Below, one piece after another: positions 1 to 64,000 of a stretch of 64,000 bases of DNA (positions within the stretch are counted from its first letter, which is position 1; the number at the start of each line of letters is the position of its first letter). Both the position numbers and the translations under genes were made by a program. This DNA comes from Candidatus Micrarchaeota archaeon (lineage in GTDB: Archaea > Micrarchaeota > Micrarchaeia > Anstonellales > Bilamarchaeaceae): NCBI GenBank assembly GCA_038046805.1, contig JBBSVO010000004.1, positions 32,001 to 96,000 of the forward strand, given 5' to 3'. Under the pieces are notes generated by a model that saw only the letters and a program-made list of their open reading frames with translations, was not told the origin of the DNA and ran no database searches.

Positions 1-32
1 GGTTTAAAAAGGTTTGATAAACCGTTATTTCC

Positions 33-740
33 ATGTTCCTTATAGATTCCCATTGCCATCTTGAATCGTTAAAGGCATACCTTCCTTCCGAGAATGTTTT
101 ACCCATCACGTGCGGTTACTCTCATATATCTAATTTGAAGAATCTTGAAATTGCACGAAGGTTCAGGCTTCCTTTTTGCCTTGGTATCGCGCCACAAACA
201 GCGATAAAACAGGGAACAACCAAGCTTGAAGAATGGTGCGAAACGATTCGAAAAAATAAACCAAATGCAATCGGAGAGATCGGTCTTGATTATCACTGGG
301 CAGAAAACGATGCACATATTGCAAGTGAACGGATTGTTTTTGACAGGATGATCTCTCTTGCTGAAGAAATGGAATTACCAGTTGTTATTCATTCCCGCAA
401 GGCAGAGAACGATGCTCTTTTGGAATTGAAAAAAAGAAAATTTGAAAACGGGATAATGATGCATTTCTTTTCCGGAACTGTAAAAGATGCAGAACTTGCT
501 CTTTCTATGGGCGCTATTATTTCTGTCATTTGCCTGCATTCAAAGTCCCGCAAGGACGTGATTAAGCTTGCGCCGTTGGAATCCCTTGTTATAGAAACAG
601 ATGCTCCTTATGTTGGAAGAAAGCCAGAAGATGTAATCGAAGCTGCGAAATATGTCGCAGAAGTCAAGGGCCTGGATGTTGAAATTGTCGCGAACCAGAC
701 TGCAAAGAATGCTGCCAAGTTTTTTAAGATAAAGCTATGA
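33..740 (+). CDS. tatD: TatD-family hydrolase/DNase
   Basis: IDSHCHL, AIGEIGLDY, IHSR, MHFFSG and IETDAPY motifs. Confidence 0.93.
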   Translation: MFLIDSHCHLESLKAYLPSENVLPITCGYSHISNLKNLEIARRFRLPFCLGIAPQTAIKQGTTKLEEWCETIRKNKPNAIGEIGLDYHWAENDAHIASERIVFDRMISLAEEMELPVVIHSRKAENDALLELKKRKFENGIMMHFFSGTVKDAELALSMGAIISVICLHSKSRKDVIKLAPLESLVIETDAPYVGRKPEDVIEAAKYVAEVKGLDVEIVANQTAKNAAKFFKIKL

Positions 741-756
741 AATATCTTTGGTTGTT

Positions 757-1251
757 ATGGGTATTTTTGACAAGATTTTTAAAAAAGAAAAACCAGATAT
801 TGCAATTCTCGTTGATGGACCGAACATTATCCGAAAATCATTCGGTATAGATTTGGCCGAAGTCAAACGTGAGGTTTCCAAGTATGGGAATATTCGCGTA
901 GCTAAGGTTTATCTTGATCAGTATGCTTCAGATAAATTAATTGAGGCAATGGTTAATCAGGGATTTGAGACTAAAACCACTACGGGTGACGTAGACGTTA
1001 CAATGGCAATTGAAGGAATGGAACTTGTTCTTGATCCAAACATAGATATTCTTGCTTTTATGACACGGGATACTGATTATCTTCCAGTTTTGGTAAAAGC
1101 AAAGGCACGCGGTAAGAAAACAATGATAATCGCAACAGATTTTGGTTTTAGCGCAGCTCTTAGAAATTCTGCAGATACTGTTCTTCTTGTGAAAGGAAGA
1201 GGAATTGTTGAAAAAACCGAGAATCAGTCTGAGGTGTCTAAATCACTGTAA
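757..1251 (+). CDS. NYN-domain protein (LabA/DUF88-like)
   Basis: LVDGPN, GDVDV and TRDTDY acidic motifs; ATG at 757 preferred to TTG at 748. Confidence 0.85.
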   Translation: MGIFDKIFKKEKPDIAILVDGPNIIRKSFGIDLAEVKREVSKYGNIRVAKVYLDQYASDKLIEAMVNQGFETKTTTGDVDVTMAIEGMELVLDPNIDILAFMTRDTDYLPVLVKAKARGKKTMIIATDFGFSAALRNSADTVLLVKGRGIVEKTENQSEVSKSL

Positions 1252-1787
1252 GCTACACAACCAAATCTTCTTCTTGCCATCCTTTTTGTCTTCGCTGCGG
1301 GAATTGTTGCACTAGATTCGGCGTTTGTGTTACTCCTTTTGACATTGAACGAATAAAGAAAGAAACGGGTCTGAAACCAGAGGAATTTCTTGATATTGTT
1401 CCTGATTTTCCAAATCGAGAGAGAAAAGAGCCTGCGATTCTGATAGATGGAAAACCTTTCATCCTTGTCCTAAAAAGAAAGCGGAAACAGGACGAAATTT
1501 GCAATTTTTATTCTGAAGACGGACAGGGTTGCATGATTTACGATTCAAGGCCAATGCTCTGCAGAACATATCCGTTTATCGTGCGGAACAACAAACTTTT
1601 GGACGTAAATTCTCGTGCGTGTGTTGAATGCTGGTATCCAGGTAGCCCAGACAAAGAGCAATATCTGGTCGACCTTAAGATATACGGGCGGAACATCTCC
1701 AAATACAAAAAAATCGCGGAAAAATGGAACAAAAAAGGCGGGGGTAGTTTCAAGGAGTTTTTGAGGTTTATCTCAAAGGATAAGTAA
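1242..1787 (+). CDS. YkgJ-family (CxxCxxCC) cysteine-cluster protein, probable ATC start
   Basis: Frame is open from TAA(1239) to 1787 and contains CLRCGNCC ... CNFY...GCMIYDSRPMLCRTYPF. No ATG/GTG/TTG precedes the cluster. GAGGTG RBS at 1231-1236 lies before ATC 1242. Confidence 0.85.
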   Translation: MTVSYTTKSSSCHPFCLRCGNCCTRFGVCVTPFDIERIKKETGLKPEEFLDIVPDFPNRERKEPAILIDGKPFILVLKRKRKQDEICNFYSEDGQGCMIYDSRPMLCRTYPFIVRNNKLLDVNSRACVECWYPGSPDKEQYLVDLKIYGRNISKYKKIAEKWNKKGGGSFKEFLRFISKDK

Positions 1788-1797
1788 AATTTCAGTC

Positions 1798-1819
1798 AAT
1801 TATTCCATATGGAATAATT
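1798..1819. promoter_or_regulatory. Perfect 22-bp palindrome upstream of the metK promoter
   Basis: AATTATTCCATATGGAATAATT, ~12 bp upstream of a TTTATAAATA TATA box. Confidence 0.4.
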
Positions 1820-1869
1820 CTTTCAACACTATTTATAAATATAGAATGAGTTAGTCAACTGGTGGTATA

Positions 1870-3027
1870 ATGTCTTCTAAAAACTATTTGTTTACGTCAG
1901 AATCAGTAACAGAAGGTCATCCGGATAAGATATGTGATCAGATATCAGATTCGGTTCTTGACGAGCTTATAAAACAGGATCCAAAATCAAGAGTAGCTGT
2001 TGAAACAGCAGTTACTACAGGATTGGCTGTTGTAATGGGCGAAGTAACTACAAAAGGATATGTGGAAATTCAGCAGGTTGCAAGGGACGTAATACGGGAT
2101 ATCGGTTACACTTCTCCAGAATATCAATTCGATTATCAATCATGCGGCGTACTTGTTTCTATTCATGCGCAATCCCCGGATATCGCACAAGGTGTGAACG
2201 ACGTACAACACGAGCAAGGTGCTGGTGATCAGGGGATTATGTTTGGCTATGCGAATAACGAAACTCCAGAGCTTATGCCATTGCCGATTATGCTGGCGCA
2301 CAAAATGGCACATAAGCTTTCAGAAGTAAGAAAGAACAAAATCCTGCCTTATCTCAGACCAGATGGGAAGACGCAAGTTACTGTGGAGTACATAGATCAT
2401 AAAGCAGTTCGGGTTCATACAGTTGTTATTGCTGCGCAGCACGATCCAAACATTACCCAGGAAAAAATCAAGGAAGATATTCTTCAGTGCGTCATAAAAC
2501 CCGTTTGTGGCAATCTTTTGGACGATAAAACAGTTATTCATGTTAATGGAACAGGAAAATTCGTTATTGGTGGGCCAGCAGGAGATACTGGTGTAACCGG
2601 AAGAAAAATTATTGTTGATACCTATGGTGGGCGTGGCCACCATGGTGGGGGGTGTTTCTCAGGTAAAGATCCTTCCAAGGTTGATCGTTCTGGCGCGTAT
2701 ATGGCACGATATGTTGCAAAAAACATTGTCGCAGCCGGCCTAGCAGATCAGTGCGAAGTTCAAATTTCATACGTAATAGGGGTTGCAAAGCCGCTTTCCG
2801 TATTTGTTGACACGCGCGGAACCGCAAAGATTCCGGTTGAAAAAATCCAGGATTTGATACTTAAACATTTTTCATTCAAGCCCGCAGATATGGTTAAGCG
2901 ACTCGATCTTCTCCGTCCGATTTACAAGAAAACCGCGGCTTATGGCCATTTTGGAAGAAATGATCCAGACTTCACATGGGAGAAAACAGATGTAGCCGAT
3001 GTTTTGAGAAAAGAGGCTTATTTGTAA
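1870..3027 (+). CDS. metK: S-adenosylmethionine synthetase, bacterial/eukaryotic type
   Basis: [44 protein letters not shown]. Confidence 0.97.
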
Positions 3028-3173
3028 TATTTCCTGGTAGCATCACCAGCGTCTGTGTTTTTAAACATTGATTATTAGAATATACCTGTTAATCAAATCG
3101 GTTGACTTTTGAGTGGCTATTTGTTTGATTTAATCAAACCACGAGTTCACTCGATAAATATGAGGTGTATACA

Positions 3174-3320
3174 ATGGGATATGAAGATAGAGGCGGAGAC
3201 AGAACAATGTACGATGCAGTTTGTGCAAAGTGCGGTCAAGCTTGTCAAGTGCCATTTAAACCTACCGAAGGTAGGCCGGTTCATTGCAGAGCTTGTTATA
3301 AACCAAGACCAAGATTCTAA
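3174..3320 (+). CDS. Small CxxC-x17-CxxC zinc-ribbon protein (48 aa, not in the ORF track)
   Basis: MGYEDRGGDRTMYDAVCAKCGQACQVPFKPTEGRPVHCRACYKPRPRF; GAGGTG RBS at 3162-3167. Confidence 0.9.
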   Translation: MGYEDRGGDRTMYDAVCAKCGQACQVPFKPTEGRPVHCRACYKPRPRF

Positions 3321-3423
3321 TAATTAACAAATGTTGTTATTGGAATTTCTTTTGTTTTTTATTTATTTTTTCATGCTAGTTTTTAAAAAGTGAATTTAAA
3401 AAGATAATATACGAATCGAACTC

Positions 3424-3846
3424 ATGTTGTCTAGCAAAACGCAAATCAGACTCGATTATCTTCTTGTAGTTTTTGTATCATCGCTTGTGTCGGCCTTGAT
3501 TCTAATGCTCGTTAATTGGTCAACTGGAATCTATTTGCTTTCTACAGGGAACGGTTATTGGATTGCACTTGTTCTATTTTCGTTTTTTTCATTTCTTATT
3601 TCAATTTATGTTTACAAATTCACGAAAGATGATGTCGGCAGTTTGTCTGTGGCGTTTTTCCTGTTTCTTCTAGGAATATACCTCTTAATGACGTACTTAA
3701 GCGAGCTATCTGGCTACAATTCATCCGGAGCAAACATGTTCTCAACTATATGGTCCAACCTATTCTCCACAATTGTTTTTGCCTTTTTGCTGTATGCGAT
3801 GTTTGGGTTGAAGAATCTCCTCGTGAGGCCAATTAAGAAAAGTTAA
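3424..3846 (+). CDS. Hypothetical membrane protein (~4 TM)
   Basis: Four hydrophobic stretches. Confidence 0.7.
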   Translation: MLSSKTQIRLDYLLVVFVSSLVSALILMLVNWSTGIYLLSTGNGYWIALVLFSFFSFLISIYVYKFTKDDVGSLSVAFFLFLLGIYLLMTYLSELSGYNSSGANMFSTIWSNLFSTIVFAFLLYAMFGLKNLLVRPIKKS

Positions 3847-3871
3847 AATAGTTTGAGGGATAACTGAAAAC

Positions 3872-5065
3872 ATGAAAAATACTTATTTGTTAGTTGTTCT
3901 TTTTGTTGCTTTTGTTCTTGTTGTTGGTTGTGTGCAGCAGCAAACTAATGTATCTGATAATATTTCAGATAAACTAAGTACGAAAACTGAACAAAAAGCA
4001 GAACAAAATTCAGTCGCTGAACTAGTTCTAGATAATCAAAGTACGAATTATAGTAAAAATGACTCGATAAATGTCATGTCCGACAAAGCCCCGGAAAAAA
4101 ATGAAACAAAAAAAACCGTTGAGTTGCAAAAAGGCGTAGCGGATCCTTATATTGAAGTAGATACGTACGTGCCCGATAAAGCTTGGATTGGTTATACATT
4201 ATTTCCAGATAATCACGATCCGGCCAATCCACGGGTTCTAGAAGTAAATATGCTTGGCGAAGTCGTCTGGGAATACAATCTTCCTGTGGAATTCAGTGGA
4301 TATACTAATCCTGGTTTTGATGTTGAATTGCTATCGAATAACAATATTCAGATAGTTGTACCGCGCAAGGGGATTTTTGAGGTCGACAAATCTGGGAATA
4401 TCGTTTGGCAATATAGAACTGAAAAGGTATCTCATGATGCAGATAGACTGCCTAATGGGAACATACTGTTTGCATTTGGTAACGAGGATAAAATAACTGA
4501 TGCCCAGGTAAAGGAAGTAACTCCAGAAGGAGAGGTAGTCTGGGCATGGTATGCAAAAGACGAATATGATAAATCGCCTTACAAAGAGATTTCCAAACAA
4601 GGCTGGACGCATACAAACGCAGTATTGAGAATGGATAATGGAGATACGCTCATTAGTCCAAGGAATTTTAACATGCTAATCGAAGTGGATAAGGCAGGCA
4701 AGATTGTCAAAACAATCGGCAATGGTTTAATGAAATACCAACACGACCCGGTTTTTTTATCTAATGGGAATTTATTATTTGCGAATCATGACAAACCTAA
4801 CGAAGTGATAGAAATAGATCCGAATACAACTGAGGTTATCTGGAAGTTCACCATAAGTAAGCCATCTATGGCACCTGTAAGAGATGTGAACAGGTTGCCT
4901 AACGGAAACACATTGATAACCGGTTCTAGTGCGCTTATAGAGGTTACACCCGATGGTGAGATTGTCTGGCGTCTGAAACTCAAGAACGTTGAGCTTACTC
5001 AAAGCACAGCATCACAAAAAGGTTTTTACAAGGCCGAAAGGATTGAAAAAATAATTGGAGATTAA
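3872..5065 (+). CDS. Aryl-sulfate sulfotransferase-like beta-propeller lipoprotein
   Basis: Lipobox VVGC; SHDADRLPNGNIL, WTHTNAV, ISPRN, QHDP and repeated GEVVW blades. Confidence 0.75.
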   Translation: MKNTYLLVVLFVAFVLVVGCVQQQTNVSDNISDKLSTKTEQKAEQNSVAELVLDNQSTNYSKNDSINVMSDKAPEKNETKKTVELQKGVADPYIEVDTYVPDKAWIGYTLFPDNHDPANPRVLEVNMLGEVVWEYNLPVEFSGYTNPGFDVELLSNNNIQIVVPRKGIFEVDKSGNIVWQYRTEKVSHDADRLPNGNILFAFGNEDKITDAQVKEVTPEGEVVWAWYAKDEYDKSPYKEISKQGWTHTNAVLRMDNGDTLISPRNFNMLIEVDKAGKIVKTIGNGLMKYQHDPVFLSNGNLLFANHDKPNEVIEIDPNTTEVIWKFTISKPSMAPVRDVNRLPNGNTLITGSSALIEVTPDGEIVWRLKLKNVELTQSTASQKGFYKAERIEKIIGD

Positions 5066-5105
5066 TCAGCATATTTAAATAACAAATTATAGACAATGTT
5101 AGTTA

Positions 5106-5474
5106 ATGACTTTTAAGATAGAAGGTTATCGTAGATCATATTCTTCTAGTACTACGCGACAGCATAAGATAGAACAGAATGGTATGTTCGCATCTAAAGA
5201 ATTCTCCAAGCTAAGAGAACCAAAATGGACGTGCAGCCAGATTAGAGGCGCGCTAGATGATTTTGTAAGAAGGGATTTTCACATACCTTTAGATTCTCGG
5301 TCAGAAGTTGCATTTGGTAAACATTTAACGGATTGCAGAAGTTGTAGCTCCTTAATTCCAAAAGTAATTAATAAAATTCAAAATCCTGGGGTTCCGTTTA
5401 CGACGGTTGCACCAGACGCAGATGAACAAGAGAAAAGAATACGCCTAATAATCAAAACTCTTTTTGTAAAGTAA
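5106..5474 (+). CDS. Orphan protein with zf-HC2/ZAS anti-sigma-like zinc finger
   Basis: C43-SQIRGALDDF...H73-LTD-C77-RS-C80. Confidence 0.55.
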   Translation: MTFKIEGYRRSYSSSTTRQHKIEQNGMFASKEFSKLREPKWTCSQIRGALDDFVRRDFHIPLDSRSEVAFGKHLTDCRSCSSLIPKVINKIQNPGVPFTTVAPDADEQEKRIRLIIKTLFVK

Positions 5475-5523
5475 CTTCGATCTAAGATCGTATTTAAAAA
5501 GTTGTTCCGTCTAATTTATTTTG

Positions 5524-7119
5524 ATGGACTCAATTTACGAAGAATTCAACAAGAAATGGAAAACCGTTTCAAAATTAGTGCTCGGAGAAGAGGTAGGCGA
5601 GCTTGCTGATTTCGAGAAATGGCTGATGGGAACCAGCAGGGCTGCGCTTGAGCGGAAATCCACCATTTCCGGAAAGAGCGTGAGATTCGTATTGCCTTAT
5701 TATTCTGATTCTGCAAAGTTCGCGTCGCTCGACGAGGTAGATTTGCTCAAAAAATTTGATCCCCTGGATATAAATGAGATCAAAGACCTTGACAGCATTA
5801 TTGAAGCGGTAAAGGAACGCGTTATTTATACGGGTAGTGTTCATCTTGGGGAATGCAAATTTTTATCTGAAAGCACAGATATTGTTTCTTCATCTTATGT
5901 CTACAAATCTGCGCAAGTGGCGTATTCCAAATGGATTGCGTATGGCTATAACATGGAAAATTGCGAATATCTTTTTGGATGCCAGAATACTGGATATGGC
6001 ACCCAGTTTTCAATTAAATGTAGTGGTGCAGACACGCAGGTAAGGTGCCTGCAAAACCATTCGACAAGTAAATGCCAGGATTGCTACTTTTCCAACTCAC
6101 TTATTGGTGCTAAAAACTGCTTATTCTCATTTGGACTTAGGAATGCAGCTTATTGTGTTGGGAATCTACAATTATCCCCTGAAGAATATGCCCGGATTAA
6201 AAAGAAGCTTTTGGAAGATGTTGTGGATGATCTCAAGAGAAAGAAAACCCTTCCTGAGCTTGAAGATTTCTTTGTGTCATTTGAGCCAAACCTTACAAAA
6301 GGCAGGGCAATCCTTTCAAAGCCAAAAGAGCCGGAGAAATTAGACAAGGAGATTATCGAGGATGCGTTCCGGAAAACAACAAAAATCGTGTTTGGGAAAG
6401 AACTTTCCGGGCTGGACCGATATGGTTCGTGGCTGAAACAGCATACGCGCGATCTGAAAATTTGCAAATCGGTTTTATCCGGAGCGCGGATCATTGTTCC
6501 GGATTACTCAAACCTTTATCATTATCCTGAGAATCGGTTCGTGACTGAGGATGAAATCCTGTTGGTTGGGAAAAATCTTGCCATTGAAAAGGAGAAGCTT
6601 GCTGGTTTTAGCCTGAAAACAGCTGGCGAAATTGTAAATAATGTTGCGTTTTTTTGCGGAGCTGAGAATTGCGGAGTTTTAAAGAACAATATTGACAGCG
6701 AAATTAACATATCCTGCCAAAATTTTTATAAGAGCATTCTCAATGTTCAATGCAGGTTTGGTGCATTCAATTTCCATGGTCTTGAGTCAGAGTATTTGTT
6801 TGGAACGTATACTCTTCGCAGATCTTCCTTTTGCATAAGATGTTATCTGTCTGAAAATCTTACCCGTTGCTTTGAGGTCGATTCGTCCCGCTCCTGTGCG
6901 GACGCGTATTTCTGCCATAATTGCGAGAATGTCCGTGAGAGCATGTTCTGCTTTAATACTAAAAACAAGACTTATGCAATTGGTAATGTGGAATTGCCCA
7001 GAGAAGAATACCTGAAAATCAAGAGAAAAGTTTTGGATGGGATTGTGAATACGCTTGAAAGAGATGGGGCGTATAAGTTGGATGTATTTAATTTGGTTGA
7101 GAATGGTAAAGCGAAATAA
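5524..7119 (+). CDS. Cys/Ser-rich repeat protein with internal duplication, function unknown
   Basis: Two homologous halves ending YCVGNLQLSPEEYARIKKKLL and YAIGNVELPREEYLKIKRKVL; short C/S/Y/F repeats. Confidence 0.8.
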   Translation: MDSIYEEFNKKWKTVSKLVLGEEVGELADFEKWLMGTSRAALERKSTISGKSVRFVLPYYSDSAKFASLDEVDLLKKFDPLDINEIKDLDSIIEAVKERVIYTGSVHLGECKFLSESTDIVSSSYVYKSAQVAYSKWIAYGYNMENCEYLFGCQNTGYGTQFSIKCSGADTQVRCLQNHSTSKCQDCYFSNSLIGAKNCLFSFGLRNAAYCVGNLQLSPEEYARIKKKLLEDVVDDLKRKKTLPELEDFFVSFEPNLTKGRAILSKPKEPEKLDKEIIEDAFRKTTKIVFGKELSGLDRYGSWLKQHTRDLKICKSVLSGARIIVPDYSNLYHYPENRFVTEDEILLVGKNLAIEKEKLAGFSLKTAGEIVNNVAFFCGAENCGVLKNNIDSEINISCQNFYKSILNVQCRFGAFNFHGLESEYLFGTYTLRRSSFCIRCYLSENLTRCFEVDSSRSCADAYFCHNCENVRESMFCFNTKNKTYAIGNVELPREEYLKIKRKVLDGIVNTLERDGAYKLDVFNLVENGKAK

Positions 7120-7138
7120 GTTTGAGAAAAGACGAGAA

Positions 7139-7534
7139 TTATTGTTGTGAAATTCCTTCCATATATCGTATAAGTGCCTTGACCGTTACATTCACATAAG
7201 CTATCCCTAAACCCGCTCCCCTGGCATTTCTATTTTCAACAGTCATAACTTTGCCAGTTGCTGGATCACGTACTGGGGTATCACCAAAACAAATATCTAA
7301 GTTATGGCTTGATGCCTTTCCATTCGATCGCAAGTCAAATCCGAACTTCTTTAGCTCGCGTCTCCAGTCGTTGTCGCTTAGTCCGCCTCTAATTCTAAAT
7401 GCACGTAATCTTGTCAATGTTTCAGCAGCTCTTGTTCGGTCTATACCTTCTAATCTTGGTGCTTGACCTGTTCTTGGCGGCGTAGGTAAGGATCTCGATC
7501 CGAATCCAGATACTGGATGTTGCTTATGTGTCAT
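7139..7534 (-). CDS. Orphan protein, possible HicA-like RNase fold
   Basis: RELKKFGFDLRSNGKASSH resembles the HicA L..GF......GSH pattern; Pro/Arg-rich N-tail. Confidence 0.45.
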   Translation of the reverse strand: MTHKQHPVSGFGSRSLPTPPRTGQAPRLEGIDRTRAAETLTRLRAFRIRGGLSDNDWRRELKKFGFDLRSNGKASSHNLDICFGDTPVRDPATGKVMTVENRNARGAGLGIAYVNVTVKALIRYMEGISQQ

Positions 7535-7606
7535 GTATATCTTTCATAACTATTTATTGCAACATTTTAAATATTCGATTTGGTTGAATAAGGCGAAATA
7601 ACAAAA

Positions 7607-7632
7607 GGTATATAAACATATACGTATATGTT
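7607..7632 (+). promoter_or_regulatory. TATA box plus 18-bp palindromic operator of the vapBC operon
   Basis: GGTATATAAA overlapping the perfect palindrome AACATATACGTATATGTT (7615-7632), just before the antitoxin ATG. Confidence 0.65.
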
Positions 7633-7638
7633 AATAAC

Positions 7639-7884
7639 ATGAGCCACTTGGTAAATATTTCTGACGAAGTCTACGACGAACTAACAATGCTTAAAAAAAT
7701 GAAGAGTGCCAGTTATACAAAAGTAATTGACGACCTGCTTCATCGCCTACGCGAATTAAACAAAACAATTGACTGGGAAACCATGATTTCCAAGGCAAAA
7801 GTCCGTGATGCGAAATTCAAAGGCAAAAAAGAAAAAATCGATTATGATCTTATAGCATACGGTGTTTCTCGTGATCGTTCTTGA
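7639..7884 (+). CDS. VapB-family antitoxin
   Basis: VNISDEVYDELTMLK...SYTKVIDDLL; overlaps the PIN gene. Confidence 0.8.
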   Translation: MSHLVNISDEVYDELTMLKKMKSASYTKVIDDLLHRLRELNKTIDWETMISKAKVRDAKFKGKKEKIDYDLIAYGVSRDRS

Positions 7885-8254
7885 TACCTCGTTTTTGGTT
7901 TCGTTTTATCTTACGCAGGACGAGAATCACGAGAATGCATTAAAACTTGCAGAAGAAAATCGTTCAGAAACAATGCTTCTTTCAGAGGTAATTCTATTTG
8001 AAACACTCGCGGTGCTGAACTACAAGGGCGGATTGCAGCTAGCAAAGGAAGCGTATGACGAATTAATGGCTAACAAGCAAATAAGGTTTTTTCATTTTAC
8101 CGAGTTAGAGAAGGACGAAATTACGGAATCATTTTTCCAGCAAACAACCAAGTTAAGTTTTCAAGATGTTTCAGTAGTTTATTTGGCCAAAAAAAGCAAG
8201 TCAAAGGTTTTGGCATTTGATGATAAAATTTTGAAAGAGATAGGTCACGAATAG
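7871..8254 (+). CDS. vapC: VapC PIN-domain toxin
   Basis: MIVLDTSFL, E, LSFQD and LAFD acidic residues; GTG start at 7871. Confidence 0.9.
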   Translation: MIVLDTSFLVSFYLTQDENHENALKLAEENRSETMLLSEVILFETLAVLNYKGGLQLAKEAYDELMANKQIRFFHFTELEKDEITESFFQQTTKLSFQDVSVVYLAKKSKSKVLAFDDKILKEIGHE

Positions 8255-8345
8255 TATTAGAAATGATAAAAGAGATTGAGAAATAGCTGGCGAGCGAAAA
8301 CAAAACATTTAAATGTATGTTTTATGTACATACTATGTGGGTGAT

Positions 8346-8657
8346 ATGATGATTTTAAATATGAATCTTGCGGGTCTTCCCGAAGATGTAGTAAACGAAT
8401 TAGTTCATCGGGGTATAGCGAGTAATAAGTCAGAAGCGATTCGACTTATGATATTACACTATAATGAACATTATGGGATAAAACCGATAAACCAACTAAA
8501 AAATGAAGACGATGAAGAAAAAGCATGGCAGATGGTTTCCGAACAATCGTTATCCGAGGCATTGGATAATTCAAAGGATCAGGAAGCGGCGAAGTGGTAC
8601 GAGGAGCAATTTAAGAGAGGTGCGTACGATGAACTCAATAAATCCAAGAAGAAATGA
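8346..8657 (+). CDS. Putative ribbon-helix-helix antitoxin
   Basis: VNELVHRGIASNKSEAIRLMI; GGTGAT RBS; overlaps the MazF-like gene. Confidence 0.7.
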   Translation: MMILNMNLAGLPEDVVNELVHRGIASNKSEAIRLMILHYNEHYGIKPINQLKNEDDEEKAWQMVSEQSLSEALDNSKDQEAAKWYEEQFKRGAYDELNKSKKK

Positions 8658-8973
8658 CCTCTACTTTGTCGAGATTCCGTATGTTGATGCGAACAAGTCA
8701 AAGGATAGGCCTGCGATAATACTGTCGAGGAACAATTACAATGAAAAAGAGCCGGATGTAATCGTTTGCGGAATAACAACAAATCTCGGTCATCCATGGC
8801 TTATCTGTATAGAGGATAAAGATTTAGAACAGGGTAAACTATTTGATAAAAGCGGCGTACGGGTTGATACGATAAGCCGCGTTCATAAAAGCGCCTTGAA
8901 ATTTAAGGTCGGTAAAGTTACTGACGAATTTCATAAGAGGTTATTGGATAGGATTAACGAGCTGATAGGATAG
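8629..8973 (+). CDS. PemK/MazF-family toxin
   Basis: DLYFVEIPY...KDRPAIILS...VIVCGITT; GAGGTG RBS before ATG 8629. Confidence 0.85.
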   Translation: MNSINPRRNDLYFVEIPYVDANKSKDRPAIILSRNNYNEKEPDVIVCGITTNLGHPWLICIEDKDLEQGKLFDKSGVRVDTISRVHKSALKFKVGKVTDEFHKRLLDRINELIG

Positions 8974-9075
8974 TTTGAGAAATGATAGGAGAGATTGAGA
9001 AATCCGCTTTCGAACGCGGGAAGACGGGACGCGAGACGAGAGGATAGAAAGGACTGAGAAGAGACTGGTGGAATA

Positions 9076-9651
9076 ATGAATGTTGAAGATTTAAGATTAT
9101 TTCAAAAAGATTCAGAACAATCTTTTATGCTCAAATTTGAAAATGCAAAAAAAGAAAACGACGAAAAGCATGGAGATTTTTTTATTGAACTACACGGGCG
9201 CGTACTCGGGTTTGAGGTTTATACTCCAGAAGAGAATTTGAGTATCTCCACAAAAAAGTTGAAGGTTGAAACAAAAAATTTTATTAAAGATGTAATTGGA
9301 CGTGTAGTTGGGGAATCATTTGGCGGCGGGCTTTCTCCAAATCGTTTCAGTGAATCTATCGAACGAGCACTTGCAAACAAAGCACATCAGTTTGATAATA
9401 AAACAGACTACCCGAAGATTTTGATAATAAACTGTTATTCTCCAAATTCATTTAATTCGGTTTCGTCTTTTAGTTCCGAGTGGACTACCGAACCAAAGAT
9501 AAACAATTCATACTGTTCTGCAATTTTTGTATCTGGCGGATTTCAAAATCATTATATCCGAAATCCATGCGCACAATTTCCATTAAAAAAAGATGAGCAC
9601 GAATTTGTTTTAGCTCAATTAAATAAACACCCTCTCAGTAAACCCAAATAA
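9076..9651 (+). CDS. Hypothetical protein, possibly degenerate PD-(D/E)xK fold
   Basis: GDFFIE...GFEV pattern; GGTGG RBS. Confidence 0.5.
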   Translation: MNVEDLRLFQKDSEQSFMLKFENAKKENDEKHGDFFIELHGRVLGFEVYTPEENLSISTKKLKVETKNFIKDVIGRVVGESFGGGLSPNRFSESIERALANKAHQFDNKTDYPKILIINCYSPNSFNSVSSFSSEWTTEPKINNSYCSAIFVSGGFQNHYIRNPCAQFPLKKDEHEFVLAQLNKHPLSKPK

Positions 9652-9847
9652 AATTTACATCATAGTGGTATACTGTAAATACCTCAAAATCCCCAAAATC
9701 CATTCTTTTGCCTAGTTTTATGCCCGTAACCTTGCTTTCACTGTCCGTTTTTGCCAATCAATACTGTTAAGGTAAACCGATATGCAAAAATGGGTTGATT
9801 ACAAGCAGGTTTGGTTTACTGATATGGTTTTGAAAAAGAGAAGTGGT

Positions 9848-10267
9848 TTACTGAGAAGCGGTTTGTTCCTTTAGCCAACTCTCAACGCTTTCGCGAACTA
9901 CTCTTATTGCGATTAGTTCCGGGATTTCTGTGTCAGCAAGTATCTCACCTTTAATAGTTAATACGCCACCATTAAAGGCTGTTGACCTGGAAACAAATTG
10001 AACAATTGTAGTGCGTGCAAGATTCAGACCAGTGATTGGTTTGTCAATTGTAATAACCATCCTTCCTATGGATTTTTCAGGAGCACGAGAGCACGGTATT
10101 TCAATCGTTGCATTAAAAGATTTTCTCAGATGAAACTTTGGTCTGGATTCACCTCGTAAAAACTGGTCTAATAGTACTGGCGGTGAAACAAAATTTCTTG
10201 GTTTGCGTACCTTAGCGAATGGCAGTACATTTGAAGACGGCGGGGCGCGTGTACGTTTTACTGTCAT
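9848..10267 (-). CDS. Orphan protein with basic Pro-rich N-tail
   Basis: 139-aa ORF starting MTVKRTRAPPSS. Confidence 0.6.
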   Translation of the reverse strand: MTVKRTRAPPSSNVLPFAKVRKPRNFVSPPVLLDQFLRGESRPKFHLRKSFNATIEIPCSRAPEKSIGRMVITIDKPITGLNLARTTIVQFVSRSTAFNGGVLTIKGEILADTEIPELIAIRVVRESVESWLKEQTASQ

Positions 10268-10292
10268 AATTATTTCCTCATATCATGCGATA

Positions 10293-11024
10293 TTATTCCA
10301 TACCTGTCGGGATATATCCAATATCTCTTAATGTCTCTCTAAAACCAGCTGGAAATGGTCTTTTAGATGGGCAGTTCATTGAGCTATGTGTAAAGGAACA
10401 AGCGATTAGTTCATCAACTAATCTTAATCTGCTTCTTGGTGTAAGGCCATCCCAGGTGTAATCGTCATAACTAGTCTCGAGATTGAGTGTGAATGGGATT
10501 GATCCTTCCATATCAAAAACACTAGCATACGATCTTCTAGCGGATTCTATAATCGCTTCTCTTTGTTCTGGAGTCAAATGATTGAAAATTACATGTAATG
10601 ATTCATGCACATATGTCCAATATCTAATTCTGCCTAAAGGAAGCAATATTGCTTCTGAAACATCCAAGTCACACTGTTCTTTTAGAGTGCGTAGTACTTC
10701 TGTAGCGTCTCTTCTAGGCATCCATATATGATCCTGGCAAATATACAAACCCTGACAACCAGCTAGGAAGCCAAGTGGGTTATCAGTTACTTCTGCATAA
10801 AAACCAGCTAAATAGTGTACTAATACAATATCTAAATTGGTTGGGATAACTGCTCTGAGGTTTGCATTAGCATATCGTGAGAGTAGGTGCTCAGTCAATT
10901 TGATACGGTCTGGTACGACTAATGCTTTTACTAAATCTTCTGGTAGTCCCCGGTCTCCAAATCTTAACAATTTGCATGGTCTTGGAGATATATCCTGGGC
11001 AGATTTAACGCAGGCTCTAGACAT
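10293..11024 (-). CDS. Orphan HExxH zincin-like protein
   Basis: YVHESLH plus downstream DELIACSF; TATA (TTTAAATA, 11046-11053 minus strand) places a leaderless ATG at 11024. Confidence 0.6.
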   Translation of the reverse strand: MSRACVKSAQDISPRPCKLLRFGDRGLPEDLVKALVVPDRIKLTEHLLSRYANANLRAVIPTNLDIVLVHYLAGFYAEVTDNPLGFLAGCQGLYICQDHIWMPRRDATEVLRTLKEQCDLDVSEAILLPLGRIRYWTYVHESLHVIFNHLTPEQREAIIESARRSYASVFDMEGSIPFTLNLETSYDDYTWDGLTPRSRLRLVDELIACSFTHSSMNCPSKRPFPAGFRETLRDIGYIPTGME

Positions 11025-11083
11025 ATATCTCTCTCTCATTTGGCCTATTTAAACCTTCGTTTCCTCCCACTTATAACAACGGA

Positions 11084-11629
11084 TTAGTCGAATATTTGGT
11101 TAACAACAATGCCTGGGCGGGTTCTAATAAATCCATCTGGGTCAGCTAAGAATTGTCTTAGCAAAGATTGTAGATCCGGGTTATTTTCTGGCGGGCAAGT
11201 TACAACAGCTACAGCTCCCTCGCGGGCTAATAGATTGAGATAATATGACATTGACCTAGCTTTTGTTTCATCAAAAACAGCATTTGGATTTATTTCAAGA
11301 ACCTTATAATTTATTGGTTCCCATTCTGCAGTCTCATTTGTAGTTTTGCCCATCGTTACCGCAAACGCTACATACGTTCCATCTTTTAACCGAGTCAAAC
11401 ATTCTTTATAATAATCCCCATCGCGCATTCCTAGTTCTTGAAATTCTGGTGCCCAAGGTTTTCTGGGTGTGGGTTCAGGAGGTTTTTGTTCGTTTTGAAC
11501 CGAACGTTCTACTCGCAGTATTTGTTCCGGGTCTGGTTTATATTGCGAAATCTTCGGAGCGCAATTCATAACACTGAGAGAAGCTAGAATCAGAGAGGTT
11601 GTTCCCAGCATCCGGTTTAAATGTTTCAT
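11084..11629 (-). CDS. Orphan exported or lipoprotein-like protein
   Basis: Hydrophobic signal ending SVMNC; TATA ~22 nt upstream. Confidence 0.6.
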   Translation of the reverse strand: MKHLNRMLGTTSLILASLSVMNCAPKISQYKPDPEQILRVERSVQNEQKPPEPTPRKPWAPEFQELGMRDGDYYKECLTRLKDGTYVAFAVTMGKTTNETAEWEPINYKVLEINPNAVFDETKARSMSYYLNLLAREGAVAVVTCPPENNPDLQSLLRQFLADPDGFIRTRPGIVVNQIFD

Positions 11630-11764
11630 ATTTTAATTTCTCATCGCATCTATTTAAACTCTTCTCTTTTTACAATTTATAACAACAAACTAGAAAAAGT
11701 TACTGGGATGCAGTTATTCTGATTTTTGTAACCAAACAAAAAAGAAAAACAAAATTAAATCTTT

Positions 11765-12064
11765 TTACTGGTTGCTTAGATGGGCCTCAATTTTTGCATT
11801 TACTACCTTTCTGAATGTTCGTTTAGTTTTATCATTCATGAATGCATCTGCTGCTTGCTCAGCAATATCTGTTTTTACCCTAGGACTTAATTCTGAACAA
11901 CGAGGATCTCCACGTATTTGTATTTTGGCATGCAATGCTAAATTAGCATAAGCTGACCCTGCTGCACTTTCACGTCCAGGCGCAATATCTCTTCCAAATG
12001 CGCGTATTGCACTTGGTTTTAACAAAGATGCGTAAACTCCTTTGGCTAAGACTCTCAATTGCAA
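11765..12064 (-). CDS. Orphan basic protein
   Basis: GGTGAT RBS before TTG 12064 (ORF track starts at 12097). Confidence 0.5.
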   Translation of the reverse strand: MQLRVLAKGVYASLLKPSAIRAFGRDIAPGRESAAGSAYANLALHAKIQIRGDPRCSELSPRVKTDIAEQAADAFMNDKTKRTFRKVVNAKIEAHLSNQ

Positions 12065-12186
12065 AATATCACCAAGTTTATCTATATGATAATCCATTTA
12101 AACCCTTCTATTTCTCCCGTTTTCCCCCACAGTAATTAGTATGATAGGAAGAATATCCTAGAAATTCTAAGATTCTTTTGTATTCC

Positions 12187-12900
12187 TTATTCTTCAACAA
12201 TTTTTATTTCCTTAATATCCGTCATATACTGGTATTCTCCCTCGTAACCTTGCGAAACCTCTCCGGTTTTATTATCAATTCCACCTGAACCAGCTCCTGT
12301 TTTAAGATATCCGGTAACTTCTACATATTTTCCAGCATATTTGGAAGAATTATCTAATTTAACAAGAACCCCATCAACATAAATTCCTTCCTTTGTTTCC
12401 TCTGCCATTCCTTTGATTGTTGTAAGTTTTCCTTCTGTTTCATTCCATATATTTGGTTTGTTTATTTCGCTTGCAAGTACCCCTTCAGGTGCAGCATAAG
12501 GTTTCTTGTTATCTAAACACCCAAGCACAACATAATTCGGAGAGCTGCCAGGCATATTGCTTTTTGATGGTAAATCTGTAATTTCTTTTACGATTATTTG
12601 ACCACTAGCTGCAGGAATTGACTCACCTTTTTCAACGCGATGATTCTTTGAAGTACTAAAAACAAAAAGCGTTACGCGTAAAACTCCATCAGTATCTTTG
12701 AATATATTCCCTACGCCAACTCGATCGCCGCAAATCTCGCCGACTGTGGTTTCCTGGATTTTTATCCCGTCTAATTCGCCTATGTTTAATGATTTATTTG
12801 TTCCGCTTTGATTCTTCACAAGATCACCATTTTCAGTATTAATATTCTGCACGTAACCGAATGCGAGTAAGAGTATTCCAAGAATAATCCAGGTTTTCAT
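12187..12900 (-). CDS. Exported hypothetical protein
   Basis: Signal peptide MKTWIILGILLLAFG. Confidence 0.7.
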   Translation of the reverse strand: MKTWIILGILLLAFGYVQNINTENGDLVKNQSGTNKSLNIGELDGIKIQETTVGEICGDRVGVGNIFKDTDGVLRVTLFVFSTSKNHRVEKGESIPAASGQIIVKEITDLPSKSNMPGSSPNYVVLGCLDNKKPYAAPEGVLASEINKPNIWNETEGKLTTIKGMAEETKEGIYVDGVLVKLDNSSKYAGKYVEVTGYLKTGAGSGGIDNKTGEVSQGYEGEYQYMTDIKEIKIVEE

Positions 12901-12951
12901 AGCATACCTTCAGACTAAACATTATTAATTCTTTTCAGCCTCTTTAATCTC

Positions 12952-13422
12952 ATGGAAAAGTCCTATCGTCTTCTTTATCCAATGAGAATTATTCTCGTCA
13001 GTGCAAGTCATGAAGGAAAGAATAATTTCATGCCCGCAGCTTGGTGTTTTCCATTATCCTTTGAGCCGCAGATTTTCGGGGTTGCAATTGCGAAAAAGCG
13101 GTTCACCTATAGTCTAATTCACGAGAGTAAAGAGTTTGTGATAAATATTCCGGGCGCGGATTTAATTGAGAAAATGAACGCGCTGGGAAGGATAAGCGGT
13201 CGGGATTGCGATAAATTTCGGGAATGGGACTTAACTCCGGATAAATCAAAAAAGATCGGAGCGTACGGAATTGCCGAATGTTTAGTAAGCATTGAATGCA
13301 AGGTAGTTAAGGAAACAGAAATAGGCGATCACGTTCTGTTTTGTGGCGAAGCCATTCACATAAATAAAAGACGCGAAGGTAAGGGGATTTACCAAAAAGA
13401 AGAGGAACTAATAGAATTTTAA
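12952..13422 (+). CDS. Flavin reductase-like FMN-binding split-barrel protein
   Basis: NFMPAAW, EFVINIP, SGRDCDKF, IECKV, GDHVLFCGE. Confidence 0.9.
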   Translation: MEKSYRLLYPMRIILVSASHEGKNNFMPAAWCFPLSFEPQIFGVAIAKKRFTYSLIHESKEFVINIPGADLIEKMNALGRISGRDCDKFREWDLTPDKSKKIGAYGIAECLVSIECKVVKETEIGDHVLFCGEAIHINKRREGKGIYQKEEELIEF

Positions 13423-13446
13423 TTATAACCTTACATATTTTACTAC

Positions 13447-14022
13447 ATGCTTCTCAAACAACCTCCGCGCAATAGGATAGGCCAAATAATTGTTGCTTCT
13501 ATGCTGGTGGCTTTGCCGCTTATTGAATACATATCGCCGATCAATGCATTTGCAAAAGGAAAACCGGAAACGCCGAACACAAAACCAAGCATAACGGCTG
13601 TTCATGGTAATTTCAGATGTAGGCTAACCCCACCAAAGGGAGCGATTTCTTTTGATAGTAAGGATGGTGCCTCGCATTTGCGTGTGAGGCTTGATATTCC
13701 AAAGGGCGTTGATTTGTCCGATCCAATTCTTTTCTTTTGCAGCGAAAGAATAACTGTTATAGCAACTCCGAGGTATCTGGTGCGTGGCATAGGCTATGAA
13801 GATGCGGTGTTAGGAAAACTAATGATTGGTACGCTTGGAGGCGTAGATTATCCACAGAATGTGATTGTGTGGGATATGAAACCCCTGGGAATAATAAAAA
13901 GAGCGGATCTTTTAGAGAGGGTAACCACGATTCATGGCGACGAAGTAGCTGTTGAGAATGTACGTGGTAAATTCTATAGAATAGATTTAGACAATCCGAC
14001 GAGCCCAGTAGAAGAACTGTAA
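13447..14022 (+). CDS. Orphan exported protein
   Basis: Basic N-terminus, hydrophobic segment and AFA cleavage-like site. Confidence 0.6.
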   Translation: MLLKQPPRNRIGQIIVASMLVALPLIEYISPINAFAKGKPETPNTKPSITAVHGNFRCRLTPPKGAISFDSKDGASHLRVRLDIPKGVDLSDPILFFCSERITVIATPRYLVRGIGYEDAVLGKLMIGTLGGVDYPQNVIVWDMKPLGIIKRADLLERVTTIHGDEVAVENVRGKFYRIDLDNPTSPVEEL

Positions 14023-14023
14023 A

Positions 14024-14746
14024 TTAAGCCTTATAAAACGAGAGATATTCCTCTTCAACCGGATGTAATTTTGCCGGAACAATCGCAATGAACGGAGGCT
14101 TGCCGGTGACTTTAGACATGAGATTCTTTGAGTCACCCACTAATATCTTTTCGTCTTCTTCTCCAATTCGCGAGAGCAAGATAACTGTTTTAAACTCTTT
14201 TAGGAATTCCAATGCAGTCTCTGCTGACATAGGTTCTGGTTCAGTATCAAGGAATACTAATGTATGGAGGTTTCGCACCAGATTTTCCCGGATTATATCT
14301 AATGAAGATGTTGGTTTGTAGTTTTCTCTTGGATTAACGAGACTCGCACTTTTCCCGAATCGGTATGCCTGCAATCCGGATTTTCCTATTGCTGCAGTGT
14401 AGATTGATGAATTATGAAAGATTTTTGTCTTGATATTCCGCTTTTTTGCTTCAATTACGAGTGAGATGTGGGTAGTTGCAATAAGCGGATCACCCGAACA
14501 TAAAAGAGCGATATTACTGTTCGCGTTTTCCGCCTTTTTGATTAAAAAATCACTTTCCACTTCGTTTCGTCCGATTAAATTTATTTTTTTTCCGCACGAT
14601 TTTTCGAGTGCAGCGATATTCTTGTCAGAAATTGGATTTGTGTATCTTTCAATGTAAATTTCACCACATTCCTTTAGTTCTTCGATTGCACTAAGCGTAA
14701 GGTCGAATGCAATACCTGTTCCTACGAAAATTAACGTCATAATCAT
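14024..14746 (-). CDS. dph5: Diphthine synthase
   Basis: IERYTN, GDPLIATTH, SGLQAYRFGKS, HTLVFLD, LHPVEEEYL. Confidence 0.92.
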   Translation of the reverse strand: MIMTLIFVGTGIAFDLTLSAIEELKECGEIYIERYTNPISDKNIAALEKSCGKKINLIGRNEVESDFLIKKAENANSNIALLCSGDPLIATTHISLVIEAKKRNIKTKIFHNSSIYTAAIGKSGLQAYRFGKSASLVNPRENYKPTSSLDIIRENLVRNLHTLVFLDTEPEPMSAETALEFLKEFKTVILLSRIGEEDEKILVGDSKNLMSKVTGKPPFIAIVPAKLHPVEEEYLSFYKA

Positions 14747-14819
14747 ACCATTAATAGAAAGCTTTTAACACCTTTTCGTTTATACTATTCAATGCCTTTT
14801 AGGCGAGGTATTTTATGGG

Positions 14820-14878
14820 ATGTCGCGAATGCATTGCATTCACGAGCATGCTCGAGAACGAATCGTCGTTCGCGACAT
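14820..14878. repeat. Nested-palindrome element (branched hairpin)
   Basis: Closing stem ATGTCGCGAA/TTCGCGACAT with internal GAATGC..GCATTC and CGAGCATGCTCG. Confidence 0.7.
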
Positions 14879-14926
14879 GGAGGAAATGGTATTTCCGACA
14901 GAATAAAAATTTAAGGTGAAATTTTT

Positions 14927-15187
14927 ATGGGAAGGGCATTAGGTCAGCTTACGAGAAGTGGAAGAAGCGGAGAACCCAGACGAGATGAGGGAGTTCGTGT
15001 TTTGCATGTCGCTGATGGAAAGACAGTTCAATTTGGTAGTCAAATCCCCACAGAACTCTTTTCTAAGAGATTAACCGGGCTGCTTGAATCATTAAGAGAT
15101 GAACACGGAAGAATACCAGACAATAGAGCTGATTTTATGGCGGCAACTCTTGCTTTTACTTTGCAAGTACAACAATCAAAACAATAA
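14927..15187 (+). CDS. Orphan small protein
   Basis: AAGGTGA RBS; 86-aa ORF with Arg/Gly-rich N-tail. Confidence 0.55.
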   Translation: MGRALGQLTRSGRSGEPRRDEGVRVLHVADGKTVQFGSQIPTELFSKRLTGLLESLRDEHGRIPDNRADFMAATLAFTLQVQQSKQ

Positions 15188-15235
15188 TTTTTCCTCTTTT
15201 GATTTTTAAGAATTAGATTTTATTATTTTCGTTTT

Positions 15236-15511
15236 GAGGATGTTTTAGGGCCCAGGTGACTCGCTTTTACGCGCAAAGCGTCCAATCAAGTATCCCTCAC
15301 GGTTAACTTGTTCCAAACGCCAAGTGCATATAGCCTAGTAAGCAGTCCACGGCATGCAACTAATTAAGCTTTGCAGATCGTTACAAACCCCTTTTACCAA
15401 TCCACAAAACCCTGGAACAATTGCAGAGGCCTAGACATTAGCCAAATGGCTCTTAGGTTACTAAGATTTTTATCAAACCACTTGACCCGCCTGGTATACC
15501 CAAACATCCTC
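15236..15511 (-). ncRNA. Unidentified structured ncRNA (~280-295 nt) with a predicted pseudoknot
   Basis: Ends pair (GAGGAUGUUU/AAACAUCCUC); at least 7 internal helices rich in G-U pairs on the minus strand only; no ORF; TATA-like TTTTAAT ~15550-15556. Confidence 0.7.
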
Positions 15512-15602
15512 CACGAACCCGCGAAGGGAAATAGTATATTTCAATAAGAATTAAAAGGGTATATTTTCACGACGGAAGAAAAAGAACGCAAAAGACTAGG
15601 AA

Positions 15603-16094
15603 CTACGATTTATTCAGATTTACCGCACGCGAAATATCGACGTAATCTAAGATTCTGAACCCTTTCATTTTGCTTAAATTCGCGTTTACCTCGAGAACAT
15701 ATCTGGATTTGGATTTTGGAGTGTAAATCCTGCAAGGATCTGCTTTGCAAGGCTCCATTTCAATAATATCCACGATAGTCCCGTTTGCCGCGATATAAAT
15801 TGTCTCAAGCGGAATTTTTGTATTCTTCATCCAGAAAGGGTGAAAATCGTCGCGGTTCAATAAAAAAAGCATCCCGTGATCGGGTGCGAGCAGCTCACGG
15901 AACATGAGACCTTTAGATATTTCGTCTGGCTCGTCTGCTATTTCAACGAATATTGTTGTGATTGTCGAATTTGTTCCGCTCGCGTTGATTATTTCAATGT
16001 AATTTTTTCCGTTTTCTGTTTCTGAGCCTAAGCAACCAAAAAAGAGAAAAAGAAATGCAAAAACAGCGAAAAGAACAATGTGGTGGTTGCTCAT
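15603..16094 (-). CDS. DUF192-family lipoprotein
   Basis: VEIAD...GLMFR...GMLF...FWMKNTKIPL...YVLEVNA; lipobox FFGC. Confidence 0.9.
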   Translation of the reverse strand: MSNHHIVLFAVFAFLFLFFGCLGSETENGKNYIEIINASGTNSTITTIFVEIADEPDEISKGLMFRELLAPDHGMLFLLNRDDFHPFWMKNTKIPLETIYIAANGTIVDIIEMEPCKADPCRIYTPKSKSRYVLEVNANLSKMKGFRILDYVDISRAVNLNKS

Positions 16095-17200
16095 ATCTTC
16101 TCGAATCTCGCCTTTAGTTTATCCAAAACCTTTGGAAGAGTCGTATATTCCATATCCTCTGCAGGAAGTCTGTGTGGTTCAAAAGGTCCGTGCCTACGCA
16201 TATAATCTGCGATTTTGAGTGCCTTTGCCCTGGTGTGGTCATATGCCTTGTCTTTGAACAGATCTACTGGTCCAACCAGCTTTCCATTCGCTACCTGGAA
16301 TCCCAAAGCAACGACGCGAGGAGGACCATCAAATCGGGTTGGTGTCGCATCTTCCATTGCAACGGGCATCATCGGACCAACGTGCGAACCTCTCATCCAT
16401 CCAGAGACTAGATGTGGAAATGCAAATGGCTCCAAAACCTCACCCAAAGCCGGAAGTCCTGACTGCGCACGAACTATCGCTACCGGATCATCCTTTCCGA
16501 CATATTCCCCAGCTATAAGCGAGAGTTTATCCGTACTTACGCAGGCAACTGCCTCATTTTCTGGGATTTTTCCGCCCTTTTTAGGATAAATACGTTTGAT
16601 AATATATTTACTTTTATTCCCAATTATCGCGAGAAGGTCGTACAATTCTTCTGGGGCGGATAATCTCACTTTCTTGTTTTCATACACGTCGTAAATTTCA
16701 AATACAAATCCGCTGTGCATTGAAGGGTCAATAACAAGTCCCGCGGTGCTAAAAGGATCTGCAAACATCTTGTAGATCGGAAGATTGAATGCGCCCGGAT
16801 CTGTCTTATCCATCAAGAAACATACAATGGGTTCACTTTTGCGCTCTTCAAATTCAAGTTCCGCAACCCCGGGCCCCATTCCTTTTATGTTACCAGAAAA
16901 TGCGTCTGAAAGAAGATCCTGCCCAGCTCCATAAAGCTTCAATTTCTTTGCGATTTCTGTGCATTCCTTGAAAGTATCCCAGGCCAATGTGTGAACCTCT
17001 TTGTTATCAACACCGTGAGTATGAGTCATTATAAGTTCGAGGTCATCCCCGCATGTAGCCACGTAAAAATCAGTGATTATATTCTCTTTTTTTGCCTTTG
17101 AAAGAAGTTCGTTTGCCTTTGCCTTCAAGTCTGGATGCACCGTAGAATGCCCTGGAAATCCACCAACATCTGCTTTAATTATGCTAACCGTTGTTTTCAT
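16091..17200 (-). CDS. fbp: Bifunctional fructose-1,6-bisphosphate aldolase/phosphatase
   Basis: IKADVGG, GDDLEL, LYGAGQDLL, GWMRGSH, RRHGPFEPHRL, MEYTTLP. Confidence 0.96.
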   Translation of the reverse strand: MKTTVSIIKADVGGFPGHSTVHPDLKAKANELLSKAKKENIITDFYVATCGDDLELIMTHTHGVDNKEVHTLAWDTFKECTEIAKKLKLYGAGQDLLSDAFSGNIKGMGPGVAELEFEERKSEPIVCFLMDKTDPGAFNLPIYKMFADPFSTAGLVIDPSMHSGFVFEIYDVYENKKVRLSAPEELYDLLAIIGNKSKYIIKRIYPKKGGKIPENEAVACVSTDKLSLIAGEYVGKDDPVAIVRAQSGLPALGEVLEPFAFPHLVSGWMRGSHVGPMMPVAMEDATPTRFDGPPRVVALGFQVANGKLVGPVDLFKDKAYDHTRAKALKIADYMRRHGPFEPHRLPAEDMEYTTLPKVLDKLKARFEKI

Positions 17201-17294
17201 AAAAAACACCTTCTCTCTCGTTATTTATTTGCAACAAAACCCATCTGTTTTGAATACGCAGCGGTTCAATTTAAATGTTTCGCAGCAATTAATT

Positions 17295-19445
17295 TTAAGC
17301 AACAACTTCAGCCGTTTCTGTTGATGGTTGCACCTTCTCTTTATCCATCGCATAATCTGGATTCTTCTCCTGAACGGGCATTGCCGGACCGATTTTTGCC
17401 TTTTTTCCAGCAGTTAGAACCTGTTCTCCGCGACTACCATCGCGATAAATCGTGATTCCTTTGCATTTCGTTTTCCATGCCATCAGGTAAGCATTTTCCA
17501 CATCTTCTACTGTAGCATTGTTTGGAAGGTTTACGGTTTTACTCACGGCCAGGTCAGTATGCTTCTGGAACGCAGACTGCATTTTCACGTGAACATCTGA
17601 TTTTATGTCGTACGAAATTACAAAAACGCGTCTGATATCTTCTGGTATTTCATCAAAACCCTGAACTGACCCGCTGTCAACTACTTTCTGCATTAACTCC
17701 TGCGAATAAATCCCCCGCACCTTCAGGATATGTTCGAATACATCATCATTATAATAAAGGCGTGTGCCGTCCATCACTGTTTTCACGTATGAAAGCGCAA
17801 AGAGCGGTTCAATTCCACTGGATGTTTCCGCAATCATTGAAATTGTTCCGGTCGGTGCAATTGACGTAACGGTTGAGTTTCTCATTGCATCATATTTTCC
17901 TGCCCAGATACTGTCGGCAAAACCAGGGAAAGAGCCTCTTGCCCTGCCCATTTCATGGCTCATTTTTCGCGCTTCAGTAGTTATGAATCGCATGATCTCT
18001 TCGCCGATGTCATAAGCCATCTGTGAATCGTATGGAACACCTATTTTGGCAAGGAGTTTTGCAAAACCCATCACACCTAAACCAAGTCTCCTGTGTTTTT
18101 GGGTCATTTCACGAATACGTTCGATAGGATATTTGTTTAATTCGACTACGTTGTCAAGGAATTGCGTTGCAAGCCTTGCAACATATCTCATTCTTGCCCA
18201 GTTGATTTTCTTTTTCCAGTCTGTTTTGCTCCAGTCAAATTCAACGAATTTGGCAACATTAATACTTCCGAGATTGCAGGATTCAAAATCAGGGGCAGGA
18301 ACCTCGCCGCAGGGATTGGTGGAATTTATGGGGTATTTTGGAGTTGGATTCTCCCGATTTATCTCGTCAATAAACAAAACTCCTGGTTCCCCGGATTTCC
18401 ATGCGCTATACGCAATAAGCTTGAACAGGCTACGTGCCTTTATTGTTCGTACAGGTTTCATTCCTCTTGGACTTTTTATAATATAATCCCCGTCATTTTC
18501 AACTGCGCTCATGAACTCGTCATCTATCGCCACGCTTACGTTAAAGTTTTCAAGAACACCGGGAGTTTGTTTTGCAGTGATAAATTCTTCTATGTCTGGA
18601 TGCCATACGTGCATCACACCCATATTAGCACCTCTTCTCCTGCCGCCTTGCTTAATTATGTTAGTTGCATTGTCGAATGCACTCATAAAGGAAAGAGGCC
18701 CAGAGGCAACCCCTGCAGTTGATTTTACAAAATCTCCTTTTTGCCTTAAATAAGAGAAGCAAAAACCGGTTCCGCCCCCAGTTTTGTGGATTATTGCAGC
18801 GTATTTCACGGCATCGAATATGCCTTCAATATCGTCAGGAATGCCAATGACAAAACACGCGGAGAGTTGGCCAAGTTCGGTCCCCGCATTCATCAATGTC
18901 GGGGAATTAGGCACAAATTCAAAGCCAGTCATTATCTCGTGAAAAGCATCTTCATAATATTTTGTTGTTTCATCGTCAGCGCCAAATATCTTTTCAGCAG
19001 ATGCAAGATATTTTGCAACTCTTCTAAAAAGATGGCTGGGAGTTTCTACGACTTTTGCATTTTCGTCTTTTTGCAGATAGCGGCGCTCTAAAACCTGAAT
19101 AGAATTAAGGGAAAGTTTAAGATCATCTTTTACTCCAAGCATATGCTTCATTTCGCGTTCAACGCCCTTGCGGTGACGATAAAGGATGTATGCCTTTGCA
19201 GTAGTTGCATGGCCAGTTTCTATAAGTGCTTTTTCAACACAATCTTGAATATCCTCCACATTAGGAGTGTCTGTATCATTGAATCGTGAATGTAAAATTT
19301 CAATTGCCTTATCTGAAACATGATCTGCTTCTTTTTTGTCAGTTCCACCTACTGCCTGGACGGCTTTCCAGATGGCATCCGTTATCTTCTGCTGATCAAA
19401 ATCCATGATTTTTCCATCGCGTTTCATTATTTTTTTTACGGCCAT
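17295..19445 (-). CDS. nrdJ: Class II (B12-dependent) ribonucleotide reductase with ATP cone
   Basis: KRDG..FD..KI ATP cone, PNSPTL, GGGTG, TNPCGE, SCNLGS, APTGTIS, YRDGSR. Confidence 0.95.
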   Translation of the reverse strand: MAVKKIMKRDGKIMDFDQQKITDAIWKAVQAVGGTDKKEADHVSDKAIEILHSRFNDTDTPNVEDIQDCVEKALIETGHATTAKAYILYRHRKGVEREMKHMLGVKDDLKLSLNSIQVLERRYLQKDENAKVVETPSHLFRRVAKYLASAEKIFGADDETTKYYEDAFHEIMTGFEFVPNSPTLMNAGTELGQLSACFVIGIPDDIEGIFDAVKYAAIIHKTGGGTGFCFSYLRQKGDFVKSTAGVASGPLSFMSAFDNATNIIKQGGRRRGANMGVMHVWHPDIEEFITAKQTPGVLENFNVSVAIDDEFMSAVENDGDYIIKSPRGMKPVRTIKARSLFKLIAYSAWKSGEPGVLFIDEINRENPTPKYPINSTNPCGEVPAPDFESCNLGSINVAKFVEFDWSKTDWKKKINWARMRYVARLATQFLDNVVELNKYPIERIREMTQKHRRLGLGVMGFAKLLAKIGVPYDSQMAYDIGEEIMRFITTEARKMSHEMGRARGSFPGFADSIWAGKYDAMRNSTVTSIAPTGTISMIAETSSGIEPLFALSYVKTVMDGTRLYYNDDVFEHILKVRGIYSQELMQKVVDSGSVQGFDEIPEDIRRVFVISYDIKSDVHVKMQSAFQKHTDLAVSKTVNLPNNATVEDVENAYLMAWKTKCKGITIYRDGSRGEQVLTAGKKAKIGPAMPVQEKNPDYAMDKEKVQPSTETAEVVA

Positions 19446-19467
19446 ATCATCACCCTAAGAAAATCCG

Positions 19468-19545
19468 AGTGAACGACCGATAAATCGAATAATCGATTTA
19501 TGGTCCATAAAACGTTGCGACGTTTTATCGGACGAATCGTTCACT
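19468..19545. repeat. Nested-palindrome element upstream of nrdJ
   Basis: AGTGAACGA/TCGTTCACT enclosing GACCGA-hairpin-TGGTC and TCCA-hairpin-TCGGA. Confidence 0.8.
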
Positions 19546-19688
19546 TCTTTTAAGTTCTTCAGTTGCCACGTCACTTCAGAACTCAAGAAAGCTAGCTAAT
19601 GTAGGAGATAATCCTTATAAATACAAGGTTCTCAGGCGCAATTTGTATTTCATATGTTTACTTTTTTGATTACTTTTCAGTAGTGATT

Positions 19689-21386
19689 TTAACATGAGAA
19701 GATGAATATTAATTTCGCCTTTGTCTTTTTGTCTAGTCTGCAGAAACCAAACCTTTCAAACTGGATTACGTCGCCTTCTTTAAGTTCCAAACAGGTTTTT
19801 TCACATAAACCAGAAACGATTTCAAGGCTGTTTTCACGATAATTACCTGAATCATCAACCAAATCCTTTGGAACAAGAACCTCGCACCTGATACTGTCCT
19901 TTGTTACCCATTGCAACTTTTTTTCTACGATTCCATCTCCTGTAAATTCGCAGACTGGGGTTTTCCCTTTTTTACCAAGCCGGACATTGTACAAGTCCTT
20001 TAACCTAAAAATCTCGCCTTCGGAGATTGAATCGTAATCCCGTTGCGGAATGAAAAATTCATTGTTTACGTCCAATTCGCGAGTTCCGAGCAAAGGATTT
20101 TTTGGATGTAAATTAAGAGTCAGCTTCTTTTTTTCCGCACCCTTTACTTTTATTTTGACTGGATTCGGTACGAAAAAATAATGCCTTGCGGTTGGATCAA
20201 GAAGCTTTCGATTTTCAACAAGAAGAGCTTCCCACGTTGGTTCGCTTTCAACTTTTGAAATTCCGAACGAAAGAACGAACTTTTTAACTGCTTCTGGCAG
20301 GATCCCGCGTCTGGCAAGACCTTTCAGAGTCGGAAGCCGTGGGTCATCCCAGCCCATGACCTTATTTTCCTTTACAAGCGGGGTAAGAAGCCGTTTTGAT
20401 ATTGGCGCGTTCTTTATCTGAAGGCGGGAAATTTCAACAAGATGCGGTTTTTTGTATCCGAGCGCATCGAACAACGTGAAATAAAGTTCGTCTCTTAGTT
20501 CGTATTCCTTTGTCCTTAGAGGATGGGTTATGCCTTCAATTGCATCCATTACAACTACTGCGAGATCATAAGATGGCCAAACAGAATATTTTTTCTTTTG
20601 TCTGTAATGTGACGAGGAAAGAATTCTTGCAAGTGCGGGATCGCGCATTACAGTATTTTCTGAGCTAAGGTTCCCCCTAAACCTAAGAATTGCCTTTCCT
20701 TCATCTATTTTTCCGGATTTCAATTTGTTCCAGAGCTCAAGATTTTGAGTAGGACCATTGCTTCGGCAGGCACAGGGATTTTTTTCTGCCCGGTTTTTGC
20801 TAATTTCATCCTGCGTGCACGTGCAAATATATGCTTTTTCCATTTGGATTAATTTTTCCGCGGCCTCGTAAATGCGCGGCAGGTTATCAGAGGTATAACT
20901 TTCACTCGCCCACTCAATTCCAAGCCATTTTAGCCCTTCTTTTAATGCTTCCACATATTCCTGGGATTCCTTTTCCGGATTAGTATCATCAAAGCGCAGT
21001 ACCATCTTGCCGCCATATTGCTTTGCAATTTCATAATCAATGCATGCTGCTTTTGCATGGCCAATATGAGGGTAGCCGGACGGTTCTGGAGGAAACCTCG
21101 TTACTACGTGCCCCTGAACAGCATTTGGAACATCAAAACCTTTTTTTTCTTCTTTTGGTTTTTCCGCAAATTCAAAACTAGAGAGTTGCTTTGCCAGGTC
21201 GTCTTTTGTGAGGTGACTTATTTCCGCAATTACATCGTTTATCTTCTTCATTGTTGATTTCATATCCGTCTTTGCATCTGGAAATTCAGCAATAACCTTA
21301 CCTACGACTGCACCCGGATTCGCCTTTCCGTAATCAAAGGCATTTTTTAGTGCATGCTTGCGGATAGTTTGTTCAAGATTAATCAT
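19689..21386 (-). CDS. gltX: Glutamyl-tRNA synthetase (archaeal type)
   Basis: RFPPEPSGYPHIGH, RFDDTNP, ISKR, GWDDPRLPT, QFERFGF. Confidence 0.95.
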   Translation of the reverse strand: MINLEQTIRKHALKNAFDYGKANPGAVVGKVIAEFPDAKTDMKSTMKKINDVIAEISHLTKDDLAKQLSSFEFAEKPKEEKKGFDVPNAVQGHVVTRFPPEPSGYPHIGHAKAACIDYEIAKQYGGKMVLRFDDTNPEKESQEYVEALKEGLKWLGIEWASESYTSDNLPRIYEAAEKLIQMEKAYICTCTQDEISKNRAEKNPCACRSNGPTQNLELWNKLKSGKIDEGKAILRFRGNLSSENTVMRDPALARILSSSHYRQKKKYSVWPSYDLAVVVMDAIEGITHPLRTKEYELRDELYFTLFDALGYKKPHLVEISRLQIKNAPISKRLLTPLVKENKVMGWDDPRLPTLKGLARRGILPEAVKKFVLSFGISKVESEPTWEALLVENRKLLDPTARHYFFVPNPVKIKVKGAEKKKLTLNLHPKNPLLGTRELDVNNEFFIPQRDYDSISEGEIFRLKDLYNVRLGKKGKTPVCEFTGDGIVEKKLQWVTKDSIRCEVLVPKDLVDDSGNYRENSLEIVSGLCEKTCLELKEGDVIQFERFGFCRLDKKTKAKLIFIFSC

Positions 21387-21971
21387 TTAGATCGCCCACC
21401 CTGCTCGTATATATGAAATCCCCAATGCTATCAAAAGCAATCCCATTATCTTTGAAAATACGAAGATAATTTTATCCCCGAGTATTTTTTTAACACGGAT
21501 CGCATTTCTCAGTATTATCAAAGAGATAAATAGTGTGGCAGACAATGCAATTAAGACATTCCCTATGGCAAATGTTTGAACCATTATTATCAAGCTGCTG
21601 ATTAGACCCGGACCGGTTAAGAGAGGTGTTGCTATGAGCACCGCCACGGAATCAACCACATCTTTTTTATTGTGTCCATTTGACAGAGTAAAGTTCAAAA
21701 CATTTTCTAAACCTAACAAAACAAGAACCATGCCCCCGGCAATCTTGAAATCCGAAAGGGTTATGGAGAGGATTTTAAGTATCTCCATTCCTCCGAAAAC
21801 GAAGATAAAGGCTATGACTGCAGCAATCAAAACAGCTTTGTTGGCAGTACTCTTCATCTCTTCTTCTTTACAATTCCTTGTCAGCATGAGAAATGGGGGA
21901 ATACTGGCAAACGGATCCATTATGATGAATAAGGTTATGAATGGAATGAACAACGAAATTAATTCGACCAT
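21387..21971 (-). CDS. MarC-family membrane protein
   Basis: IMDPFASIP, FKIAGG, PLLTGPG, KIMGLLL. Confidence 0.92.
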   Translation of the reverse strand: MVELISLFIPFITLFIIMDPFASIPPFLMLTRNCKEEEMKSTANKAVLIAAVIAFIFVFGGMEILKILSITLSDFKIAGGMVLVLLGLENVLNFTLSNGHNKKDVVDSVAVLIATPLLTGPGLISSLIIMVQTFAIGNVLIALSATLFISLIILRNAIRVKKILGDKIIFVFSKIMGLLLIALGISYIRAGWAI

Positions 21972-22078
21972 AAATATAGGTTAAAGAGGTTAGATTTATA
22001 AATTACAGTTTCCCGCAGAAGTGCAAAAACAAATGAGGCCTGGCAGGCGGATGCAGTTAATCTTCAAATAAAAAAATT

Positions 22079-22319
22079 TGGGGTCGCCGAGATTCGTTCA
22101 ACTCTTTTGCGCCAAAGACGGAAAAGGGTTCTTGAACTCAGATCTCTGCCTTTTTATAGCCGTTTTGACTCGTGATGCTCCAGGGTTTTCCGCTGAAGCG
22201 CTTTTGCCCTGATGTTTCATTTGTCAAAAGGGCTCCCCGAAGGCAGAAGTCTACCAGGTTAGCACAGTGCCCTCAAGACCCGAAACCCGAGACTCAAGAC
22301 ACTATTAGCCCACGACCCC
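22079..22319 (-). tRNA. tRNA-Pro(CGG) with three introns (~14/15: 22260-22305; 37/38: 22152-22235; 58/59: 22094-22131)
   Basis: Spliced 73-nt sequence GGGGTCGTGGGCTA|ACCTGGTAGACTTCTGCCTTCGGG|AGGCAGAGATCTGAGTTCAA|ATCTCGGCGACCCCA folds into a cloverleaf with an A15-U48 Levitt pair. Canonical BHB at 58/59; first-intron boundaries uncertain by a few nt. Confidence 0.88.
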
Positions 22320-22328
22320 GAATTAATT

Positions 22329-23192
22329 TTAGATTACTGCAGCTAACAATAATCCAATTAATCCAATAAATAAGAACAAGAGGCTTAAATTTCTTGCCTT
22401 TTTTAGAACTGAATGAGTTGATTCTGTGAAAACGACATATGCGAGATATAAGACTCCCAAATCCGCGATTGCTACGAGTGCGAGCGGAACAATGTCTGTT
22501 TTTAGTCCGAAATAGAACGGAGCGAATGCGAGCGGAACAAAAACAACGTATAGTAATGCGGCGAATTTGCGTGCGTTGTCTGCACCGATTAAGATTGGAA
22601 GCGTGTTTGATTTTCTTGCTTTCTTGTCCCCTTCCATGTCTTCAACTGATTTTATTATTTCCCGTGCGACTCCTGCAATAAACGCGATTGCGAAAATTGA
22701 TAGGATGACGGGACTAAAGTTGATTGAATTCCGTACGACCACGCTTCCGAACAAGAACGGAATTGCCATACTTAGTCCGATATATATGTTTCCGGCAAGC
22801 GGCAAATCCTTTAATTTGTAATTATACGCGATTGCGAGAATGTTGAATATGAATGCGATTCCGAACGCGTAAATATTAATTAGAGCCGCGATTACGGTTG
22901 AAAACACCAGTGCAATTATTGAAAACCAAAGTGCGAATGCCGGAGAAAGTTCTCCTCTAACGAGCGGGCGATCTTCTCTTTTGTTTATCCTGTCCGATTC
23001 CACGTCAAGATAATCGTTCAATGCAAATGAGCCCATTTCACTGAAGATTGGGACTAAAAGCGAGAGAAGGATAACGAACGAGAATAGTGGTATCGAGCCG
23101 CCTGCAATTATTTCTCCTATCAGCACTGCTATTGCAAACATTATCGCATGCTCGAAACGAGTAAGACGAAGGAATGCTGAGAGTGAGACCAT
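22329..23192 (-). CDS. UbiA-family prenyltransferase (probable DGGGP synthase)
   Basis: NDYLDVESDRINKREDRPL, REIIKSVEDMEGD. Confidence 0.9.
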   Translation of the reverse strand: MVSLSAFLRLTRFEHAIMFAIAVLIGEIIAGGSIPLFSFVILLSLLVPIFSEMGSFALNDYLDVESDRINKREDRPLVRGELSPAFALWFSIIALVFSTVIAALINIYAFGIAFIFNILAIAYNYKLKDLPLAGNIYIGLSMAIPFLFGSVVVRNSINFSPVILSIFAIAFIAGVAREIIKSVEDMEGDKKARKSNTLPILIGADNARKFAALLYVVFVPLAFAPFYFGLKTDIVPLALVAIADLGVLYLAYVVFTESTHSVLKKARNLSLLFLFIGLIGLLLAAVI

Positions 23193-23243
23193 AAACAATT
23201 CATGATGTTCATCTTTATAAATCTTAAACAAATGAAATATTTT

Positions 23244-23720
23244 ATGAACAAAATATTCATGAGTATTATTCTAGTTGGAGTGCTGCTGTTTGCTGGTTGC
23301 GTAAACGTTGCTGATACATCCGAAACCAAAAAGGATAGTTCCAAACAAAAAACCTTAACATATGTTGAAAAAACTACGGAAGATACAAAAACAACCAAAA
23401 CAGAACCTGCCAAGAATAGCATGGTCTTAGAAGATGGAACAATCTTATATGAAGGCAGTTCTACTGTAGATCAGAACGTCTACGGATTTTACCGTATGAA
23501 CAAAAATGGGATCCCGGAAGTTCGTATATGTAATAATTATAATTCAACGAAACACATAACATTAGATGTAACCTCTGAGATTGATAAAAATACGAATCTG
23601 GTCTATAGCTATTTTGTTGATATTGCAGGGGCTAACTGCAGCAAAATGACCAATCTGCAAGATAAAACCTATGAAATAACTGATGTCAAAATCTTAGAAG
23701 TAGGAGAACCTATAAAGTGA
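23244..23720 (+). CDS. Hypothetical lipoprotein
   Basis: Lipobox LFAGC and T/K-rich linker. Confidence 0.7.
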   Translation: MNKIFMSIILVGVLLFAGCVNVADTSETKKDSSKQKTLTYVEKTTEDTKTTKTEPAKNSMVLEDGTILYEGSSTVDQNVYGFYRMNKNGIPEVRICNNYNSTKHITLDVTSEIDKNTNLVYSYFVDIAGANCSKMTNLQDKTYEITDVKILEVGEPIK

Positions 23721-23763
23721 ACTTAGAGTCAATCTTTTAATTCCTCTCTTCCTATTGAAACGC

Positions 23764-24720
23764 ATGGCAAACTCTTACAAGGTCGAACTCATTTCCCAGG
23801 AGCAGAAAGAAACCGAAATGCGCCGAATATACAAGGGCGCACTTTACCAGAAAAAAGCGGACATTCACGGTACATGCGTCAAATTCTTCACAGATAATCA
23901 ACAATTCAAGGAGATGTGGGAAGATAATTTCAGGCATATGCTGGAAGGAATAAGGCCGCATTGCCGGATTTTCTCGGTTTCGGATTCAGCTGGAAATGGC
24001 GCGAAACGATTGCGAGTTTTGTACGAGCCGCTCTCAAAAACAGTTATCGTGAAAAACTGCGGCTACTATGGCTGGGTAAAAAGCATCGCGCTTGCGCTTG
24101 TCGCGGATTTTTTCGAGGATTTCACATCCGAGCACCGCAGATATTCAATCCATGGTTCTTTTGTTGATTTTGGCGGGCGTGGAATTGCGATAATTGGTCC
24201 GAGCGGAAGCGGGAAAACAACGCTTACTTATGGTTTGCTTCTTGGTCGCGGGGCTAATTTCGTTACTGATGACTGGTTTTTTGTGAGATTAATGGGCGAG
24301 GATACGCTCGTTTTCTCATCAGAAAAGAATTCCTACATTCGGGATGATTTAGCACATAATTGGCCAACACTTGCTGCAAAACTACATGGGATTTCAAAGG
24401 ATGCTCACGGACGCTCGGTTGTTGATGTAAAACACATTTTCGGAGAGGAAAAAGTGCGTGAACGGTCAGTAATGCAAGCTATCGTACTCCTGACACGAGA
24501 AAAAGGAAAACAACCATTTGCGAAACTGACTGCGATGCAAGCCGTGGCGTTCCTGAAAAAGAATGATTTTTGTAATCCACACCAGCTCAGGCGGGACAAA
24601 AAGAAAATGAAGACAAGGGCGCAATTCTTCAGCGAATTATTTTCACGCGTTCCAGTTTATCTTCTCAATACGATTGAAACACCAAAAGAGAGTTTGGAAA
24701 GGATTAAAGGGATTCTATAA
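23764..24720 (+). CDS. HPr kinase-related P-loop kinase
   Basis: IHGSFV...IIGPSGSGKTT...FVTDDW. Confidence 0.75.
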   Translation: MANSYKVELISQEQKETEMRRIYKGALYQKKADIHGTCVKFFTDNQQFKEMWEDNFRHMLEGIRPHCRIFSVSDSAGNGAKRLRVLYEPLSKTVIVKNCGYYGWVKSIALALVADFFEDFTSEHRRYSIHGSFVDFGGRGIAIIGPSGSGKTTLTYGLLLGRGANFVTDDWFFVRLMGEDTLVFSSEKNSYIRDDLAHNWPTLAAKLHGISKDAHGRSVVDVKHIFGEEKVRERSVMQAIVLLTREKGKQPFAKLTAMQAVAFLKKNDFCNPHQLRRDKKKMKTRAQFFSELFSRVPVYLLNTIETPKESLERIKGIL

Positions 24721-24744
24721 GTTTAGTCGTCCCAATCCCGCATA

Positions 24745-25875
24745 CTAAGCTGGGTGATAATATCGTTTCAAAGACTCGCAATCATGACATTCATAAAACT
24801 CCGTAAGATGCTTTTGAATTTCAGATTTTGTGCTGTTGAATACTTGTCTCCAGAATTGCTTCTGTAACCTTCTTTCAGGAATAATCTGATTCGCATATCT
24901 CGCAATATGCATCATTGCCATTTCATCCTCACGCTTTGGAATTCCAGTTCTTATTTTGTAAAAAACTCTGGAGAATATGCACGTAACTAGTTTTGTATTT
25001 GAAGACGGGATACTCGCCGTGGCCATTTTCATAATAGCATTATAAAAACGAAGTAATTCGATATCTTTTTGGAATACTGAAACTATAGCCCTGCCCGCAG
25101 AACGGCTCTCAGTATATGGAATTGCAAGGTCTTCGGTCAAACGGATCAGGCACGCATTTCGATCCATTCTGTCCGCAAAACTCCTAACTTTAAGCGTATG
25201 AAACTGACCATATTCGCATTGCACTGTTTGTGTGTCCTGTTCCCATCGTGCAATGTCTTCCTTTGCTCTTCTCACTTCATCTTCATATTTAGTTTCCTCA
25301 TCCAAAATTTTATTTTGACAGTTCATACGTTTAAGTGAAACTGGAGATGGCCGTTCTATTATACCGTTATCGCGCATTCTACTCATAATGATTCTGATAG
25401 TGTTTATGCTAATCAATGGGTGGTTCGGTCTTATAGCATTAAAAACATCGAGAGGCAGTATTTCGTCTTTAGGAATCCCTTTACCAAGCATTTCCTTAAC
25501 TATAAACTCCTCTATGGTTTTCGCTTCTTCTTGGGTTGGAAGTGCCAAAACACACGCTTGCTGCAATAAATCTGGTTTTAGCAACGTGAGTACTCCTTCT
25601 TTTCTTAATTGAAGGAACAAACTTCTTACTTCAGATGATCGGATATCTGGATAACGCGGTTTTAAATCCCGCACTACCTCAGAGGCCATTAGGCTATCTG
25701 GGGCTGCACCCTCGTTAAGCATTTTAAGCACATGCTCACGTACGATGGCGTTAACCTCTTCTCTGCTTAGCGGTTTTGTGCATGGCTCATCAGGAGCAGG
25801 TTTTGCTGCAGCAGACATTCGTTTGACTGCAGGTGGCGGAGTAGGAGGAGCTGATTTAGTTGCTCGAACTGACAT
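24745..25875 (-). CDS. Orphan protein with Pro/Ala/Lys-rich N-tail and two wHTH-like repeats
   Basis: Repeats ...EVVRDLKPRYPDIRSSEVRSLFLQLRKEGVL and ...DVFNAIRPNHPLISINTIRIIMSRMRDNGII. Confidence 0.6.
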   Translation of the reverse strand: MSVRATKSAPPTPPPAVKRMSAAAKPAPDEPCTKPLSREEVNAIVREHVLKMLNEGAAPDSLMASEVVRDLKPRYPDIRSSEVRSLFLQLRKEGVLTLLKPDLLQQACVLALPTQEEAKTIEEFIVKEMLGKGIPKDEILPLDVFNAIRPNHPLISINTIRIIMSRMRDNGIIERPSPVSLKRMNCQNKILDEETKYEDEVRRAKEDIARWEQDTQTVQCEYGQFHTLKVRSFADRMDRNACLIRLTEDLAIPYTESRSAGRAIVSVFQKDIELLRFYNAIMKMATASIPSSNTKLVTCIFSRVFYKIRTGIPKREDEMAMMHIARYANQIIPERRLQKQFWRQVFNSTKSEIQKHLTEFYECHDCESLKRYYHPA

Positions 25876-25941
25876 GATATGAACTGTTGTGCAAAGGAAA
25901 TAAAAAGGATATTATTAGAATAGTATTGTGGTGAAGCTATT

Positions 25942-25982
25942 ATGGATTGAAATTTTTAAGAGAAAATTTCAAATATAAAAAT
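25942..25982 (+). promoter_or_regulatory. 41-bp duplicated promoter segment, copy 1, with palindrome TTGAAATTTT-N6-AAAATTTCAA
   Basis: 40/41 identical to 32113-32153. Confidence 0.75.
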
Positions 25983-25998
25983 TTATGGTGAAATTTTT

Positions 25999-26931
25999 AT
26001 GGTACGTAACATTACTCTTGGTCTAATCCAAATGAGCATGTCCACAGATAAGGATGCGAACTTAGCAAAGGCAGTGCGAATGATTGGGGAAGCTGCAAAG
26101 AAAGGCGCGGATATTGTTTGTTTGCCGGAATTGTTCAATGTTGTTTATTTTCCGCAGGAGGAAAAGGCGCAAGTTGAAGCCGAAGAAATTCCTGGAAAAA
26201 CAACTGCTGCACTAGCCGAGGCCGCGAAATCCAACCGCGTAGTTATTGTTGGCGGTTCAATTTTTGAAAGGGATACTACGGAAAAATTAGGAACGCGCGG
26301 AAAAACAACAAAAAATTACAATACAACTGCAGTCTTTGATGAAACCGGAAAGATGCTCGGAACATATCGGAAGATTCATGTTCCGCACGATGAGAATTTT
26401 TACGAGCAGAATTATTTTGAGCCGGGAGATTTGGGCTTCAAAACGTTCAAAATTGGCGGCAAGACACAAAACTCAAGACCCGAGACCCAAAACTCTAAAC
26501 AGGAGACCGAGAACTGGAAACTGGCAACCCTGATTTGTTACGACCAATGGTATCCAGAAGCCGCACGCAGTGTTGCATTGATGGGCGCTGAGATTGTTTT
26601 TTATCCAACTGCAATTGGAACAGTGCAAGGAATTGAGCAAACAGAAGGAGACTGGCATAACTCCTGGGAAACAGTAATGCGTGGCCATGCTATTGCAAAT
26701 GGAATGATTGTTGCAGCAGTGAACCGGGTCGGAACCGAAGGAAAAATGGATTTCTGGGGAGGCTCGTTTGTCTGTGATGCGTTTGGAAAAATAATCGCAA
26801 AGGGAAGCAGGGACAAGGAAGAGGTAATAATCGCTAAATGCGATATTGACCATGGTAAATCCGTGCGGGATGGATGGAGATTTTTCTATAACAGAAGACC
26901 GGAGACGTACGGAATGCTGACAAAAAAATGA
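25999..26931 (+). CDS. aguB: Carbon-nitrogen hydrolase, probable N-carbamoylputrescine amidase
   Basis: LPELF, YRKIHVP, ICYDQWYPE, FYPTAIG, RGHAIAN; close to agmatine deiminase. Confidence 0.85.
   Translation: MVRNITLGLIQMSMSTDKDANLAKAVRMIGEAAKKGADIVCLPELFNVVYFPQEEKAQVEAEEIPGKTTAALAEAAKSNRVVIVGGSIFERDTTEKLGTRGKTTKNYNTTAVFDETGKMLGTYRKIHVPHDENFYEQNYFEPGDLGFKTFKIGGKTQNSRPETQNSKQETENWKLATLICYDQWYPEAARSVALMGAEIVFYPTAIGTVQGIEQTEGDWHNSWETVMRGHAIANGMIVAAVNRVGTEGKMDFWGGSFVCDAFGKIIAKGSRDKEEVIIAKCDIDHGKSVRDGWRFFYNRRPETYGMLTKK
26461..26523 (+). repeat. In-frame heptamer tandem repeat inside aguB
   Basis: aagacac aaaactc aagaccc gagaccc aaaactc taaacag gagaccg agaactg gaaactg. Confidence 0.8.
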
Positions 26932-28247
26932 TAAAAGGTACAACCATGGGTGCACCAGAACCTAGGCAAAAGACTAAAGAGCCGACACGAGAAGAAATGC
27001 TAGCATTCGTGCGATCAGAGATAAATGTAAGGCCAGTAGCAATTGAGGATGTAAAAGATTTTATAAGAAAAAAATACGGCGATAACAAATTTGTCGCGTA
27101 CTTGTTATCTGGCATCACGTTTGATTATGTTCGTGATTATAGTTTATCATTACGCGCAGAATCAGATTTAGGAGAGTCTAAACTTAACAGTCCAGAATAT
27201 TCGTTTGGATGGAATAATTTTAACATTGTCACGCTGATTAGAACGGAACATCCTGTATTGAATGATGAGTATACAAATCTAATCAACACTAAAAATTTTG
27301 CAGTTATTTCGGAGAAGCTGCTTAAAGCATTATACGCGGTAATGCAAAAACAAAAAAAAGAACTGGAAGGCGAAAAGATCAAAGAAAGAATAATCGAGGC
27401 TACAGATCATGAGTTTGGGCATTTTATATTGTATAAAATTCAGACCAAAAAGGATAATTTTGGAATAGAATATGAAGAAATAGCGAAACACTTTACTCAA
27501 TTGATGCGAAAAAAGCAGGAACTTTTGGCCAGAATTGCAATGAACTATATTTCGTTATATTCGCAAGAGACTATAGCCAAGGTGATTAAGCGACTAGAAG
27601 ACGATTTTTTCGGTCCTATTGAAAAACCAGAAGATATCTGCCCAAATGGAAAGAAGATATTTGAGGAAATTGCAGAAACCGGGATTTCGTCAGAGATTAT
27701 AATTGCGGTTTCATCAAAAGAAATTTCTCCACGCATAACTAAAGATATGTGGGAACGATTATCTGAACGACTAGGCGAAAACGACCTAAGACGTTTAAAG
27801 TCTGAGGCAAAAACTGTTTCTGACCTGGATGGAAGAATTGGTTTAGGGGTTCAGATAGATGGTTCCGAATCTCGTGGCACTTGGATTACAGTAACGTATA
27901 GTAAAGAAGGCCATATGCTAGTCAAAAAGCATGGGTTAACCCCTGACCAGTACTTTCGATTTTCAAAGCTGCTGTCTTGTACGGCCATACGTGAAAGATT
28001 AATCCACGAATTGTTTGCAAGGTCTCTGGATTCTCTAACCGACGGTGAGGTGCAGGATAACTTTGAAAAGTTAAGGCCAGGAATAACGCATAAGGATCTG
28101 GAATTCTTTTCGCGTTTCGTATTTGAAGGAGAACCGATGTTTGATGTATTCATTAAGAGTATCGAACAGAAAATGAAGAAAGCAACGCCAAGAAAAATCG
28201 AAGAGGATGGAACTGATGCTAGAAGAAAACGACGAAACCCCGAATAA
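26928..28247 (+). CDS. Orphan HExxH zincin-like protein between aguB and aguA
   Basis: DHEFGH plus downstream HELFARSL; overlaps both neighbours. Confidence 0.65.
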   Translation: MIKGTTMGAPEPRQKTKEPTREEMLAFVRSEINVRPVAIEDVKDFIRKKYGDNKFVAYLLSGITFDYVRDYSLSLRAESDLGESKLNSPEYSFGWNNFNIVTLIRTEHPVLNDEYTNLINTKNFAVISEKLLKALYAVMQKQKKELEGEKIKERIIEATDHEFGHFILYKIQTKKDNFGIEYEEIAKHFTQLMRKKQELLARIAMNYISLYSQETIAKVIKRLEDDFFGPIEKPEDICPNGKKIFEEIAETGISSEIIIAVSSKEISPRITKDMWERLSERLGENDLRRLKSEAKTVSDLDGRIGLGVQIDGSESRGTWITVTYSKEGHMLVKKHGLTPDQYFRFSKLLSCTAIRERLIHELFARSLDSLTDGEVQDNFEKLRPGITHKDLEFFSRFVFEGEPMFDVFIKSIEQKMKKATPRKIEEDGTDARRKRRNPE

Positions 28248-29259
28248 ACTCGGCTATTGCATGCCTACTGAATGGGAACCGCACGAAGGCACGTGGATAT
28301 CCTGGCCAAAGGATCCGGACACGTTTCCGGTTGGCAAGATTCGCGATGGTGCGGAAAAAACATTCTCATTGATGATCAAGGCATTGCAGCAGCACGAAAA
28401 AATATTCCTAATTGTGAACGACGCAGCATCAGAAGCTCACGTGCGGAAAAAGCTTTCCGAGCACGGCGTCGGAACGAACAACGTAATCTTCCACAATATC
28501 AAGAGCGTTGATGTCTGGACACGGGATTACGCACCAATATTTGTAAAGAATGACGAGGGAAAGGTGGCTGCAATCCGATGGATCTTCAATGCATGGGGAA
28601 ACAAATGGGAAGATTTGCTTCCTGATAATGAAACCGGAAATAGGATTGCCGAAACAGTTGAAGCCTCGGGCATTCGAGTATTCCGCCCTGGAATCGTAAT
28701 GGAAGGCGGTTCAATAGATACGAACGGAAAGGGCGTTTTTCTCACCACAGAACAATGTCTTCTTAACAAAAATAGAAACCCGCATTTGAGCCGTGCGCAA
28801 ATCGAATCGTATCTACGCGATTATCTAGGTGCAACAAAAATCATCTGGCTAAAGGATGGCGTAGCAGGAGACGATACCGACGGGCACGTAGATGATTTCG
28901 CCCGTTTTGTGAACGAGAATACAGTTGTATGCGCAATGGAAGATGATCCGAACGATGAAAATCATGCTCCGCTCAAAGAAAACTTCGAACTACTAAAAAA
29001 AGCCGGATTTAATGTTGTTCCACTTCCGATGCCGCGAAGGATTGACTGCCCAGAGCGGAGATTGCCAGTAAGCTATGCAAATTTCTACATAGGAAATGGC
29101 GTCGTGCTGCTTCCAGTGTTTGATGATCCGAACGATGAAAAGGCAAAATCAATCTTACAAAAATTATTCCCAAATAGAAAAGTAATTGGAATACCTGCGG
29201 TTGATTTGGTTTATGGGTATGGCGGGATACATTGCGCGACACAGCAGCAGCCGAAATAA
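28207..29259 (+). CDS. aguA: Agmatine deiminase
   Basis: MPTEWEPH, WTRDYAP, FNAWG, EGGSI, DTDGHVD, SYANF, GGIHCATQQQP. Confidence 0.95.
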   Translation: MELMLEENDETPNKLGYCMPTEWEPHEGTWISWPKDPDTFPVGKIRDGAEKTFSLMIKALQQHEKIFLIVNDAASEAHVRKKLSEHGVGTNNVIFHNIKSVDVWTRDYAPIFVKNDEGKVAAIRWIFNAWGNKWEDLLPDNETGNRIAETVEASGIRVFRPGIVMEGGSIDTNGKGVFLTTEQCLLNKNRNPHLSRAQIESYLRDYLGATKIIWLKDGVAGDDTDGHVDDFARFVNENTVVCAMEDDPNDENHAPLKENFELLKKAGFNVVPLPMPRRIDCPERRLPVSYANFYIGNGVVLLPVFDDPNDEKAKSILQKLFPNRKVIGIPAVDLVYGYGGIHCATQQQPK

Positions 29260-29302
29260 TAAAGGATATGTTTAAAAGTGTTTAATTGTAATAATATCTT
29301 CT

Positions 29303-30547
29303 ATGTCCCTAATTCAAGATTTACGTAATCCTTCAAAAGCACAATTGGGGGCACATACCTGGCAATTAAGAGAAAAATTAGGCCATATGGTTGTCCTCGC
29401 AGAAACCGTTTCCCCCAGGGTACACAGCATTATGGTAACTACCGGATGCGACCATGGTTGCAGGTTTTGTTATCTCCCATCAGTTCCTCATGGAAGAGGA
29501 GAATCTATTTCTTTAGAAACTATACGAAAGGCGATTGTAACTCTTGGTCTATATAAGTCACCGGTTCTTACCGGCGGCGAGCCACTAGACCATCCGGATA
29601 TTGCAGCCATTGTTACTGCCACAAATGGAAAAATTGATTTTACAAATGGATTTTCAACCGAAATTCAACCACAACGTTGCGTTGAAATCCTCAATAAGGT
29701 TTCAAACAGAATCCAAGCCGTTAGTTTTAGCATTCATGAAAAAGATGCCGGATCCAACCCTGGGAGAGATATTGTGTTGAAGCATGCTGTTTTAACTCGT
29801 CCAGAACCATATACCCTAAAATTTTTGGTTGAGTTCGGGAAGGGATATGAAATTTTGGACGCGTGGCTCGACACTTTGCTTACTTTGGTATGCGACAAAC
29901 AGATACAAAGTGCGATGAGAGAAAACGTGAGTGTTTCTAATCATATTGCAGCTCTTCCGGGCATTCAACTGATTAACTTTAATCCCTCACCAATTGCAAA
30001 GGTCGGACGCGGATTGAAATTAGATGGGATATACGTCGGTGACGAAATAAGTTTTATACCCGAAGCCTTTGATTCGGTAGATAAAATTATTGGTGGTTCA
30101 GTTCTTTTTCCAGATGGCCGTCTTGCCTCACTGTTTCTTCAATGCTCTGGTCAAATGACAACAAATATTTTTGCGACTTTAGATGATGCGCCAGATGTGC
30201 AGAAAAGAGCGCTAAGATCCATGCTTAACGAATATCTTTCAGAAAAATTAGCGAGAAGCGACGAGGCGTTTGAGCGTGAAGCACACCACTATTTTGAAAG
30301 GGAATTTCAGTTGTTAAACTTTTTAATTGAATTTTTATCTACTTTCAGGAGACCAGATATTAAGAAAAAACTCGTTGAAATAAAGGATGCGATCGCCAAA
30401 GCAATCGGAATTCCTCCGAAAAGATGTAAAACATTGGTGGATCGCCTAAGCGATAGGGTAATAGACGAAGAAATAAAGAAAGTAGCGGAAGGACGCAGCA
30501 CCCCGCCTATCGTTGAATTCTTTTTACAGAATAATGTGCATCTTTAA
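29303..30547 (+). CDS. Radical SAM domain protein (divergent)
   Basis: CDHGCRFC (CxxxCxxC), LTGGEP, FTNG. Confidence 0.8.
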   Translation: MSLIQDLRNPSKAQLGAHTWQLREKLGHMVVLAETVSPRVHSIMVTTGCDHGCRFCYLPSVPHGRGESISLETIRKAIVTLGLYKSPVLTGGEPLDHPDIAAIVTATNGKIDFTNGFSTEIQPQRCVEILNKVSNRIQAVSFSIHEKDAGSNPGRDIVLKHAVLTRPEPYTLKFLVEFGKGYEILDAWLDTLLTLVCDKQIQSAMRENVSVSNHIAALPGIQLINFNPSPIAKVGRGLKLDGIYVGDEISFIPEAFDSVDKIIGGSVLFPDGRLASLFLQCSGQMTTNIFATLDDAPDVQKRALRSMLNEYLSEKLARSDEAFEREAHHYFEREFQLLNFLIEFLSTFRRPDIKKKLVEIKDAIAKAIGIPPKRCKTLVDRLSDRVIDEEIKKVAEGRSTPPIVEFFLQNNVHL

Positions 30548-31342
30548 ATACTCAAACACATGTTCCTGCATTTCTTTTCCCGAGCCAAATCCAAACTCCT
30601 TATGCAGCTGAAGAAGGTACGGATGCGGAGCAAAATGGGGAACTGTTATCGCGTAACCCTCCATATCCACCGAAGCCATTTTTGTCCCTAATCCTGTGCC
30701 GTATTTGCCATATGCATTCCGCAATTGAGTGGAACTAAGAACACGTTCACTGCTCACAATCCTGTTCTTCACAGGCTGATGAATGAAATTGAATTGAATT
30801 CTGATTTTTTCTGTTTTTCCGCTTATTAAGTTTCGCGCTGGCTTCTCCACGTCTGCTGAGATTTCAAATGAAGCAGTATCGTCGCTGCCGGTTACAGCCA
30901 CGCGCAACTCGCTCTTATCAAAATGCGCCAAGAGATAAGATGTAAAAAATTCAAATCCTTCGGTATGGGTTATTGTTTTTGACAGAAGCATCAGGTATTT
31001 TCCTGAAAAGAAGATTGATCGCGTTGCACCATGGGCGAATGATCTTCCGGCCTGCTCTTCATTCATGACTAGAGGCTGGTAGTAATTATTTGGAACCGCA
31101 TACGCCGCCCTTGGTTCAAAAAGCGGATGCTCGATTTTTGAAGGAAGATTCACAGTTGAGAAAACGTTTTTGCCGGCAGAAGAGAACGCTGCCAAGGCTT
31201 GAGGTGTTTTTGTATTTTCAAGACGCTTTACATCAGTTGAAAGCATCTCCTCCATAAATCGCAGATATTGCGGAATTTCCCTTGCCTTGTCACAGAAGTT
31301 GCACACGTTAGGACCTGTTTTATTGCCTTGTGCCCTGAGCAA
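30524..31342 (-). CDS. Hypothetical protein
   Basis: 272-aa ORF with N-terminal CNFC, downstream of slyD. Confidence 0.65.
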   Translation of the reverse strand: MLRAQGNKTGPNVCNFCDKAREIPQYLRFMEEMLSTDVKRLENTKTPQALAAFSSAGKNVFSTVNLPSKIEHPLFEPRAAYAVPNNYYQPLVMNEEQAGRSFAHGATRSIFFSGKYLMLLSKTITHTEGFEFFTSYLLAHFDKSELRVAVTGSDDTASFEISADVEKPARNLISGKTEKIRIQFNFIHQPVKNRIVSSERVLSSTQLRNAYGKYGTGLGTKMASVDMEGYAITVPHFAPHPYLLQLHKEFGFGSGKEMQEHVFEYLKMHIIL

Positions 31343-31374
31343 TGGGCCAACGGCTCACTACTCATAGCCAATCG

Positions 31375-32028
31375 CTACTTGCTAACTGCTTTGGTTTCCT
31401 TTACCTCTATTTTCTTAATCTCTGGCATGAAGCTTTTTGTCATTACCATAATAACCGCTTTCTTTTCCTCAAATGCATCGTCCTTTTCTATCTCGAACAT
31501 TGCTGTGCCATCTTTCAGGGATACGCTTGAAACGATCCCGATATCCTCTCCTATGGCCCTAAGCCGATCTTCTGGCGAAGTTATCACTTCGGTTATTTTC
31601 ACTTTATATCTGACTTTTTGCCCGGCAAGAGGATGATTAAAATCAACAAGAACCCTGCCTCCGCTTACGGATTTTATAGTTCCGTAAATCCTGCCTTGTT
31701 CGGTGTCAAGATGAACTGTAAGGCCTGGCTGTGGAGCGACATTATACCTTGCAAAATCTTCCATGCGCATTATTTTCGTATATTCCTTGCTTCTTTTTCC
31801 AAAAGCGTTTGCTTCGTTGAATTCAAATTCGGTTTCCTCTCCCCTGGACATTGAACGAATTGCGATATCAAGGCCTTTTATCAGCCTGTGTTTTCCAACA
31901 ACCACGAGTAATGGTCCTTCTTTCTTGTGAAGCGCTTTCGCTATTTCGCCTCGCGTACTGTCGAAGAGATTTCCGTTTTCATCGATTGCATCGTATTCTA
32001 TTTTAACAAATTCACCGTTTTTTAGCAC
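31375..32028 (-). CDS. slyD: FKBP-type peptidyl-prolyl isomerase (archaeal long SlyD type)
   Basis: FDST, LIKGLD, AFGKR, VDFNHPLAGQ. Confidence 0.92.
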   Translation of the reverse strand: MLKNGEFVKIEYDAIDENGNLFDSTRGEIAKALHKKEGPLLVVVGKHRLIKGLDIAIRSMSRGEETEFEFNEANAFGKRSKEYTKIMRMEDFARYNVAPQPGLTVHLDTEQGRIYGTIKSVSGGRVLVDFNHPLAGQKVRYKVKITEVITSPEDRLRAIGEDIGIVSSVSLKDGTAMFEIEKDDAFEEKKAVIMVMTKSFMPEIKKIEVKETKAVSK

Positions 32029-32112
32029 TGGCTCACCTTGTTACTTGTATTTTAAATCTTTCTAGCAAATTGTTTATAAAACATCTGTTGAGCAGATAGG
32101 ATGGGTAATACA

Positions 32113-32153
32113 ATGGATTGAAATTTTTAAAAGAAAATTTCAAATATAAAAAT
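32113..32153 (+). promoter_or_regulatory. 41-bp duplicated promoter segment, copy 2
   Basis: 40/41 identical to 25942-25982. Confidence 0.75.
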
Positions 32154-32166
32154 CAAGGTGATTTTT

Positions 32167-33252
32167 ATGGATAAAACTACTTTATTTCGGATATTCGCAA
32201 TTTTGGTTGTGGCAGGATTTATTTTTGAACTGTTCGCATTCGGAGTAATCGGGAAGACAAGCGAACAGACGAATGGGCAGAATACCCAGGAATCAGCCAC
32301 GTATAGTGGTTATTCAGAATATTACGGAACAATAAAAGCATACGAGCCATATCTCTTTGCAAAAGGGCTGGATTCTGGTCAAATAAGCGAAATAAAGGCG
32401 CTTGGTGGAGTTGAGGACGTTGTTGCCATGTCAGGAGGGTACGTAATATCACTCAAAAATTCTGATTATATAAATGCAGTTTATTCCGGTGTTTTGGACA
32501 AGATGATCAATTCTACAGTAATAGCAAATGTCGCCCTTCCTTACTCCATAGAAATTCTTGCGCAGGATGGAAAAAACAAAAGCGCGGCATCAAACGGCGC
32601 TATCGTGAAAGTGGAAATGTCGTCCCCTCCAAATGTTGGCGAAAAGATACGACTAAAAATGACTGTTGAAATCCAGGAGGGAATCCTTGCAAGATATTCC
32701 ACCCCCACTCTTGTACCAGAAGAGAAGATGCTCGCTGGGAATGGAATCATTTTATCAGAAACTTCCGTGACTACGATCGCACTTGTTCCCTGGGAAGAGC
32801 GCAATAATGTAAATGTGGATGCCTTAAAGGAACAAATCGGAAACGACAGCGTAGCTTATTTAGCAAAGAATTATATTGGATTTGCGGATGAGAATTCTGC
32901 CAATGCCGCAATCGGAAAGAACCTGTCTTATGTCGTTTCACTTAATACGGGAACCGCAACAATAAACGAGAATTTCACAGACAAGGCACAGGTTATTGCG
33001 GATTTGGGAGAGGGAATCGTATTTCCGGATTCAGTTTTGCAGGTTAAAGGAACAGATGGCGCAGATTTCCCAAAGATTTTCAAAAAGATGACATATTATA
33101 CTTATTTGGTTAATTCAACCGCTGCTGGAAGCGATACATTGGATGCAATTTCAGAAACAAAGCACACCTCAGGAGATGAAGTAAATCTGAGTGTTAAAGT
33201 ACTTGCAGTTGGAAACAAAATCGTGAATCTGGTTGAGGCGAAGATAAATTAG
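32167..33252 (+). CDS. Membrane-anchored hypothetical protein
   Basis: N-terminal TM helix; AAGGTGA RBS. Confidence 0.75.
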   Translation: MDKTTLFRIFAILVVAGFIFELFAFGVIGKTSEQTNGQNTQESATYSGYSEYYGTIKAYEPYLFAKGLDSGQISEIKALGGVEDVVAMSGGYVISLKNSDYINAVYSGVLDKMINSTVIANVALPYSIEILAQDGKNKSAASNGAIVKVEMSSPPNVGEKIRLKMTVEIQEGILARYSTPTLVPEEKMLAGNGIILSETSVTTIALVPWEERNNVNVDALKEQIGNDSVAYLAKNYIGFADENSANAAIGKNLSYVVSLNTGTATINENFTDKAQVIADLGEGIVFPDSVLQVKGTDGADFPKIFKKMTYYTYLVNSTAAGSDTLDAISETKHTSGDEVNLSVKVLAVGNKIVNLVEAKIN

Positions 33253-33349
33253 TCGTTAGCAGTTGGTGGTTAGCTTCTGGCGATTGACAATTAGTTGTTA
33301 GTCGTTAGTAACTACGGACTAATGACTAAAGGCTAACGGCTAAAAGCTA
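33249..33349. repeat. Inverted heptamer arrays (TTAGxxx / CTAAxxx) between convergent genes, possible bidirectional terminator
   Basis: ttagtcg ttagcag ttggtgg ttagctt ... ctaatga ctaaagg ctaacgg ctaaaag. Confidence 0.7.
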
Positions 33350-33880
33350 CAAGCTAATTGCAAGTCTCTTCCTTATCTCCAACCGTTCCAGATACGCAGC
33401 AACTTCCTTTGGCACGCATTTCTTCCATTCATTCCCGCCAGTGAGGATATCTTTTCGGATTTTCGTGCCCTCGCAGGATTTTCTTTCGTAAAATTCGAAT
33501 TTTTCAGTGCGGATACCGCTGCGCGAAAACAAATAATGAACGAGCGGATTATTTGAATAAACAACTCCGAATTCCGGAAGATGGGAAACCAGATGTGCAA
33601 CCCATATATTATTGTTGTTGATGTCCCGCACCGGAACGATTATGAGACGTGAGAGGGTGCTAGTGGGAAAACATCTTCTTATCATCTCGACCCGTTCGCC
33701 CGCAGTCATAGGATTATCTGAAGAAATCGATTCCTCGGCACTGCCTATTGCAATTATTACTTCGTTATGCCTTTCGAGTAATTGATTGATTACCGCCAAA
33801 TGACCATTATGAAATGGTTGAAAGCGGCCGACAAAAAGAGCGCGTCCCGACACATTGACTTGGGTATTGAGACGACTCAT
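33347..33880 (-). CDS. nadM: Nicotinamide-nucleotide adenylyltransferase
   Basis: GRFQPFHNGH, IGSA, NPMTAGER, YSNNP, GTKIR. Confidence 0.92.
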   Translation of the reverse strand: MSRLNTQVNVSGRALFVGRFQPFHNGHLAVINQLLERHNEVIIAIGSAEESISSDNPMTAGERVEMIRRCFPTSTLSRLIIVPVRDINNNNIWVAHLVSHLPEFGVVYSNNPLVHYLFSRSGIRTEKFEFYERKSCEGTKIRKDILTGGNEWKKCVPKEVAAYLERLEIRKRLAISL

Positions 33881-36800
33881 TGTATCACTTCCACTTGTTC
33901 TGGAGAACCTGCATGCGACCTCTGTTCAAGTCTTACCCCTACCAATTTCGACACGCCGCCAACCTTAGTCACTCCTAAAACCGAATCTGCAAGAGCCATC
34001 GTAGTGTCATTGTGAGATACAACCATAAACTGGGTTTTCTCGGACATACGCTTTATCAATTGCGCAAGGTGCTTGCTGTTGTCCTTGTCCAATGCGGCAT
34101 CAACCTCATCAAGAACATAAAATGGAGATGGCTTGAACAACTGCATAGCAAATATAAACATCAATGCGACAAGAGAATTTTCCCCGCCGGAAAGCGAATC
34201 AAGCGTATGCTCACGATTGTTTCTTTTGAGTTTAATATACATCCCGCTTTCAAATGGTTCTTCTGGCTTGTCAAGATAAAGGAAACCTTCACCAATGCTG
34301 ATATATGCAAACATCTTCCTGAAATAATCATTGACCGCATAGAATGTCTTGAAAAACGCATCTTTTTTCTTCTGTGAAATTTCGTCCATCATCATCAAAA
34401 TCGCCTTGCGTTCGTCATCAAGCGTTTTTATTTTTCCGCGTATTTCTTCTATCTCGGCCTTCTTTTTTCCATACATGTCTATCGCTGCCATATTCACATT
34501 TGTCATCGTGGTTATTGTTACTTCAGAAGACTTTACCAGAGTATGAAGTTCTTCTTTATTCATTGTGAGCGTTTCGTATTGTCCATGCCCGTCAAATTCA
34601 GCCTTTAAATCTGCAAGTTTTGTTTCCACAGTTGCTTTCTTGATGTTAAGCTGGTTCATATCTCTGGTAACGCGATCCATCTCTAATCTGGTCTTTTCCC
34701 GCTGCGCACCAAGCGATTGTAAATCAGATTCGTATTTCTTGATAGTTTCAAATATGCGCTCTATCTGTCTGCTTGTAGAGGAGATTTTCTCCTCTTGCTG
34801 CGCCAGCTCTTTTCCTTCATCTGTAGATGCCTTTTTCATTTCGGCGACGCGCGAACACGCATCCATTTTCTCCTGATGCATTACTTTTATTCTTTCTTCT
34901 AATTTGAAGAGCTCGTTCTTTCTAAGTTCTGCTTCCTTTAACTTGCCTTCGATTGTAGCACGTAAAGAGGAGACCTTTGCAGCAAGATCAGTTTTTTTCT
35001 TTGAAGTCTGGTCAGCACCTGAACGCTCTTTTTCCAGTTCGGAATCACGCCGTTCTTTCGCCTTAGATACATGAGTTTCCAGCTCAGAAACCAATTTGCC
35101 AAGTTTTTCTCCTTCTTTTGCAAGAGAATTCGCGGAAGCAAGTGCATCTGTAATTTCTGTTTCAAGCTGCTTTTTCCTTGCTAATGCCTTTTCCCGCGAT
35201 TTTACCATCTCACTAGAGCCGCGTAGTTCTATTTCTGCGCTCTTTGCCTTTACCTCCAGCTCTGCCTTTTTTGAACGCAATTTCGAAGCGGATTCGCGGC
35301 TATCCAGCAATTCCTGCATTATCGCTGCTTTTTCCTCTTTGACCTTGCTGATTTCACCCTCAATCTTTGTCAATTGAGTCGAAGCCAGAACACTAGATGC
35401 AACCTTTCCGCCACTGATTATTCCTGAACGTTCGAAAATCTCACCATCCAGGGTTACCATTCTGGCATGACGCAAACCTATGCGCTTTGCATCTTCCATT
35501 GAATCCACAAGAAGCGTTTCCGCAAAGACATATTCTACGGCGCGTGCAACATCCGAAGAATACTCCATAATATTAATAACCGATTTGAAGCCATTCATTG
35601 CTTCTGGCGGTTGCGCAGTTTTTACATCCTTAAGCGGAATAAAGGTTGCCCTTCCGGCCGAGGCTTTCTTAAGAAGCGTGATTATTTTTGAGGCAGTATT
35701 AGAGTCTTCGACAACTACGTAAAGCAGTCTATTCCCCCCTGCTGCTTCAATTGCAGAAGTATATTTAGAATCGAATCGAATCAAATCCGCAACGGTACCA
35801 TATATGCCGTCTACTGAACCTTTTGCCCTTAGGTCCTGAACGAATTTCAAAGCCAGGCTTGCCAGTGCTGGTGAGGACTGAACACGCATAACCGAGTGTT
35901 TTTCCCGCAGTTCAAGCAGTTTCCTGTCGAGTTCTGCGGATTCTGAATTCAGCTCTTTTTCCCGCTGAAATAAAGAGTCTATTTCACCTGCCAATTCTTT
36001 TACCTCTGCCTTCATTTTCTGGATTTTTTCCTCTGCCTTTTCATTTTCCAATTCCTTTGGAAGCGTTGAATCGATAGCATTTTGTTCCTGGCGCTTAAGC
36101 TCTGCGACTTCGTTCTTGGATCTAATTTCCGCTTCTAGAGAGATTGCATGTTCTCGTTTTAAGCGAAGGTCTTCTTCCTGGTTTGATATTTGCGTTTCAA
36201 GTTTTTCAAGCTCTCCACTTGACTTGAATGATGAGAATTTTTCATTTTCAGATTCCAATGCAACAAAATCTCTTTTCAGCTGTGCAATCTCCTTTTCAAG
36301 CTCGGAAACCGAGCTCTTTTTTCCAGCTGAATCAACGTTTAACCCGTTAATCTCTTTTTCAAGACGTTTTGCAAGCTCTTCTTTATCTTTTACCATCTGC
36401 TCTTTTGTTGCCAGAAGTGCCTTTAACTCCTCAATTCTTCTGATGATTCCTGCAGTCTGTTGTTTTGCCTGAAGCTCCTTGCTTGCATTTAGTCTTGCGC
36501 TATCAACACGCTTTATATCTGCTTCAGTCTTGGCAATTGCAGATTCCCGTTTTTCAATTTCTCCCTTGGTTTTTTGTTCAGATTCACAAACTTCTGTAAG
36601 GTCAGAATCCAGCTTTTTTATTTCCCGCTCCAGCAAGGTTCCTTTTGCATTCGCAAGATTCTTCTTTGCATCAACATAAACCAGGGCATCTGCACGTTCT
36701 CGCTCCAATTGTGCAAGAAACGCGTCTTTTTCGCCGAGAACAAGGTTCGCGTCCTTTATTTTGTTATTTACCTGTTCAAGCTCGCGCATTGCCTCGTCTT

Positions 36801-37278
36801 TTTTTGCCTCAAAATCAGAAATACCTGCAACTGAATCTATTATCTGGCGGCGTTCTTTTCCACCCATGTTGATAATGCGTTGGACTTCGCCTTGAGCAAT
36901 AGTATTTCTCCCGCTCTCATCCACGTTGTGCTTTTTTAGAAGTTCAATAATCGCTCCGCGAGTTGTTTTTACTCCGTTCAGTTTGTAGAGAATTTTTCCA
37001 TCGCTTCGAATTGCCCTTTTGATTTCTATTTTTTCATCGCCATCAAAATAAACAGTAACTTCCGCAGTATTTGTTCCTGAAAGGATGAGGTCTCTAACTT
37101 TTTTTGCCCGAAGAGATTTCAAGCTTATTTCCCCGCAGGCGAAACGAATGGCGTCTAGAACATTGCTTTTCCCTGAACCATTTGGGCCTGCAAGGCAAAC
37201 ATAGGTTCTCGGAAGCGTGACATCTACGAATTTAAATGATTTGAAATTATGGATTTTGATACGGGAGATAAACAACAT
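33877..37278 (-). CDS. smc: Chromosome segregation protein SMC
   Basis: GPNGSGKSN, hinge GRATFIPL/TLDGE, LSGGE, LDEVDAALD, coiled coils. Confidence 0.96.
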   Translation of the reverse strand: MLFISRIKIHNFKSFKFVDVTLPRTYVCLAGPNGSGKSNVLDAIRFACGEISLKSLRAKKVRDLILSGTNTAEVTVYFDGDEKIEIKRAIRSDGKILYKLNGVKTTRGAIIELLKKHNVDESGRNTIAQGEVQRIINMGGKERRQIIDSVAGISDFEAKKDEAMRELEQVNNKIKDANLVLGEKDAFLAQLERERADALVYVDAKKNLANAKGTLLEREIKKLDSDLTEVCESEQKTKGEIEKRESAIAKTEADIKRVDSARLNASKELQAKQQTAGIIRRIEELKALLATKEQMVKDKEELAKRLEKEINGLNVDSAGKKSSVSELEKEIAQLKRDFVALESENEKFSSFKSSGELEKLETQISNQEEDLRLKREHAISLEAEIRSKNEVAELKRQEQNAIDSTLPKELENEKAEEKIQKMKAEVKELAGEIDSLFQREKELNSESAELDRKLLELREKHSVMRVQSSPALASLALKFVQDLRAKGSVDGIYGTVADLIRFDSKYTSAIEAAGGNRLLYVVVEDSNTASKIITLLKKASAGRATFIPLKDVKTAQPPEAMNGFKSVINIMEYSSDVARAVEYVFAETLLVDSMEDAKRIGLRHARMVTLDGEIFERSGIISGGKVASSVLASTQLTKIEGEISKVKEEKAAIMQELLDSRESASKLRSKKAELEVKAKSAEIELRGSSEMVKSREKALARKKQLETEITDALASANSLAKEGEKLGKLVSELETHVSKAKERRDSELEKERSGADQTSKKKTDLAAKVSSLRATIEGKLKEAELRKNELFKLEERIKVMHQEKMDACSRVAEMKKASTDEGKELAQQEEKISSTSRQIERIFETIKKYESDLQSLGAQREKTRLEMDRVTRDMNQLNIKKATVETKLADLKAEFDGHGQYETLTMNKEELHTLVKSSEVTITTMTNVNMAAIDMYGKKKAEIEEIRGKIKTLDDERKAILMMMDEISQKKKDAFFKTFYAVNDYFRKMFAYISIGEGFLYLDKPEEPFESGMYIKLKRNNREHTLDSLSGGENSLVALMFIFAMQLFKPSPFYVLDEVDAALDKDNSKHLAQLIKRMSEKTQFMVVSHNDTTMALADSVLGVTKVGGVSKLVGVRLEQRSHAGSPEQVEVIQ

Positions 37279-37332
37279 GCGCCTATTTCGGAGGTTTGGT
37301 TTAAAAAAGCTACTTTGGTTGAATCCGAAACC

Positions 37333-37794
37333 TTAAAACCCAAAAAATTCTTCGTCAATGCGTTTTGCGAATTCGCGCATTCTTCGCATTCTTCTGATTA
37401 AATCCTGTTCCAGTTCATCAAACGTCTGATCCATCGTTCTTCCACGTAGGTGGTATTCCCTTCCTTCTTTAACAATAAGCCCCTCGCGCATGAAAATATT
37501 CATATGATAAACCACTGCTGCCTGAGTTACATGGACCTTTTTTGTTATTTCTATTGTTCGCACTCCGCGCTCGTCTTTTTGTGCTTCAACAATTTCTTTG
37601 AAGATTTCATAGGCCAAACGATCTTTTTCCGGATCAATGCCAAAGCATTCGCAGATAAGTTCCAGAGCAGCTTCTGGATTCATCTCTTCTCCACGCGACA
37701 GTCTGGATGGAGAGATCTCTTTTAGCATTATTCCTTTTTCCTTTCCCCGGGCTTTTCGTTTTTCTGTTCTTGCCGCAATTGTTCCGCTCGTCAT
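37333..37794 (-). CDS. wHTH transcriptional regulator divergent from grpE-dnaK
   Basis: EITKKVHVTQAAVVYHMNIFMREGLIVKEGREY. Confidence 0.7.
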   Translation of the reverse strand: MTSGTIAARTEKRKARGKEKGIMLKEISPSRLSRGEEMNPEAALELICECFGIDPEKDRLAYEIFKEIVEAQKDERGVRTIEITKKVHVTQAAVVYHMNIFMREGLIVKEGREYHLRGRTMDQTFDELEQDLIRRMRRMREFAKRIDEEFFGF

Positions 37795-37886
37795 GAGTTT
37801 AATTAAGAAACAATATATTTAAAAAGATTTGTTAAAATAATAAAAGATACTTTAAAATTTAAAGATATTGTCAAAAGGGTGATAAC

Positions 37887-38465
37887 ATATCAAACGATGC
37901 GCCGAAGGACATAAAGGAAACCAATGAGCTGCCAAAACATGATGAAGAGAAAAAACTCCCGCCTCAGCAGAAACACAAGATTCTTCCCGAACCTCATATC
38001 ACTGGACCGCAGCCAAAAGCTTTTCGGCCGGAGCTGAAAATAAAAGAACTTGAAGAGACGGTAAAAAGACTTCAAGCTGAATTTGAAAATTACAAAAAAC
38101 GGGCGGCAAACGAATATTCCGAAAGAATAGATTCGGGTAAAATGGAATTTGCAAATGAAATTCTTCCGTTTGCAGATGAGTTTGAAAATGCACTTCAGCA
38201 TGTTCGCGGGGAGGAACGTAAGGGCATTGAAATGATATTCACAACATTCATGAAATCTCTTAACCAATTGGGTATCAGGCCGATGCAATGTGATGGAAAG
38301 AAATTTGATCCGTATCTTCATGATGCGATAAAGCAAGAGGAAAGCAATGAGGAAGATGGAACCATAATCGCAGTTTTAAGAAAGGGATATTACTACAAGG
38401 ACAAGGTTCTGCGACATGCAGCAGTGATTGTGTCGAAAAAGAAAAAAGAGGATGACGCGATATGA
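37887..38465 (+). CDS. grpE: Nucleotide exchange factor GrpE, probable ATA start
   Basis: RLQAEFENYKKR lies upstream of the first ATG (38142). Frame is open from TAA 37860. GGGTGAT RBS precedes ATA 37887. FDPYLHDA and KGY...VLRHAAV present. Confidence 0.9.
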   Translation: MSNDAPKDIKETNELPKHDEEKKLPPQQKHKILPEPHITGPQPKAFRPELKIKELEETVKRLQAEFENYKKRAANEYSERIDSGKMEFANEILPFADEFENALQHVRGEERKGIEMIFTTFMKSLNQLGIRPMQCDGKKFDPYLHDAIKQEESNEEDGTIIAVLRKGYYYKDKVLRHAAVIVSKKKKEDDAI

Positions 38466-38587
38466 ACAAAACTGAAACAACTGATAAAAAACTCCAAGAA
38501 ATGAACGATGAGGAAATTCGCGAATTCAGAAAAGAAGCGAAAAAGATTATGATACGCCCGAGGAATGCAAGGGCAAATGCGATGTAA
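38462..38587 (+). CDS. Small 41-aa ORF translationally coupled to grpE
   Basis: ATGA overlap; MNKTETTDKKLQEMNDEEIREFRKEAKKIMIRPRNARANAM. Confidence 0.5.
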   Translation: MNKTETTDKKLQEMNDEEIREFRKEAKKIMIRPRNARANAM

Positions 38588-38589
38588 TA

Positions 38590-38700
38590 TTTAGAAGGCG
38601 GCGTAATAAATCGCGCTATCGTGCGAAGCCGCCGGAACACAACGATAGTTTAGAAGGCGGCTAAAATAAAACGCGCCAGGGCGCGGGCCGCCGGCAAACG
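38590..38700 (+). repeat. Two tandem 59-nt structured repeats upstream of dnaK
   Basis: TTTAGAA-GGCGGC-[A-rich]-CGCGC hairpin-GCCGCC-GG, twice. Confidence 0.8.
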
Positions 38701-38732
38701 AGAATATAAAATGATGTTAAAAGGTGATTTGG

Positions 38733-40634
38733 ATGACAACTGAAAAAATAATTGGAATTGATCTCGGCACCAGCAATTCGGCTGCAGCAGTCCTTGAAGG
38801 GGGACGCCCTGCAATAGTTCCAAGTGCTGAAGGCGCGAGCCAATATGGAAAGGCATTTCCGAGCTATGTTTCAATAACAAGTGACGGGCAAAGATTTATC
38901 GGAGAACCGGCAAAAAGGCAGCTTGTCGCGAATCCAGACGGAACCATAAATGCATTCAAAAGAAAAATGGGAACTGATTACAAATACAAGATTTTTGGAA
39001 AGGAATACAGGCCGCAGGAACTCAGTGCGATGCTTCTTTCGAAAATAAAACAGGATTCTGAAGCATTTCTTGGCCAGCCGGTGAAGAAGGCGGTCATTAC
39101 GGTTCCGGCCTATTTCAATGACAATCAAAGGCAGGCAACAAAGGATGCGGGTGAAATCGCTGGCCTTGAAGTCGTACGACTTGTGAATGAACCCACTGCT
39201 GCATGTCTTGCATATGGATTGGATAAGACAGACAAAGATATGAAAATCATGGTTTTTGACCTTGGTGGCGGAACTCTTGATGTTACAATAATGGATTTTG
39301 GCGGAAAGGTTTTCGAGGTTAAATCCACAAGTGGTGATACACAGCTTGGCGGAACAGATATGGACAAGGTTCTTGTAGATTATCTTGCAGACCAGTTCAC
39401 AAAAGAAAGCGGAATTGATATAAGAAAAGACAACCAGGCAATGAAACGAATTGCAGAGGCTGCGGAAAAGGCCAAAATTGAACTTTCCACAGTTTTGCAG
39501 ACAGATATTAGCTTGCCATTCCTTGCATCGGACGTAAATGGGCCAAAGAATTTCCAGCACACACTCACAAGGGCAAAGTTGGAAGGACTCGTTCGCCCGA
39601 TAATTGACAGATGCAGGCAACCGGTTGAACAAGCACTTCGCGATGCAAAGCTCTCTCCTTCACAGGTTGACAAAATAATCATGGTTGGTGGACCAACAAG
39701 AATGCCGATTGTGCAAAAATTTGTAGAAGATCTTGTCGGTAAAAAGGTTGAACGGGGAGTTGACCCAATGGAATGCGTTGCAATAGGCGCAGCTATCCAG
39801 GCAGGGGTACTTGCTGGTGAAGTAAAGGATATTCTTCTTCTGGATGTTACTCCGCTTTCGCTTGGGATTGAAACCCTTGGTAGCGTAGCAACAAAGTTGA
39901 TTGAGCGGAATACTACAATTCCGACTAAAAAAAGCCAAACGTTCTCTACTGCTGCAGATATGCAGACTTCTGTTGAAATTCATATACTACAGGGAGAAAG
40001 GGCAATGGCAAAGGACAACATTTCACTTGGAAAGTTCTCTCTTGTTGGAATACCACCCTCACCACGCGGAGTACCGCAGATTGAGGTTACCTTTGATATA
40101 GATGCAAATGGAATATTACATGTTGCAGCAAAGGACCTGGGTACTGGAAAAGAGCAGACAATGAAGATTATTGCGCCGAATAAGATGGATAAAGGAGAAA
40201 TAGAAAATAAGATGAAGGATGCAGAACAGTATGCTGAAGAGGATAAGAAAATCCGCGAACTTGCTGAAGCAAAAAACGAGCTTGAAGCAATGATTTACAC
40301 TGGTGAAAAAACCATTTCGGACCTTGGAGACAAAATTACACAGGCACAGCGTGATAAGATAAATGAAACGGGTAAAAAAGCAAAGGAAATCCTGGCCACA
40401 GACGATCTTGCGAAGATAAGGACTGAAATGGAAAACCTTAAAAAAATCCTCCAGGAAATCGGAAGCGAGATTTATCAAAAACAGGGGGCGGGGCAGACTG
40501 GGCCTGGTAACGGACCCGATTCCGGGCCAACGATGCGAGACGGTGAAGATGGCGGAGATAGTCCAAAATCCGGAGGTTCTGGTTCCGATTCCGGAGATGA
40601 TAAAACGCAGGATGCGGAATTCAAGAAGAAATAA
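38733..40634 (+). CDS. dnaK: Chaperone DnaK (Hsp70)
   Basis: [33 protein letters not shown]. Confidence 0.98.
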
Positions 40635-40656
40635 GTTGGATTGGTAGGCTGACCAG

Positions 40657-40956
40657 ATGACTTCCAAACAAAATTATTACGAAATTCTTGGTGTTTCAGA
40701 GAACGCTAGTGACGAAGAGATAAAAAAAGCGTTCAGAAAACTTGCACTTCGATATCATCCGGATCGCAATAGCAATGCAGCTGCAGAGGAAAAATTCAAG
40801 GAAATAAGCGAGGCTTATTCAATTCTTATTGGAAAACAAAAAGAGCCGGTAAGATACCAACGATATGATTCGAGAGTATCTGAAAGCTGGGAAGAAAGAG
40901 TCTTTAGGGTTTGGCATGAAATTGCAAATCGTAAAAATGATAATTCGTACAGGTAA
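40657..40956 (+). CDS. Small stand-alone J-domain protein
   Basis: [18 protein letters not shown]. Confidence 0.85.
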
Positions 40957-40960
40957 TTAG

Positions 40961-42106
40961 ATGGCTACTAAAAGGGATTATTACGAAATTCTTGGAATTC
41001 CTAAGAGCGCAAGCGCCGATGAAACAAAAAAAGCATATAGAAAGCTTGCGTTAGAATTTCACCCAGACAGGAACAAAAACAAGGATGCAGAAGCCAGGTT
41101 CAAGGAGATAAGCGAAGCATATGCCGTACTTAGTGATTCGGAAAAACGTAGCGCGTACGACCAATATGGCCATGCGGGATTTGACCAAAGATATTCCCAG
41201 GAGGATATTTTCAGAAACGCGAATTTTGAGGAGTTTGCAGATATTCTCAGGAATTTTGGGTTTGGTGGCGGTTACGGACGTGGCGGAGGAAGGCAGGACG
41301 ATCCATTCTCTTCAATGTTTTTTGATTTTGGCGGGGCAAGTGGAACGCGCGGAAGAAGGAGACGCGAAGTTGGCGAGGATCTTCAAACTGAAATACAGAT
41401 TACGCTTGAAGAGGTTGCAAAGGGAACAACCCGCGAAATTGAAGTTTCGCACAACAATGCATGCGACAGATGTAAAGGAAGCAGGGCAGAGCCAGGAACG
41501 AACTCAATAACGTGCGATAAGTGCAAAGGAAGTGGAATGGTTTATGTAAACAGAAGATTAGGCCCTATGATTGTGAGAAGTGCCTCTGCGTGCAACTCAT
41601 GCTATGGAGAAGGAAAAACAATCCGACAGTTCTGCTCGCGATGCAATGGCCGCGGAACAATGGAAAAACATGAGAAAATAGATGTAACAATACCTGCAGG
41701 GGTTGAAGATGGAATGAACCTGCGCGTTCGCGGGATGGGGCGATATGGGAAGGATGGCTCAGGAGATTTGTACGTTTATATCAATGTAAATCCGCACGCA
41801 CAGCTGAAACGTGATGGAGAAGATGTTTATTTTGAAACAAAAATAAATTTTATTGATGCCGCACTTGGTACAAAAATTGATGTTCCAACTATTTCCGGAA
41901 AGGCAGAGCTGAAAATCCCTGCAGGAACCCAGCCTGAGACGATTTTCAAAATGAAGGGCGAGGGCATTCCAAGCATGAGAAGCGGAAGAAAAGGGGACGA
42001 ACTGGTTAAGGTCAATGTTGAAATTCCCAAAAATATATCCAAAAAACAAAGGGAATTGCTTGAGGAATTCAAAAAAGAGGATGGAAAACTGTTCGGGGTG
42101 TTTTAG
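40961..42106 (+). CDS. dnaJ: Chaperone DnaJ
   Basis: J domain with HPD, G/F-rich region, four CxxCxG motifs. Confidence 0.97.
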   Translation: MATKRDYYEILGIPKSASADETKKAYRKLALEFHPDRNKNKDAEARFKEISEAYAVLSDSEKRSAYDQYGHAGFDQRYSQEDIFRNANFEEFADILRNFGFGGGYGRGGGRQDDPFSSMFFDFGGASGTRGRRRREVGEDLQTEIQITLEEVAKGTTREIEVSHNNACDRCKGSRAEPGTNSITCDKCKGSGMVYVNRRLGPMIVRSASACNSCYGEGKTIRQFCSRCNGRGTMEKHEKIDVTIPAGVEDGMNLRVRGMGRYGKDGSGDLYVYINVNPHAQLKRDGEDVYFETKINFIDAALGTKIDVPTISGKAELKIPAGTQPETIFKMKGEGIPSMRSGRKGDELVKVNVEIPKNISKKQRELLEEFKKEDGKLFGVF

Positions 42107-42661
42107 GTGGGCGAGGATAGAACAGACAAAGAAATATCCAAATTCAGGAGCGAAATAATAGAAAGATTCATCTCAATAGAGCAGCTTGTCGATATCATAA
42201 TCTCATACCACTATTTCGGATATCTTAATCTTGATTTTGTATCCCAGGTATTATATGATGACAGTACTAATTTTGGATTGAAATGCAGGATAATTGAAAA
42301 AACGACCAATGCGGACAAACAGAAAATAAAGGACTTATATAGACTGAACAAAATAAGGAATATATTCGCGCACAGCAACCATGCGATGCTTGGAAATGGC
42401 GGGGGAAAGGAAGGAAATGAAGGTGAAGAGATATTCTACAATCCGCGCTCCATTGGAGAAAAAATGGATTTCGTGAAATTGCATGAAGAATTCACGAAAA
42501 AGGCGAATGATGCACTCCCATATCTGCTTGAATTATTAAAGAGCAAAGAAAACGAGGTTCCGGTTTCTCTAAGGGTTTTCAAGGATGATTTTCGGAAGCA
42601 ATTATTTGAGATGATTAAAAGGGGGAGGCCTCAAATCTCCGAAGTTGAAACCAAAGAGTAA
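42107..42661 (+). CDS. HEPN-domain protein (MtlR-like clade)
   Basis: IEQLVD...FGLK...LNKIRNIFAH (RxxxxH). Confidence 0.6.
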   Translation: MGEDRTDKEISKFRSEIIERFISIEQLVDIIISYHYFGYLNLDFVSQVLYDDSTNFGLKCRIIEKTTNADKQKIKDLYRLNKIRNIFAHSNHAMLGNGGGKEGNEGEEIFYNPRSIGEKMDFVKLHEEFTKKANDALPYLLELLKSKENEVPVSLRVFKDDFRKQLFEMIKRGRPQISEVETKE

Positions 42662-42665
42662 AAAA

Positions 42666-43978
42666 TCATTTTTTTCTTAGAGTTCTTCCGATTTTATCTC
42701 GTTCAAGTATGGTTTCTGCCACTTCTGGTTCAAAATGCGCAAGCATTAATTCGAATTTTCTTTCTCCTGCAAAATATCGGTACATATGATGGACTACGGA
42801 ATCACTTACAAGCTGATTTAGGTCTGTTTCCTTATCCCATCTCCTCAACGCATCCAATATGGCAATCATGAACTCCTGTTTGATATCATCATAATCCGGT
42901 TCTGCGAAACATTTCTATTGGCAAAGTGAATGTTCTTATAATCGGAGAGTGTGCGCGATTGAAAAAGAAGTGTTCAAAATACTGAGTTACAAACATACTT
43001 TCCTCTGCTTTGCTCAGTAATCTAAGCTCTGGTAGACGAAGAATTGAAATTCGCTCAAACGGTGTTTCTATCTTTTCCTTTCTGGATTCCCATGCCCTTC
43101 TGGCAATTTCAGTTCTCAATTCCGAGCTTAGTTTAGCCCATCGTTTTCGTATTATTTCGCTTCTTTGTTCGGAGGTCTTTCCTTCCCAGATTTGCCAAAT
43201 TGCCCCCCCCTCTCTGCTCTAAATCAGCAGTTCTCTTTCGTGCTATTTGTTTTCTTTGCCCAGTAGTTTTGTCCTTCCACATCGCCCTGCTTCGCCTGCT
43301 TCGTTCTGCATCTTTTTGAAATGACCTGGCTTTCCTTAAAATTTCTTTTCGTTCTTCATGGCTTTTCTTTGCCCAAAATTGCGAAAGTGCTCTTCTCCTC
43401 TTTACGCGGGTTTTCTCGGCCCGTTTGGCAATTCTTATCCTCCTTTTAGGGGCAATTCTTTTTTCTCTCTTTCTCGCAATCTCGCTCCTTTTTTCAGCAC
43501 CTTTTTGCTGTTCTCGTTTTATTGCGGCATCACTTCTTTCTTCGTTATTTTCCCTCAATGCTATCTGCCAGATTGCAGTTCCTCTTCTTTCTCTTTCCCT
43601 ATTGCAGTCTATGGATATTTTCTTTCTTTGCTCCGAGGTCATTGCGGCAGTTATTTGCACTGTTGTTTTTCCGATTCGTTTTCTTGTTTCCTCTGCTCGT
43701 TGTACAATTTCTCGCAGGTCTTCGGAATTTTTAACTCTTTGACGATAAGACCACAGTTGATTGTCTACTACTTTGCTAGCTTCTTCTGGAGTTAGGTTCT
43801 TTACTTCGCCCCGGGGAAAGTATGCTGCCATGTATTCTTTAGTAGTATCCTGGCCGAGTCCATGCTTGAAAAACATTTCCTGAGCAATACGCTTCCTCGC
43901 TCTGCCTTTTTTCAATTCTGTGGCTAATTTTAATGCGTGAACAGGTAAAAAACGAACATATTTTCTTTTAGGTTGCAT
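42666..43978 (-). pseudogene. Frameshifted basic-repeat protein with C-terminal sigma-70 region 1.2/2-like segment
   Basis: Removing one G from the G8 tract (43203-43210) continues the repeat as GAIWQIWEGKTSEQRSEIIRKRW into ORF 42889-43119. At least one more shift near 42895-42965 joins DYDDIKQEFMIAILDALRRWD. Confidence 0.65.
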
Positions 43979-44041
43979 AAAAATCAGTGACTGCTATATG
44001 TCAGGACAAAACCTCAAACCCGCAACCGAAAACTTAACCTG

Positions 44042-44300
44042 CTCGCACCCTCGGCCCCCCGCATTTTGGATTGTTTCGCGTTTTGAGTTTCGTGTTTTGC
44101 GTCTTGTTTTCGATTCCGAGACGCTGAACTTCAAGACTCGAAACGCAACTTCGCCAAGCGGGTGCTCTGCTATTGCTTACCCAGTTGACTTGTGATTCTC
44201 CAGGGCTTTTACGCTGGAGCGCTTTTGCCCTTATAAAACAGAAGTCAAAAGGGCCCTGAGCTACGAGCCCTAAGCAAAATAAAATTTGGACTCGGAGGGA
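44042..44300 (-). tRNA. Circularly permuted tRNA-Ala(GGC) with two introns: 3' exon 44287-44300, linker 44271-44286, 5' part 44042-44270 with introns 44173-44255 (15/16) and 44064-44151 (37/38)
   Basis: Reassembled 72-nt GGGCTCGTAGCTCAG|TAGCAGAGCACCCGCTTGGCG|TGCGGGGGGCCGAGGGTGCGAG|TCCCTCCGAGTCCA gives a full cloverleaf with G3-U70, A73 and G15-C48; BHB-like junctions. Confidence 0.88.
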
Positions 44301-44355
44301 TTTGCGAATAATTGGTTTCTGGCCTGCAGCCACTAGCTAGTATCCAGTAGCTTAA

Positions 44356-44580
44356 CTATGACGGAGATATGTAAATTACACTGTCTCCACGCAACAGAAT
44401 TGTTCCCATTCCGCGCTTTACTTCGCCATTTATTATTTGCTCTGCATTATCAAGCACTATATTCATGTGAACATCATAAGCAGCCATTACCCCGCGGAAT
44501 TCTACTCCGCCTTTAAGGCCGATAACTACCGTATTGTTCAACGAACCGTTCAATACATCAAATGGTCTTTTTTCTGGCAT
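44356..44580 (-). CDS. Sm-like archaeal protein (SmAP/LSm)
   Basis: RPFDVL, LKGG..FRG.M..YDVHMNIVL, LLRGDSVIYISP. Confidence 0.95.
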   Translation of the reverse strand: MPEKRPFDVLNGSLNNTVVIGLKGGVEFRGVMAAYDVHMNIVLDNAEQIINGEVKRGMGTILLRGDSVIYISPS

Positions 44581-44682
44581 AAATTTTCACCTCTATAAAA
44601 AACTAAAATCTAAACAGATTAAGAACACGACTGAATTTAAAGGTTATCTTTCACACTCCCAGGGTTCGCGACAGATATTATA

Positions 44683-45477
44683 TCACCCCTTTGGCTTCCT
44701 GCCTTTGACCTTTGGAGGTTTTATATCTGGGTATTCCTTGCATAACATCTCCGGATTCGCATATGGTTTATACCCTATAGTCTCCATTACGCGAAGTAAA
44801 AGAAATGCATCCTGAAATTGGTTTCCACTTAGACTTATCTGCTTCAGAACTTCGATAACATTAGTATACGATTTCCGCTTTCCTGTACAGAGTTTCAAAA
44901 CATCTACACTCGGATTTGATGCCCCTGCAAATTGGAAAACTTTAGGAACAAGAGAAAAAACAATTCCGGAAAGTATGCCAGAAACCTCCCACCCCTCAGT
45001 TTTCTGATTAATACTAAGCTTCTTTATCACAGCCCAGTCCTTGTAATGCCCTATAAAAACGATCTGGTCTTCTGATTTTTCTTCTTTTGGCTTAAATGCA
45101 CTTTTGAACATTGAAGGAGTGAGAAAACAAGCAACACCCGCTGATTTGAAAAGCTCTAAAAAGAAACAGCACTCCGCGGCAGGCAAAAGAGTATTTTTAC
45201 CTGCTGCATCAATCAAGGCTGCCCTTAATTCGGATGGTTTTTTTGACTCCAGGAACGAAATGACTGCCGGAAGTCCGCTTCCGTTCAGTTTTATAAAATC
45301 CCGAACTTTTTTAGTATCTATTCCAGAAAAATCAAATGCTGGCTCGTTTATGGAATTTAGAATATCCGCGAGCGCAAATGCTACATCGGTTTCTGAAGCA
45401 CCCCTGAGGGAATAATATATTCCTCTCTTAAAACCCCTAAATTCACCGGAGAATAGAATCTCGTCATTGATTTCCAT
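44683..45477 (-). CDS. DUF2666-like archaeal protein (two related halves)
   Basis: EDQIVFIGHYKDWAVIKKLSI...EVSGILSGI; C-terminal YPDIKPPKVKGRKPK. Confidence 0.6.
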   Translation of the reverse strand: MEINDEILFSGEFRGFKRGIYYSLRGASETDVAFALADILNSINEPAFDFSGIDTKKVRDFIKLNGSGLPAVISFLESKKPSELRAALIDAAGKNTLLPAAECCFFLELFKSAGVACFLTPSMFKSAFKPKEEKSEDQIVFIGHYKDWAVIKKLSINQKTEGWEVSGILSGIVFSLVPKVFQFAGASNPSVDVLKLCTGKRKSYTNVIEVLKQISLSGNQFQDAFLLLRVMETIGYKPYANPEMLCKEYPDIKPPKVKGRKPKG

Positions 45478-45537
45478 GGGGTTCAATTAAACATAAGTAT
45501 TTTAATTGCTTTCCGGCACAAGAACCGAGTATAGATT

Positions 45538-45802
45538 GCTCCTGTAGCTCAGTGAAAGTCTCGGGTCTTGTCTTATGGTCTTGTGTCTCGGTCGCGAGTT
45601 TCGAAACACGACCAAGTGAACGTCGCAACGTTCACGGGTCCATGGAACAAATACTTCGTTCCATCGGAGACGCGGAACACAAGACACGAAACTTCTGTAT
45701 GTAGAGCGCGTGCTTGGTAAGAACCCTTTTTGCGCGGCAAAAAGCGTTTCATCGGAAAACCTAATAAGCACGAGGTCGCGAGTTCAATTCTCGTCGGGGG
45801 CT
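45538..45802 (+). tRNA. tRNA-Thr(GGT) with two introns (18/19: 45555-45700, 146 nt; 37/38: 45720-45766, 47 nt)
   Basis: Spliced GCTCCTGTAGCTCAGTG|GTAGAGCGCGTGCTTGGTA|AGCACGAGGTCGCGAGTTCAATTCTCGTCGGGGGCT; BHB at both junctions; U73. Confidence 0.92.
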
Positions 45803-45950
45803 TTTTACTTCTTCTTATTAGCCCGCATATATACGCTGCCATGTTTGGCGACAAACATGGCTTCCGGGTTGTAATTTGCTGCTTTTAGGCCAACCTAGCG
45901 TCGAAATAGTACAACATCTTGCATGAATAAATAAATGGAGTGGATGCGAG

Positions 45951-47159
45951 ATGACAACTATGAAATACGATCCGCATAATTTCGGCGGTTTGGTGGAAGG
46001 AATGGTGGCGAAGCTCAAAGCAAACGAATACGGGGTTTCTGATGAAAACACGAAAATCATCCTGGACTTCTATTTGGATCTGAGAAGTCAAGGTTTTACG
46101 GATTCGAGGATATGCAAGCATCTGACGATGTTGCGTCTTATCGCCAGAAGGATCACGAAGCCTTTTGATAAACTGACAAAGGAAGATATCAAGCAGTTCG
46201 TGATCGATATCGAATCAGCTAATTATTCAGATTGGACAAAGCACGACTACAAGGTCTCCATCAGATCTCTTTTCAGATGGCTCAAGGGAAATAACGAAAC
46301 CTATCCGGATGAAGTGGACTGGATAAGGGTACACGTCAAGGAAAGGCACAAACTGCCAGAAGAACTGCTTACGGAAGACGAAATGAAGCGAATGGTTGCT
46401 GCATCATCTGAACCAAGGGACAGGGCGCTTGTACAATGTCTTTACGAAACTGGATGTCGAATAAGCGAGCTCCTTACTGTGCAGCTCAAGAACTTGAGTT
46501 TTGACGATTATGGAGCAGTAATACGGGTAACTGGAAAGAGCGGAACAAGGCGAGTGAGGGTAATAGCATGCGTTCAAGCAATTGCAACCTGGTTAGAGCT
46601 TCATCCATGCAAGGATAATCCGGATGCCTATCTTTTTGTTAGGAAATACCAACGAAAAGAAAATCCTGTTCCGTTCAGGTACGAATATGCAGCAAAAATC
46701 ATAAGCACTCTGGCGGATGCTGCGGGAATTAAGAAAAGAGTACACCCTCATTTGTTTCGTCATTCCAGGGCAACAGCGTTGGCCAATAAATTGACCGAAG
46801 CTCAGATGAAGGAGTATTTCGGATGGACGCAGGGAAGCGATATGGCAAGCATTTACGTGCACCTTAGCGGTCGTGATGTTGACGATGCTATTCTTGGGCT
46901 TTACGGTTACAGGAGCGGAAATAAGGAGATTGCAAAGCTTCTAACCTGCCCACGGTGCAACCTCAACAATTCCCCTGGTTCAAAATTCTGCTCAAAATGC
47001 GGGTATACTTTTGATCTTGATCTAGCTATGCAGTTAGAGAAAGAGGATCAGGAATCGATAAATCTTGCTAAACAAATGGTCAAGGACCCAGAAATGCGTG
47101 AGCTCATGTTCAAGAAGATGCTTGAAAACAAGATAGGTTCGTCCAGGGTGCGAATATGA
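45951..47159 (+). CDS. Tyrosine recombinase/integrase with C-terminal zinc ribbon
   Basis: ETGCRISE, GKSG, HPHLFRHS, IYVH, CPRC...CSKC. Confidence 0.93.
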   Translation: MTTMKYDPHNFGGLVEGMVAKLKANEYGVSDENTKIILDFYLDLRSQGFTDSRICKHLTMLRLIARRITKPFDKLTKEDIKQFVIDIESANYSDWTKHDYKVSIRSLFRWLKGNNETYPDEVDWIRVHVKERHKLPEELLTEDEMKRMVAASSEPRDRALVQCLYETGCRISELLTVQLKNLSFDDYGAVIRVTGKSGTRRVRVIACVQAIATWLELHPCKDNPDAYLFVRKYQRKENPVPFRYEYAAKIISTLADAAGIKKRVHPHLFRHSRATALANKLTEAQMKEYFGWTQGSDMASIYVHLSGRDVDDAILGLYGYRSGNKEIAKLLTCPRCNLNNSPGSKFCSKCGYTFDLDLAMQLEKEDQESINLAKQMVKDPEMRELMFKKMLENKIGSSRVRI

Positions 47160-47168
47160 TCATTAAAA

Positions 47169-47205
47169 CTACCTCCGAAGATAGCTTTATATACTTTGGG
47201 GGTAG
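47169..47205 (+). promoter_or_regulatory. Inverted repeat flanking the TATA box of the abiE-like operon (likely autoregulatory operator)
   Basis: CTACCTCCGAAG / CTTTGGGGGTAG (10/12) around TTTATATA 47186-47193. Confidence 0.55.
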
Positions 47206-47227
47206 ATAATACCCTTGTGAGGATATT

Positions 47228-48007
47228 ATGCGTACCAAAAAAATAATGCTCGGAAGCATGGAATTTTCTTTGTTGTCCAGCCTGGAGCATGACAAATTGT
47301 CTGTGTTTAGCTTTTCTGATGCCTACAAAAGGGCATCCACTACGAGGCAAGTAGTCAGGAAAGTGCTGAGCAGATTGGTAAAAAAAGGCAGGATAAAACG
47401 CATAAAAAAAGGGTATTATCTGCTTATTCCACTCAGATTCAAAGAATGGGGTGAGCATGAATTCTCGTTGGTTCCTTTCCTGGCTAAAGAGTACTATATA
47501 TCTTTCTGGTCTGCGCTGAGCTTCTGGTCATTAACTGAACAGATGCCGAGGCAGGTCTACGTTGCCGTGAAATTCCACGTGAAAGACAGGCCGTTCGAAG
47601 AGGTCAATTACAAATTTGTCAAACTCTCAAAAAGATATTTTTTTGGTTTTGTAGAAACTGAGATCCAAGGAAGGAAGATAAATATTGCTTCAAAGGAAAA
47701 GGCAATTCTTGATGGACTTTTACATCCGGAATATTGCGGTGGACTTGGTGAAATAGCAAAGGCTATACGTGATTATCACAAAGATATTGATTGGAAGAAG
47801 ATGAAAGATTATCTAAAAAAAATGGATAATTCAGCAGTGGAAAGAAGGCTTTATTACGTGCTTAAATTCCTTAAGATCAAAAATGTTTTAGGGAATAAAA
47901 TTTTTTTGGGTGTTAGACTCTTGGATCCGAACAAGTCGAAAAATGGGCGATATGATTATTCGTTTGGGTTGCAGATCAACACTAATTTGGAAGAGGAGAT
48001 GCTATGA
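47228..48007 (+). CDS. Type IV TA antitoxin, AbiEi family
   Basis: wHTH LSRLVKKGRIKRIKKGYY, YISFWSALSFWSLTEQMP, EKAILDGL. Confidence 0.88.
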   Translation: MRTKKIMLGSMEFSLLSSLEHDKLSVFSFSDAYKRASTTRQVVRKVLSRLVKKGRIKRIKKGYYLLIPLRFKEWGEHEFSLVPFLAKEYYISFWSALSFWSLTEQMPRQVYVAVKFHVKDRPFEEVNYKFVKLSKRYFFGFVETEIQGRKINIASKEKAILDGLLHPEYCGGLGEIAKAIRDYHKDIDWKKMKDYLKKMDNSAVERRLYYVLKFLKIKNVLGNKIFLGVRLLDPNKSKNGRYDYSFGLQINTNLEEEML

Positions 48008-48798
48008 ATAAGATTGATGTGGAAATATTACAGGAGTATGCGATAGAACAGGGAAAACTGCCAGTAGGTCTTGTAGAAAAGGATTATGTTCTATCTGTTT
48101 TGTTGGCTTATCTCTCAAAATTACCAGAAGCAGAACAGATGATTTTCAAGGGCGGTACTGCTTTAAGAAAAATCTATTTTCCAGATTATCGTCTTTCAGC
48201 TGATCTTGATTTTAGTGTTAGTGTAGATAATCGCACTTCATTGAAGAAATCAATTGAGAAACTGCAGAATAAAGAACTTGAAGGAGTCAAATTTCTCAAA
48301 CTATCTGATAAGACGTTGAAAGGAACGAATAACCTGAGTCTTGCTCTCCAATACCAAAGCAGCGTTGCAATGGTTGGAGGCAGGGAGCACATTGATAATG
48401 TGAAAATGGACTTCAACTTTGACAATAAAGTTTATCTCAAGCCAGATAAGAAGAGAATTATTGCACCTGGCGTATATTCAATTGCAGATAGCGAGATGTA
48501 TGCGATGCAGCTTGAGGAAGTTGTTTGTGAGAAAATCCATGCGATCTACAAAAGACCAAAGCCTAGAGATCTTTACGATTTGTGGTATCTGCTTGGCAAA
48601 GGAGTCAAACCTGACATCCATTTAATCAACAGAAAACTCGAACCGTTGAAAGTAAAATTCAACATGGAAGAATTCGCAAAGCATGTGGAAAAATTACGGG
48701 TCGGGTGGGCAAAAGATATGCTTGGACTTCTTCCTAAAGTTCCGGTATTTGATCCGATTGCGGAATATGTATTAACAGACATGAAAAAAATTCGCTAA
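48004..48798 (+). CDS. Type IV TA nucleotidyltransferase toxin, AbiEii/AbiGii family
   Basis: VEKDY, FKGGTAL, YRLSADLDF, EKIHA, PRDLYDL. Confidence 0.92.
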   Translation: MNKIDVEILQEYAIEQGKLPVGLVEKDYVLSVLLAYLSKLPEAEQMIFKGGTALRKIYFPDYRLSADLDFSVSVDNRTSLKKSIEKLQNKELEGVKFLKLSDKTLKGTNNLSLALQYQSSVAMVGGREHIDNVKMDFNFDNKVYLKPDKKRIIAPGVYSIADSEMYAMQLEEVVCEKIHAIYKRPKPRDLYDLWYLLGKGVKPDIHLINRKLEPLKVKFNMEEFAKHVEKLRVGWAKDMLGLLPKVPVFDPIAEYVLTDMKKIR

Positions 48799-49011
48799 GA
48801 TCGGAACATACTCAATCATACTCAAAAAAGTTGTTATGTTTGAGTAATTCAAATATCTAGAAAAATAACCGATCATACCATTCTTTTGTTATTATTCGTT
48901 ATTTTGCCGTAAAATTTAGGGGTTAAATTTCACATCAATACCGTCCCCTAAAAATCAAGGGATTTTTAGTCGTAAACACTACTCTTTTTCTTCCTCCTAA
49001 TTGGGTCCATA

Positions 49012-49905
49012 TCATGTATCTCTGACCGAAAATTTGGTCAGGGTTTCTTTTAGCGTGCTTCTGCTAATTACAGTTCCGTATTTGGAATATAGATATTTGA
49101 GTGATTTCTTTGTAACAAAAATATAGCTAATTTCGTATTCGTCTTTGTATCTAGCGAACTTAGTGCGAATAAAATTTGGATGCTTTTTCAAATTCTTTCC
49201 AGTTTCAACATCAAAACAATATTTTTTGTTTTCGAACTCAAAGACTACATCCGGACCGTTATTTACGTTCATTATCGGTCTGATTCCTAGCATTTTGAGT
49301 TCGTTTTCGATTAAATAACAAAAGAATGCGTGCTCTTTGCTTTCGTTATATCTCGATTTAATCCAGTAATAAGCAGCTCCGGATTTTCCAAATGGGCTGA
49401 TTTTGAGGCGTTTGTAGCCATTTGCCAGGAGAGACTCTTTCTTTTCAGCTGCTAAACCTTTTTCTAGATAGAGATTTTCGTTTTGGACTATCTTGACAGG
49501 TTCTTTAACTGTTTCTTTGGGTTTTTGAACTTTTTTTCGTGGTTTTGAAATTCTTGGCTTTGGATAGAACTCCGGATCAACCTCGTAAATTTCGGCTTCT
49601 ATTTCCTTAAGTTTTCTATCATCCGAGCACAGAAGTTTACAAAATCGATCCAATCTTTCCTCTTCTTGTTGCTGAATTTCTTTGCGTTTTTGTTGTATTC
49701 TTTCAAGCTCTTCAATATACCATTCTTTTTCTGAACCTGTTTTTCTTTCAAGTTCATATCTTGTCCAAAATTCGTCTTCAGTCATTTCAGAAACAATATT
49801 GTCAATATAATATTCTACCCAAATTGGAACCTTCCTGGTTCTTAGATATGTCTTCTGAGCTTCATGCGACATTATCTCCATCTCGGATACTGGTGTCAAT
49901 CCCAT
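49012..49905 (-). CDS. Hypothetical protein with C-terminal PD-(D/E)xK-like domain
   Basis: ESKEH...GPDVVF...CFDVETGK. Confidence 0.55.
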   Translation of the reverse strand: MGLTPVSEMEIMSHEAQKTYLRTRKVPIWVEYYIDNIVSEMTEDEFWTRYELERKTGSEKEWYIEELERIQQKRKEIQQQEEERLDRFCKLLCSDDRKLKEIEAEIYEVDPEFYPKPRISKPRKKVQKPKETVKEPVKIVQNENLYLEKGLAAEKKESLLANGYKRLKISPFGKSGAAYYWIKSRYNESKEHAFFCYLIENELKMLGIRPIMNVNNGPDVVFEFENKKYCFDVETGKNLKKHPNFIRTKFARYKDEYEISYIFVTKKSLKYLYSKYGTVISRSTLKETLTKFSVRDT

Positions 49906-50266
49906 ATAACTTCAATTTCTGACGTATGGTGAATATTCTGAAATAGAGAGTTTCATATTCAACTGCTTTCTTCTTTATAGCATCATAGTTGTTCAATTTA
50001 TCGAGGCCATCGATGCAAACAAATCTACTAAGACTGGAGCCATTTTCTTTCATCTTGAATGGATTAAGCTTTAACATAACCCGTATTTGTTGTGCAATGC
50101 TTTCATAGTCCTCTGCAGTTTCGTTTAGTTCTCGAACGAGTTCTTTCCTTCTTTTGTACAGTTCTTCAAATTCAAGTAGGAGCTCGGCTTTCTTCTTACG
50201 ATCTAGATTTGGAGGAAAAAGCCAGTTTTGAAATTTTTGCAGTTTTTCTAGAACTACTTTTAACAT
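49862..50266 (-). CDS. Hypothetical coiled-coil protein
   Basis: 134-aa ORF overlapping the downstream gene. Confidence 0.55.
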   Translation of the reverse strand: MLKVVLEKLQKFQNWLFPPNLDRKKKAELLLEFEELYKRRKELVRELNETAEDYESIAQQIRVMLKLNPFKMKENGSSLSRFVCIDGLDKLNNYDAIKKKAVEYETLYFRIFTIRQKLKLYGIDTSIRDGDNVA

Positions 50267-50319
50267 GACAATAATAATTAGCTCAAGTCGATTTAATCAT
50301 TCATGCAATATGTTGTATG

Positions 50320-51885
50320 CTACTCTACAATCTCAACAACTGCTTTCTGCTGTTTCTCGCTTGCTGTAACTCGTACTTTTTTATGAAAGATTAAAACTTT
50401 ACCACCATATACATGAGTAACAGTTTCTGGTCTGCCTAATCTTTCCCAATCAATGTCGACTCCAATCATGAAAATCTTTTTTGTTGTGTCCAACAGGCCT
50501 CCGAAATGGCCTTCGGGTGCATCGCGGTGGTTTGTCTTGCCAGAATACCCCGCAGTTTCAACAATTACTCGCGCATTACTTATATCCGCATATTCCAAAG
50601 GATTATCCTGAATAGATTTCGTAAGGTCTCCCACATAAACTACTACAAAATCCGCTAGATCTCTATTTAACTTTCTAAGCAGCCGTATGTCATCTTCTTT
50701 CTGAACAAATAGGATTGTATCGCTTTCGACCTCGCCGCTACCTTTCACATAACCGCTTCTGATTACCGTTTTCTCGGTTTCTGCTATTTCCTTTTCATCA
50801 TTCAGTTGTTTTTGATCTGCATCTGCTATTTGTAAAATCGCTACGTGAATTTGCCCCTCATTTTCCACTATGGCAAATTCAACATACTGTGGTTTTCCAG
50901 TCAATTGTTCCAACTTTTTCAATTTGACAAACAACCAATCAAGTTTGTTAAATGCAACTGTACCAAGTGCAATAGTAACATCATCAAAGTCTTTTTTAGT
51001 GACATATAAAAATTTCCCATCGGATAAATAATCAGTGAGTTTTCTGTAATGCAAACCGGCGCTTAAGCGCTCTTCTTCATCGTCTTGGATTTGAGATGGT
51101 GTGCGTTTGTCGCTTTCTTTTACTTTTATGCCATTTCCTTTCACCGCAGTGGTTGGTAAACCGGCTGCAAAAACGACATGACCTCCAGTATTATGAGAAG
51201 TATATCCAAAGCCGCCATATTTGGGTCCGAAACGAATTATGCCTTCACTATCGGTGTGTTTTTTGAATCTCTGCCCGAAAACAGGTTCGATGATAACTGC
51301 AACTCCACCTAGCAATCCAAGATCTTTTCTAAATACAATTGCCGATTCAGAAAACTCACTTATCATAACTGCTTTGATGGCCTTTACTAGGCCATCTAGA
51401 GTTTTAACTTCATTATTAAGGTTGATACAAAATTCGCTATCATAAATTCCTGTTCCCCTGCAATCACCATGTGCTGATGATCTTACCGCTAACGGAATTC
51501 CCCTAAAGTCCTTGTGAATCTGTTTCACAAGCCTCCGTAATACTTTCATTTCAGCTTCTTCGAACTGCCCCCCCCCGACTATCTTTTGGAGTTCTTCAGA
51601 AGAAGCTCCCCTTGTCAAAGCAGCGTTTAACCCGCATCGTTCTCTGAATGCATCAAAGAAACCCATTGCAAGAACAGTTCGTGGATTAACATCAAAACCA
51701 GCGCGTTCAATCGCCCATGTTTTTCGCATGAGCTCTTCAGCCTTGGCGCCAATAGAACCAGAACCAATGATCGTCCAGAACTTTTCAGTTAAAACAGAAA
51801 GCTGAGTTTCCCTAGCCTTAAGCAGATTAGCAACACATTGCCTGCCATTTGCTAAGGCAGTATCTGAAACGAGTGTCTGTGCCAC
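50320..51885 (-). CDS. PEP/pyruvate-binding (PPDK N-terminal ATP-grasp-like) domain protein, phosphohistidine and C-terminal domains not recognised
   Basis: IGSGSIGAKA, PLAVRSSAHGD, GIYDS, PQYVEFA...ILQ; TATA places a leaderless GTG at 51885. Confidence 0.7.
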   Translation of the reverse strand: MAQTLVSDTALANGRQCVANLLKARETQLSVLTEKFWTIIGSGSIGAKAEELMRKTWAIERAGFDVNPRTVLAMGFFDAFRERCGLNAALTRGASSEELQKIVGGGQFEEAEMKVLRRLVKQIHKDFRGIPLAVRSSAHGDCRGTGIYDSEFCINLNNEVKTLDGLVKAIKAVMISEFSESAIVFRKDLGLLGGVAVIIEPVFGQRFKKHTDSEGIIRFGPKYGGFGYTSHNTGGHVVFAAGLPTTAVKGNGIKVKESDKRTPSQIQDDEEERLSAGLHYRKLTDYLSDGKFLYVTKKDFDDVTIALGTVAFNKLDWLFVKLKKLEQLTGKPQYVEFAIVENEGQIHVAILQIADADQKQLNDEKEIAETEKTVIRSGYVKGSGEVESDTILFVQKEDDIRLLRKLNRDLADFVVVYVGDLTKSIQDNPLEYADISNARVIVETAGYSGKTNHRDAPEGHFGGLLDTTKKIFMIGVDIDWERLGRPETVTHVYGGKVLIFHKKVRVTASEKQQKAVVEIVE

Positions 51886-52069
51886 GTAATAATAGTGCAA
51901 CCATTGGTTTTTAAAGTTACTTTTTGCGTAGAAATATGGTGACCTAAATTTTGAAATTTGCAAAACTATAAATACACCCTTATGCAATATCTTGTACGAA
52001 CATGCATGATGTTGTATAATTCGTGCAGGTTGCTAACGGCAGCATTCCACAACGTCGGGGGCTTCGTGA

Positions 52070-52166
52070 TGTTTTGCGTTTAGAGTTCCGAGTTTTGTTT
52101 GTTTCGTATTTTGCGTTTCGCGTGGTGCATTCCATTCAAGACGCAATACTGAGAACGCGAAACCAC
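52070..52166. repeat. Inverted heptamer arrays
   Basis: gttttgc gtttaga gttccga ... aagacgc aatactg agaacgc gaaacc. Confidence 0.6.
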
Positions 52167-52203
52167 CTTATAAAATCTATGTAACATTAGATATGTGATA
52201 TTA

Positions 52204-53082
52204 ATGCCAGACCAGCAATATGCCCAAAAAGGGCCAACGCATGGAGGAGATGACGATTCATCAGGTTCAGCACTCCCTCCAGAAGCACCAAAAAAACTTG
52301 ACCTTCACAAATACCTGAACAAACCGGATGCAAATCCACGGACTCTTTTCTGGGAATTAATCAAGGCATACTCAGAAAAACAGGATATCCACGACCAGCT
52401 TGCAAGAATAAAGTATGAGAGAATGGTTCTTTTGAGAATAGCTCTTGGAATCGTCCAAAATCCAGGATTAGCCTCAACTGAAATGAAGCCAGCGGCCGTA
52501 GCAAAATATTTTATAGGAATGATTTTGGATGCAGGATGGGAGGACGTATTTGTTGAATTGATCGACAAGACTTACGATCGAAAGATGGGTATAAACACCA
52601 CTTTTCTTCTTGCGATATCCAAGGCATGTGAAAATCCGGAAAATATGGTAAAGATATCTGAATGTCTCAAAAAAATAATCCTTAAGAATTATGAGATGGA
52701 GTCTGCACTTGCATATGTTGCTGAAATACAAAAAAAAGATCTTACAAAAACCCTCAAAAAAGAGCTTATGATAGTTGCAATGCAGGATGTGGACCAGACA
52801 CAGCAATATGCGATTTATGCACTTAGTCCGCTAATAGATGAAGACGAAAACATAAAAAAATCATTTATTGGTTTGGTTGGAGATTGGGATGAATTAACCC
52901 GAAAAACAATCGCAACAGTACTTAAAAATACAAAAGACCCAAAACTTTTACAGGCTGCGGAACGACAAATAAAAGAGGAAACAAACGATCAGATAAAAAG
53001 CTTGCTGAAAGAGATAATCGACAACAATAAGACAAACGAACAAGCTGAAAAGAAAACAGAGGAAGGAGAACAAGGAAACTAA
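52204..53082 (+). CDS. Helical (HEAT-like) repeat hypothetical protein
   Basis: Long amphipathic helical ORF upstream of the KH gene. Confidence 0.65.
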   Translation: MPDQQYAQKGPTHGGDDDSSGSALPPEAPKKLDLHKYLNKPDANPRTLFWELIKAYSEKQDIHDQLARIKYERMVLLRIALGIVQNPGLASTEMKPAAVAKYFIGMILDAGWEDVFVELIDKTYDRKMGINTTFLLAISKACENPENMVKISECLKKIILKNYEMESALAYVAEIQKKDLTKTLKKELMIVAMQDVDQTQQYAIYALSPLIDEDENIKKSFIGLVGDWDELTRKTIATVLKNTKDPKLLQAAERQIKEETNDQIKSLLKEIIDNNKTNEQAEKKTEEGEQGN

Positions 53083-53100
53083 GACAATAAGGTGAAAAAA

Positions 53101-53643
53101 ATGGAAGTAGTCAAAGTCCCTCTTGAACGCCTAAGCTCAATTCTCGGTGCGCGTGGAGAAACAAAAAAGCTCATAGAAGAAAAGGCAGATGTAGAGCTTA
53201 ATGTAAAGGATGACGGCGAAGTCGAGATAGAGGGGGAAGGTGCCAATATATTTTTCGCAAAAGATGTAATAAAAGCAATAGGTCGCGGTTTCCAGCCAAA
53301 ACACGCATTCCTGCTTTTGACCGATGGATACAACCTGCAAATTATAAATCTCAAGGATATATGCCGCAATGACAATGATATAAAACGCGTGAAATCACGA
53401 GTTATCGGGGAAGACGGAAAAGTAAAAACCATAATAGAAGACGCAACAGAATCATATGTTAGTGTTTATGGAAACACAATTTCGATAATATCAAAATTCG
53501 ACACAATGGAAACAGCAAAAGAAGCAATTTACAAACTCATTGACGGCGCCCCACATACGCCAGTATTTAACTTTTTATCAAAAGCAAAAAGACGAATTAT
53601 GGGAGAGCGACTGAGATCAAGCAATCCTAGAAAAGGCGACTAA
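53101..53643 (+). CDS. Dim2/Pno1-like KH-domain rRNA-processing protein
   Basis: ILGARGETK, AIGRGF, RVIGEDGK, GAPH. Confidence 0.92.
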   Translation: MEVVKVPLERLSSILGARGETKKLIEEKADVELNVKDDGEVEIEGEGANIFFAKDVIKAIGRGFQPKHAFLLLTDGYNLQIINLKDICRNDNDIKRVKSRVIGEDGKVKTIIEDATESYVSVYGNTISIISKFDTMETAKEAIYKLIDGAPHTPVFNFLSKAKRRIMGERLRSSNPRKGD

Positions 53644-53661
53644 AAAAGTGACGATCACAGA

Positions 53662-54300
53662 TTATTTTAACACAGTTCTGGTCTCCAGATACCAAAGATA
53701 AAGATCTAATTCAGCAAGCGTAAGACGCGCATTTTCTGCGATTTTTTCCAGTATAATTTCTATCTCGAGATATTTTTTTCTTGTTAAAGATTTTGATTTT
53801 GGCCTCTCGATTAGCTTGTTATCTGCAAGAATATCAATAATGTGAAAATCGATTATGGCAACGTTTTCGTATCCAATATTGCGCATGAAATGGCTTGCCT
53901 CTTTGTACCCAAGGCCTTTGACATCCTTTACTATTCGGTCTCTCAGGCCTGTTTCTGAGGATGAATACTCTCCTAAAATCTTTCTGAGACCTCCTGCATG
54001 TTTCCTTGCCTCAACAATGTATTTTGCACGGGTATTGGGAAAGCGATGACCCGATAAACGAAGCTGTATGGCAAGATCCATCTCAGAAAGAGTAAGAAAA
54101 CCCACGCCAATCCCGGACTGAATCTTCATGCTTTTCTCTGCCTGAAAATTCGCGGTTAAAATGCAAAAACAAAGTTCGGAAAAAAGTTTGTCCTCGCTGC
54201 CGTTTTTTCCAAGCGATTTGAATTCCGCAATGCGCATATGAATTGTTTTGGAGATTTCAGAGGATTTCAGTGATTCGACCCTATTGATTAGGCTATCCAT
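53662..54300 (-). CDS. ogg: 8-oxoguanine N-glycosylase/DNA lyase
   Basis: FSELCFCILTAN, HRFPN, KGLGYKEASHFMRN, AIIDFHI, LDLYLWY. Confidence 0.92.
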   Translation of the reverse strand: MDSLINRVESLKSSEISKTIHMRIAEFKSLGKNGSEDKLFSELCFCILTANFQAEKSMKIQSGIGVGFLTLSEMDLAIQLRLSGHRFPNTRAKYIVEARKHAGGLRKILGEYSSSETGLRDRIVKDVKGLGYKEASHFMRNIGYENVAIIDFHIIDILADNKLIERPKSKSLTRKKYLEIEIILEKIAENARLTLAELDLYLWYLETRTVLK

Positions 54301-54355
54301 GATAAACCCCGGGATAGAATATCCCAGACCCAAAACTCCAGACGCGAGACGAACA

Positions 54356-54583
54356 GCGGATCGAGAACTCCAGAGAGTTCGAGACCGATAAAACGGCGCA
54401 CCGTTTTATGGTGTCGTAATCGACGATTCGATTACGAACATGCTCAGGAACGAAACGTCGTTCCTGACATCCATTGAACGTTTCGACCGACAAAACGATG
54501 CATCGTTTTGTGGTCCACAGAACGTCGCGACGTTCTGTCGGACGTTCAATTGGAGACTTGAACAGCAGTTCAAGCGGATCAGC
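54356..54583. repeat. Large nested-palindrome element (7 stems) between top6A and ogg
   Basis: Hairpins include TCGTAATCGA/TCGATTACGA, TCAGGAACGA/TCGTTCCTGA, GACCGA..TGGTC and TCCA..TCGGA; heptamer flanks. Confidence 0.85.
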
Positions 54584-54592
54584 AAAACGCAA

Positions 54593-55690
54593 TTACGGCA
54601 GCCATTTTTTATTGTTTATTTTTTCCTTTACATATTCTCCGACGAATGTAAGCCTTTGCCCCTGCAATGCATCCTGTTCGATCTTCTTTTTTGTTTTAAG
54701 CACAAGATTCAGATTATCCACCCAGGGTTTATGCCGGTTTATCCAAGGATAACCAAGCATTTCTTCAGCGCGCTTGATATCCACATCCTTTGCTTTAATT
54801 GTCAGTTTCTGTAAAAATTCATAGTCATTTATGTCTTGCATCGTAACTCCAAGAAATCTTGACTCCGGAACAGCAAAATCCCTTCCAAGATATGCAAGAT
54901 TCATGCTACCAGTCTTTATTGTCCAGTAAATGTACCATCCCCAAGCATCACAGTCCATAAAACAATAGACGGGCAATTTTTTGTCAGCAAGTTTTCTAAG
55001 AAGCCGTCTTGTTCCCCTAGAAGCCTGTCCTTTGGGAGTAATCAAAAGGCAATTTTCCTTTTTCCAGAACCTGTCCTCATTTAGCCTCTGCCAAAGCGCA
55101 TCCTTTTCAACTACAAGAACCCAATCCGCCTCAAGCTCTTCTATTTCCATTCCGTTATCAACATCACTTGGAATCATCCAGCCACTTCTTCCCTGTTTTT
55201 CGCAGTTGATTACGGTTTCGTCGCCTGCGAATTTGTCCCGGATTTTTAACGCACCTGCAACAACACCTTTACGGTCTGTTGTAAGATGAAGATCTTCCCT
55301 CATAACACCCATTGCCACTTCAAGGTCCTCTATAAGAGCATTGCTTTCACTTTGCTCGCTGAAAAGGTCTTCATCCAAATCCTCACCAAGAGAGAATTTA
55401 AGCTGGTAAAAAAGGCCTCTGATGCTCGTATGAAGCTCTTCTTTGATGAATCGTTTTGTCTTTGCCGCGATTGCCACAGTTTGCATGAATGTTCTTGCCT
55501 GAGATACACTCAGAAACTTACGCAATTCCTTCTTTTCCCCAAGCCTCAGGCAACCGATGCCATCATCATAAATCGTGTTGCTCTTGGTTCTAAGTGGAGT
55601 TTCAAATGTCGGGCCTTCACCACCTTCAACTTCTTTCAGCATTTTCTTTCCAAGATCAGTCATTTTCTTTTCCGCATGTTTATCGCTCAT
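54593..55690 (-). CDS. top6A: DNA topoisomerase VI subunit A
   Basis: IRGLFYQ (catalytic Tyr), VVEKDA, KGQASR, DCDAWG, KIEQDAL. Confidence 0.95.
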   Translation of the reverse strand: MSDKHAEKKMTDLGKKMLKEVEGGEGPTFETPLRTKSNTIYDDGIGCLRLGEKKELRKFLSVSQARTFMQTVAIAAKTKRFIKEELHTSIRGLFYQLKFSLGEDLDEDLFSEQSESNALIEDLEVAMGVMREDLHLTTDRKGVVAGALKIRDKFAGDETVINCEKQGRSGWMIPSDVDNGMEIEELEADWVLVVEKDALWQRLNEDRFWKKENCLLITPKGQASRGTRRLLRKLADKKLPVYCFMDCDAWGWYIYWTIKTGSMNLAYLGRDFAVPESRFLGVTMQDINDYEFLQKLTIKAKDVDIKRAEEMLGYPWINRHKPWVDNLNLVLKTKKKIEQDALQGQRLTFVGEYVKEKINNKKWLP

Positions 55691-55714
55691 AAATATCACC
55701 CTGAGGTACAGCCT

Positions 55715-57355
55715 CTATTCGTTCTCATCATTTCCATTACCGTTTTCGTGTTTTCCGTTTTCTGATTCCGAACTATTTCCTTCGGGTTTTCCTTCTCCGT
55801 TTTCCTCTGCTTCTAATATGGCATATTTTTCCTCAACCAGCTTTAGCAGTTTTTGCCTAAGTGAGTCCTTTGCTTTTGAATCAGAAAGAGATGCAAGATC
55901 CCCGCTTAATTGTTCTACGTATCTTAAGATTGCTTTTCGCTTACTTTCGATTTCATGCGCCTTTCGCTTTCCGCTTATGTAACGTTGTACTCCACGTGCG
56001 GCTTCCATCACTGCATTTTTTATTTCATCAAAAACATCTTCCTCTGTTGAAACCGCTTGCTTGCCTGCCCCGGTATATGGAACATGAACGCTGACAAAAT
56101 TAACCAGCACTACAACCGGCTCTTCCTCAAAATTCTTCAAACCATAGCGGCTCCATTCCACGCTTTTGATAGATTCAGTAATTGCGCAGCCGCCTGCATC
56201 AAACAACAATGGAACGCGATTCGCGAATCGCATCATGTCCCCTTTTTTTCCTGCATGGGCAATTCCGCCTCCGTATGCAATTGCGGCTTCCACCATAAAT
56301 GGAACCCCGCCACGATATATTTTAGGAGAACGTTCAGTTACCGAGATAATTTCCGGGGTGAAAATATTGTTGAACGATTTTTCTATCTGTTCTTTTCCGA
56401 TTGGAACAATGGAATCGGTTTCTGGAGCGATCCATTTCACTTTTTTAAAGCTCTGCACGATTTTCTCCGCGTCCTCCCAGGACATATCAGACGGATCTTT
56501 GTCAAAATCAACATCAGGTACAAGTGTTCTGAGCTCAGATACCTTGTTTGCACTCACGCGTGCCAATGAGTTTTGGAGAAATGCTGAAATTTTTCTGTTT
56601 TCTTTCTGAGCATGCGCTACGTCAAGAAGGTCATGCGCACTTATTCCGAGCGGATGAGGCTGAATTTCCCTTGGCCTTTTTGGATTGCTTTCAATAACAC
56701 GCGGAAAGGAAGAACTTTCTCCGTTCGGCTCTGTAATTGAAATGGAAGCATGCGGATTTGCCAACGCGGTGCGACGCAGATATTCATAAACGCCCTGTTC
56801 GCTTCTTTTGTATTCAACGTCCTTGAATTCCGCTTCGTATGTAAGGCCGGTTTTGCCATCCGGATTGTCATCCTCGACAAGATTAAGGAGTTCGGCGCGA
56901 TTTGTTTTGAGATCAAGACTGAGTTCGCAGCTTAATTTTTTATTTTTATAACTGGAGATGATACGCGGATGTTTGCCAGTTGTGAGCAGGGAATACATAC
57001 TGACTCCGGAGATTCCGATACCTTGTTGCCCTCTTTGCTGGACGTAACGATGAAATTTTGTGCCGGCAAGCATTTGGCCAAGCGCTTTTCCAAGATATTG
57101 TTTTGGAATTCCAGGCCCGTTATCTTCTACATGTACAAGAAAATGAAATTCACCTAGTTCACGTATCGCGACTTTTAGCTCTGGAAGAATTCCTGCTTCC
57201 TCACAAGCATCAAGCGAATTGCTTACTGCTTCGTGAATAATCGTGGTCATGCTCTTTGTTTTTCCGCTAAAGCCAAGCATCTGGCGGTTCTTTTTGAAAA
57301 ATTCCGCAACCGAATGCTCCTGAAAATGTGAGAACGCATCTTTTCCTTCTGCCAT
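55715..57355 (-). CDS. top6B: DNA topoisomerase VI subunit B
   Basis: SVAEFFKKN, NSLDACEE, EDNGPG, RGQQGIG, RFANRVPL. Confidence 0.96.
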   Translation of the reverse strand: MAEGKDAFSHFQEHSVAEFFKKNRQMLGFSGKTKSMTTIIHEAVSNSLDACEEAGILPELKVAIRELGEFHFLVHVEDNGPGIPKQYLGKALGQMLAGTKFHRYVQQRGQQGIGISGVSMYSLLTTGKHPRIISSYKNKKLSCELSLDLKTNRAELLNLVEDDNPDGKTGLTYEAEFKDVEYKRSEQGVYEYLRRTALANPHASISITEPNGESSSFPRVIESNPKRPREIQPHPLGISAHDLLDVAHAQKENRKISAFLQNSLARVSANKVSELRTLVPDVDFDKDPSDMSWEDAEKIVQSFKKVKWIAPETDSIVPIGKEQIEKSFNNIFTPEIISVTERSPKIYRGGVPFMVEAAIAYGGGIAHAGKKGDMMRFANRVPLLFDAGGCAITESIKSVEWSRYGLKNFEEEPVVVLVNFVSVHVPYTGAGKQAVSTEEDVFDEIKNAVMEAARGVQRYISGKRKAHEIESKRKAILRYVEQLSGDLASLSDSKAKDSLRQKLLKLVEEKYAILEAEENGEGKPEGNSSESENGKHENGNGNDENE

Positions 57356-57582
57356 CGTAAATCACCTGAGATTTTACCTTCCGCAATAAGTAAAATGTAC
57401 CATTAACCATTCAAGTACTTCGAATTTTGGGAGGTCGAACGCGGGTATAAAACAGAAAAAGTATTTAAAGATGGCTACTGGCAGCTAGCCATGGACAGTG
57501 GGATTACTGTTTCGCGTTTAGTGTTTCGCGTCCTGAACTCGGAACTGGAAACTGAAAACACATTTGGCCCAAGGCTCGTGGT

Positions 57583-60123
57583 TCAAGGCTTAGAAATTAG
57601 TTCCGGAAGATTCTGTGGCGGGCACCCGGATTCCTTGCATTCTTTGGTAAGCGCGTAGTATTTAGAAAGTAGCCAACGCCCGTAAACCGCTCCCTTGTTA
57701 TCCTTGGCGCAAAGCTCAACATATTCCATAAGGTCATCTGCTTTCTGGTGCTGCTTTTCCGCTATTGTGTACGGTGTTCCATCCGTGTCATGAACTATTT
57801 TGAAAACAGTAATATCGCACCCGTGCTTGTTTGATGCATATTCGTTTATGAATGCCTGCGGATTAAATCCTCCACGATACATCCCAGCGGCAAAGAAATA
57901 TGCATACCAGTTTATCAATTCCGGTTTTTTAATTTCCCCATCCTTGTTCGCAATTCCGAGCTCTTTGAGATTGTCTGTTTTCGAAAGAACCGCCTTGCCA
58001 CTGTCAACATATTTTTTCAATTTGTAGGCGCCAAGGCATGCGCTGTGAGTGACGTTGAATGGGTTATAGTCGCTGAAACATGCACTTGATATTTCCGAAG
58101 AGGAAAGACCATGTGGATTTTGCCCGTTCTCCCAAAACACAGATGGAAATTCTATGGTCTGGGTTAAACCGAATGCGCAATAGCGGACTTTGTCCGGATT
58201 TTCTATCCATAAAGAACACTGCGGCATTTTCTCGCTCAATTCAGCTTGATGATTAGTAATTTTGCTTTGGTCAAGCCCAACCGGGAAGCAACCCGTGTCA
58301 TTCACCAGCAATTGTCCGTTATCCGTTCCTTTTACTTCTTTGTAAGCCGCTGCGTCCCTGGGCACCTTGCTTGCAGCACAATAATGAAACGCGCTTTCAT
58401 GCGAGACGACTGCCCTCAGGAAAAGCGGATCAATATCAAATCGGTCAGCGAAAACATCAAGCGGCGAATAGATTGAACATTCCTTCTCATTTGCTCCCTT
58501 GTTGAAATCCAATTTAAGGTCTGGCTTTTCTTTTTCAGTTGCAACGCATGCATCGCATTTGAAAGCCGGAACCTCGTAACTGGTTATGAGCGATTCAGAT
58601 GAACCGGAAGATAATTTTTTCGCAAGATCTGAATTATCAGAAAGATACATCCAGAATCTTTGATTCTTTTCTCCAAAAGAGCATCCTGAGGCATTCTCGC
58701 TTTGGCTTGGGAAAATAGATGGCGTCATACTGCCGCTTTTGAAATAATAATCTGCAAGTCCGAACCAGTACGAAAATCTTGGCTCGGATTTGAATGGCTG
58801 CGCTTTGTAATCCGCTGGCTGGTCAAACGCGGCATCTGGATCAGAATAATCCAAAAATGCAGAATCAATTCCATCAGTATCCCCTGTTGGATTGGGATTG
58901 GCTTCAACATAATTCAAAGCATCATTATAATTAGTCGGAGCGCAACCATCGCATCTTAGCGGATTGAACATATCATAATAAGCATACGGAGCGAAACCAA
59001 TTATCCCGTTGCGAAGAAGAACCGGAAATTCGGTTCTGAACAAAAACGAATTGGCTTTGGCAGTGCTTCCTTCCGGCCAGACACACGAAGAATAATCGTG
59101 CGGAACATTTTCTTCAATCATGAAATAAGCGATAATTGACGGCTTCCGGTACGTAGTCAGGGCATATTGCGCATATCGTTTTCCCTGTTCTATAAGCCAG
59201 GCATAATTGCATTCTGTAAATGTTGTGTTGGCTAACCTTGAGTCGATTCCTATTGCAACAATGTCAGTGGATTTGTTTACCTGATCATCGCTTAACACCA
59301 GATCAAGCGCTGCAGTATCATTGAATGGCGGTGCAACTGCGATAAGACAGTTCGGGCATTCCGCCTTCATTCCGAGAATCTGATTCTGTACTTCGGAAAC
59401 GATCGCATCGTCCCGGTAATTGAAATTCATTTCCGTTGTCAATATTACCGGACCTTTATCTTTAAACTGCTGCGCGATCTTGCGTGCACGATCCGCGCTC
59501 ACCGCAGTGCTGTTGCTGTATAGAACATAAACCGGCAAAACATTTGCCCTTAGCATACATGTAGAACGATTCACTTCTGGCAAGGGATAATATTCATTTC
59601 CATTTCCTGTATCAACCGAAGGAATCCATTTCACTGCCATGCTAAGCCCGTTAAGCGAATAGGAATTTGCTTTATAGAAATCAGCAAAACCAGGACCCTG
59701 GCCTAACATGAACTGGCGAATGTTAATGTTATCGAAAGCGGCTTCGGCATCTTTATCATCCAGTGTTTTCTTTGATAATGCTTTTTTCGCGTATTCATAA
59801 TCGCATTGCTGGTCTTTGCCAGCATTCGGGTCATTTAACCCTCTAAAATAGCATTTTCCACCCTCGAGCGTAAGCGGTGGCGAGTCAATCAAACCAAAGA
59901 ACCAGCTTTCGTCAGTCTGGTTCTCACAAACCATGCAATAACAGGAGGCGTTTATTGTTTGAAAGGTGTTTTCAAGATAATCAACCTTTTGCGGAGTATA
60001 GTCATACTCATCTGCAAAGTTTTCCGTCCATTTTTCCCATTGCGCAACAAGTGCAGTGGTCAGGACTGCCACAACGATTAACAGAAGATATTTCCTTTCA
60101 ATTCCAGATAATTTGCTAAGCAA
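57583..60123 (-). CDS. Membrane-anchored Cys-rich protein with C-terminal SLT lytic-transglycosylase-like domain
   Basis: TM anchor; IDPLFLRAVVSHESAF, AFGLTQ, NPFN...LGAYKL and AGMYRGG match SLT motifs; GAGGTG RBS before TTG 60123. Confidence 0.7.
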   Translation of the reverse strand: MLSKLSGIERKYLLLIVVAVLTTALVAQWEKWTENFADEYDYTPQKVDYLENTFQTINASCYCMVCENQTDESWFFGLIDSPPLTLEGGKCYFRGLNDPNAGKDQQCDYEYAKKALSKKTLDDKDAEAAFDNINIRQFMLGQGPGFADFYKANSYSLNGLSMAVKWIPSVDTGNGNEYYPLPEVNRSTCMLRANVLPVYVLYSNSTAVSADRARKIAQQFKDKGPVILTTEMNFNYRDDAIVSEVQNQILGMKAECPNCLIAVAPPFNDTAALDLVLSDDQVNKSTDIVAIGIDSRLANTTFTECNYAWLIEQGKRYAQYALTTYRKPSIIAYFMIEENVPHDYSSCVWPEGSTAKANSFLFRTEFPVLLRNGIIGFAPYAYYDMFNPLRCDGCAPTNYNDALNYVEANPNPTGDTDGIDSAFLDYSDPDAAFDQPADYKAQPFKSEPRFSYWFGLADYYFKSGSMTPSIFPSQSENASGCSFGEKNQRFWMYLSDNSDLAKKLSSGSSESLITSYEVPAFKCDACVATEKEKPDLKLDFNKGANEKECSIYSPLDVFADRFDIDPLFLRAVVSHESAFHYCAASKVPRDAAAYKEVKGTDNGQLLVNDTGCFPVGLDQSKITNHQAELSEKMPQCSLWIENPDKVRYCAFGLTQTIEFPSVFWENGQNPHGLSSSEISSACFSDYNPFNVTHSACLGAYKLKKYVDSGKAVLSKTDNLKELGIANKDGEIKKPELINWYAYFFAAGMYRGGFNPQAFINEYASNKHGCDITVFKIVHDTDGTPYTIAEKQHQKADDLMEYVELCAKDNKGAVYGRWLLSKYYALTKECKESGCPPQNLPELISKP

Positions 60124-63100
60124 CTCCGCCACCTCGCCTTCTTTCATTTCTTGAACAATGCCAACAGGAACCCCATCTCTGCATTGGCCTGCTGCATAAC
60201 GGACATGCTACCGTATCACGTGATTTATCGCTCCCATATACAAGGGATTTATGCAGTTTGACTTGACCCCTTTCATCTGTATAAACAGGGGAAAGTTTTG
60301 ACCAGATATCAGAAAGAATGCTTGATCCGGGCTGCCCTAAAACAGTGAGTTTGGCCTTTTCTGCAGTAGACATATCATCCCAGTTTGCCATTCTTCTTGC
60401 TTCTTTATATTGCATCCATATATCACGCGGGGATATAGGCGACATCGGAAGATGCCAAACAAATAGTGCCGGAGAAGTCCATGCCCAGATGGAATTCATT
60501 AGCACCCCATACCCTCCAAGCTCTTCTTCTCTTCTTTTTTGAAGTGCATAAGGAGAAACAAGGCGCTGGACATAGGGGGTATTTGCCTGAGACCAGAGCT
60601 CGCTTACTTTTTCAAAATATCCCTGGAACTGGCCGACTTCCAATCCCTGGGATAATCTTCTTGCAAGAGGGGAATATAATTTGATTGTTTCGCGCGGGTC
60701 AGTTGCAGCTTCACCCGGGTTTTGCCTTCCGCCACCTCTGCCAACGTATGAATAACCTTTCATTATCCATTGCATATCAGCAGACTGGCCCTGGAGACCG
60801 GTCAGGTATTGCCTACCTCCTAAATCTCTGCGAGCCATTTCTCCACTAGACCCAATTGATGTGTAGAATGGATTGACAAGAGAGCGGAATGCGTCTACAA
60901 CCCTAAGGCTTGTGGAACCCCAGGGCTGCATTGGGTTATATGTTTCAGCAGTCCATCGATTTGGATAACCAAACAGGTTCATCTGGAACGCACGGAATGC
61001 CAGCACAAATGGCCTGGAAGCCCTGCGGGCGATTTCCACAGTAGGATTGAAAAAGAAATTAACATTGGCCCATTCGTCGGTATCATGCAATGCGCGATAG
61101 AATCCAGGTGACCACGTGGTCGCAGGCCCAAGATGATAAAGGGTTGCAAGTGAATGCTGAAGACCATGAGATGTAGATGAAAGTGAGGGATTTCTATCAA
61201 TTCCAAAATCCCATACAAGCTGATATTTCCAGTATAAGGCAGCATTTTCATTATATGCTTCTATTGCTTTGTCAGAAAGGCCAAGGTCAAGCATCTGTTC
61301 CCGGCTCTTTCTTTTTATTGCATCGGAGAGGGCCATCCAGCTGTGCGTGTAATAAGATGAAAGAGCGACCACATCAAATGAGCCGCTTATTGACCCTCCG
61401 CCATATCCAGCCGCATAAAATGAAGTTGACTCCACCCATTGGCCGATATCACGTGCCTTGTTCACGAATTTGCGCCATGGGTCCATTACTGAAGCTGGTG
61501 CGTATTCATGCGATGCATATGGCAAAAGACTTGTCCTGATTCCATAAACCTCATGCTTTGGACGAACCGAAACCCCGGATTGTTCCCAGAAGCTCTGCCA
61601 GTTGCCAGTAGAGGTTCCGCAGTGCCAGAGGGCAGCAGCAAATAATTTCTGGCGTTCTGGATTTCCTTCTGCCCAATCCTTAAGTTCATTTAAGAGGCTG
61701 CTCCAGGAAACCTCCAGATGGTAATTTTGAGAAACTCTTACGGCTTCGTAATCCTTTTCTTGCATTAATGCGAGGTACTTATCCTTGAAACGTAATCCTT
61801 CTTCAGAATCTCCGAATTCGATGTTTATTCTTTGAGGATCAAACCGCCTCCATTTTCCCTCTGAATCCTTTAATGCAACAAATCCATTTACAATCCTGTC
61901 AAAATCGCTTAACGGCATTCCGTCAACATATGGAACATAATAACGCTCATGCGTCATAACCCAGGGATGGTCCAGAGATGCAACTGTCTTGTACATTAAC
62001 GGCTTGTCCATGAACTTTTGAAGGTCTTCCTTGTGATCAGTAAGCCGGTCTGCCCAGTCTTTTAGATTCTCGCCTGCAGTCGTTGTCCTGTCATCCAAAA
62101 TGCGTTTTCCATCCTGTTTGATTCTTTCCCCTTCCTCCTGCAATGCATTGTTCTTTGTGCGTAATCCTTCTTCATATTTCTCTTCTCCTTTTGAGATCAA
62201 TGCACCTCCAAGCATTCCCTGTGCTGCCTTGAGATAAAACTTCATTGTTTCATTTGTGTATTTGTAGGAGTTCATCCCCATAACGCCGTTAAGATGATCA
62301 TAAAGTTCGTTCATCAAAATGTCTCTGCCATACATGCGTTTGTAATTGGCACGCAGGGTTTCATCTTTCAAAAACTGGCTGGACTGCGGATCAAAAGATT
62401 TCCCTTCAAGCTTATATCTGGCTTCGATCTCATGCTGGATATTTGGCTTATATGGAAGTTTATATCCTTTTGAGAAATGAGAATCAGTCCAAAAACTCAC
62501 GGATCTTCCGGGGTCGCCAATCCAGCGGCGCTTCATATCGAATTTCCACCACCCCTGGTCAGGACCCATTTCATCCTCGCGGCCTGCCATATAAACTACT
62601 TTGCCATCCTTGTCTTTGAACATTACCTGTGCATTATGGCCTGCAAGCGCACGATAGGCTCCGATAATTTTTTCTCCATAAGACCCTGGATTGGTTATGG
62701 CTTTCCATGCATTTGCCCAAGGCTCCCCAGAGGTTAGCGGAGTTGGAGAACCGTGCTCTATTGCTATTGTTCCACCAATACCTTCTTTTTTGAGACCTGC
62801 CTTGTATACTTCGTAACCATAAAGCATTTTTTGAAGCTGCTCTGATTTTTTGCCGTCTGAAATGCCTGCTGCATCTGGATTCAGTTTAAGACCCTGCATT
62901 GCTTTTAGGCCATCTTCGGTGAGAAGCTCGCGGAGATAGCGCACGATCATTCCATTCATTGCACCTGTGAAATCTTTTAAAAATTCTTTTACCTGTGCCT
63001 TATCAGTTACTCCGCGCGTCTTCAGCCAGTCCGTGACAGTCCTTTCCAGAACAGCACCGTGTTTTTCCTTTAGGTCTGGATTAAGCGAAATCATCCTGTT

Positions 63101-64000
63101 TATTACATGAAGAGAAGATGCCATTGCGGCTTCGCGTATTCCGCCCTCTCCCCCAAGCAGTTCATGCTCAGCAGAAAAAATAAAATTATTGAGAAGGAAA
63201 GAATTCCACGCATCGCTGAATTCCAATCCGGGTTTTCCGCGATTGTAAGTCATACTGTCCCTCCCGACAGTGAGATAAAACTTATTTCTGTCTGGAACGT
63301 GGGTGGGATCATTGGTTTTGTGCTCATTTACCATGTAATCATAAAGTTGAACCGCACGAGAAGAGTCGCCATATTCCGTACTATCTGCAATTGCATTAAT
63401 GCGGTCCAATGCACGCTTTACTCCGACCCGGTCAAAATCCACGCCCATACTACTGGCAAGAGAAGATAGTTTTGTCACGCGTGTTCTAAGCCATTCATTG
63501 TGCTTTTTATCCAGCTGGTCAATATTGATAGCTGTGATTTCTTCATCCGGCATATACCTTTCTGAAAATATTGCTCTGATTTTTTTATTCAATGCCGCGA
63601 TTTCCGCACTTTTCGGATTGCCTTCTATGTTCATACGCTTTAGGATATCATTTTTATGATCAAACGCCAAATCAGTGATATCCATTTCCAAAAGCTCGAA
63701 ATTCACACCATGGTGTTCGTACATTTTTTTCATCAGATACCGCATCATGTCATAATTCAGGTCTTTGTGCAATGTACGATAAATGTTTGAAAGATTGGAA
63801 TCCAGGTTCATTATCACTCCAACACGTTGCGTTTCCTTTGAACCTGCAGTATAAAGGTCATAATATGCACGCTGGAAATATGTAACATTGGCATCAGGTG
63901 GGGCATCTACCTTCGCCGCCATCTCCCTTAGTTGCGCAGATGTTGGCTTCTTGACTGCCCTCATAACGGTTCCGACAACTGCTTTTCCATATCTTCCGGT
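60116..64000 (-). CDS. Very large hypothetical protein (>1290 aa, N-terminus outside the window) with C-terminal zinc ribbon
   Basis: Frame open to the window edge; ends CPLC...CWHC; overlaps the SLT gene. Confidence 0.8.
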   Translation of the reverse strand, partial: TGRYGKAVVGTVMRAVKKPTSAQLREMAAKVDAPPDANVTYFQRAYYDLYTAGSKETQRVGVIMNLDSNLSNIYRTLHKDLNYDMMRYLMKKMYEHHGVNFELLEMDITDLAFDHKNDILKRMNIEGNPKSAEIAALNKKIRAIFSERYMPDEEITAINIDQLDKKHNEWLRTRVTKLSSLASSMGVDFDRVGVKRALDRINAIADSTEYGDSSRAVQLYDYMVNEHKTNDPTHVPDRNKFYLTVGRDSMTYNRGKPGLEFSDAWNSFLLNNFIFSAEHELLGGEGGIREAAMASSLHVINRMISLNPDLKEKHGAVLERTVTDWLKTRGVTDKAQVKEFLKDFTGAMNGMIVRYLRELLTEDGLKAMQGLKLNPDAAGISDGKKSEQLQKMLYGYEVYKAGLKKEGIGGTIAIEHGSPTPLTSGEPWANAWKAITNPGSYGEKIIGAYRALAGHNAQVMFKDKDGKVVYMAGREDEMGPDQGWWKFDMKRRWIGDPGRSVSFWTDSHFSKGYKLPYKPNIQHEIEARYKLEGKSFDPQSSQFLKDETLRANYKRMYGRDILMNELYDHLNGVMGMNSYKYTNETMKFYLKAAQGMLGGALISKGEEKYEEGLRTKNNALQEEGERIKQDGKRILDDRTTTAGENLKDWADRLTDHKEDLQKFMDKPLMYKTVASLDHPWVMTHERYYVPYVDGMPLSDFDRIVNGFVALKDSEGKWRRFDPQRINIEFGDSEEGLRFKDKYLALMQEKDYEAVRVSQNYHLEVSWSSLLNELKDWAEGNPERQKLFAAALWHCGTSTGNWQSFWEQSGVSVRPKHEVYGIRTSLLPYASHEYAPASVMDPWRKFVNKARDIGQWVESTSFYAAGYGGGSISGSFDVVALSSYYTHSWMALSDAIKRKSREQMLDLGLSDKAIEAYNENAALYWKYQLVWDFGIDRNPSLSSTSHGLQHSLATLYHLGPATTWSPGFYRALHDTDEWANVNFFFNPTVEIARRASRPFVLAFRAFQMNLFGYPNRWTAETYNPMQPWGSTSLRVVDAFRSLVNPFYTSIGSSGEMARRDLGGRQYLTGLQGQSADMQWIMKGYSYVGRGGGRQNPGEAATDPRETIKLYSPLARRLSQGLEVGQFQGYFEKVSELWSQANTPYVQRLVSPYALQKRREEELGGYGVLMNSIWAWTSPALFVWHLPMSPISPRDIWMQYKEARRMANWDDMSTAEKAKLTVLGQPGSSILSDIWSKLSPVYTDERGQVKLHKSLVYGSDKSRDTVACPLCSRPMQRWGSCWHCSRNERRRGGGVA

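Follow-up and report, generated by a model that had tools for sequence, protein, structure and literature searches.

A BHB-flanked, pseudoknotted RNA gene of Micrarchaeota with a probable 250-nt circular product

Between a DUF192 gene and dph5, the window (the whole stretch of 64,000 nt that was analysed) holds an element on the minus strand for which a preliminary description, made from the letters alone, had proposed a pseudoknotted non-coding RNA of about 280 nt. The locus raises the question which kind of RNA is encoded here, how it matures and what it could do. Based on comparisons with homologous copies and with RNA contigs, we conclude that it very probably represents a new class of circular RNA, made by pairing of a bulge-helix-bulge (BHB) motif, excision and sealing, and folded as a four-way, pseudoknotted circle.

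Locus, splice signal and probable circular product

The RNA gene is present in a single copy in the source genome (1.2 Mb, 16 contigs, 86% complete). Its features and neighbours are listed in Table 1. Among the named homologs of the dph5 protein, most bear a Micrarchaeota label (Ca. Bilamarchaeum, for instance, at 58%). An 86-aa ORF between the RNA gene and dph5 (window 14927-15187, plus strand) yielded no Pfam match. The RNA had been described as lacking an ORF, in agreement with the longest stop-free frames on the circle of 40 aa (sense) and 62 aa (antisense). The TATA-like element reported upstream was likewise found (15556-15549). By eye, most homologs feature a TTTAAA/TTTATA-like box about 25 nt ahead of the precursor start, and the gene probably has its own archaeal promoter.

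Table 1 Features of the RNA gene and its surroundings (window coordinates)
Feature	Position	Strand	Basis or remark
RNA gene element	15236-15529	-	In gap between DUF192 gene and dph5
Mature 250-nt circular RNA	15246..15495	-	Contig joints, cover
Purine-rich BRE-like run	~15563-15569	-	Upstream of TATA-like box
TATA-like TTTTAATT	15549..15556	-	Sequence; putative promoter of the RNA gene
5' leader: short hairpin P0 (starts UCCCUUC) and 5' strand of outer stem P1a; predicted to be removed at maturation	15502..15530	-	Folds, upstream comparison
BHB 5' half: GGGU and 3-nt bulge AUA; predicted cut 15496/15495	15495..15501	-	
Arm 1: 11-bp helix, one-sided A-rich bulge, variable terminal hairpin	15440..15487	-	Covariation, helices 4-6
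Arm 2: P3, CUC bulge, P4, internal loop with 5' pseudoknot strand, 13-bp P5, conserved apical loop	15348..15434	-	Helices 7, 8, 10
Pseudoknot 5' strand	15411..15418	-	Arm 2 internal loop
Arm 2 conserved apical loop: invariant A-N-G-G, then GUA motif	15381..15397	-	Invariant columns
Arm 3: long irregular helix, UAA/GAN-like loop, 2-bp stem, GNRA tetraloop (15300-15297)	15259..15339	-	Helices 11-14
Pseudoknot 3' strand	15310..15317	-	Arm 3 internal loop
BHB 3' half: GCCC and 3-nt bulge UAA; predicted cut 15246/15245	15245..15251	-	
3' trailer (3' strand of P1a), then A/U-rich tract	15236..15245	-	Helix 1
DUF192 gene, upstream neighbour	15603..16094	-	Syntenic marker, partner role unsupported
FBPase V	16091-17209		Precedes DUF192 gene
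dph5 (diphthine synthase), downstream neighbour	14024..14746	-	Syntenic marker

The terminal helix of the preliminary description is present and conserved. What had been overlooked is that this stem is, judging from its pairing pattern, a BHB splice signal and thus a predicted substrate of the archaeal splicing endonuclease. A 4-bp central helix with 3-nt bulges on opposite strands and two flanking helices was found in all 25 parsed copies (G028 was read from alignment A3), with a perfect central helix in 13 and one mismatch in 12 of them. In the window copy, the outer stem needs a 1-nt bulge so that the BHB bulge stays at 3 nt. The central helix (helix 2) shows compensatory changes, and even the disposable outer stem covaries at all nine pairs. 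BHB cleavage falls after the second base of each bulge. The predicted product is a circle of 250 nt (15495 to 15246, minus strand), in which the 3' half of the BHB turns into a 7-nt closing loop and which is flanked by exons consisting of short, variable hairpins. Predicted circle sizes in the homologs are about 250-264 nt, with G120 (314 nt) and G002 (190 nt) as exceptions. In the copy of G120 (L047:1501-1841), arm 1 and the conserved apical loop of arm 2 both carry inserted sequence. In G002 (L048:1501-1717), about 60 nt are missing across arms 1 and 2; this deletion is either an assembly error or natural, and a similar metagenome copy (L272) is intact.

The accessible text of PMC4731332 describes the BHB as substrate of the archaeal splicing endonuclease. 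EndA of the source genome is closest to the epsilon2 enzyme of ARMAN-2 (4FZ2, E 1e-137), a type characterised in the available part of PMC6379350 as cutting relaxed motifs, and RtcB is also encoded. These two would be the enzymes that make the circle.

The BHB and the circularisation were predicted before comparison with RNA contigs. A search of sequencing runs with a 1001-base query returned 24 runs from 15 studies, the best of which held about one quarter of the words. Four of these runs from three studies (X1 and X3, which belong to one study, X10 and X14) were compared as assembled, unstranded contigs. Each of the four contained a 280-nt contig (250 nt plus an overlap of 30) with cover confined to 15245-15495, while the leader, the trailer and the flanking DNA had no contig cover within the 720 bases compared in the four runs. 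The contigs of X1, X10 and X14 include a joint from 15494 to 15245, which goes back 250 nt with an ambiguity of 1 nt; this range includes the predicted joint from 15495 to 15246. In the X3 contig, the wrapped letters appear as loose ends. A single letter is common to both ends of the circle, and the 24-mer spanning the junction does not occur in the genome DNA. In X10 and X14, the RNA is that of a near-identical relative (3-5 differences), and further contigs in these two runs match partially and look like expressed relatives. It is well supported that the mature RNA is a covalently closed circle of 250 nt and not a linear molecule of about 280 nt.

Fold and covariation

Folding of the minus strand gave an MFE of -108.4 kcal/mol (z = -4.26; none of 200 shuffles was as good), compared to a z value of -2.51 for the plus strand. 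All helices named in the preliminary description are indeed complementary strings at 15236-15529 on the minus strand, and comparison of 20 copies supports most of them: P1 (GAGGAUGUU/AACAUCCUC), GGGU/GCCC and CCAGG/CCUGG, the GUCAAGUGGU arm with its small hairpin and UGCAAUU/AGUUGCA, as well as the 13-bp helix, the crossing helix and the GNRA-capped stem. Two helices did not withstand this comparison. In the other 19 rows, pairing is seen in 66 (GUCUAG/CUAGGC) and 54 (CGCUUU/AAAGCG) of 114 cells each, whereas the comparative helices that substitute for them were paired in 103/114 and 91/95 cells. On this alignment, both are considered specific to the source genome.

The alignment used (A3) has 20 rows; the copies of G002 and G120 were left out on account of their large deletion and large insertion, respectively. 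It features 95 pairs in 14 helices, 72 of which change on both sides, and the copies share 43-94% pairwise identity. Overall, 85% of the cells are paired, compared to 68% in shuffles and 30-43% in slid controls, a control that overstates significance because the structure was partly derived from the same sequences and the related copies are not independent.

These pairs support a fold consisting of the outer stem, a 4-bp helix with a 3-nt bulge on each side, a 7-bp closing stem and three arms. The circle itself would be a four-way junction of the closing stem and the three arms, in which a pseudoknot links arm 2 to arm 3. A pseudoknot helix of 6-10 bp is possible in all 24 copies examined, and its sequence is changed but complementary in G009, in G005/G035/G011 and in genus g3. 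Own pairs of the two strands score 8.1, compared to 5.9 for crossed pairs. The g3 rows of A3 are one column out of register, so that the pseudoknot helix (helix 9) scored low there. The name of the UAA/GAN-like loop in arm 3 follows a motif that we take it to resemble. Across 24 copies, 26 columns are invariant, several of them unpaired.

Distribution and genomic context

A DNA search of 61 genomes yielded six clear homologs. Both covariance models, R1 and R2, recovered an identical set of 22 copies, located in 19 of 99 genomes of the family and in 10 of its 23 genera. With these models, 77 genomes from the other families of the order showed no copy, and a phylum sample of 151 genomes returned only family members and one weak partial match (G225, 19 bits, E 0.011). 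A pattern scan of metagenomes gave 18 matches, of which four loci are real according to model R2 and three are distinct; the same kind of scan with one pattern found no match in viral contigs. A looser pattern scan over genome contigs gave at least 80 matches; those listed were scattered across unrelated taxa and were set aside.

At least one of DUF192 and dph5 is found no more than 1.5 kb away from 12 of the 22 genome copies and from all three distinct metagenome copies. In many non-carriers, the two genes still stand in this order, separated by a short gap in which the models find nothing, indicating that the absence at the locus is real there. A deeper search of ten non-carriers, performed without a positive control, gave no match. 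No strong DUF192 match was found in G001, G020 and G026, so that their blanks may be assembly gaps. Overall, the neighbours of the RNA copies are varied housekeeping genes, and a dedicated protein was not among the neighbours examined.

Three genomes of genus g3 carry two copies each. The copies are in tandem in G003 (L233, C45:2441-3079), where the second has no obvious TATA box, inverted and about 4 kb apart in G025 (L234), and on two contigs in G113 (L050/L054). A weak C/D box sRNA-like match lies upstream of one of the G113 copies (L050:1904-1957, plus strand). On a GluRS tree, the carriers need seven changes, six of which are forced by strong branches; this quick, single-gene tree comprises 54 of the 91 genomes with a match and splits several genera. 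The patchy distribution and the duplications in g3 fit an accessory role.

Another conserved element of about 65 nt was observed on the opposite strand in the DUF192-dph5 gap of many non-carriers (L236-L265, L194 and L196; genera g19, g15 and g23). It consists of a 5' CCUUUC/GAAAGG hairpin, a GC-rich stem closing a loop with conserved ACCAUCCCCCU, and a U-rich tract. Its pattern occurs in 32 of 40 g19, two of three g15 and two of two g23 genomes, some of these being chance matches at two mismatches or a second locus, and in one of the 19 carriers of the circle, at two mismatches. Nine of the loci gave no credible Rfam match. The element is possibly a second small RNA.

Identity, role and relation to known systems

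An Rfam search over the window gave nothing at the gathering score. At E ≤ 10, the stretch 14700-15700 had one implausible lncRNA match (9 bits, compared to a cut-off of 70). In 19 homologous loci, nothing in Rfam matched over the RNA. The earlier proposal of a stand-alone structured RNA from a class not in Rfam is upheld by these searches together with the homologs and the covariation, and transcription was found as well.

Individual classes were compared as follows. For SRP RNA (RF01857), neither a model match nor the helix 8 motif was found, as the preliminary description had stated for the latter, and a canonical-looking SRP RNA is encoded elsewhere in the genome (C2:59775-60029). For RNase P RNA (RF00373), there was no model match either, and CR-I/CR-V motifs, reported as missing before, were not visible by eye in the alignment; in 15 of the 19 carriers, a distinct RNase P RNA sits on another contig, for which reason a relic of RNase P RNA is rejected. 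Such a relic was attractive because the source genome encodes HARP (C2:15426-15971) and, at 86% completeness, has no match for RNase P RNA, Rpp29 or Rpp30. Within the family, 82 of 99 genomes have an RNase P RNA match, compared to none of eight in genus g14. A tRNA or rRNA intron is rejected since the flanks rebuild neither, and no tRNA or rRNA surrounds the element; ARAGORN found no tRNA or tmRNA in the window. C/D box sRNA is rejected as well, with box C in one of 20 rows and CUGA only scattered. H/ACA sRNAs had no Rfam match in the window stretch or in the homologous loci, and neither did raiA, ROOL, GOLLD or OLE models match the RNA. No self-cleaving ribozyme as expected for a viroid-like replicon was matched in Rfam, and the gene is chromosomal.

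Possible protein partners were treated likewise. A Y RNA is disfavoured by the lack of a TROVE/Ro60 match in the source genome (86% complete), and an omegaRNA by TnpB-like matches that are unlinked, TnpB and IscB being absent among the neighbours examined. The sole reverse transcriptase found in the source genome is located on another contig (C11:460-1718, L285); it looks DGR-like, is divided between two frames close to a G-rich run and adjoins an Asn-codon-rich, template-like stretch. Resemblances to group I introns, cobalamin riboswitches and T-boxes found no Rfam support. The commonest closing loop reads ACCCUAA. A telomerase-like template is nevertheless rejected and this reading regarded as coincidence, as the loops of genus g7 differ and the genome contains no TTAGGG tandem. 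With respect to antisense or guide functions, no other place in the genome gave a short match better than an E value of 1 (14 nt); shorter guides may exist.

In the open full-text literature, which mostly excludes subscription papers, no description of such an RNA was found. The main text of a 2026 preprint clustering all GTDB intergenic regions (10.64898/2026.10.21.760802), as far as it was accessible, is silent on Micrarchaeota and BHB, and the family might be an unnamed cluster in its supplements. The RNA class is apparently new, as is a gene whose sole purpose seems to be the circle, whereas the BHB maturation route is already known.

For the maturation of this RNA, we propose the following course. 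Its own archaeal promoter would give rise to a precursor of about 300 nt, in which leader and trailer would pair as the BHB, in line with the covariation observed. The broad-specificity epsilon2 splicing endonuclease would cut both bulges and RtcB would seal the 250-nt 'intron', leaving the short exons as by-products. The circle would then fold as a four-way junction with the pseudoknot of arms 2 and 3, for which covariation was also observed. Splicing would free the RCCC strand from the leader, and the new closing loop could, speculatively, dock on the GGG apex of arm 2. Such docking, for which arm 2 could fold back at the pseudoknot loop, would lock the fold or link copies. We regard the docking step as possible, though doubtful. 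The 3' RCCC strand is more conserved than BHB pairing demands, the GG of the apex is invariant and the GGG near-invariant. A flanking loop C was found only alongside an apex G (three of 24 rows, one clade; A-U to G-C), so that the pairing, which has U-U in five of 24 cells, depends on one phylogenetic event. No unmodelled pair stood out in an MI/APC analysis.

The final product would be a long-lived RNA that acts alone or with general RNA-binding proteins. By analogy with raiA, ROOL and GOLLD, a durable accessory structural or scaffold RNA is a plausible function of the circle, which we put forward tentatively. We regard a function as guide, mRNA or replicon as unlikely. A bolder view, which we consider rather doubtful, is that this is the first known gene class solely for circular functional RNA, in which splicing would act as an activation switch, freeing the CCC loop for the GGG apex, so that a precursor without activity would become a compact RNA machine of DPANN archaea, possibly a multimeric or catalytic one.

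Several other explanations have to be weighed against this scaffold function. We consider it unlikely that the RNA is a ribozyme or ligand-binding RNA, with invariant junction and loop residues forming an active site or pocket closed by circularisation. The invariant columns, in part unpaired, and a complexity like that of known ribozymes (pseudoknot, GNRA and UAA/GAN-like motifs) would suit this role. However, no ribozyme or riboswitch of Rfam was matched, excision prevents cis action on a downstream gene, the neighbours vary, and neither the RNase P CR-I/CR-V nor a group I P7 pattern was seen by eye.

It is quite unlikely that the RNA is a selfish or domesticated element of intron-like or viroid-like kind, which would exploit EndA and RtcB of the host without benefit to it. 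Several observations are nevertheless to be expected of such an element: the patchy occurrence with at least six forced changes, the duplicates in g3 (tandem or inverted), the relocation of copies to new loci, and the non-carriers that retain the DUF192-dph5 synteny without it. Against this stand its chromosomal, mostly single-copy nature, a promoter-like box of its own, the shared locus of more than half of the genome copies and all distinct metagenome copies, and the lack of an ORF, a ribozyme, a linked reverse transcriptase and, for the one pattern scanned, viral contig matches.

We assign a similarly small likelihood to a 6S-like or tRNA-like decoy, by which a core machine such as RNA polymerase, the ribosome or the splicing enzymes would be sequestered in starved cells. 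In favour of such mimicry are, weakly since contigs cannot rank genes, a stable RNA in aquifer, groundwater and freshwater runs in which the adjoining 3' part of DUF192 is uncovered, and the 7-nt loop on the closing stem; yet the fold is unlike the rod of 6S type, ARAGORN found neither tRNA nor tmRNA in the window, and the closing loop does not show the U-turn that anticodon loops share.

That the RNA is a known housekeeping RNA in circularly permuted or strongly diverged form is improbable. The permuted SRP RNA of Thermoproteus, which according to the accessible text of PMC4731332 matures by the same route, and the missing matches for RNase P RNA, Rpp29 and Rpp30 make it conceivable, but the canonical-looking SRP RNA on contig C2, the protein-only RNase P HARP, the separate RNase P RNA of most carriers, the lack of a local Rfam match on any homolog and the 80 of 99 family genomes that show no copy all speak against it. 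Finally, the joint could have arisen from a linear structured RNA as an artefact of the library or the assembly, conceivable as it comes from assembled contigs of RNA runs and reverse transcription could go astray at the base of a stem. This is highly improbable given the same joint in three studies at the position predicted from the BHB, with one shared end letter, and a BHB conserved across copies as diverged as these.

Taken together, we prefer the circular RNA class outlined above. As the circle is the conserved product and the flanks look disposable, archaeal BHB splicing would serve here as a dedicated maturation route for an RNA class matching no Rfam family. The small, naturally circular fold, supported by covariation, can be made in vitro and is open to probing and cryo-EM. 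A search for BHB-closed intergenic elements combined with self-closing metatranscriptome contigs may expose archaeal RNAs that were missed by linear models and viroid screens or mistaken for replicons.

Among known systems, the permuted SRP RNA of Thermoproteus is similar: it, too, comes from a free-standing ncRNA gene, and its leader and trailer pair as a BHB, which the tRNA splicing endonuclease cuts to give a circle (accessible text of PMC4731332). That RNA can be recognised as SRP RNA and was rescued from a gene that had been rearranged, whereas the present RNA has no SRP features and the source genome keeps an ordinary SRP RNA. Circular tRNA introns of archaea (including the C/D RNA of the tRNA-Trp intron) and BHB-derived circular pre-16S/23S rRNA, described in the available part of PMC12558985 (see also PMC12918454), share BHB-directed excision and ligation to a circle. 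In contrast to these, the present RNA has neither tRNA or rRNA flanks nor conserved C/D boxes, and its 'intron' is the conserved product while the exons are short, variable hairpins. As far as these partly accessible sources go, known archaeal circular RNAs are mostly by-products or processed forms (tRNA, rRNA, SRP, C/D and omega RNAs). Viroid-like cccRNAs, according to the text available of 10.1101/2022.07.19.500677, are likewise circular, non-coding, about 250 nt in size and obtained from environmental RNA; the present RNA differs in being chromosomally encoded with BHB-forming flanks and branched instead of rod-like, with no self-cleaving ribozyme detected. The raiA motif RNA is presented in the accessible part of PMC12968392 as abundant, single-locus and pseudoknotted, with unknown function. 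Together with ROOL and GOLLD, it shares with the present RNA the character of an orphan, multi-arm, pseudoknotted ncRNA of more than 200 nt without a dedicated protein gene. The present RNA is distinguished from raiA by being archaeal and circular and by one supported internal-loop pseudoknot instead of PK1 and PK2. From what these sources offer, raiA, ROOL and GOLLD provide the best analogy for how the circle may work.

What the first reader, a model, noticed from the sequence alone, without database searches (positions are those of the whole stretch)
44000..44335. Circularly permuted tRNA-Ala(GGC) that also carries two introns, directly downstream of the Sm gene
Seen: on the minus strand the 3' exon TCCCTCCGAGTCCA (44300-44287) comes first, then a 16-nt linker, then G1 at 44270. 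The 5' part stops in the T-loop (GAGGGTGCGAG, 44042) with no acceptor 3' strand after it. Reassembly gives a 7-bp acceptor stem with the alanine determinant G3-U70 and A73, plus perfect T-stem (GAGGG/CCCTC) and anticodon stem. Leader CGCA pairs with T-loop TGCG between 3-nt bulges (BHB-like, cut at about 59/60). Leader CTGCAGGCCAGAAA pairs imperfectly with trailer TTTTCGGTTGCGG. Introns sit at 15/16 and 37/38. Known: permuted tRNAs are rare, described in Cyanidioschyzon and some other algae and in Thermofilum pendens, and mature via a circular intermediate. Inference: maturation needs three splicing events plus RNase P/Z opening of the circle. I do not know of a doubly interrupted permuted tRNA in a DPANN-type archaeon, and standard tRNA scans would probably miss it.
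Basis: partly seen in the sequence, partly recalled or inferred. Interest (0 to 1): 0.92.

Follow-up and report, generated by a model that had tools for sequence, protein, structure and literature searches.

The report
Back-to-front alanine tRNA gene, twice interrupted
The only gene found for one alanine tRNA of this tiny groundwater archaeon is written tail-first and also broken by two introns, so its RNA probably has to be cut and rejoined three times, closed into a circle and reopened, a rare layout published among archaea only for Thermofilum pendens.

Summary
On the minus strand the 14-nt 3' piece (positions 60-73, window 44300-44287) lies 16 nt upstream of G1 (44270). The 5' part stops at G59 (44042) and no acceptor 3' strand follows it. 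Joining the four exons by coordinates gives a 72-nt sequence that ARAGORN calls tRNA-Ala(GGC), with G3:U70 and A73. ARAGORN and Rfam find nothing on the raw DNA.

It is not an assembly artefact. A DNA contig from another study bridges the junction. A same-genus genome (G001) and a genome of another genus (G021) have the same order downstream of the same Sm gene, with compensatory changes at pairs 27:43 and 6:67. Ten other family genomes carry the gene in normal order, seven of them with an intron at 59/60.

The genome encodes an epsilon-2-type splicing endonuclease, RtcB, an RNase Z-like enzyme and a CCA-adding enzyme. RNase P was not found in this 86%-complete assembly.

Verdict: a real permuted tRNA gene. 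It is a new member of a known kind, the first I could find for DPANN archaea and the first with two extra introns.

The parts
44356..44580 (-). Sm/LSM protein gene (74 aa) directly upstream. It may be transcribed together with the tRNA precursor.
   Evidence: ORF. Pfam LSM PF01423, E 2.5e-20. Found next to tRNA-Ala in most family genomes. A contig from an RNA library covers 44260-44576.
44301..44355 (-). Leader. CGCA (44306-44303) pairs with T-loop TGCG. AA (44302-44301) plus T60 form the 3-nt bulge that holds the 3' cut site.
   Evidence: CGCA plus a 3-nt bulge stands in the same place in G001 and G021.
44287..44300 (-). 3' piece of the tRNA: T60, T-stem 3' strand CCCTC, acceptor 3' strand CGAGTCC, discriminator A73. 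No CCA is encoded.
   Evidence: It co-varies with the 5' exon in G021 (pair 6:67).
44271..44286 (-). 16-nt T-rich linker between A73 and G1. It would be removed when the circle is opened.
   Evidence: Linker lengths are 17 nt in G001 and 13 nt in G021. The linker plus the preceding TCCA matches 15 of 20 bases of the 5' flank of tRNA-Ala(UGC), compared by eye.
44256..44270 (-). Exon 1, tRNA positions 1-15 (acceptor 5' strand, U8, A9, D-stem 5' strand, A14, G15).
44173..44255 (-). Intron 1 (83 nt) at 15/16. It carries a repeat module also found elsewhere in this genome and in G001.
   Evidence: The same intron family sits at 15/16 of tRNA-Ile(GAU). G021 has no intron here and shows the spliced D arm directly.
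44152..44172 (-). Exon 2, positions 16-37 (D loop 3' part TAGCA, D-stem 3' strand, anticodon stem 5' strand, anticodon GGC, G37).
44064..44151 (-). Intron 2 (88 nt) at the canonical 37/38 site. It has a near-canonical BHB: TTGG:CCAA helix, 3' bulge AA|T, 5' bulge CG|A.
   Evidence: The introns at this site in G001 (79 nt) and G021 (43 nt) are dissimilar in sequence.
44042..44063 (-). Exon 3, positions 38-59 (T38, anticodon stem 3' strand, variable loop GGGCC, T-stem 5' strand GAGGG, T loop TGCGAG).
43990..44041 (-). Trailer. Its first base, C, completes the AG|C 5' cut site. The rest pairs with the leader only in this genome.

Best explanation
This is a functional, circularly permuted gene for tRNA-Ala(GGC) that also carries two introns.

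Proposed route, all steps inferred:
1. One transcript is made. It starts within or upstream of the end of the Sm gene and reads leader, 3' piece (60-73), 16-nt linker, exon 1, intron 1, exon 2, intron 2, exon 3, trailer.
2. The epsilon-2-type splicing endonuclease cuts at three bulge-helix motifs: the leader/trailer junction (after G59 and before U60), 15/16 and 37/38.
3. RtcB joins the ends. Joining G59 to U60 closes an 88-nt circle (72 nt of tRNA plus the linker).
4. The circle is opened at the acceptor stem: a 5' end-maker (normally RNase P) cuts before G1, and tRNase Z cuts after A73.
5. The CCA enzyme adds CCA, and AlaRS recognises G3:U70.

Shown here: the gene anatomy, the cloverleaf after joining, conservation with compensatory changes in three genomes, and the presence of endonuclease, ligase, an RNase Z-like enzyme and the CCA enzyme. 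Inferred: the single transcript, the circle, the order of cuts and the RNase P step.

The layout most likely arose once, in the common ancestor of two genera, from an Sm-adjacent tRNA-Ala(GGC) gene that already had an intron at 59/60.
For: (1) Joined exons give tRNA-Ala(ggc) with four perfect stems, MFE -34 kcal/mol. The genomic-order control gives 0 genes.

(2) Each of the three junctions restores a loop that stands uninterrupted elsewhere. T loop TGCGAGT is in this genome's tRNA-Ala(CGC). D loop AG-N-AGCA is in tRNA-Ala(CGC), tRNA-Ala(UGC) and the G021 orthologue. Anticodon loop TTGGCGT is in the intron-less G003 and G005 orthologues.

(3) The same permuted order and Sm neighbourhood occur in G001 and G021. 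All three joined sequences are called tRNA-Ala(ggc). Mature identity is 65-69 of 72, against 24-25 of 40 for leaders and 22-25 of 40 for trailers. Compensatory double changes occur at 27:43 (G001) and at 6:67 (G021); the latter links the upstream 3' piece to the downstream 5' exon.

(4) The junction rule holds. T-loop TGCG pairs with leader CGCA 4 of 4 in all three genomes, followed by a 3-nt bulge ending in U60. The anticodon intron helix pairs 4/4, 4/4 and 3/4.

(5) Only three tRNA-Ala 3' ends exist in the assembly, one per anticodon (GGC, CGC, UGC). GCU and GCC together make 22.8 codons per 1000.

(6) Machinery: a 393-aa EndA matches the ARMAN-2 epsilon-2 enzyme (4fz2_A) over its full length, E 1.2e-137. 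RtcB, an RNase Z-like enzyme (287 bits against a 293-bit cut-off) and the CCA enzyme are present.

(7) Assembly: a 151-nt DNA contig from a run of another study, not flagged as a possible source, covers 44220-44370 across Sm end, 3' piece, linker and exon 1. A 237-nt contig of the same run covers 43912-44148, so exon 3 is followed by the trailer and not by a 3' piece.

(8) A 317-nt contig of a metatranscriptome run covers 44260-44576 at 100% identity: Sm ORF, leader, 3' piece, linker and the first 11 nt of exon 1.
Against: No RNA evidence for the circle, the G59-U60 junction or the mature tRNA. Only contigs could be laid and no joints were seen. The RNA-library contig could derive from carried-over DNA.

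RNase P was not found in G000. RF00373 gave at best 9.5 bits and RF02357 nothing. Rpp29, Rpp30 and Pop5 were not found. A profile of five relatives' RNAs gave at best E 0.37. G001 also lacks an RF00373 match, while 33 of 41 relatives, G021 included, have one. The assembly is 86% complete.

The second cut site (after G59) is not in a clean 3-nt bulge. An outer leader/trailer helix forms only in G000 and is not above shuffled controls.

The 3' cut site of intron 1 lies in no canonical bulge in the predicted fold. Its place rests on comparison with uninterrupted D loops.

The linker is T-rich (T4-A-T4). By recalled knowledge, such runs can terminate archaeal transcription, which would work against a single transcript.

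A fourth tRNA-Ala gene could hide in the missing 14% of the genome.
Confidence: 0.84

Rival explanations
1. Adjacent split tRNA, not a permuted single transcript. The 3' piece is made as the tail of the Sm transcript. The 5' part is made from its own promoter, starting in the linker. The two RNAs pair through the acceptor stem, the T stem and CGCA:TGCG, and are trans-spliced. No circle forms, and the need for a 5' end-maker may be reduced.
For: The leader of G000 holds AAACCAATTATT at the same distance from G1 (about -48 to -37) as the ACCAA plus T-rich box that precedes most other tRNA genes of this genome, as read by eye. The T-rich linker could end the upstream transcript (recalled knowledge of archaeal termination). 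RNase P was not found in G000 or G001. Adjacent split halves are published for Aeropyrum pernix tRNA-Asp (passages).
Against: G001 and G021 have no such box in their leaders. A start about 10 nt before G1 would still leave a 5' leader to remove. The RNA-library contig runs through the 3' piece and linker into exon 1. Only 13-17 nt separate the two parts. All published cases with the 3' part directly upstream on the same strand are read as permuted.
Confidence: 0.08
2. Decaying relic. A tandem duplication or rearrangement left a 3' fragment in front of a truncated gene. The locus is dead, and GCY codons are read by a tRNA-Ala(GGC) gene in the unassembled part of the genome or by tRNA-Ala(UGC).
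For: The assembly is 86% complete (table). No expression of a mature product has been shown.
Against: Three genomes of two genera keep all four exons at 65-69 of 72 identity while introns and flanks diverge, with two compensatory pair changes. The leader CGCA and its bulge are kept exactly where a cut is needed. None of the three assemblies shows a second GGC anticodon arm that reads as a tRNA, judged by eye from the strings. Only three tRNA-Ala 3' ends occur in G000.
Confidence: 0.06
3. Assembly artefact: the order of the pieces is a mis-join at a repeated tRNA or intron sequence.
For: The 5' exon and intron 1 are repeated in the genome, which can confuse assemblers.
Against: The same order is found in G001 and G021. 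A contig from a run of another study bridges 44220-44370. A 17-kb contig spans the whole stretch, though that run may be the source of this DNA.
Confidence: 0.01

Closest known systems
[quoted passage not shown]
   Same: Archaeal. The 3' piece lies directly upstream of the 5' part on the same strand. The junction is at 59/60 with a BHB formed by leader and trailer. A further canonical intron sits at 37/38. Each is a single-copy gene for its anticodon.
   Different: T. pendens is a hyperthermophilic crenarchaeon with an (alpha-beta)2-type enzyme, as I recall; this host is a mesophilic groundwater DPANN archaeon with an epsilon-2-type enzyme. The linkers there are 7 and 1 nt, here 16 nt. CCA is encoded there and not here. 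There is one extra intron there and two here. Here the 'before' state (normal order with a 59/60 intron) survives in sister genera.
Permuted nuclear tRNA genes of Cyanidioschyzon merolae, including tRNA-Ala(UGC) joined at 59/60 and four genes that are both permuted and intron-bearing (Soma 2007, known to me only from the reference lists; Soma 2013, PMC3728597, passages; table in PMC3218864)
   Same: Same junction site for tRNA-Ala. No encoded CCA. Maturation through a circular intermediate was shown there by RT-PCR. Permutation is combined with an ectopic intron (for example Arg(CCU) at 14/15).
   Different: That host is a eukaryote. Each of those permuted genes has one intron, not two. No orthologue series with the unpermuted state was described in the passages I read.
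Disrupted tRNA genes of ARMAN-2 (Candidatus Micrarchaeum acidiphilum) and its epsilon-2 endonuclease (Fujishima 2011, PMC3239211; passages)
   Same: Same phylum-level group. The endonuclease is homologous over its full length. Introns at 59/60 with a relaxed hBH motif are cut in vitro by that enzyme. Many tRNA genes have non-canonical and multiple introns.
   Different: In the passages I read, no permuted tRNA is reported for ARMAN. All described genes keep the normal exon order.
Adjacent split tRNA-Asp(GUC) of Aeropyrum pernix and Thermosphaera aggregans (PMC3218864)
   Same: Two tRNA parts lie close together in the genome and are joined at a BHB.
   Different: There the 5' half comes first, the halves are about 160 nt apart and are separate transcripts, and the join is at 37/38.

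Membership tests
Circularly permuted tRNA gene (BHB-dependent) | The 3' segment of the tRNA lies upstream of the 5' segment, on the same strand, a short distance away | tested here: met
   3' piece 44300-44287, 16-nt linker, G1 at 44270. The same order holds in G001 and G021.
Circularly permuted tRNA gene (BHB-dependent) | Joining the segments gives a complete cloverleaf with proper identity elements | tested here: met
   ARAGORN calls tRNA-Ala(ggc) for the joined exons of 3 of 3 genomes. G3:U70 and A73 are present. The genomic-order control gives 0 genes.
Circularly permuted tRNA gene (BHB-dependent) | Leader and trailer form a bulge-helix-bulge (or relaxed) motif that places the cuts so that the loop is restored | tested here: met
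   TGCG:CGCA pairs 4 of 4, with a 3-nt bulge ending in U60, in 3 of 3 genomes. The restored loop equals the uninterrupted T loop of tRNA-Ala(CGC). The second bulge and outer helix are weak or missing, so this is the relaxed hBH form.
Circularly permuted tRNA gene (BHB-dependent) | A single precursor transcript and a circular RNA intermediate | tested here: inconclusive
   One contig of an RNA library runs from the Sm ORF through the 3' piece and linker into exon 1. DNA carry-over cannot be excluded, and no joints can be seen in contigs.
Circularly permuted tRNA gene (BHB-dependent) | The host has a splicing endonuclease that accepts non-canonical sites, and an RNA ligase | tested here: met
   A 393-aa EndA matches 4fz2_A over its full length, E 1.2e-137. 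RtcB scores 550.8 bits.
Circularly permuted tRNA gene (BHB-dependent) | Enzymes that open the circle at the acceptor stem (RNase P, tRNase Z), and CCA addition if CCA is not encoded | tested here: inconclusive
   An RNase Z-like enzyme scores 287 bits, just under the 293-bit cut-off. The CCA enzyme is found. RNase P RNA and three protein subunits were not found in G000. RNase P RNA is present in 33 of 41 relatives, including G021.
Circularly permuted tRNA gene (BHB-dependent) | No intact copy of the same tRNA elsewhere (the gene is needed) | tested here: met
   Three tRNA-Ala 3' ends for three anticodons in G000. No other GGC arm reads as a tRNA in G000, G001 or G021, judged by eye. This holds only within an 86%-complete assembly.
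Archaeal BHB intron, canonical site 37/38 | A 4-bp helix between positions 32-35 and the intron, flanked by bulges that carry the cut sites | tested here: met
   TTGG:CCAA pairs 4 of 4. The 3' bulge is AA|T. The 5' bulge is CG|A, or 4 nt if the outer helix GTTG:CAAT forms. The spliced loop equals that of intron-less orthologues.
Archaeal BHB intron, non-canonical site 15/16 | A recognisable BHB or relaxed HBh'/hBH motif at both cut sites | tested here: inconclusive
   The 5' site AG|G lies in a 3-nt bulge between the D stem and the helix GCCC:GGGT. The 3' site lies in no canonical bulge. An alternative pairing of GCTC with AAGC (3 of 4 here, 4 of 4 in the tRNA-Ile(GAU) intron) would give an HBh' form, by my reading. 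The junction is validated only by comparison with uninterrupted D arms.
Split (trans-spliced) tRNA | The two parts are transcribed separately, each from its own promoter | not testable with these tools
   A promoter-like box stands in the G000 leader only. There are no transcript-end data.

The most novel reading that the evidence does not exclude
The permuted pre-tRNA is the tail of the Sm messenger. One transcript would yield both the mRNA for an RNA-binding Sm protein and tRNA-Ala(GGC), and the endonuclease cut in the leader would also make the 3' end of the mRNA. In the genus that holds this window, no RNase P RNA or protein could be found. If that absence is real, the tRNA circle is opened, and all leader-bearing tRNAs are trimmed, by a 5' end-maker not yet recognised.
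Probability: 0.12. Interest if true: 0.8.

Novelty: new member of a known kind. Interest (0 to 1): 0.58.

Why it matters
Permuted tRNA genes are among the rarest ways of encoding an RNA. In the papers I could search, the only archaeal cases are the two in Thermofilum pendens.

This locus adds a second, unrelated archaeal lineage: a mesophilic DPANN archaeon with the epsilon-2 endonuclease. It also adds the most fragmented case I could find, with four exons, three cut-and-join events and a circle.

Sister genera keep the same gene at the same place in normal order with a 59/60 intron. Other DPANN contigs show tandem tRNA-Ala genes. The family therefore offers a natural before-and-after series for testing the model that permuted genes arise from intron-bearing tandem copies.

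The case also matters in practice. Standard tRNA finders report no tRNA-Ala(GGC) for these genomes, which would be misread as a missing tRNA.

Tried and rejected
1. Standard detection. ARAGORN on the window found 0 genes. Rfam at gathering threshold on the window gave 0 matches. Rfam at E up to 10 on 43000-46500 gave no tRNA hit. RF00005 on the whole genome gave 20 matches, 4 over the cut-off, none at this locus.

2. The extended leader/trailer helix. Co-folds were not more stable than 200 shuffles of the flanks (z -0.94, -0.25, -0.83), and the outer helix is absent in G001 and G021. It is rejected as a defining feature.

3. Other permuted tRNAs in this genome. A T-loop-split signature scan gave 22 rows. 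An acceptor-hairpin scan gave 181 rows, with the output cut in the middle. A scan for an intact T arm followed by the acceptor gave 5 rows. By eye only the Ala(GGC) locus reads as a tRNA. The cut part was not seen.

4. More instances. The pattern was found in 2 of 401 sampled genomes of the phylum (G000 and G001; G021 was not in that sample), with 0 hits for the reversed control. Hits were mostly bacterial tandem tRNA genes. L146 and L162 are tandem normal tRNA-Ala genes, and L147 is the same DNA as the G021 locus. The metagenome-contig scan gave 2 contigs, the same DNA as the G001 and G021 loci.

5. RNase P. It was not found in G000, and not at the place syntenic with the G021 RNase P RNA either.

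6. Reads. No joints, starts or ends could be seen because all four runs are kept as contigs.

7. RtcB as a tree marker was dropped, because relatives show very long open frames and G021 was not sampled. GluRS identities (G020 70%; G021 69% and 58% on two pieces; others up to 63%; G001 no match) were used only as a rough guide. No tree was built, so the single origin of the permutation is an inference from the shared leader end, linker and trailer start.

8. Integration by the nearby tyrosine recombinase (45951-47159) was considered as the cause. It would leave the displaced 3' fragment downstream, at the far end of an element, not 16 nt upstream. I did not pursue it.

Full report
**What is there**

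Read on the minus strand, the region downstream of a 74-aa Sm/LSM gene (44580-44356; Pfam LSM, E 2.5e-20) holds these parts in order:
- a 55-nt leader;
- a 14-nt piece that reads as tRNA positions 60-73 (44300-44287: T60, CCCTC, CGAGTCC, A73);
- a 16-nt T-rich linker;
- a tRNA 5' end starting with G1 at 44270.

The 5' part runs through three exons: 44270-44256 (positions 1-15), 44172-44152 (16-37) and 44063-44042 (38-59). They are separated by introns of 83 and 88 nt. The 5' part ends after TGCGAG in the T loop. No T-stem or acceptor 3' strand follows.

The 13-nt core of the 3' piece occurs exactly twice in the 1.2-Mb genome: here and at the end of the normal tRNA-Ala(UGC) gene.

ARAGORN finds no tRNA in the window. 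Rfam finds nothing at gathering threshold or at E up to 10 around the locus.

**Does it fold and join into a tRNA?**

The unconstrained fold of the 356-nt precursor forms all four tRNA stems, with the upstream 3' piece supplying the acceptor and T-stem 3' strands. It also forms a helix between leader CGCA and T-loop TGCG.

Joined by coordinates, the exons give 72 nt. This folds as a perfect cloverleaf (-34 kcal/mol) and is called tRNA-Ala(ggc) by ARAGORN, with G3:U70 and A73. The same exons left in genomic order give no gene.

Each junction can be checked against an uninterrupted relative.
- The T loop TGCGAG+T has G at position 55, which looked wrong at first. It stands uninterrupted in this genome's tRNA-Ala(CGC). 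The tRNA-Ala(UGC) gene has an ordinary intron at the same 59/60 site.
- The D loop (AG+TAGCA) matches AGAAGCA in both paralogues and AGCAGCA in the intron-less G021 orthologue.
- The anticodon loop TTGGCG+T equals that of intron-less orthologues in G003 and G005.

**Cut-site motifs**

By the rule for archaeal BHB motifs, which I recall and did not test, each cut falls after the second base of a 3-nt bulge, and the two bulges are separated by a 4-bp helix.

- *Leader/trailer junction.* T-stem, then bulge AA|T60, then CGCA:TGCG (4 of 4 pairs), then AG59|C. The first three elements are present in all three genomes that carry the permuted gene. Beyond them, an outer leader/trailer helix forms only in this genome and is no better than shuffled flanks. 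The motif is therefore the relaxed hBH type. That is the type at the 59/60 intron of ARMAN-2 pre-tRNA-Cys, which the epsilon-2 endonuclease cuts in vitro (PMC3239211, passages).
- *37/38 intron.* The motif is near-canonical: TTGG:CCAA with bulges CG|A and AA|T.
- *15/16 intron.* The 5' site is a clean 3-nt bulge between the D stem and GCCC:GGGT. The 3' site is not canonical. An alternative pairing of GCTC with AAGC just before the cut would give an HBh' form. The same intron family at 15/16 of tRNA-Ile(GAU) has a perfect GAGC there. This is my reading, not a test.

**Is it real and kept by selection?**

A same-genus genome (G001) and a genome of another genus of the family (G021) have the same order downstream of the same Sm gene: 3' piece, then a 17- or 13-nt linker, then the 5' part.
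- G001 has two introns at the same sites. Its anticodon-loop intron is unrelated in sequence.
- G021 has only an anticodon-loop intron.

All three joined sequences are called tRNA-Ala(ggc). They are 65-69 of 72 identical, while leaders (24-25 of 40), trailers (22-25 of 40) and anticodon introns (33-48 of 79-88) are near the level of unrelated sequence under the same scoring.

The few exon changes include two compensatory pairs. Pair 27:43 changes from C-G to T-A in G001. Pair 6:67 changes from C-G to T-A in G021, and this second pair links the upstream 3' piece to the downstream 5' exon.

A 151-nt DNA contig from a run of another study bridges 44220-44370, and a 237-nt contig of the same run covers 43912-44148. 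Misassembly is therefore very unlikely.

Only three tRNA-Ala 3' ends exist in the assembly, one for each of GGC, CGC and UGC. No second GGC arm that reads as a tRNA was seen in G000, G001 or G021 (by eye). GCU and GCC codons make up 22.8 per 1000 in 472 long ORFs.

**Where it came from**

Downstream of Sm, nine other genomes of the family carry tRNA-Ala(GGC) in normal order.
- No intron: G003, G014, G013.
- Intron at 59/60: G005, G002, G024, G006, G009, G010.

G020 has the gene elsewhere, in normal order and with a 59/60 intron. G007 has a tRNA-Ala(UGC) at the Sm site.

The three permuted genes share three features: the last bases of the leader (CTATCGCAAT in G001 and G021, TTATTCGCAAA here), a TTTTATTTT core in the linker, and a trailer starting with CA. 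I therefore infer one origin, before the two genera split, from a gene that already had a 59/60 intron. On this reading the leader and trailer are the two halves of that intron.

The linker plus the preceding TCCA matches 15 of 20 bases of the 5' flank of tRNA-Ala(UGC) (by eye). That fits the published idea of a tandem duplication followed by loss of the outer parts (PMC3728597, discussion passage). Tandem tRNA-Ala(GGC)/tRNA-Ala(CGC) pairs 9-17 nt apart do occur in other DPANN contigs (L146, L162). No tree was built, so the single origin is not proven.

The pattern was found in 2 of 401 sampled genomes of the phylum.

**Machinery and mechanism**

The genome encodes:
- one endonuclease of 393 aa that matches the ARMAN-2 epsilon-2 enzyme (4fz2_A) over its whole length (E 1.2e-137; Pfam catalytic domain);
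- RtcB;
- an RNase Z-like protein (287 bits, cut-off 293);
- the archaeal CCA-adding enzyme.

No CCA is encoded after A73.

The proposed route is that of Cyanidioschyzon merolae and Thermofilum pendens: three endonuclease and ligase events, one of which closes an 88-nt circle; opening at the acceptor stem by RNase P and tRNase Z; then CCA addition.

RNase P is the weak link. RNase P RNA (RF00373, RF02357, and a profile of five relatives) and the subunits Rpp29, Rpp30 and Pop5 were not found in G000. RF00373 also found nothing in G001, while 33 of 41 relatives, G021 among them, have it. Other tRNA genes here have a promoter-like ACCAA plus T-rich box about 45-31 nt before G1 (by eye). They too would have leaders to trim. 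The simplest reading is that the gene lies in the missing 14% of the assembly, but that is not shown.

**Transcription**

A 317-nt contig of a metatranscriptome run covers 44260-44576 at 100% identity: the Sm ORF, leader, 3' piece, linker and 11 nt of exon 1. This fits a transcript that contains both the 3' piece and the 5' exon, possibly together with the Sm message. DNA in the library cannot be excluded, and DNA contigs break near the same ends.

Promoter-like boxes stand inside the end of the Sm ORF in G001 (TTTATATC) and in the AT-rich spacer of G021.

In G000 the leader holds AAACCAATTATT at the usual distance from G1. This keeps open a split-tRNA reading, in which the 5' part starts in the linker. 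I give that reading 8%.

**Comparison with what is known, and novelty**

Full-text searches were made for 'permuted tRNA' with 'archaea' (53 papers), 'permuted', 'tRNA', 'DPANN' (5 papers) and 'Micrarchaeota', 'tRNA', 'intron', 'permuted'. None brought up a permuted tRNA in DPANN archaea.
- The archaeal cases I could read about are the two of T. pendens, each with one canonical intron.
- C. merolae has four genes that are permuted and carry one intron.
- The ARMAN-2 paper reports many disrupted genes, but no permuted one in the passages I read.
- Supplements were not opened. A permuted DPANN tRNA listed only in a supplement, or shown only in the colour-coded figures of PMC5829648 and PMC3239211, would have escaped me.

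I did not check it.

The locus is thus a new member of a known kind: same junction, same logic, a new lineage and enzyme type, and one more intron than any case I found.

Noticed in passing
window 44257-44168 and 44047-44042 with 44300; G000:C6:71794-71946 and C6:130039-130155; L146:537-614: All three tRNA-Ala genes of this genome have a 7-nt D loop AG-N-AGCA without G18 G19, together with a T loop TGCGAGT with G at position 55. In relatives this pair (for example G003, G005, G014, and a Woesearchaeota contig, L146) alternates with the canonical pair (D loop AACGGTA with T loop TTCAAAT in G010, G009, G006, G020). The two loops seem to change together. This suggests a variant elbow in which D-loop GC pairs with T-loop GC.
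   Followed up: partly
whole genome G000 and G001: No RNase P RNA (RF00373, RF02357, profile of five relatives) and no Rpp29, Rpp30 or Pop5 were found in G000. RF00373 also found nothing in G001. Yet 33 of 41 relatives have the RNA. The place syntenic with the G021 RNase P RNA (G000:C6 about 37900-38150) holds no match. This is either an assembly gap shared by both genomes of the genus or a real change.
   Followed up: partly
window 44254-44185; G000:C6:233170-233090; G000:C6:71836-71910; L022:1590-1670 and 1692-1770: Intron 1 carries a repeat module (GCCCTTTTGAC...GGGCAAAAG plus a second hairpin). It hits many places in G000 and G001. It also sits at 15/16 of tRNA-Ile(GAU), at 37/38 of tRNA-Ala(CGC), and at both intron sites of the G001 orthologue. 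Introns or their inserts move between tRNA sites.
   Followed up: partly
5' flanks of tRNA genes, e.g. G000:C6:39651-39720, C3:180853-180922, C6:71724-71793, C6:129969-130038: Most tRNA genes examined (about 8 of 12 flanks, by eye) have ACCAA followed by a T-rich TATA-like box about 45-31 nt before the mature 5' end. This implies 5' leaders of roughly 10 nt.
   Followed up: no
window 45951-47159 (+): A 402-aa tyrosine recombinase (Pfam Phage_integrase, E 7.8e-24) lies 1.6 kb from the tRNA locus. I did not test whether an integrated element is present.
   Followed up: no
L070, L078, L079, L081, L082, L086, L088 (RtcB loci of relatives): RtcB matches in several relatives lie in open frames of 937-1212 aa and are split into two or three matched pieces, as expected for inteins. 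The G000 copy is a plain 483-aa ORF.
   Followed up: no
window 44075-44148: Intron 2 forms a long, nearly perfect hairpin. It gave a chance-level match to a microRNA precursor model (22.5 bits, E 0.55).
   Followed up: no
window 43133-43978 (-): A 281-aa, very basic ORF of no Pfam family lies directly downstream of the trailer. It is conserved at the same place in G001.
   Followed up: no
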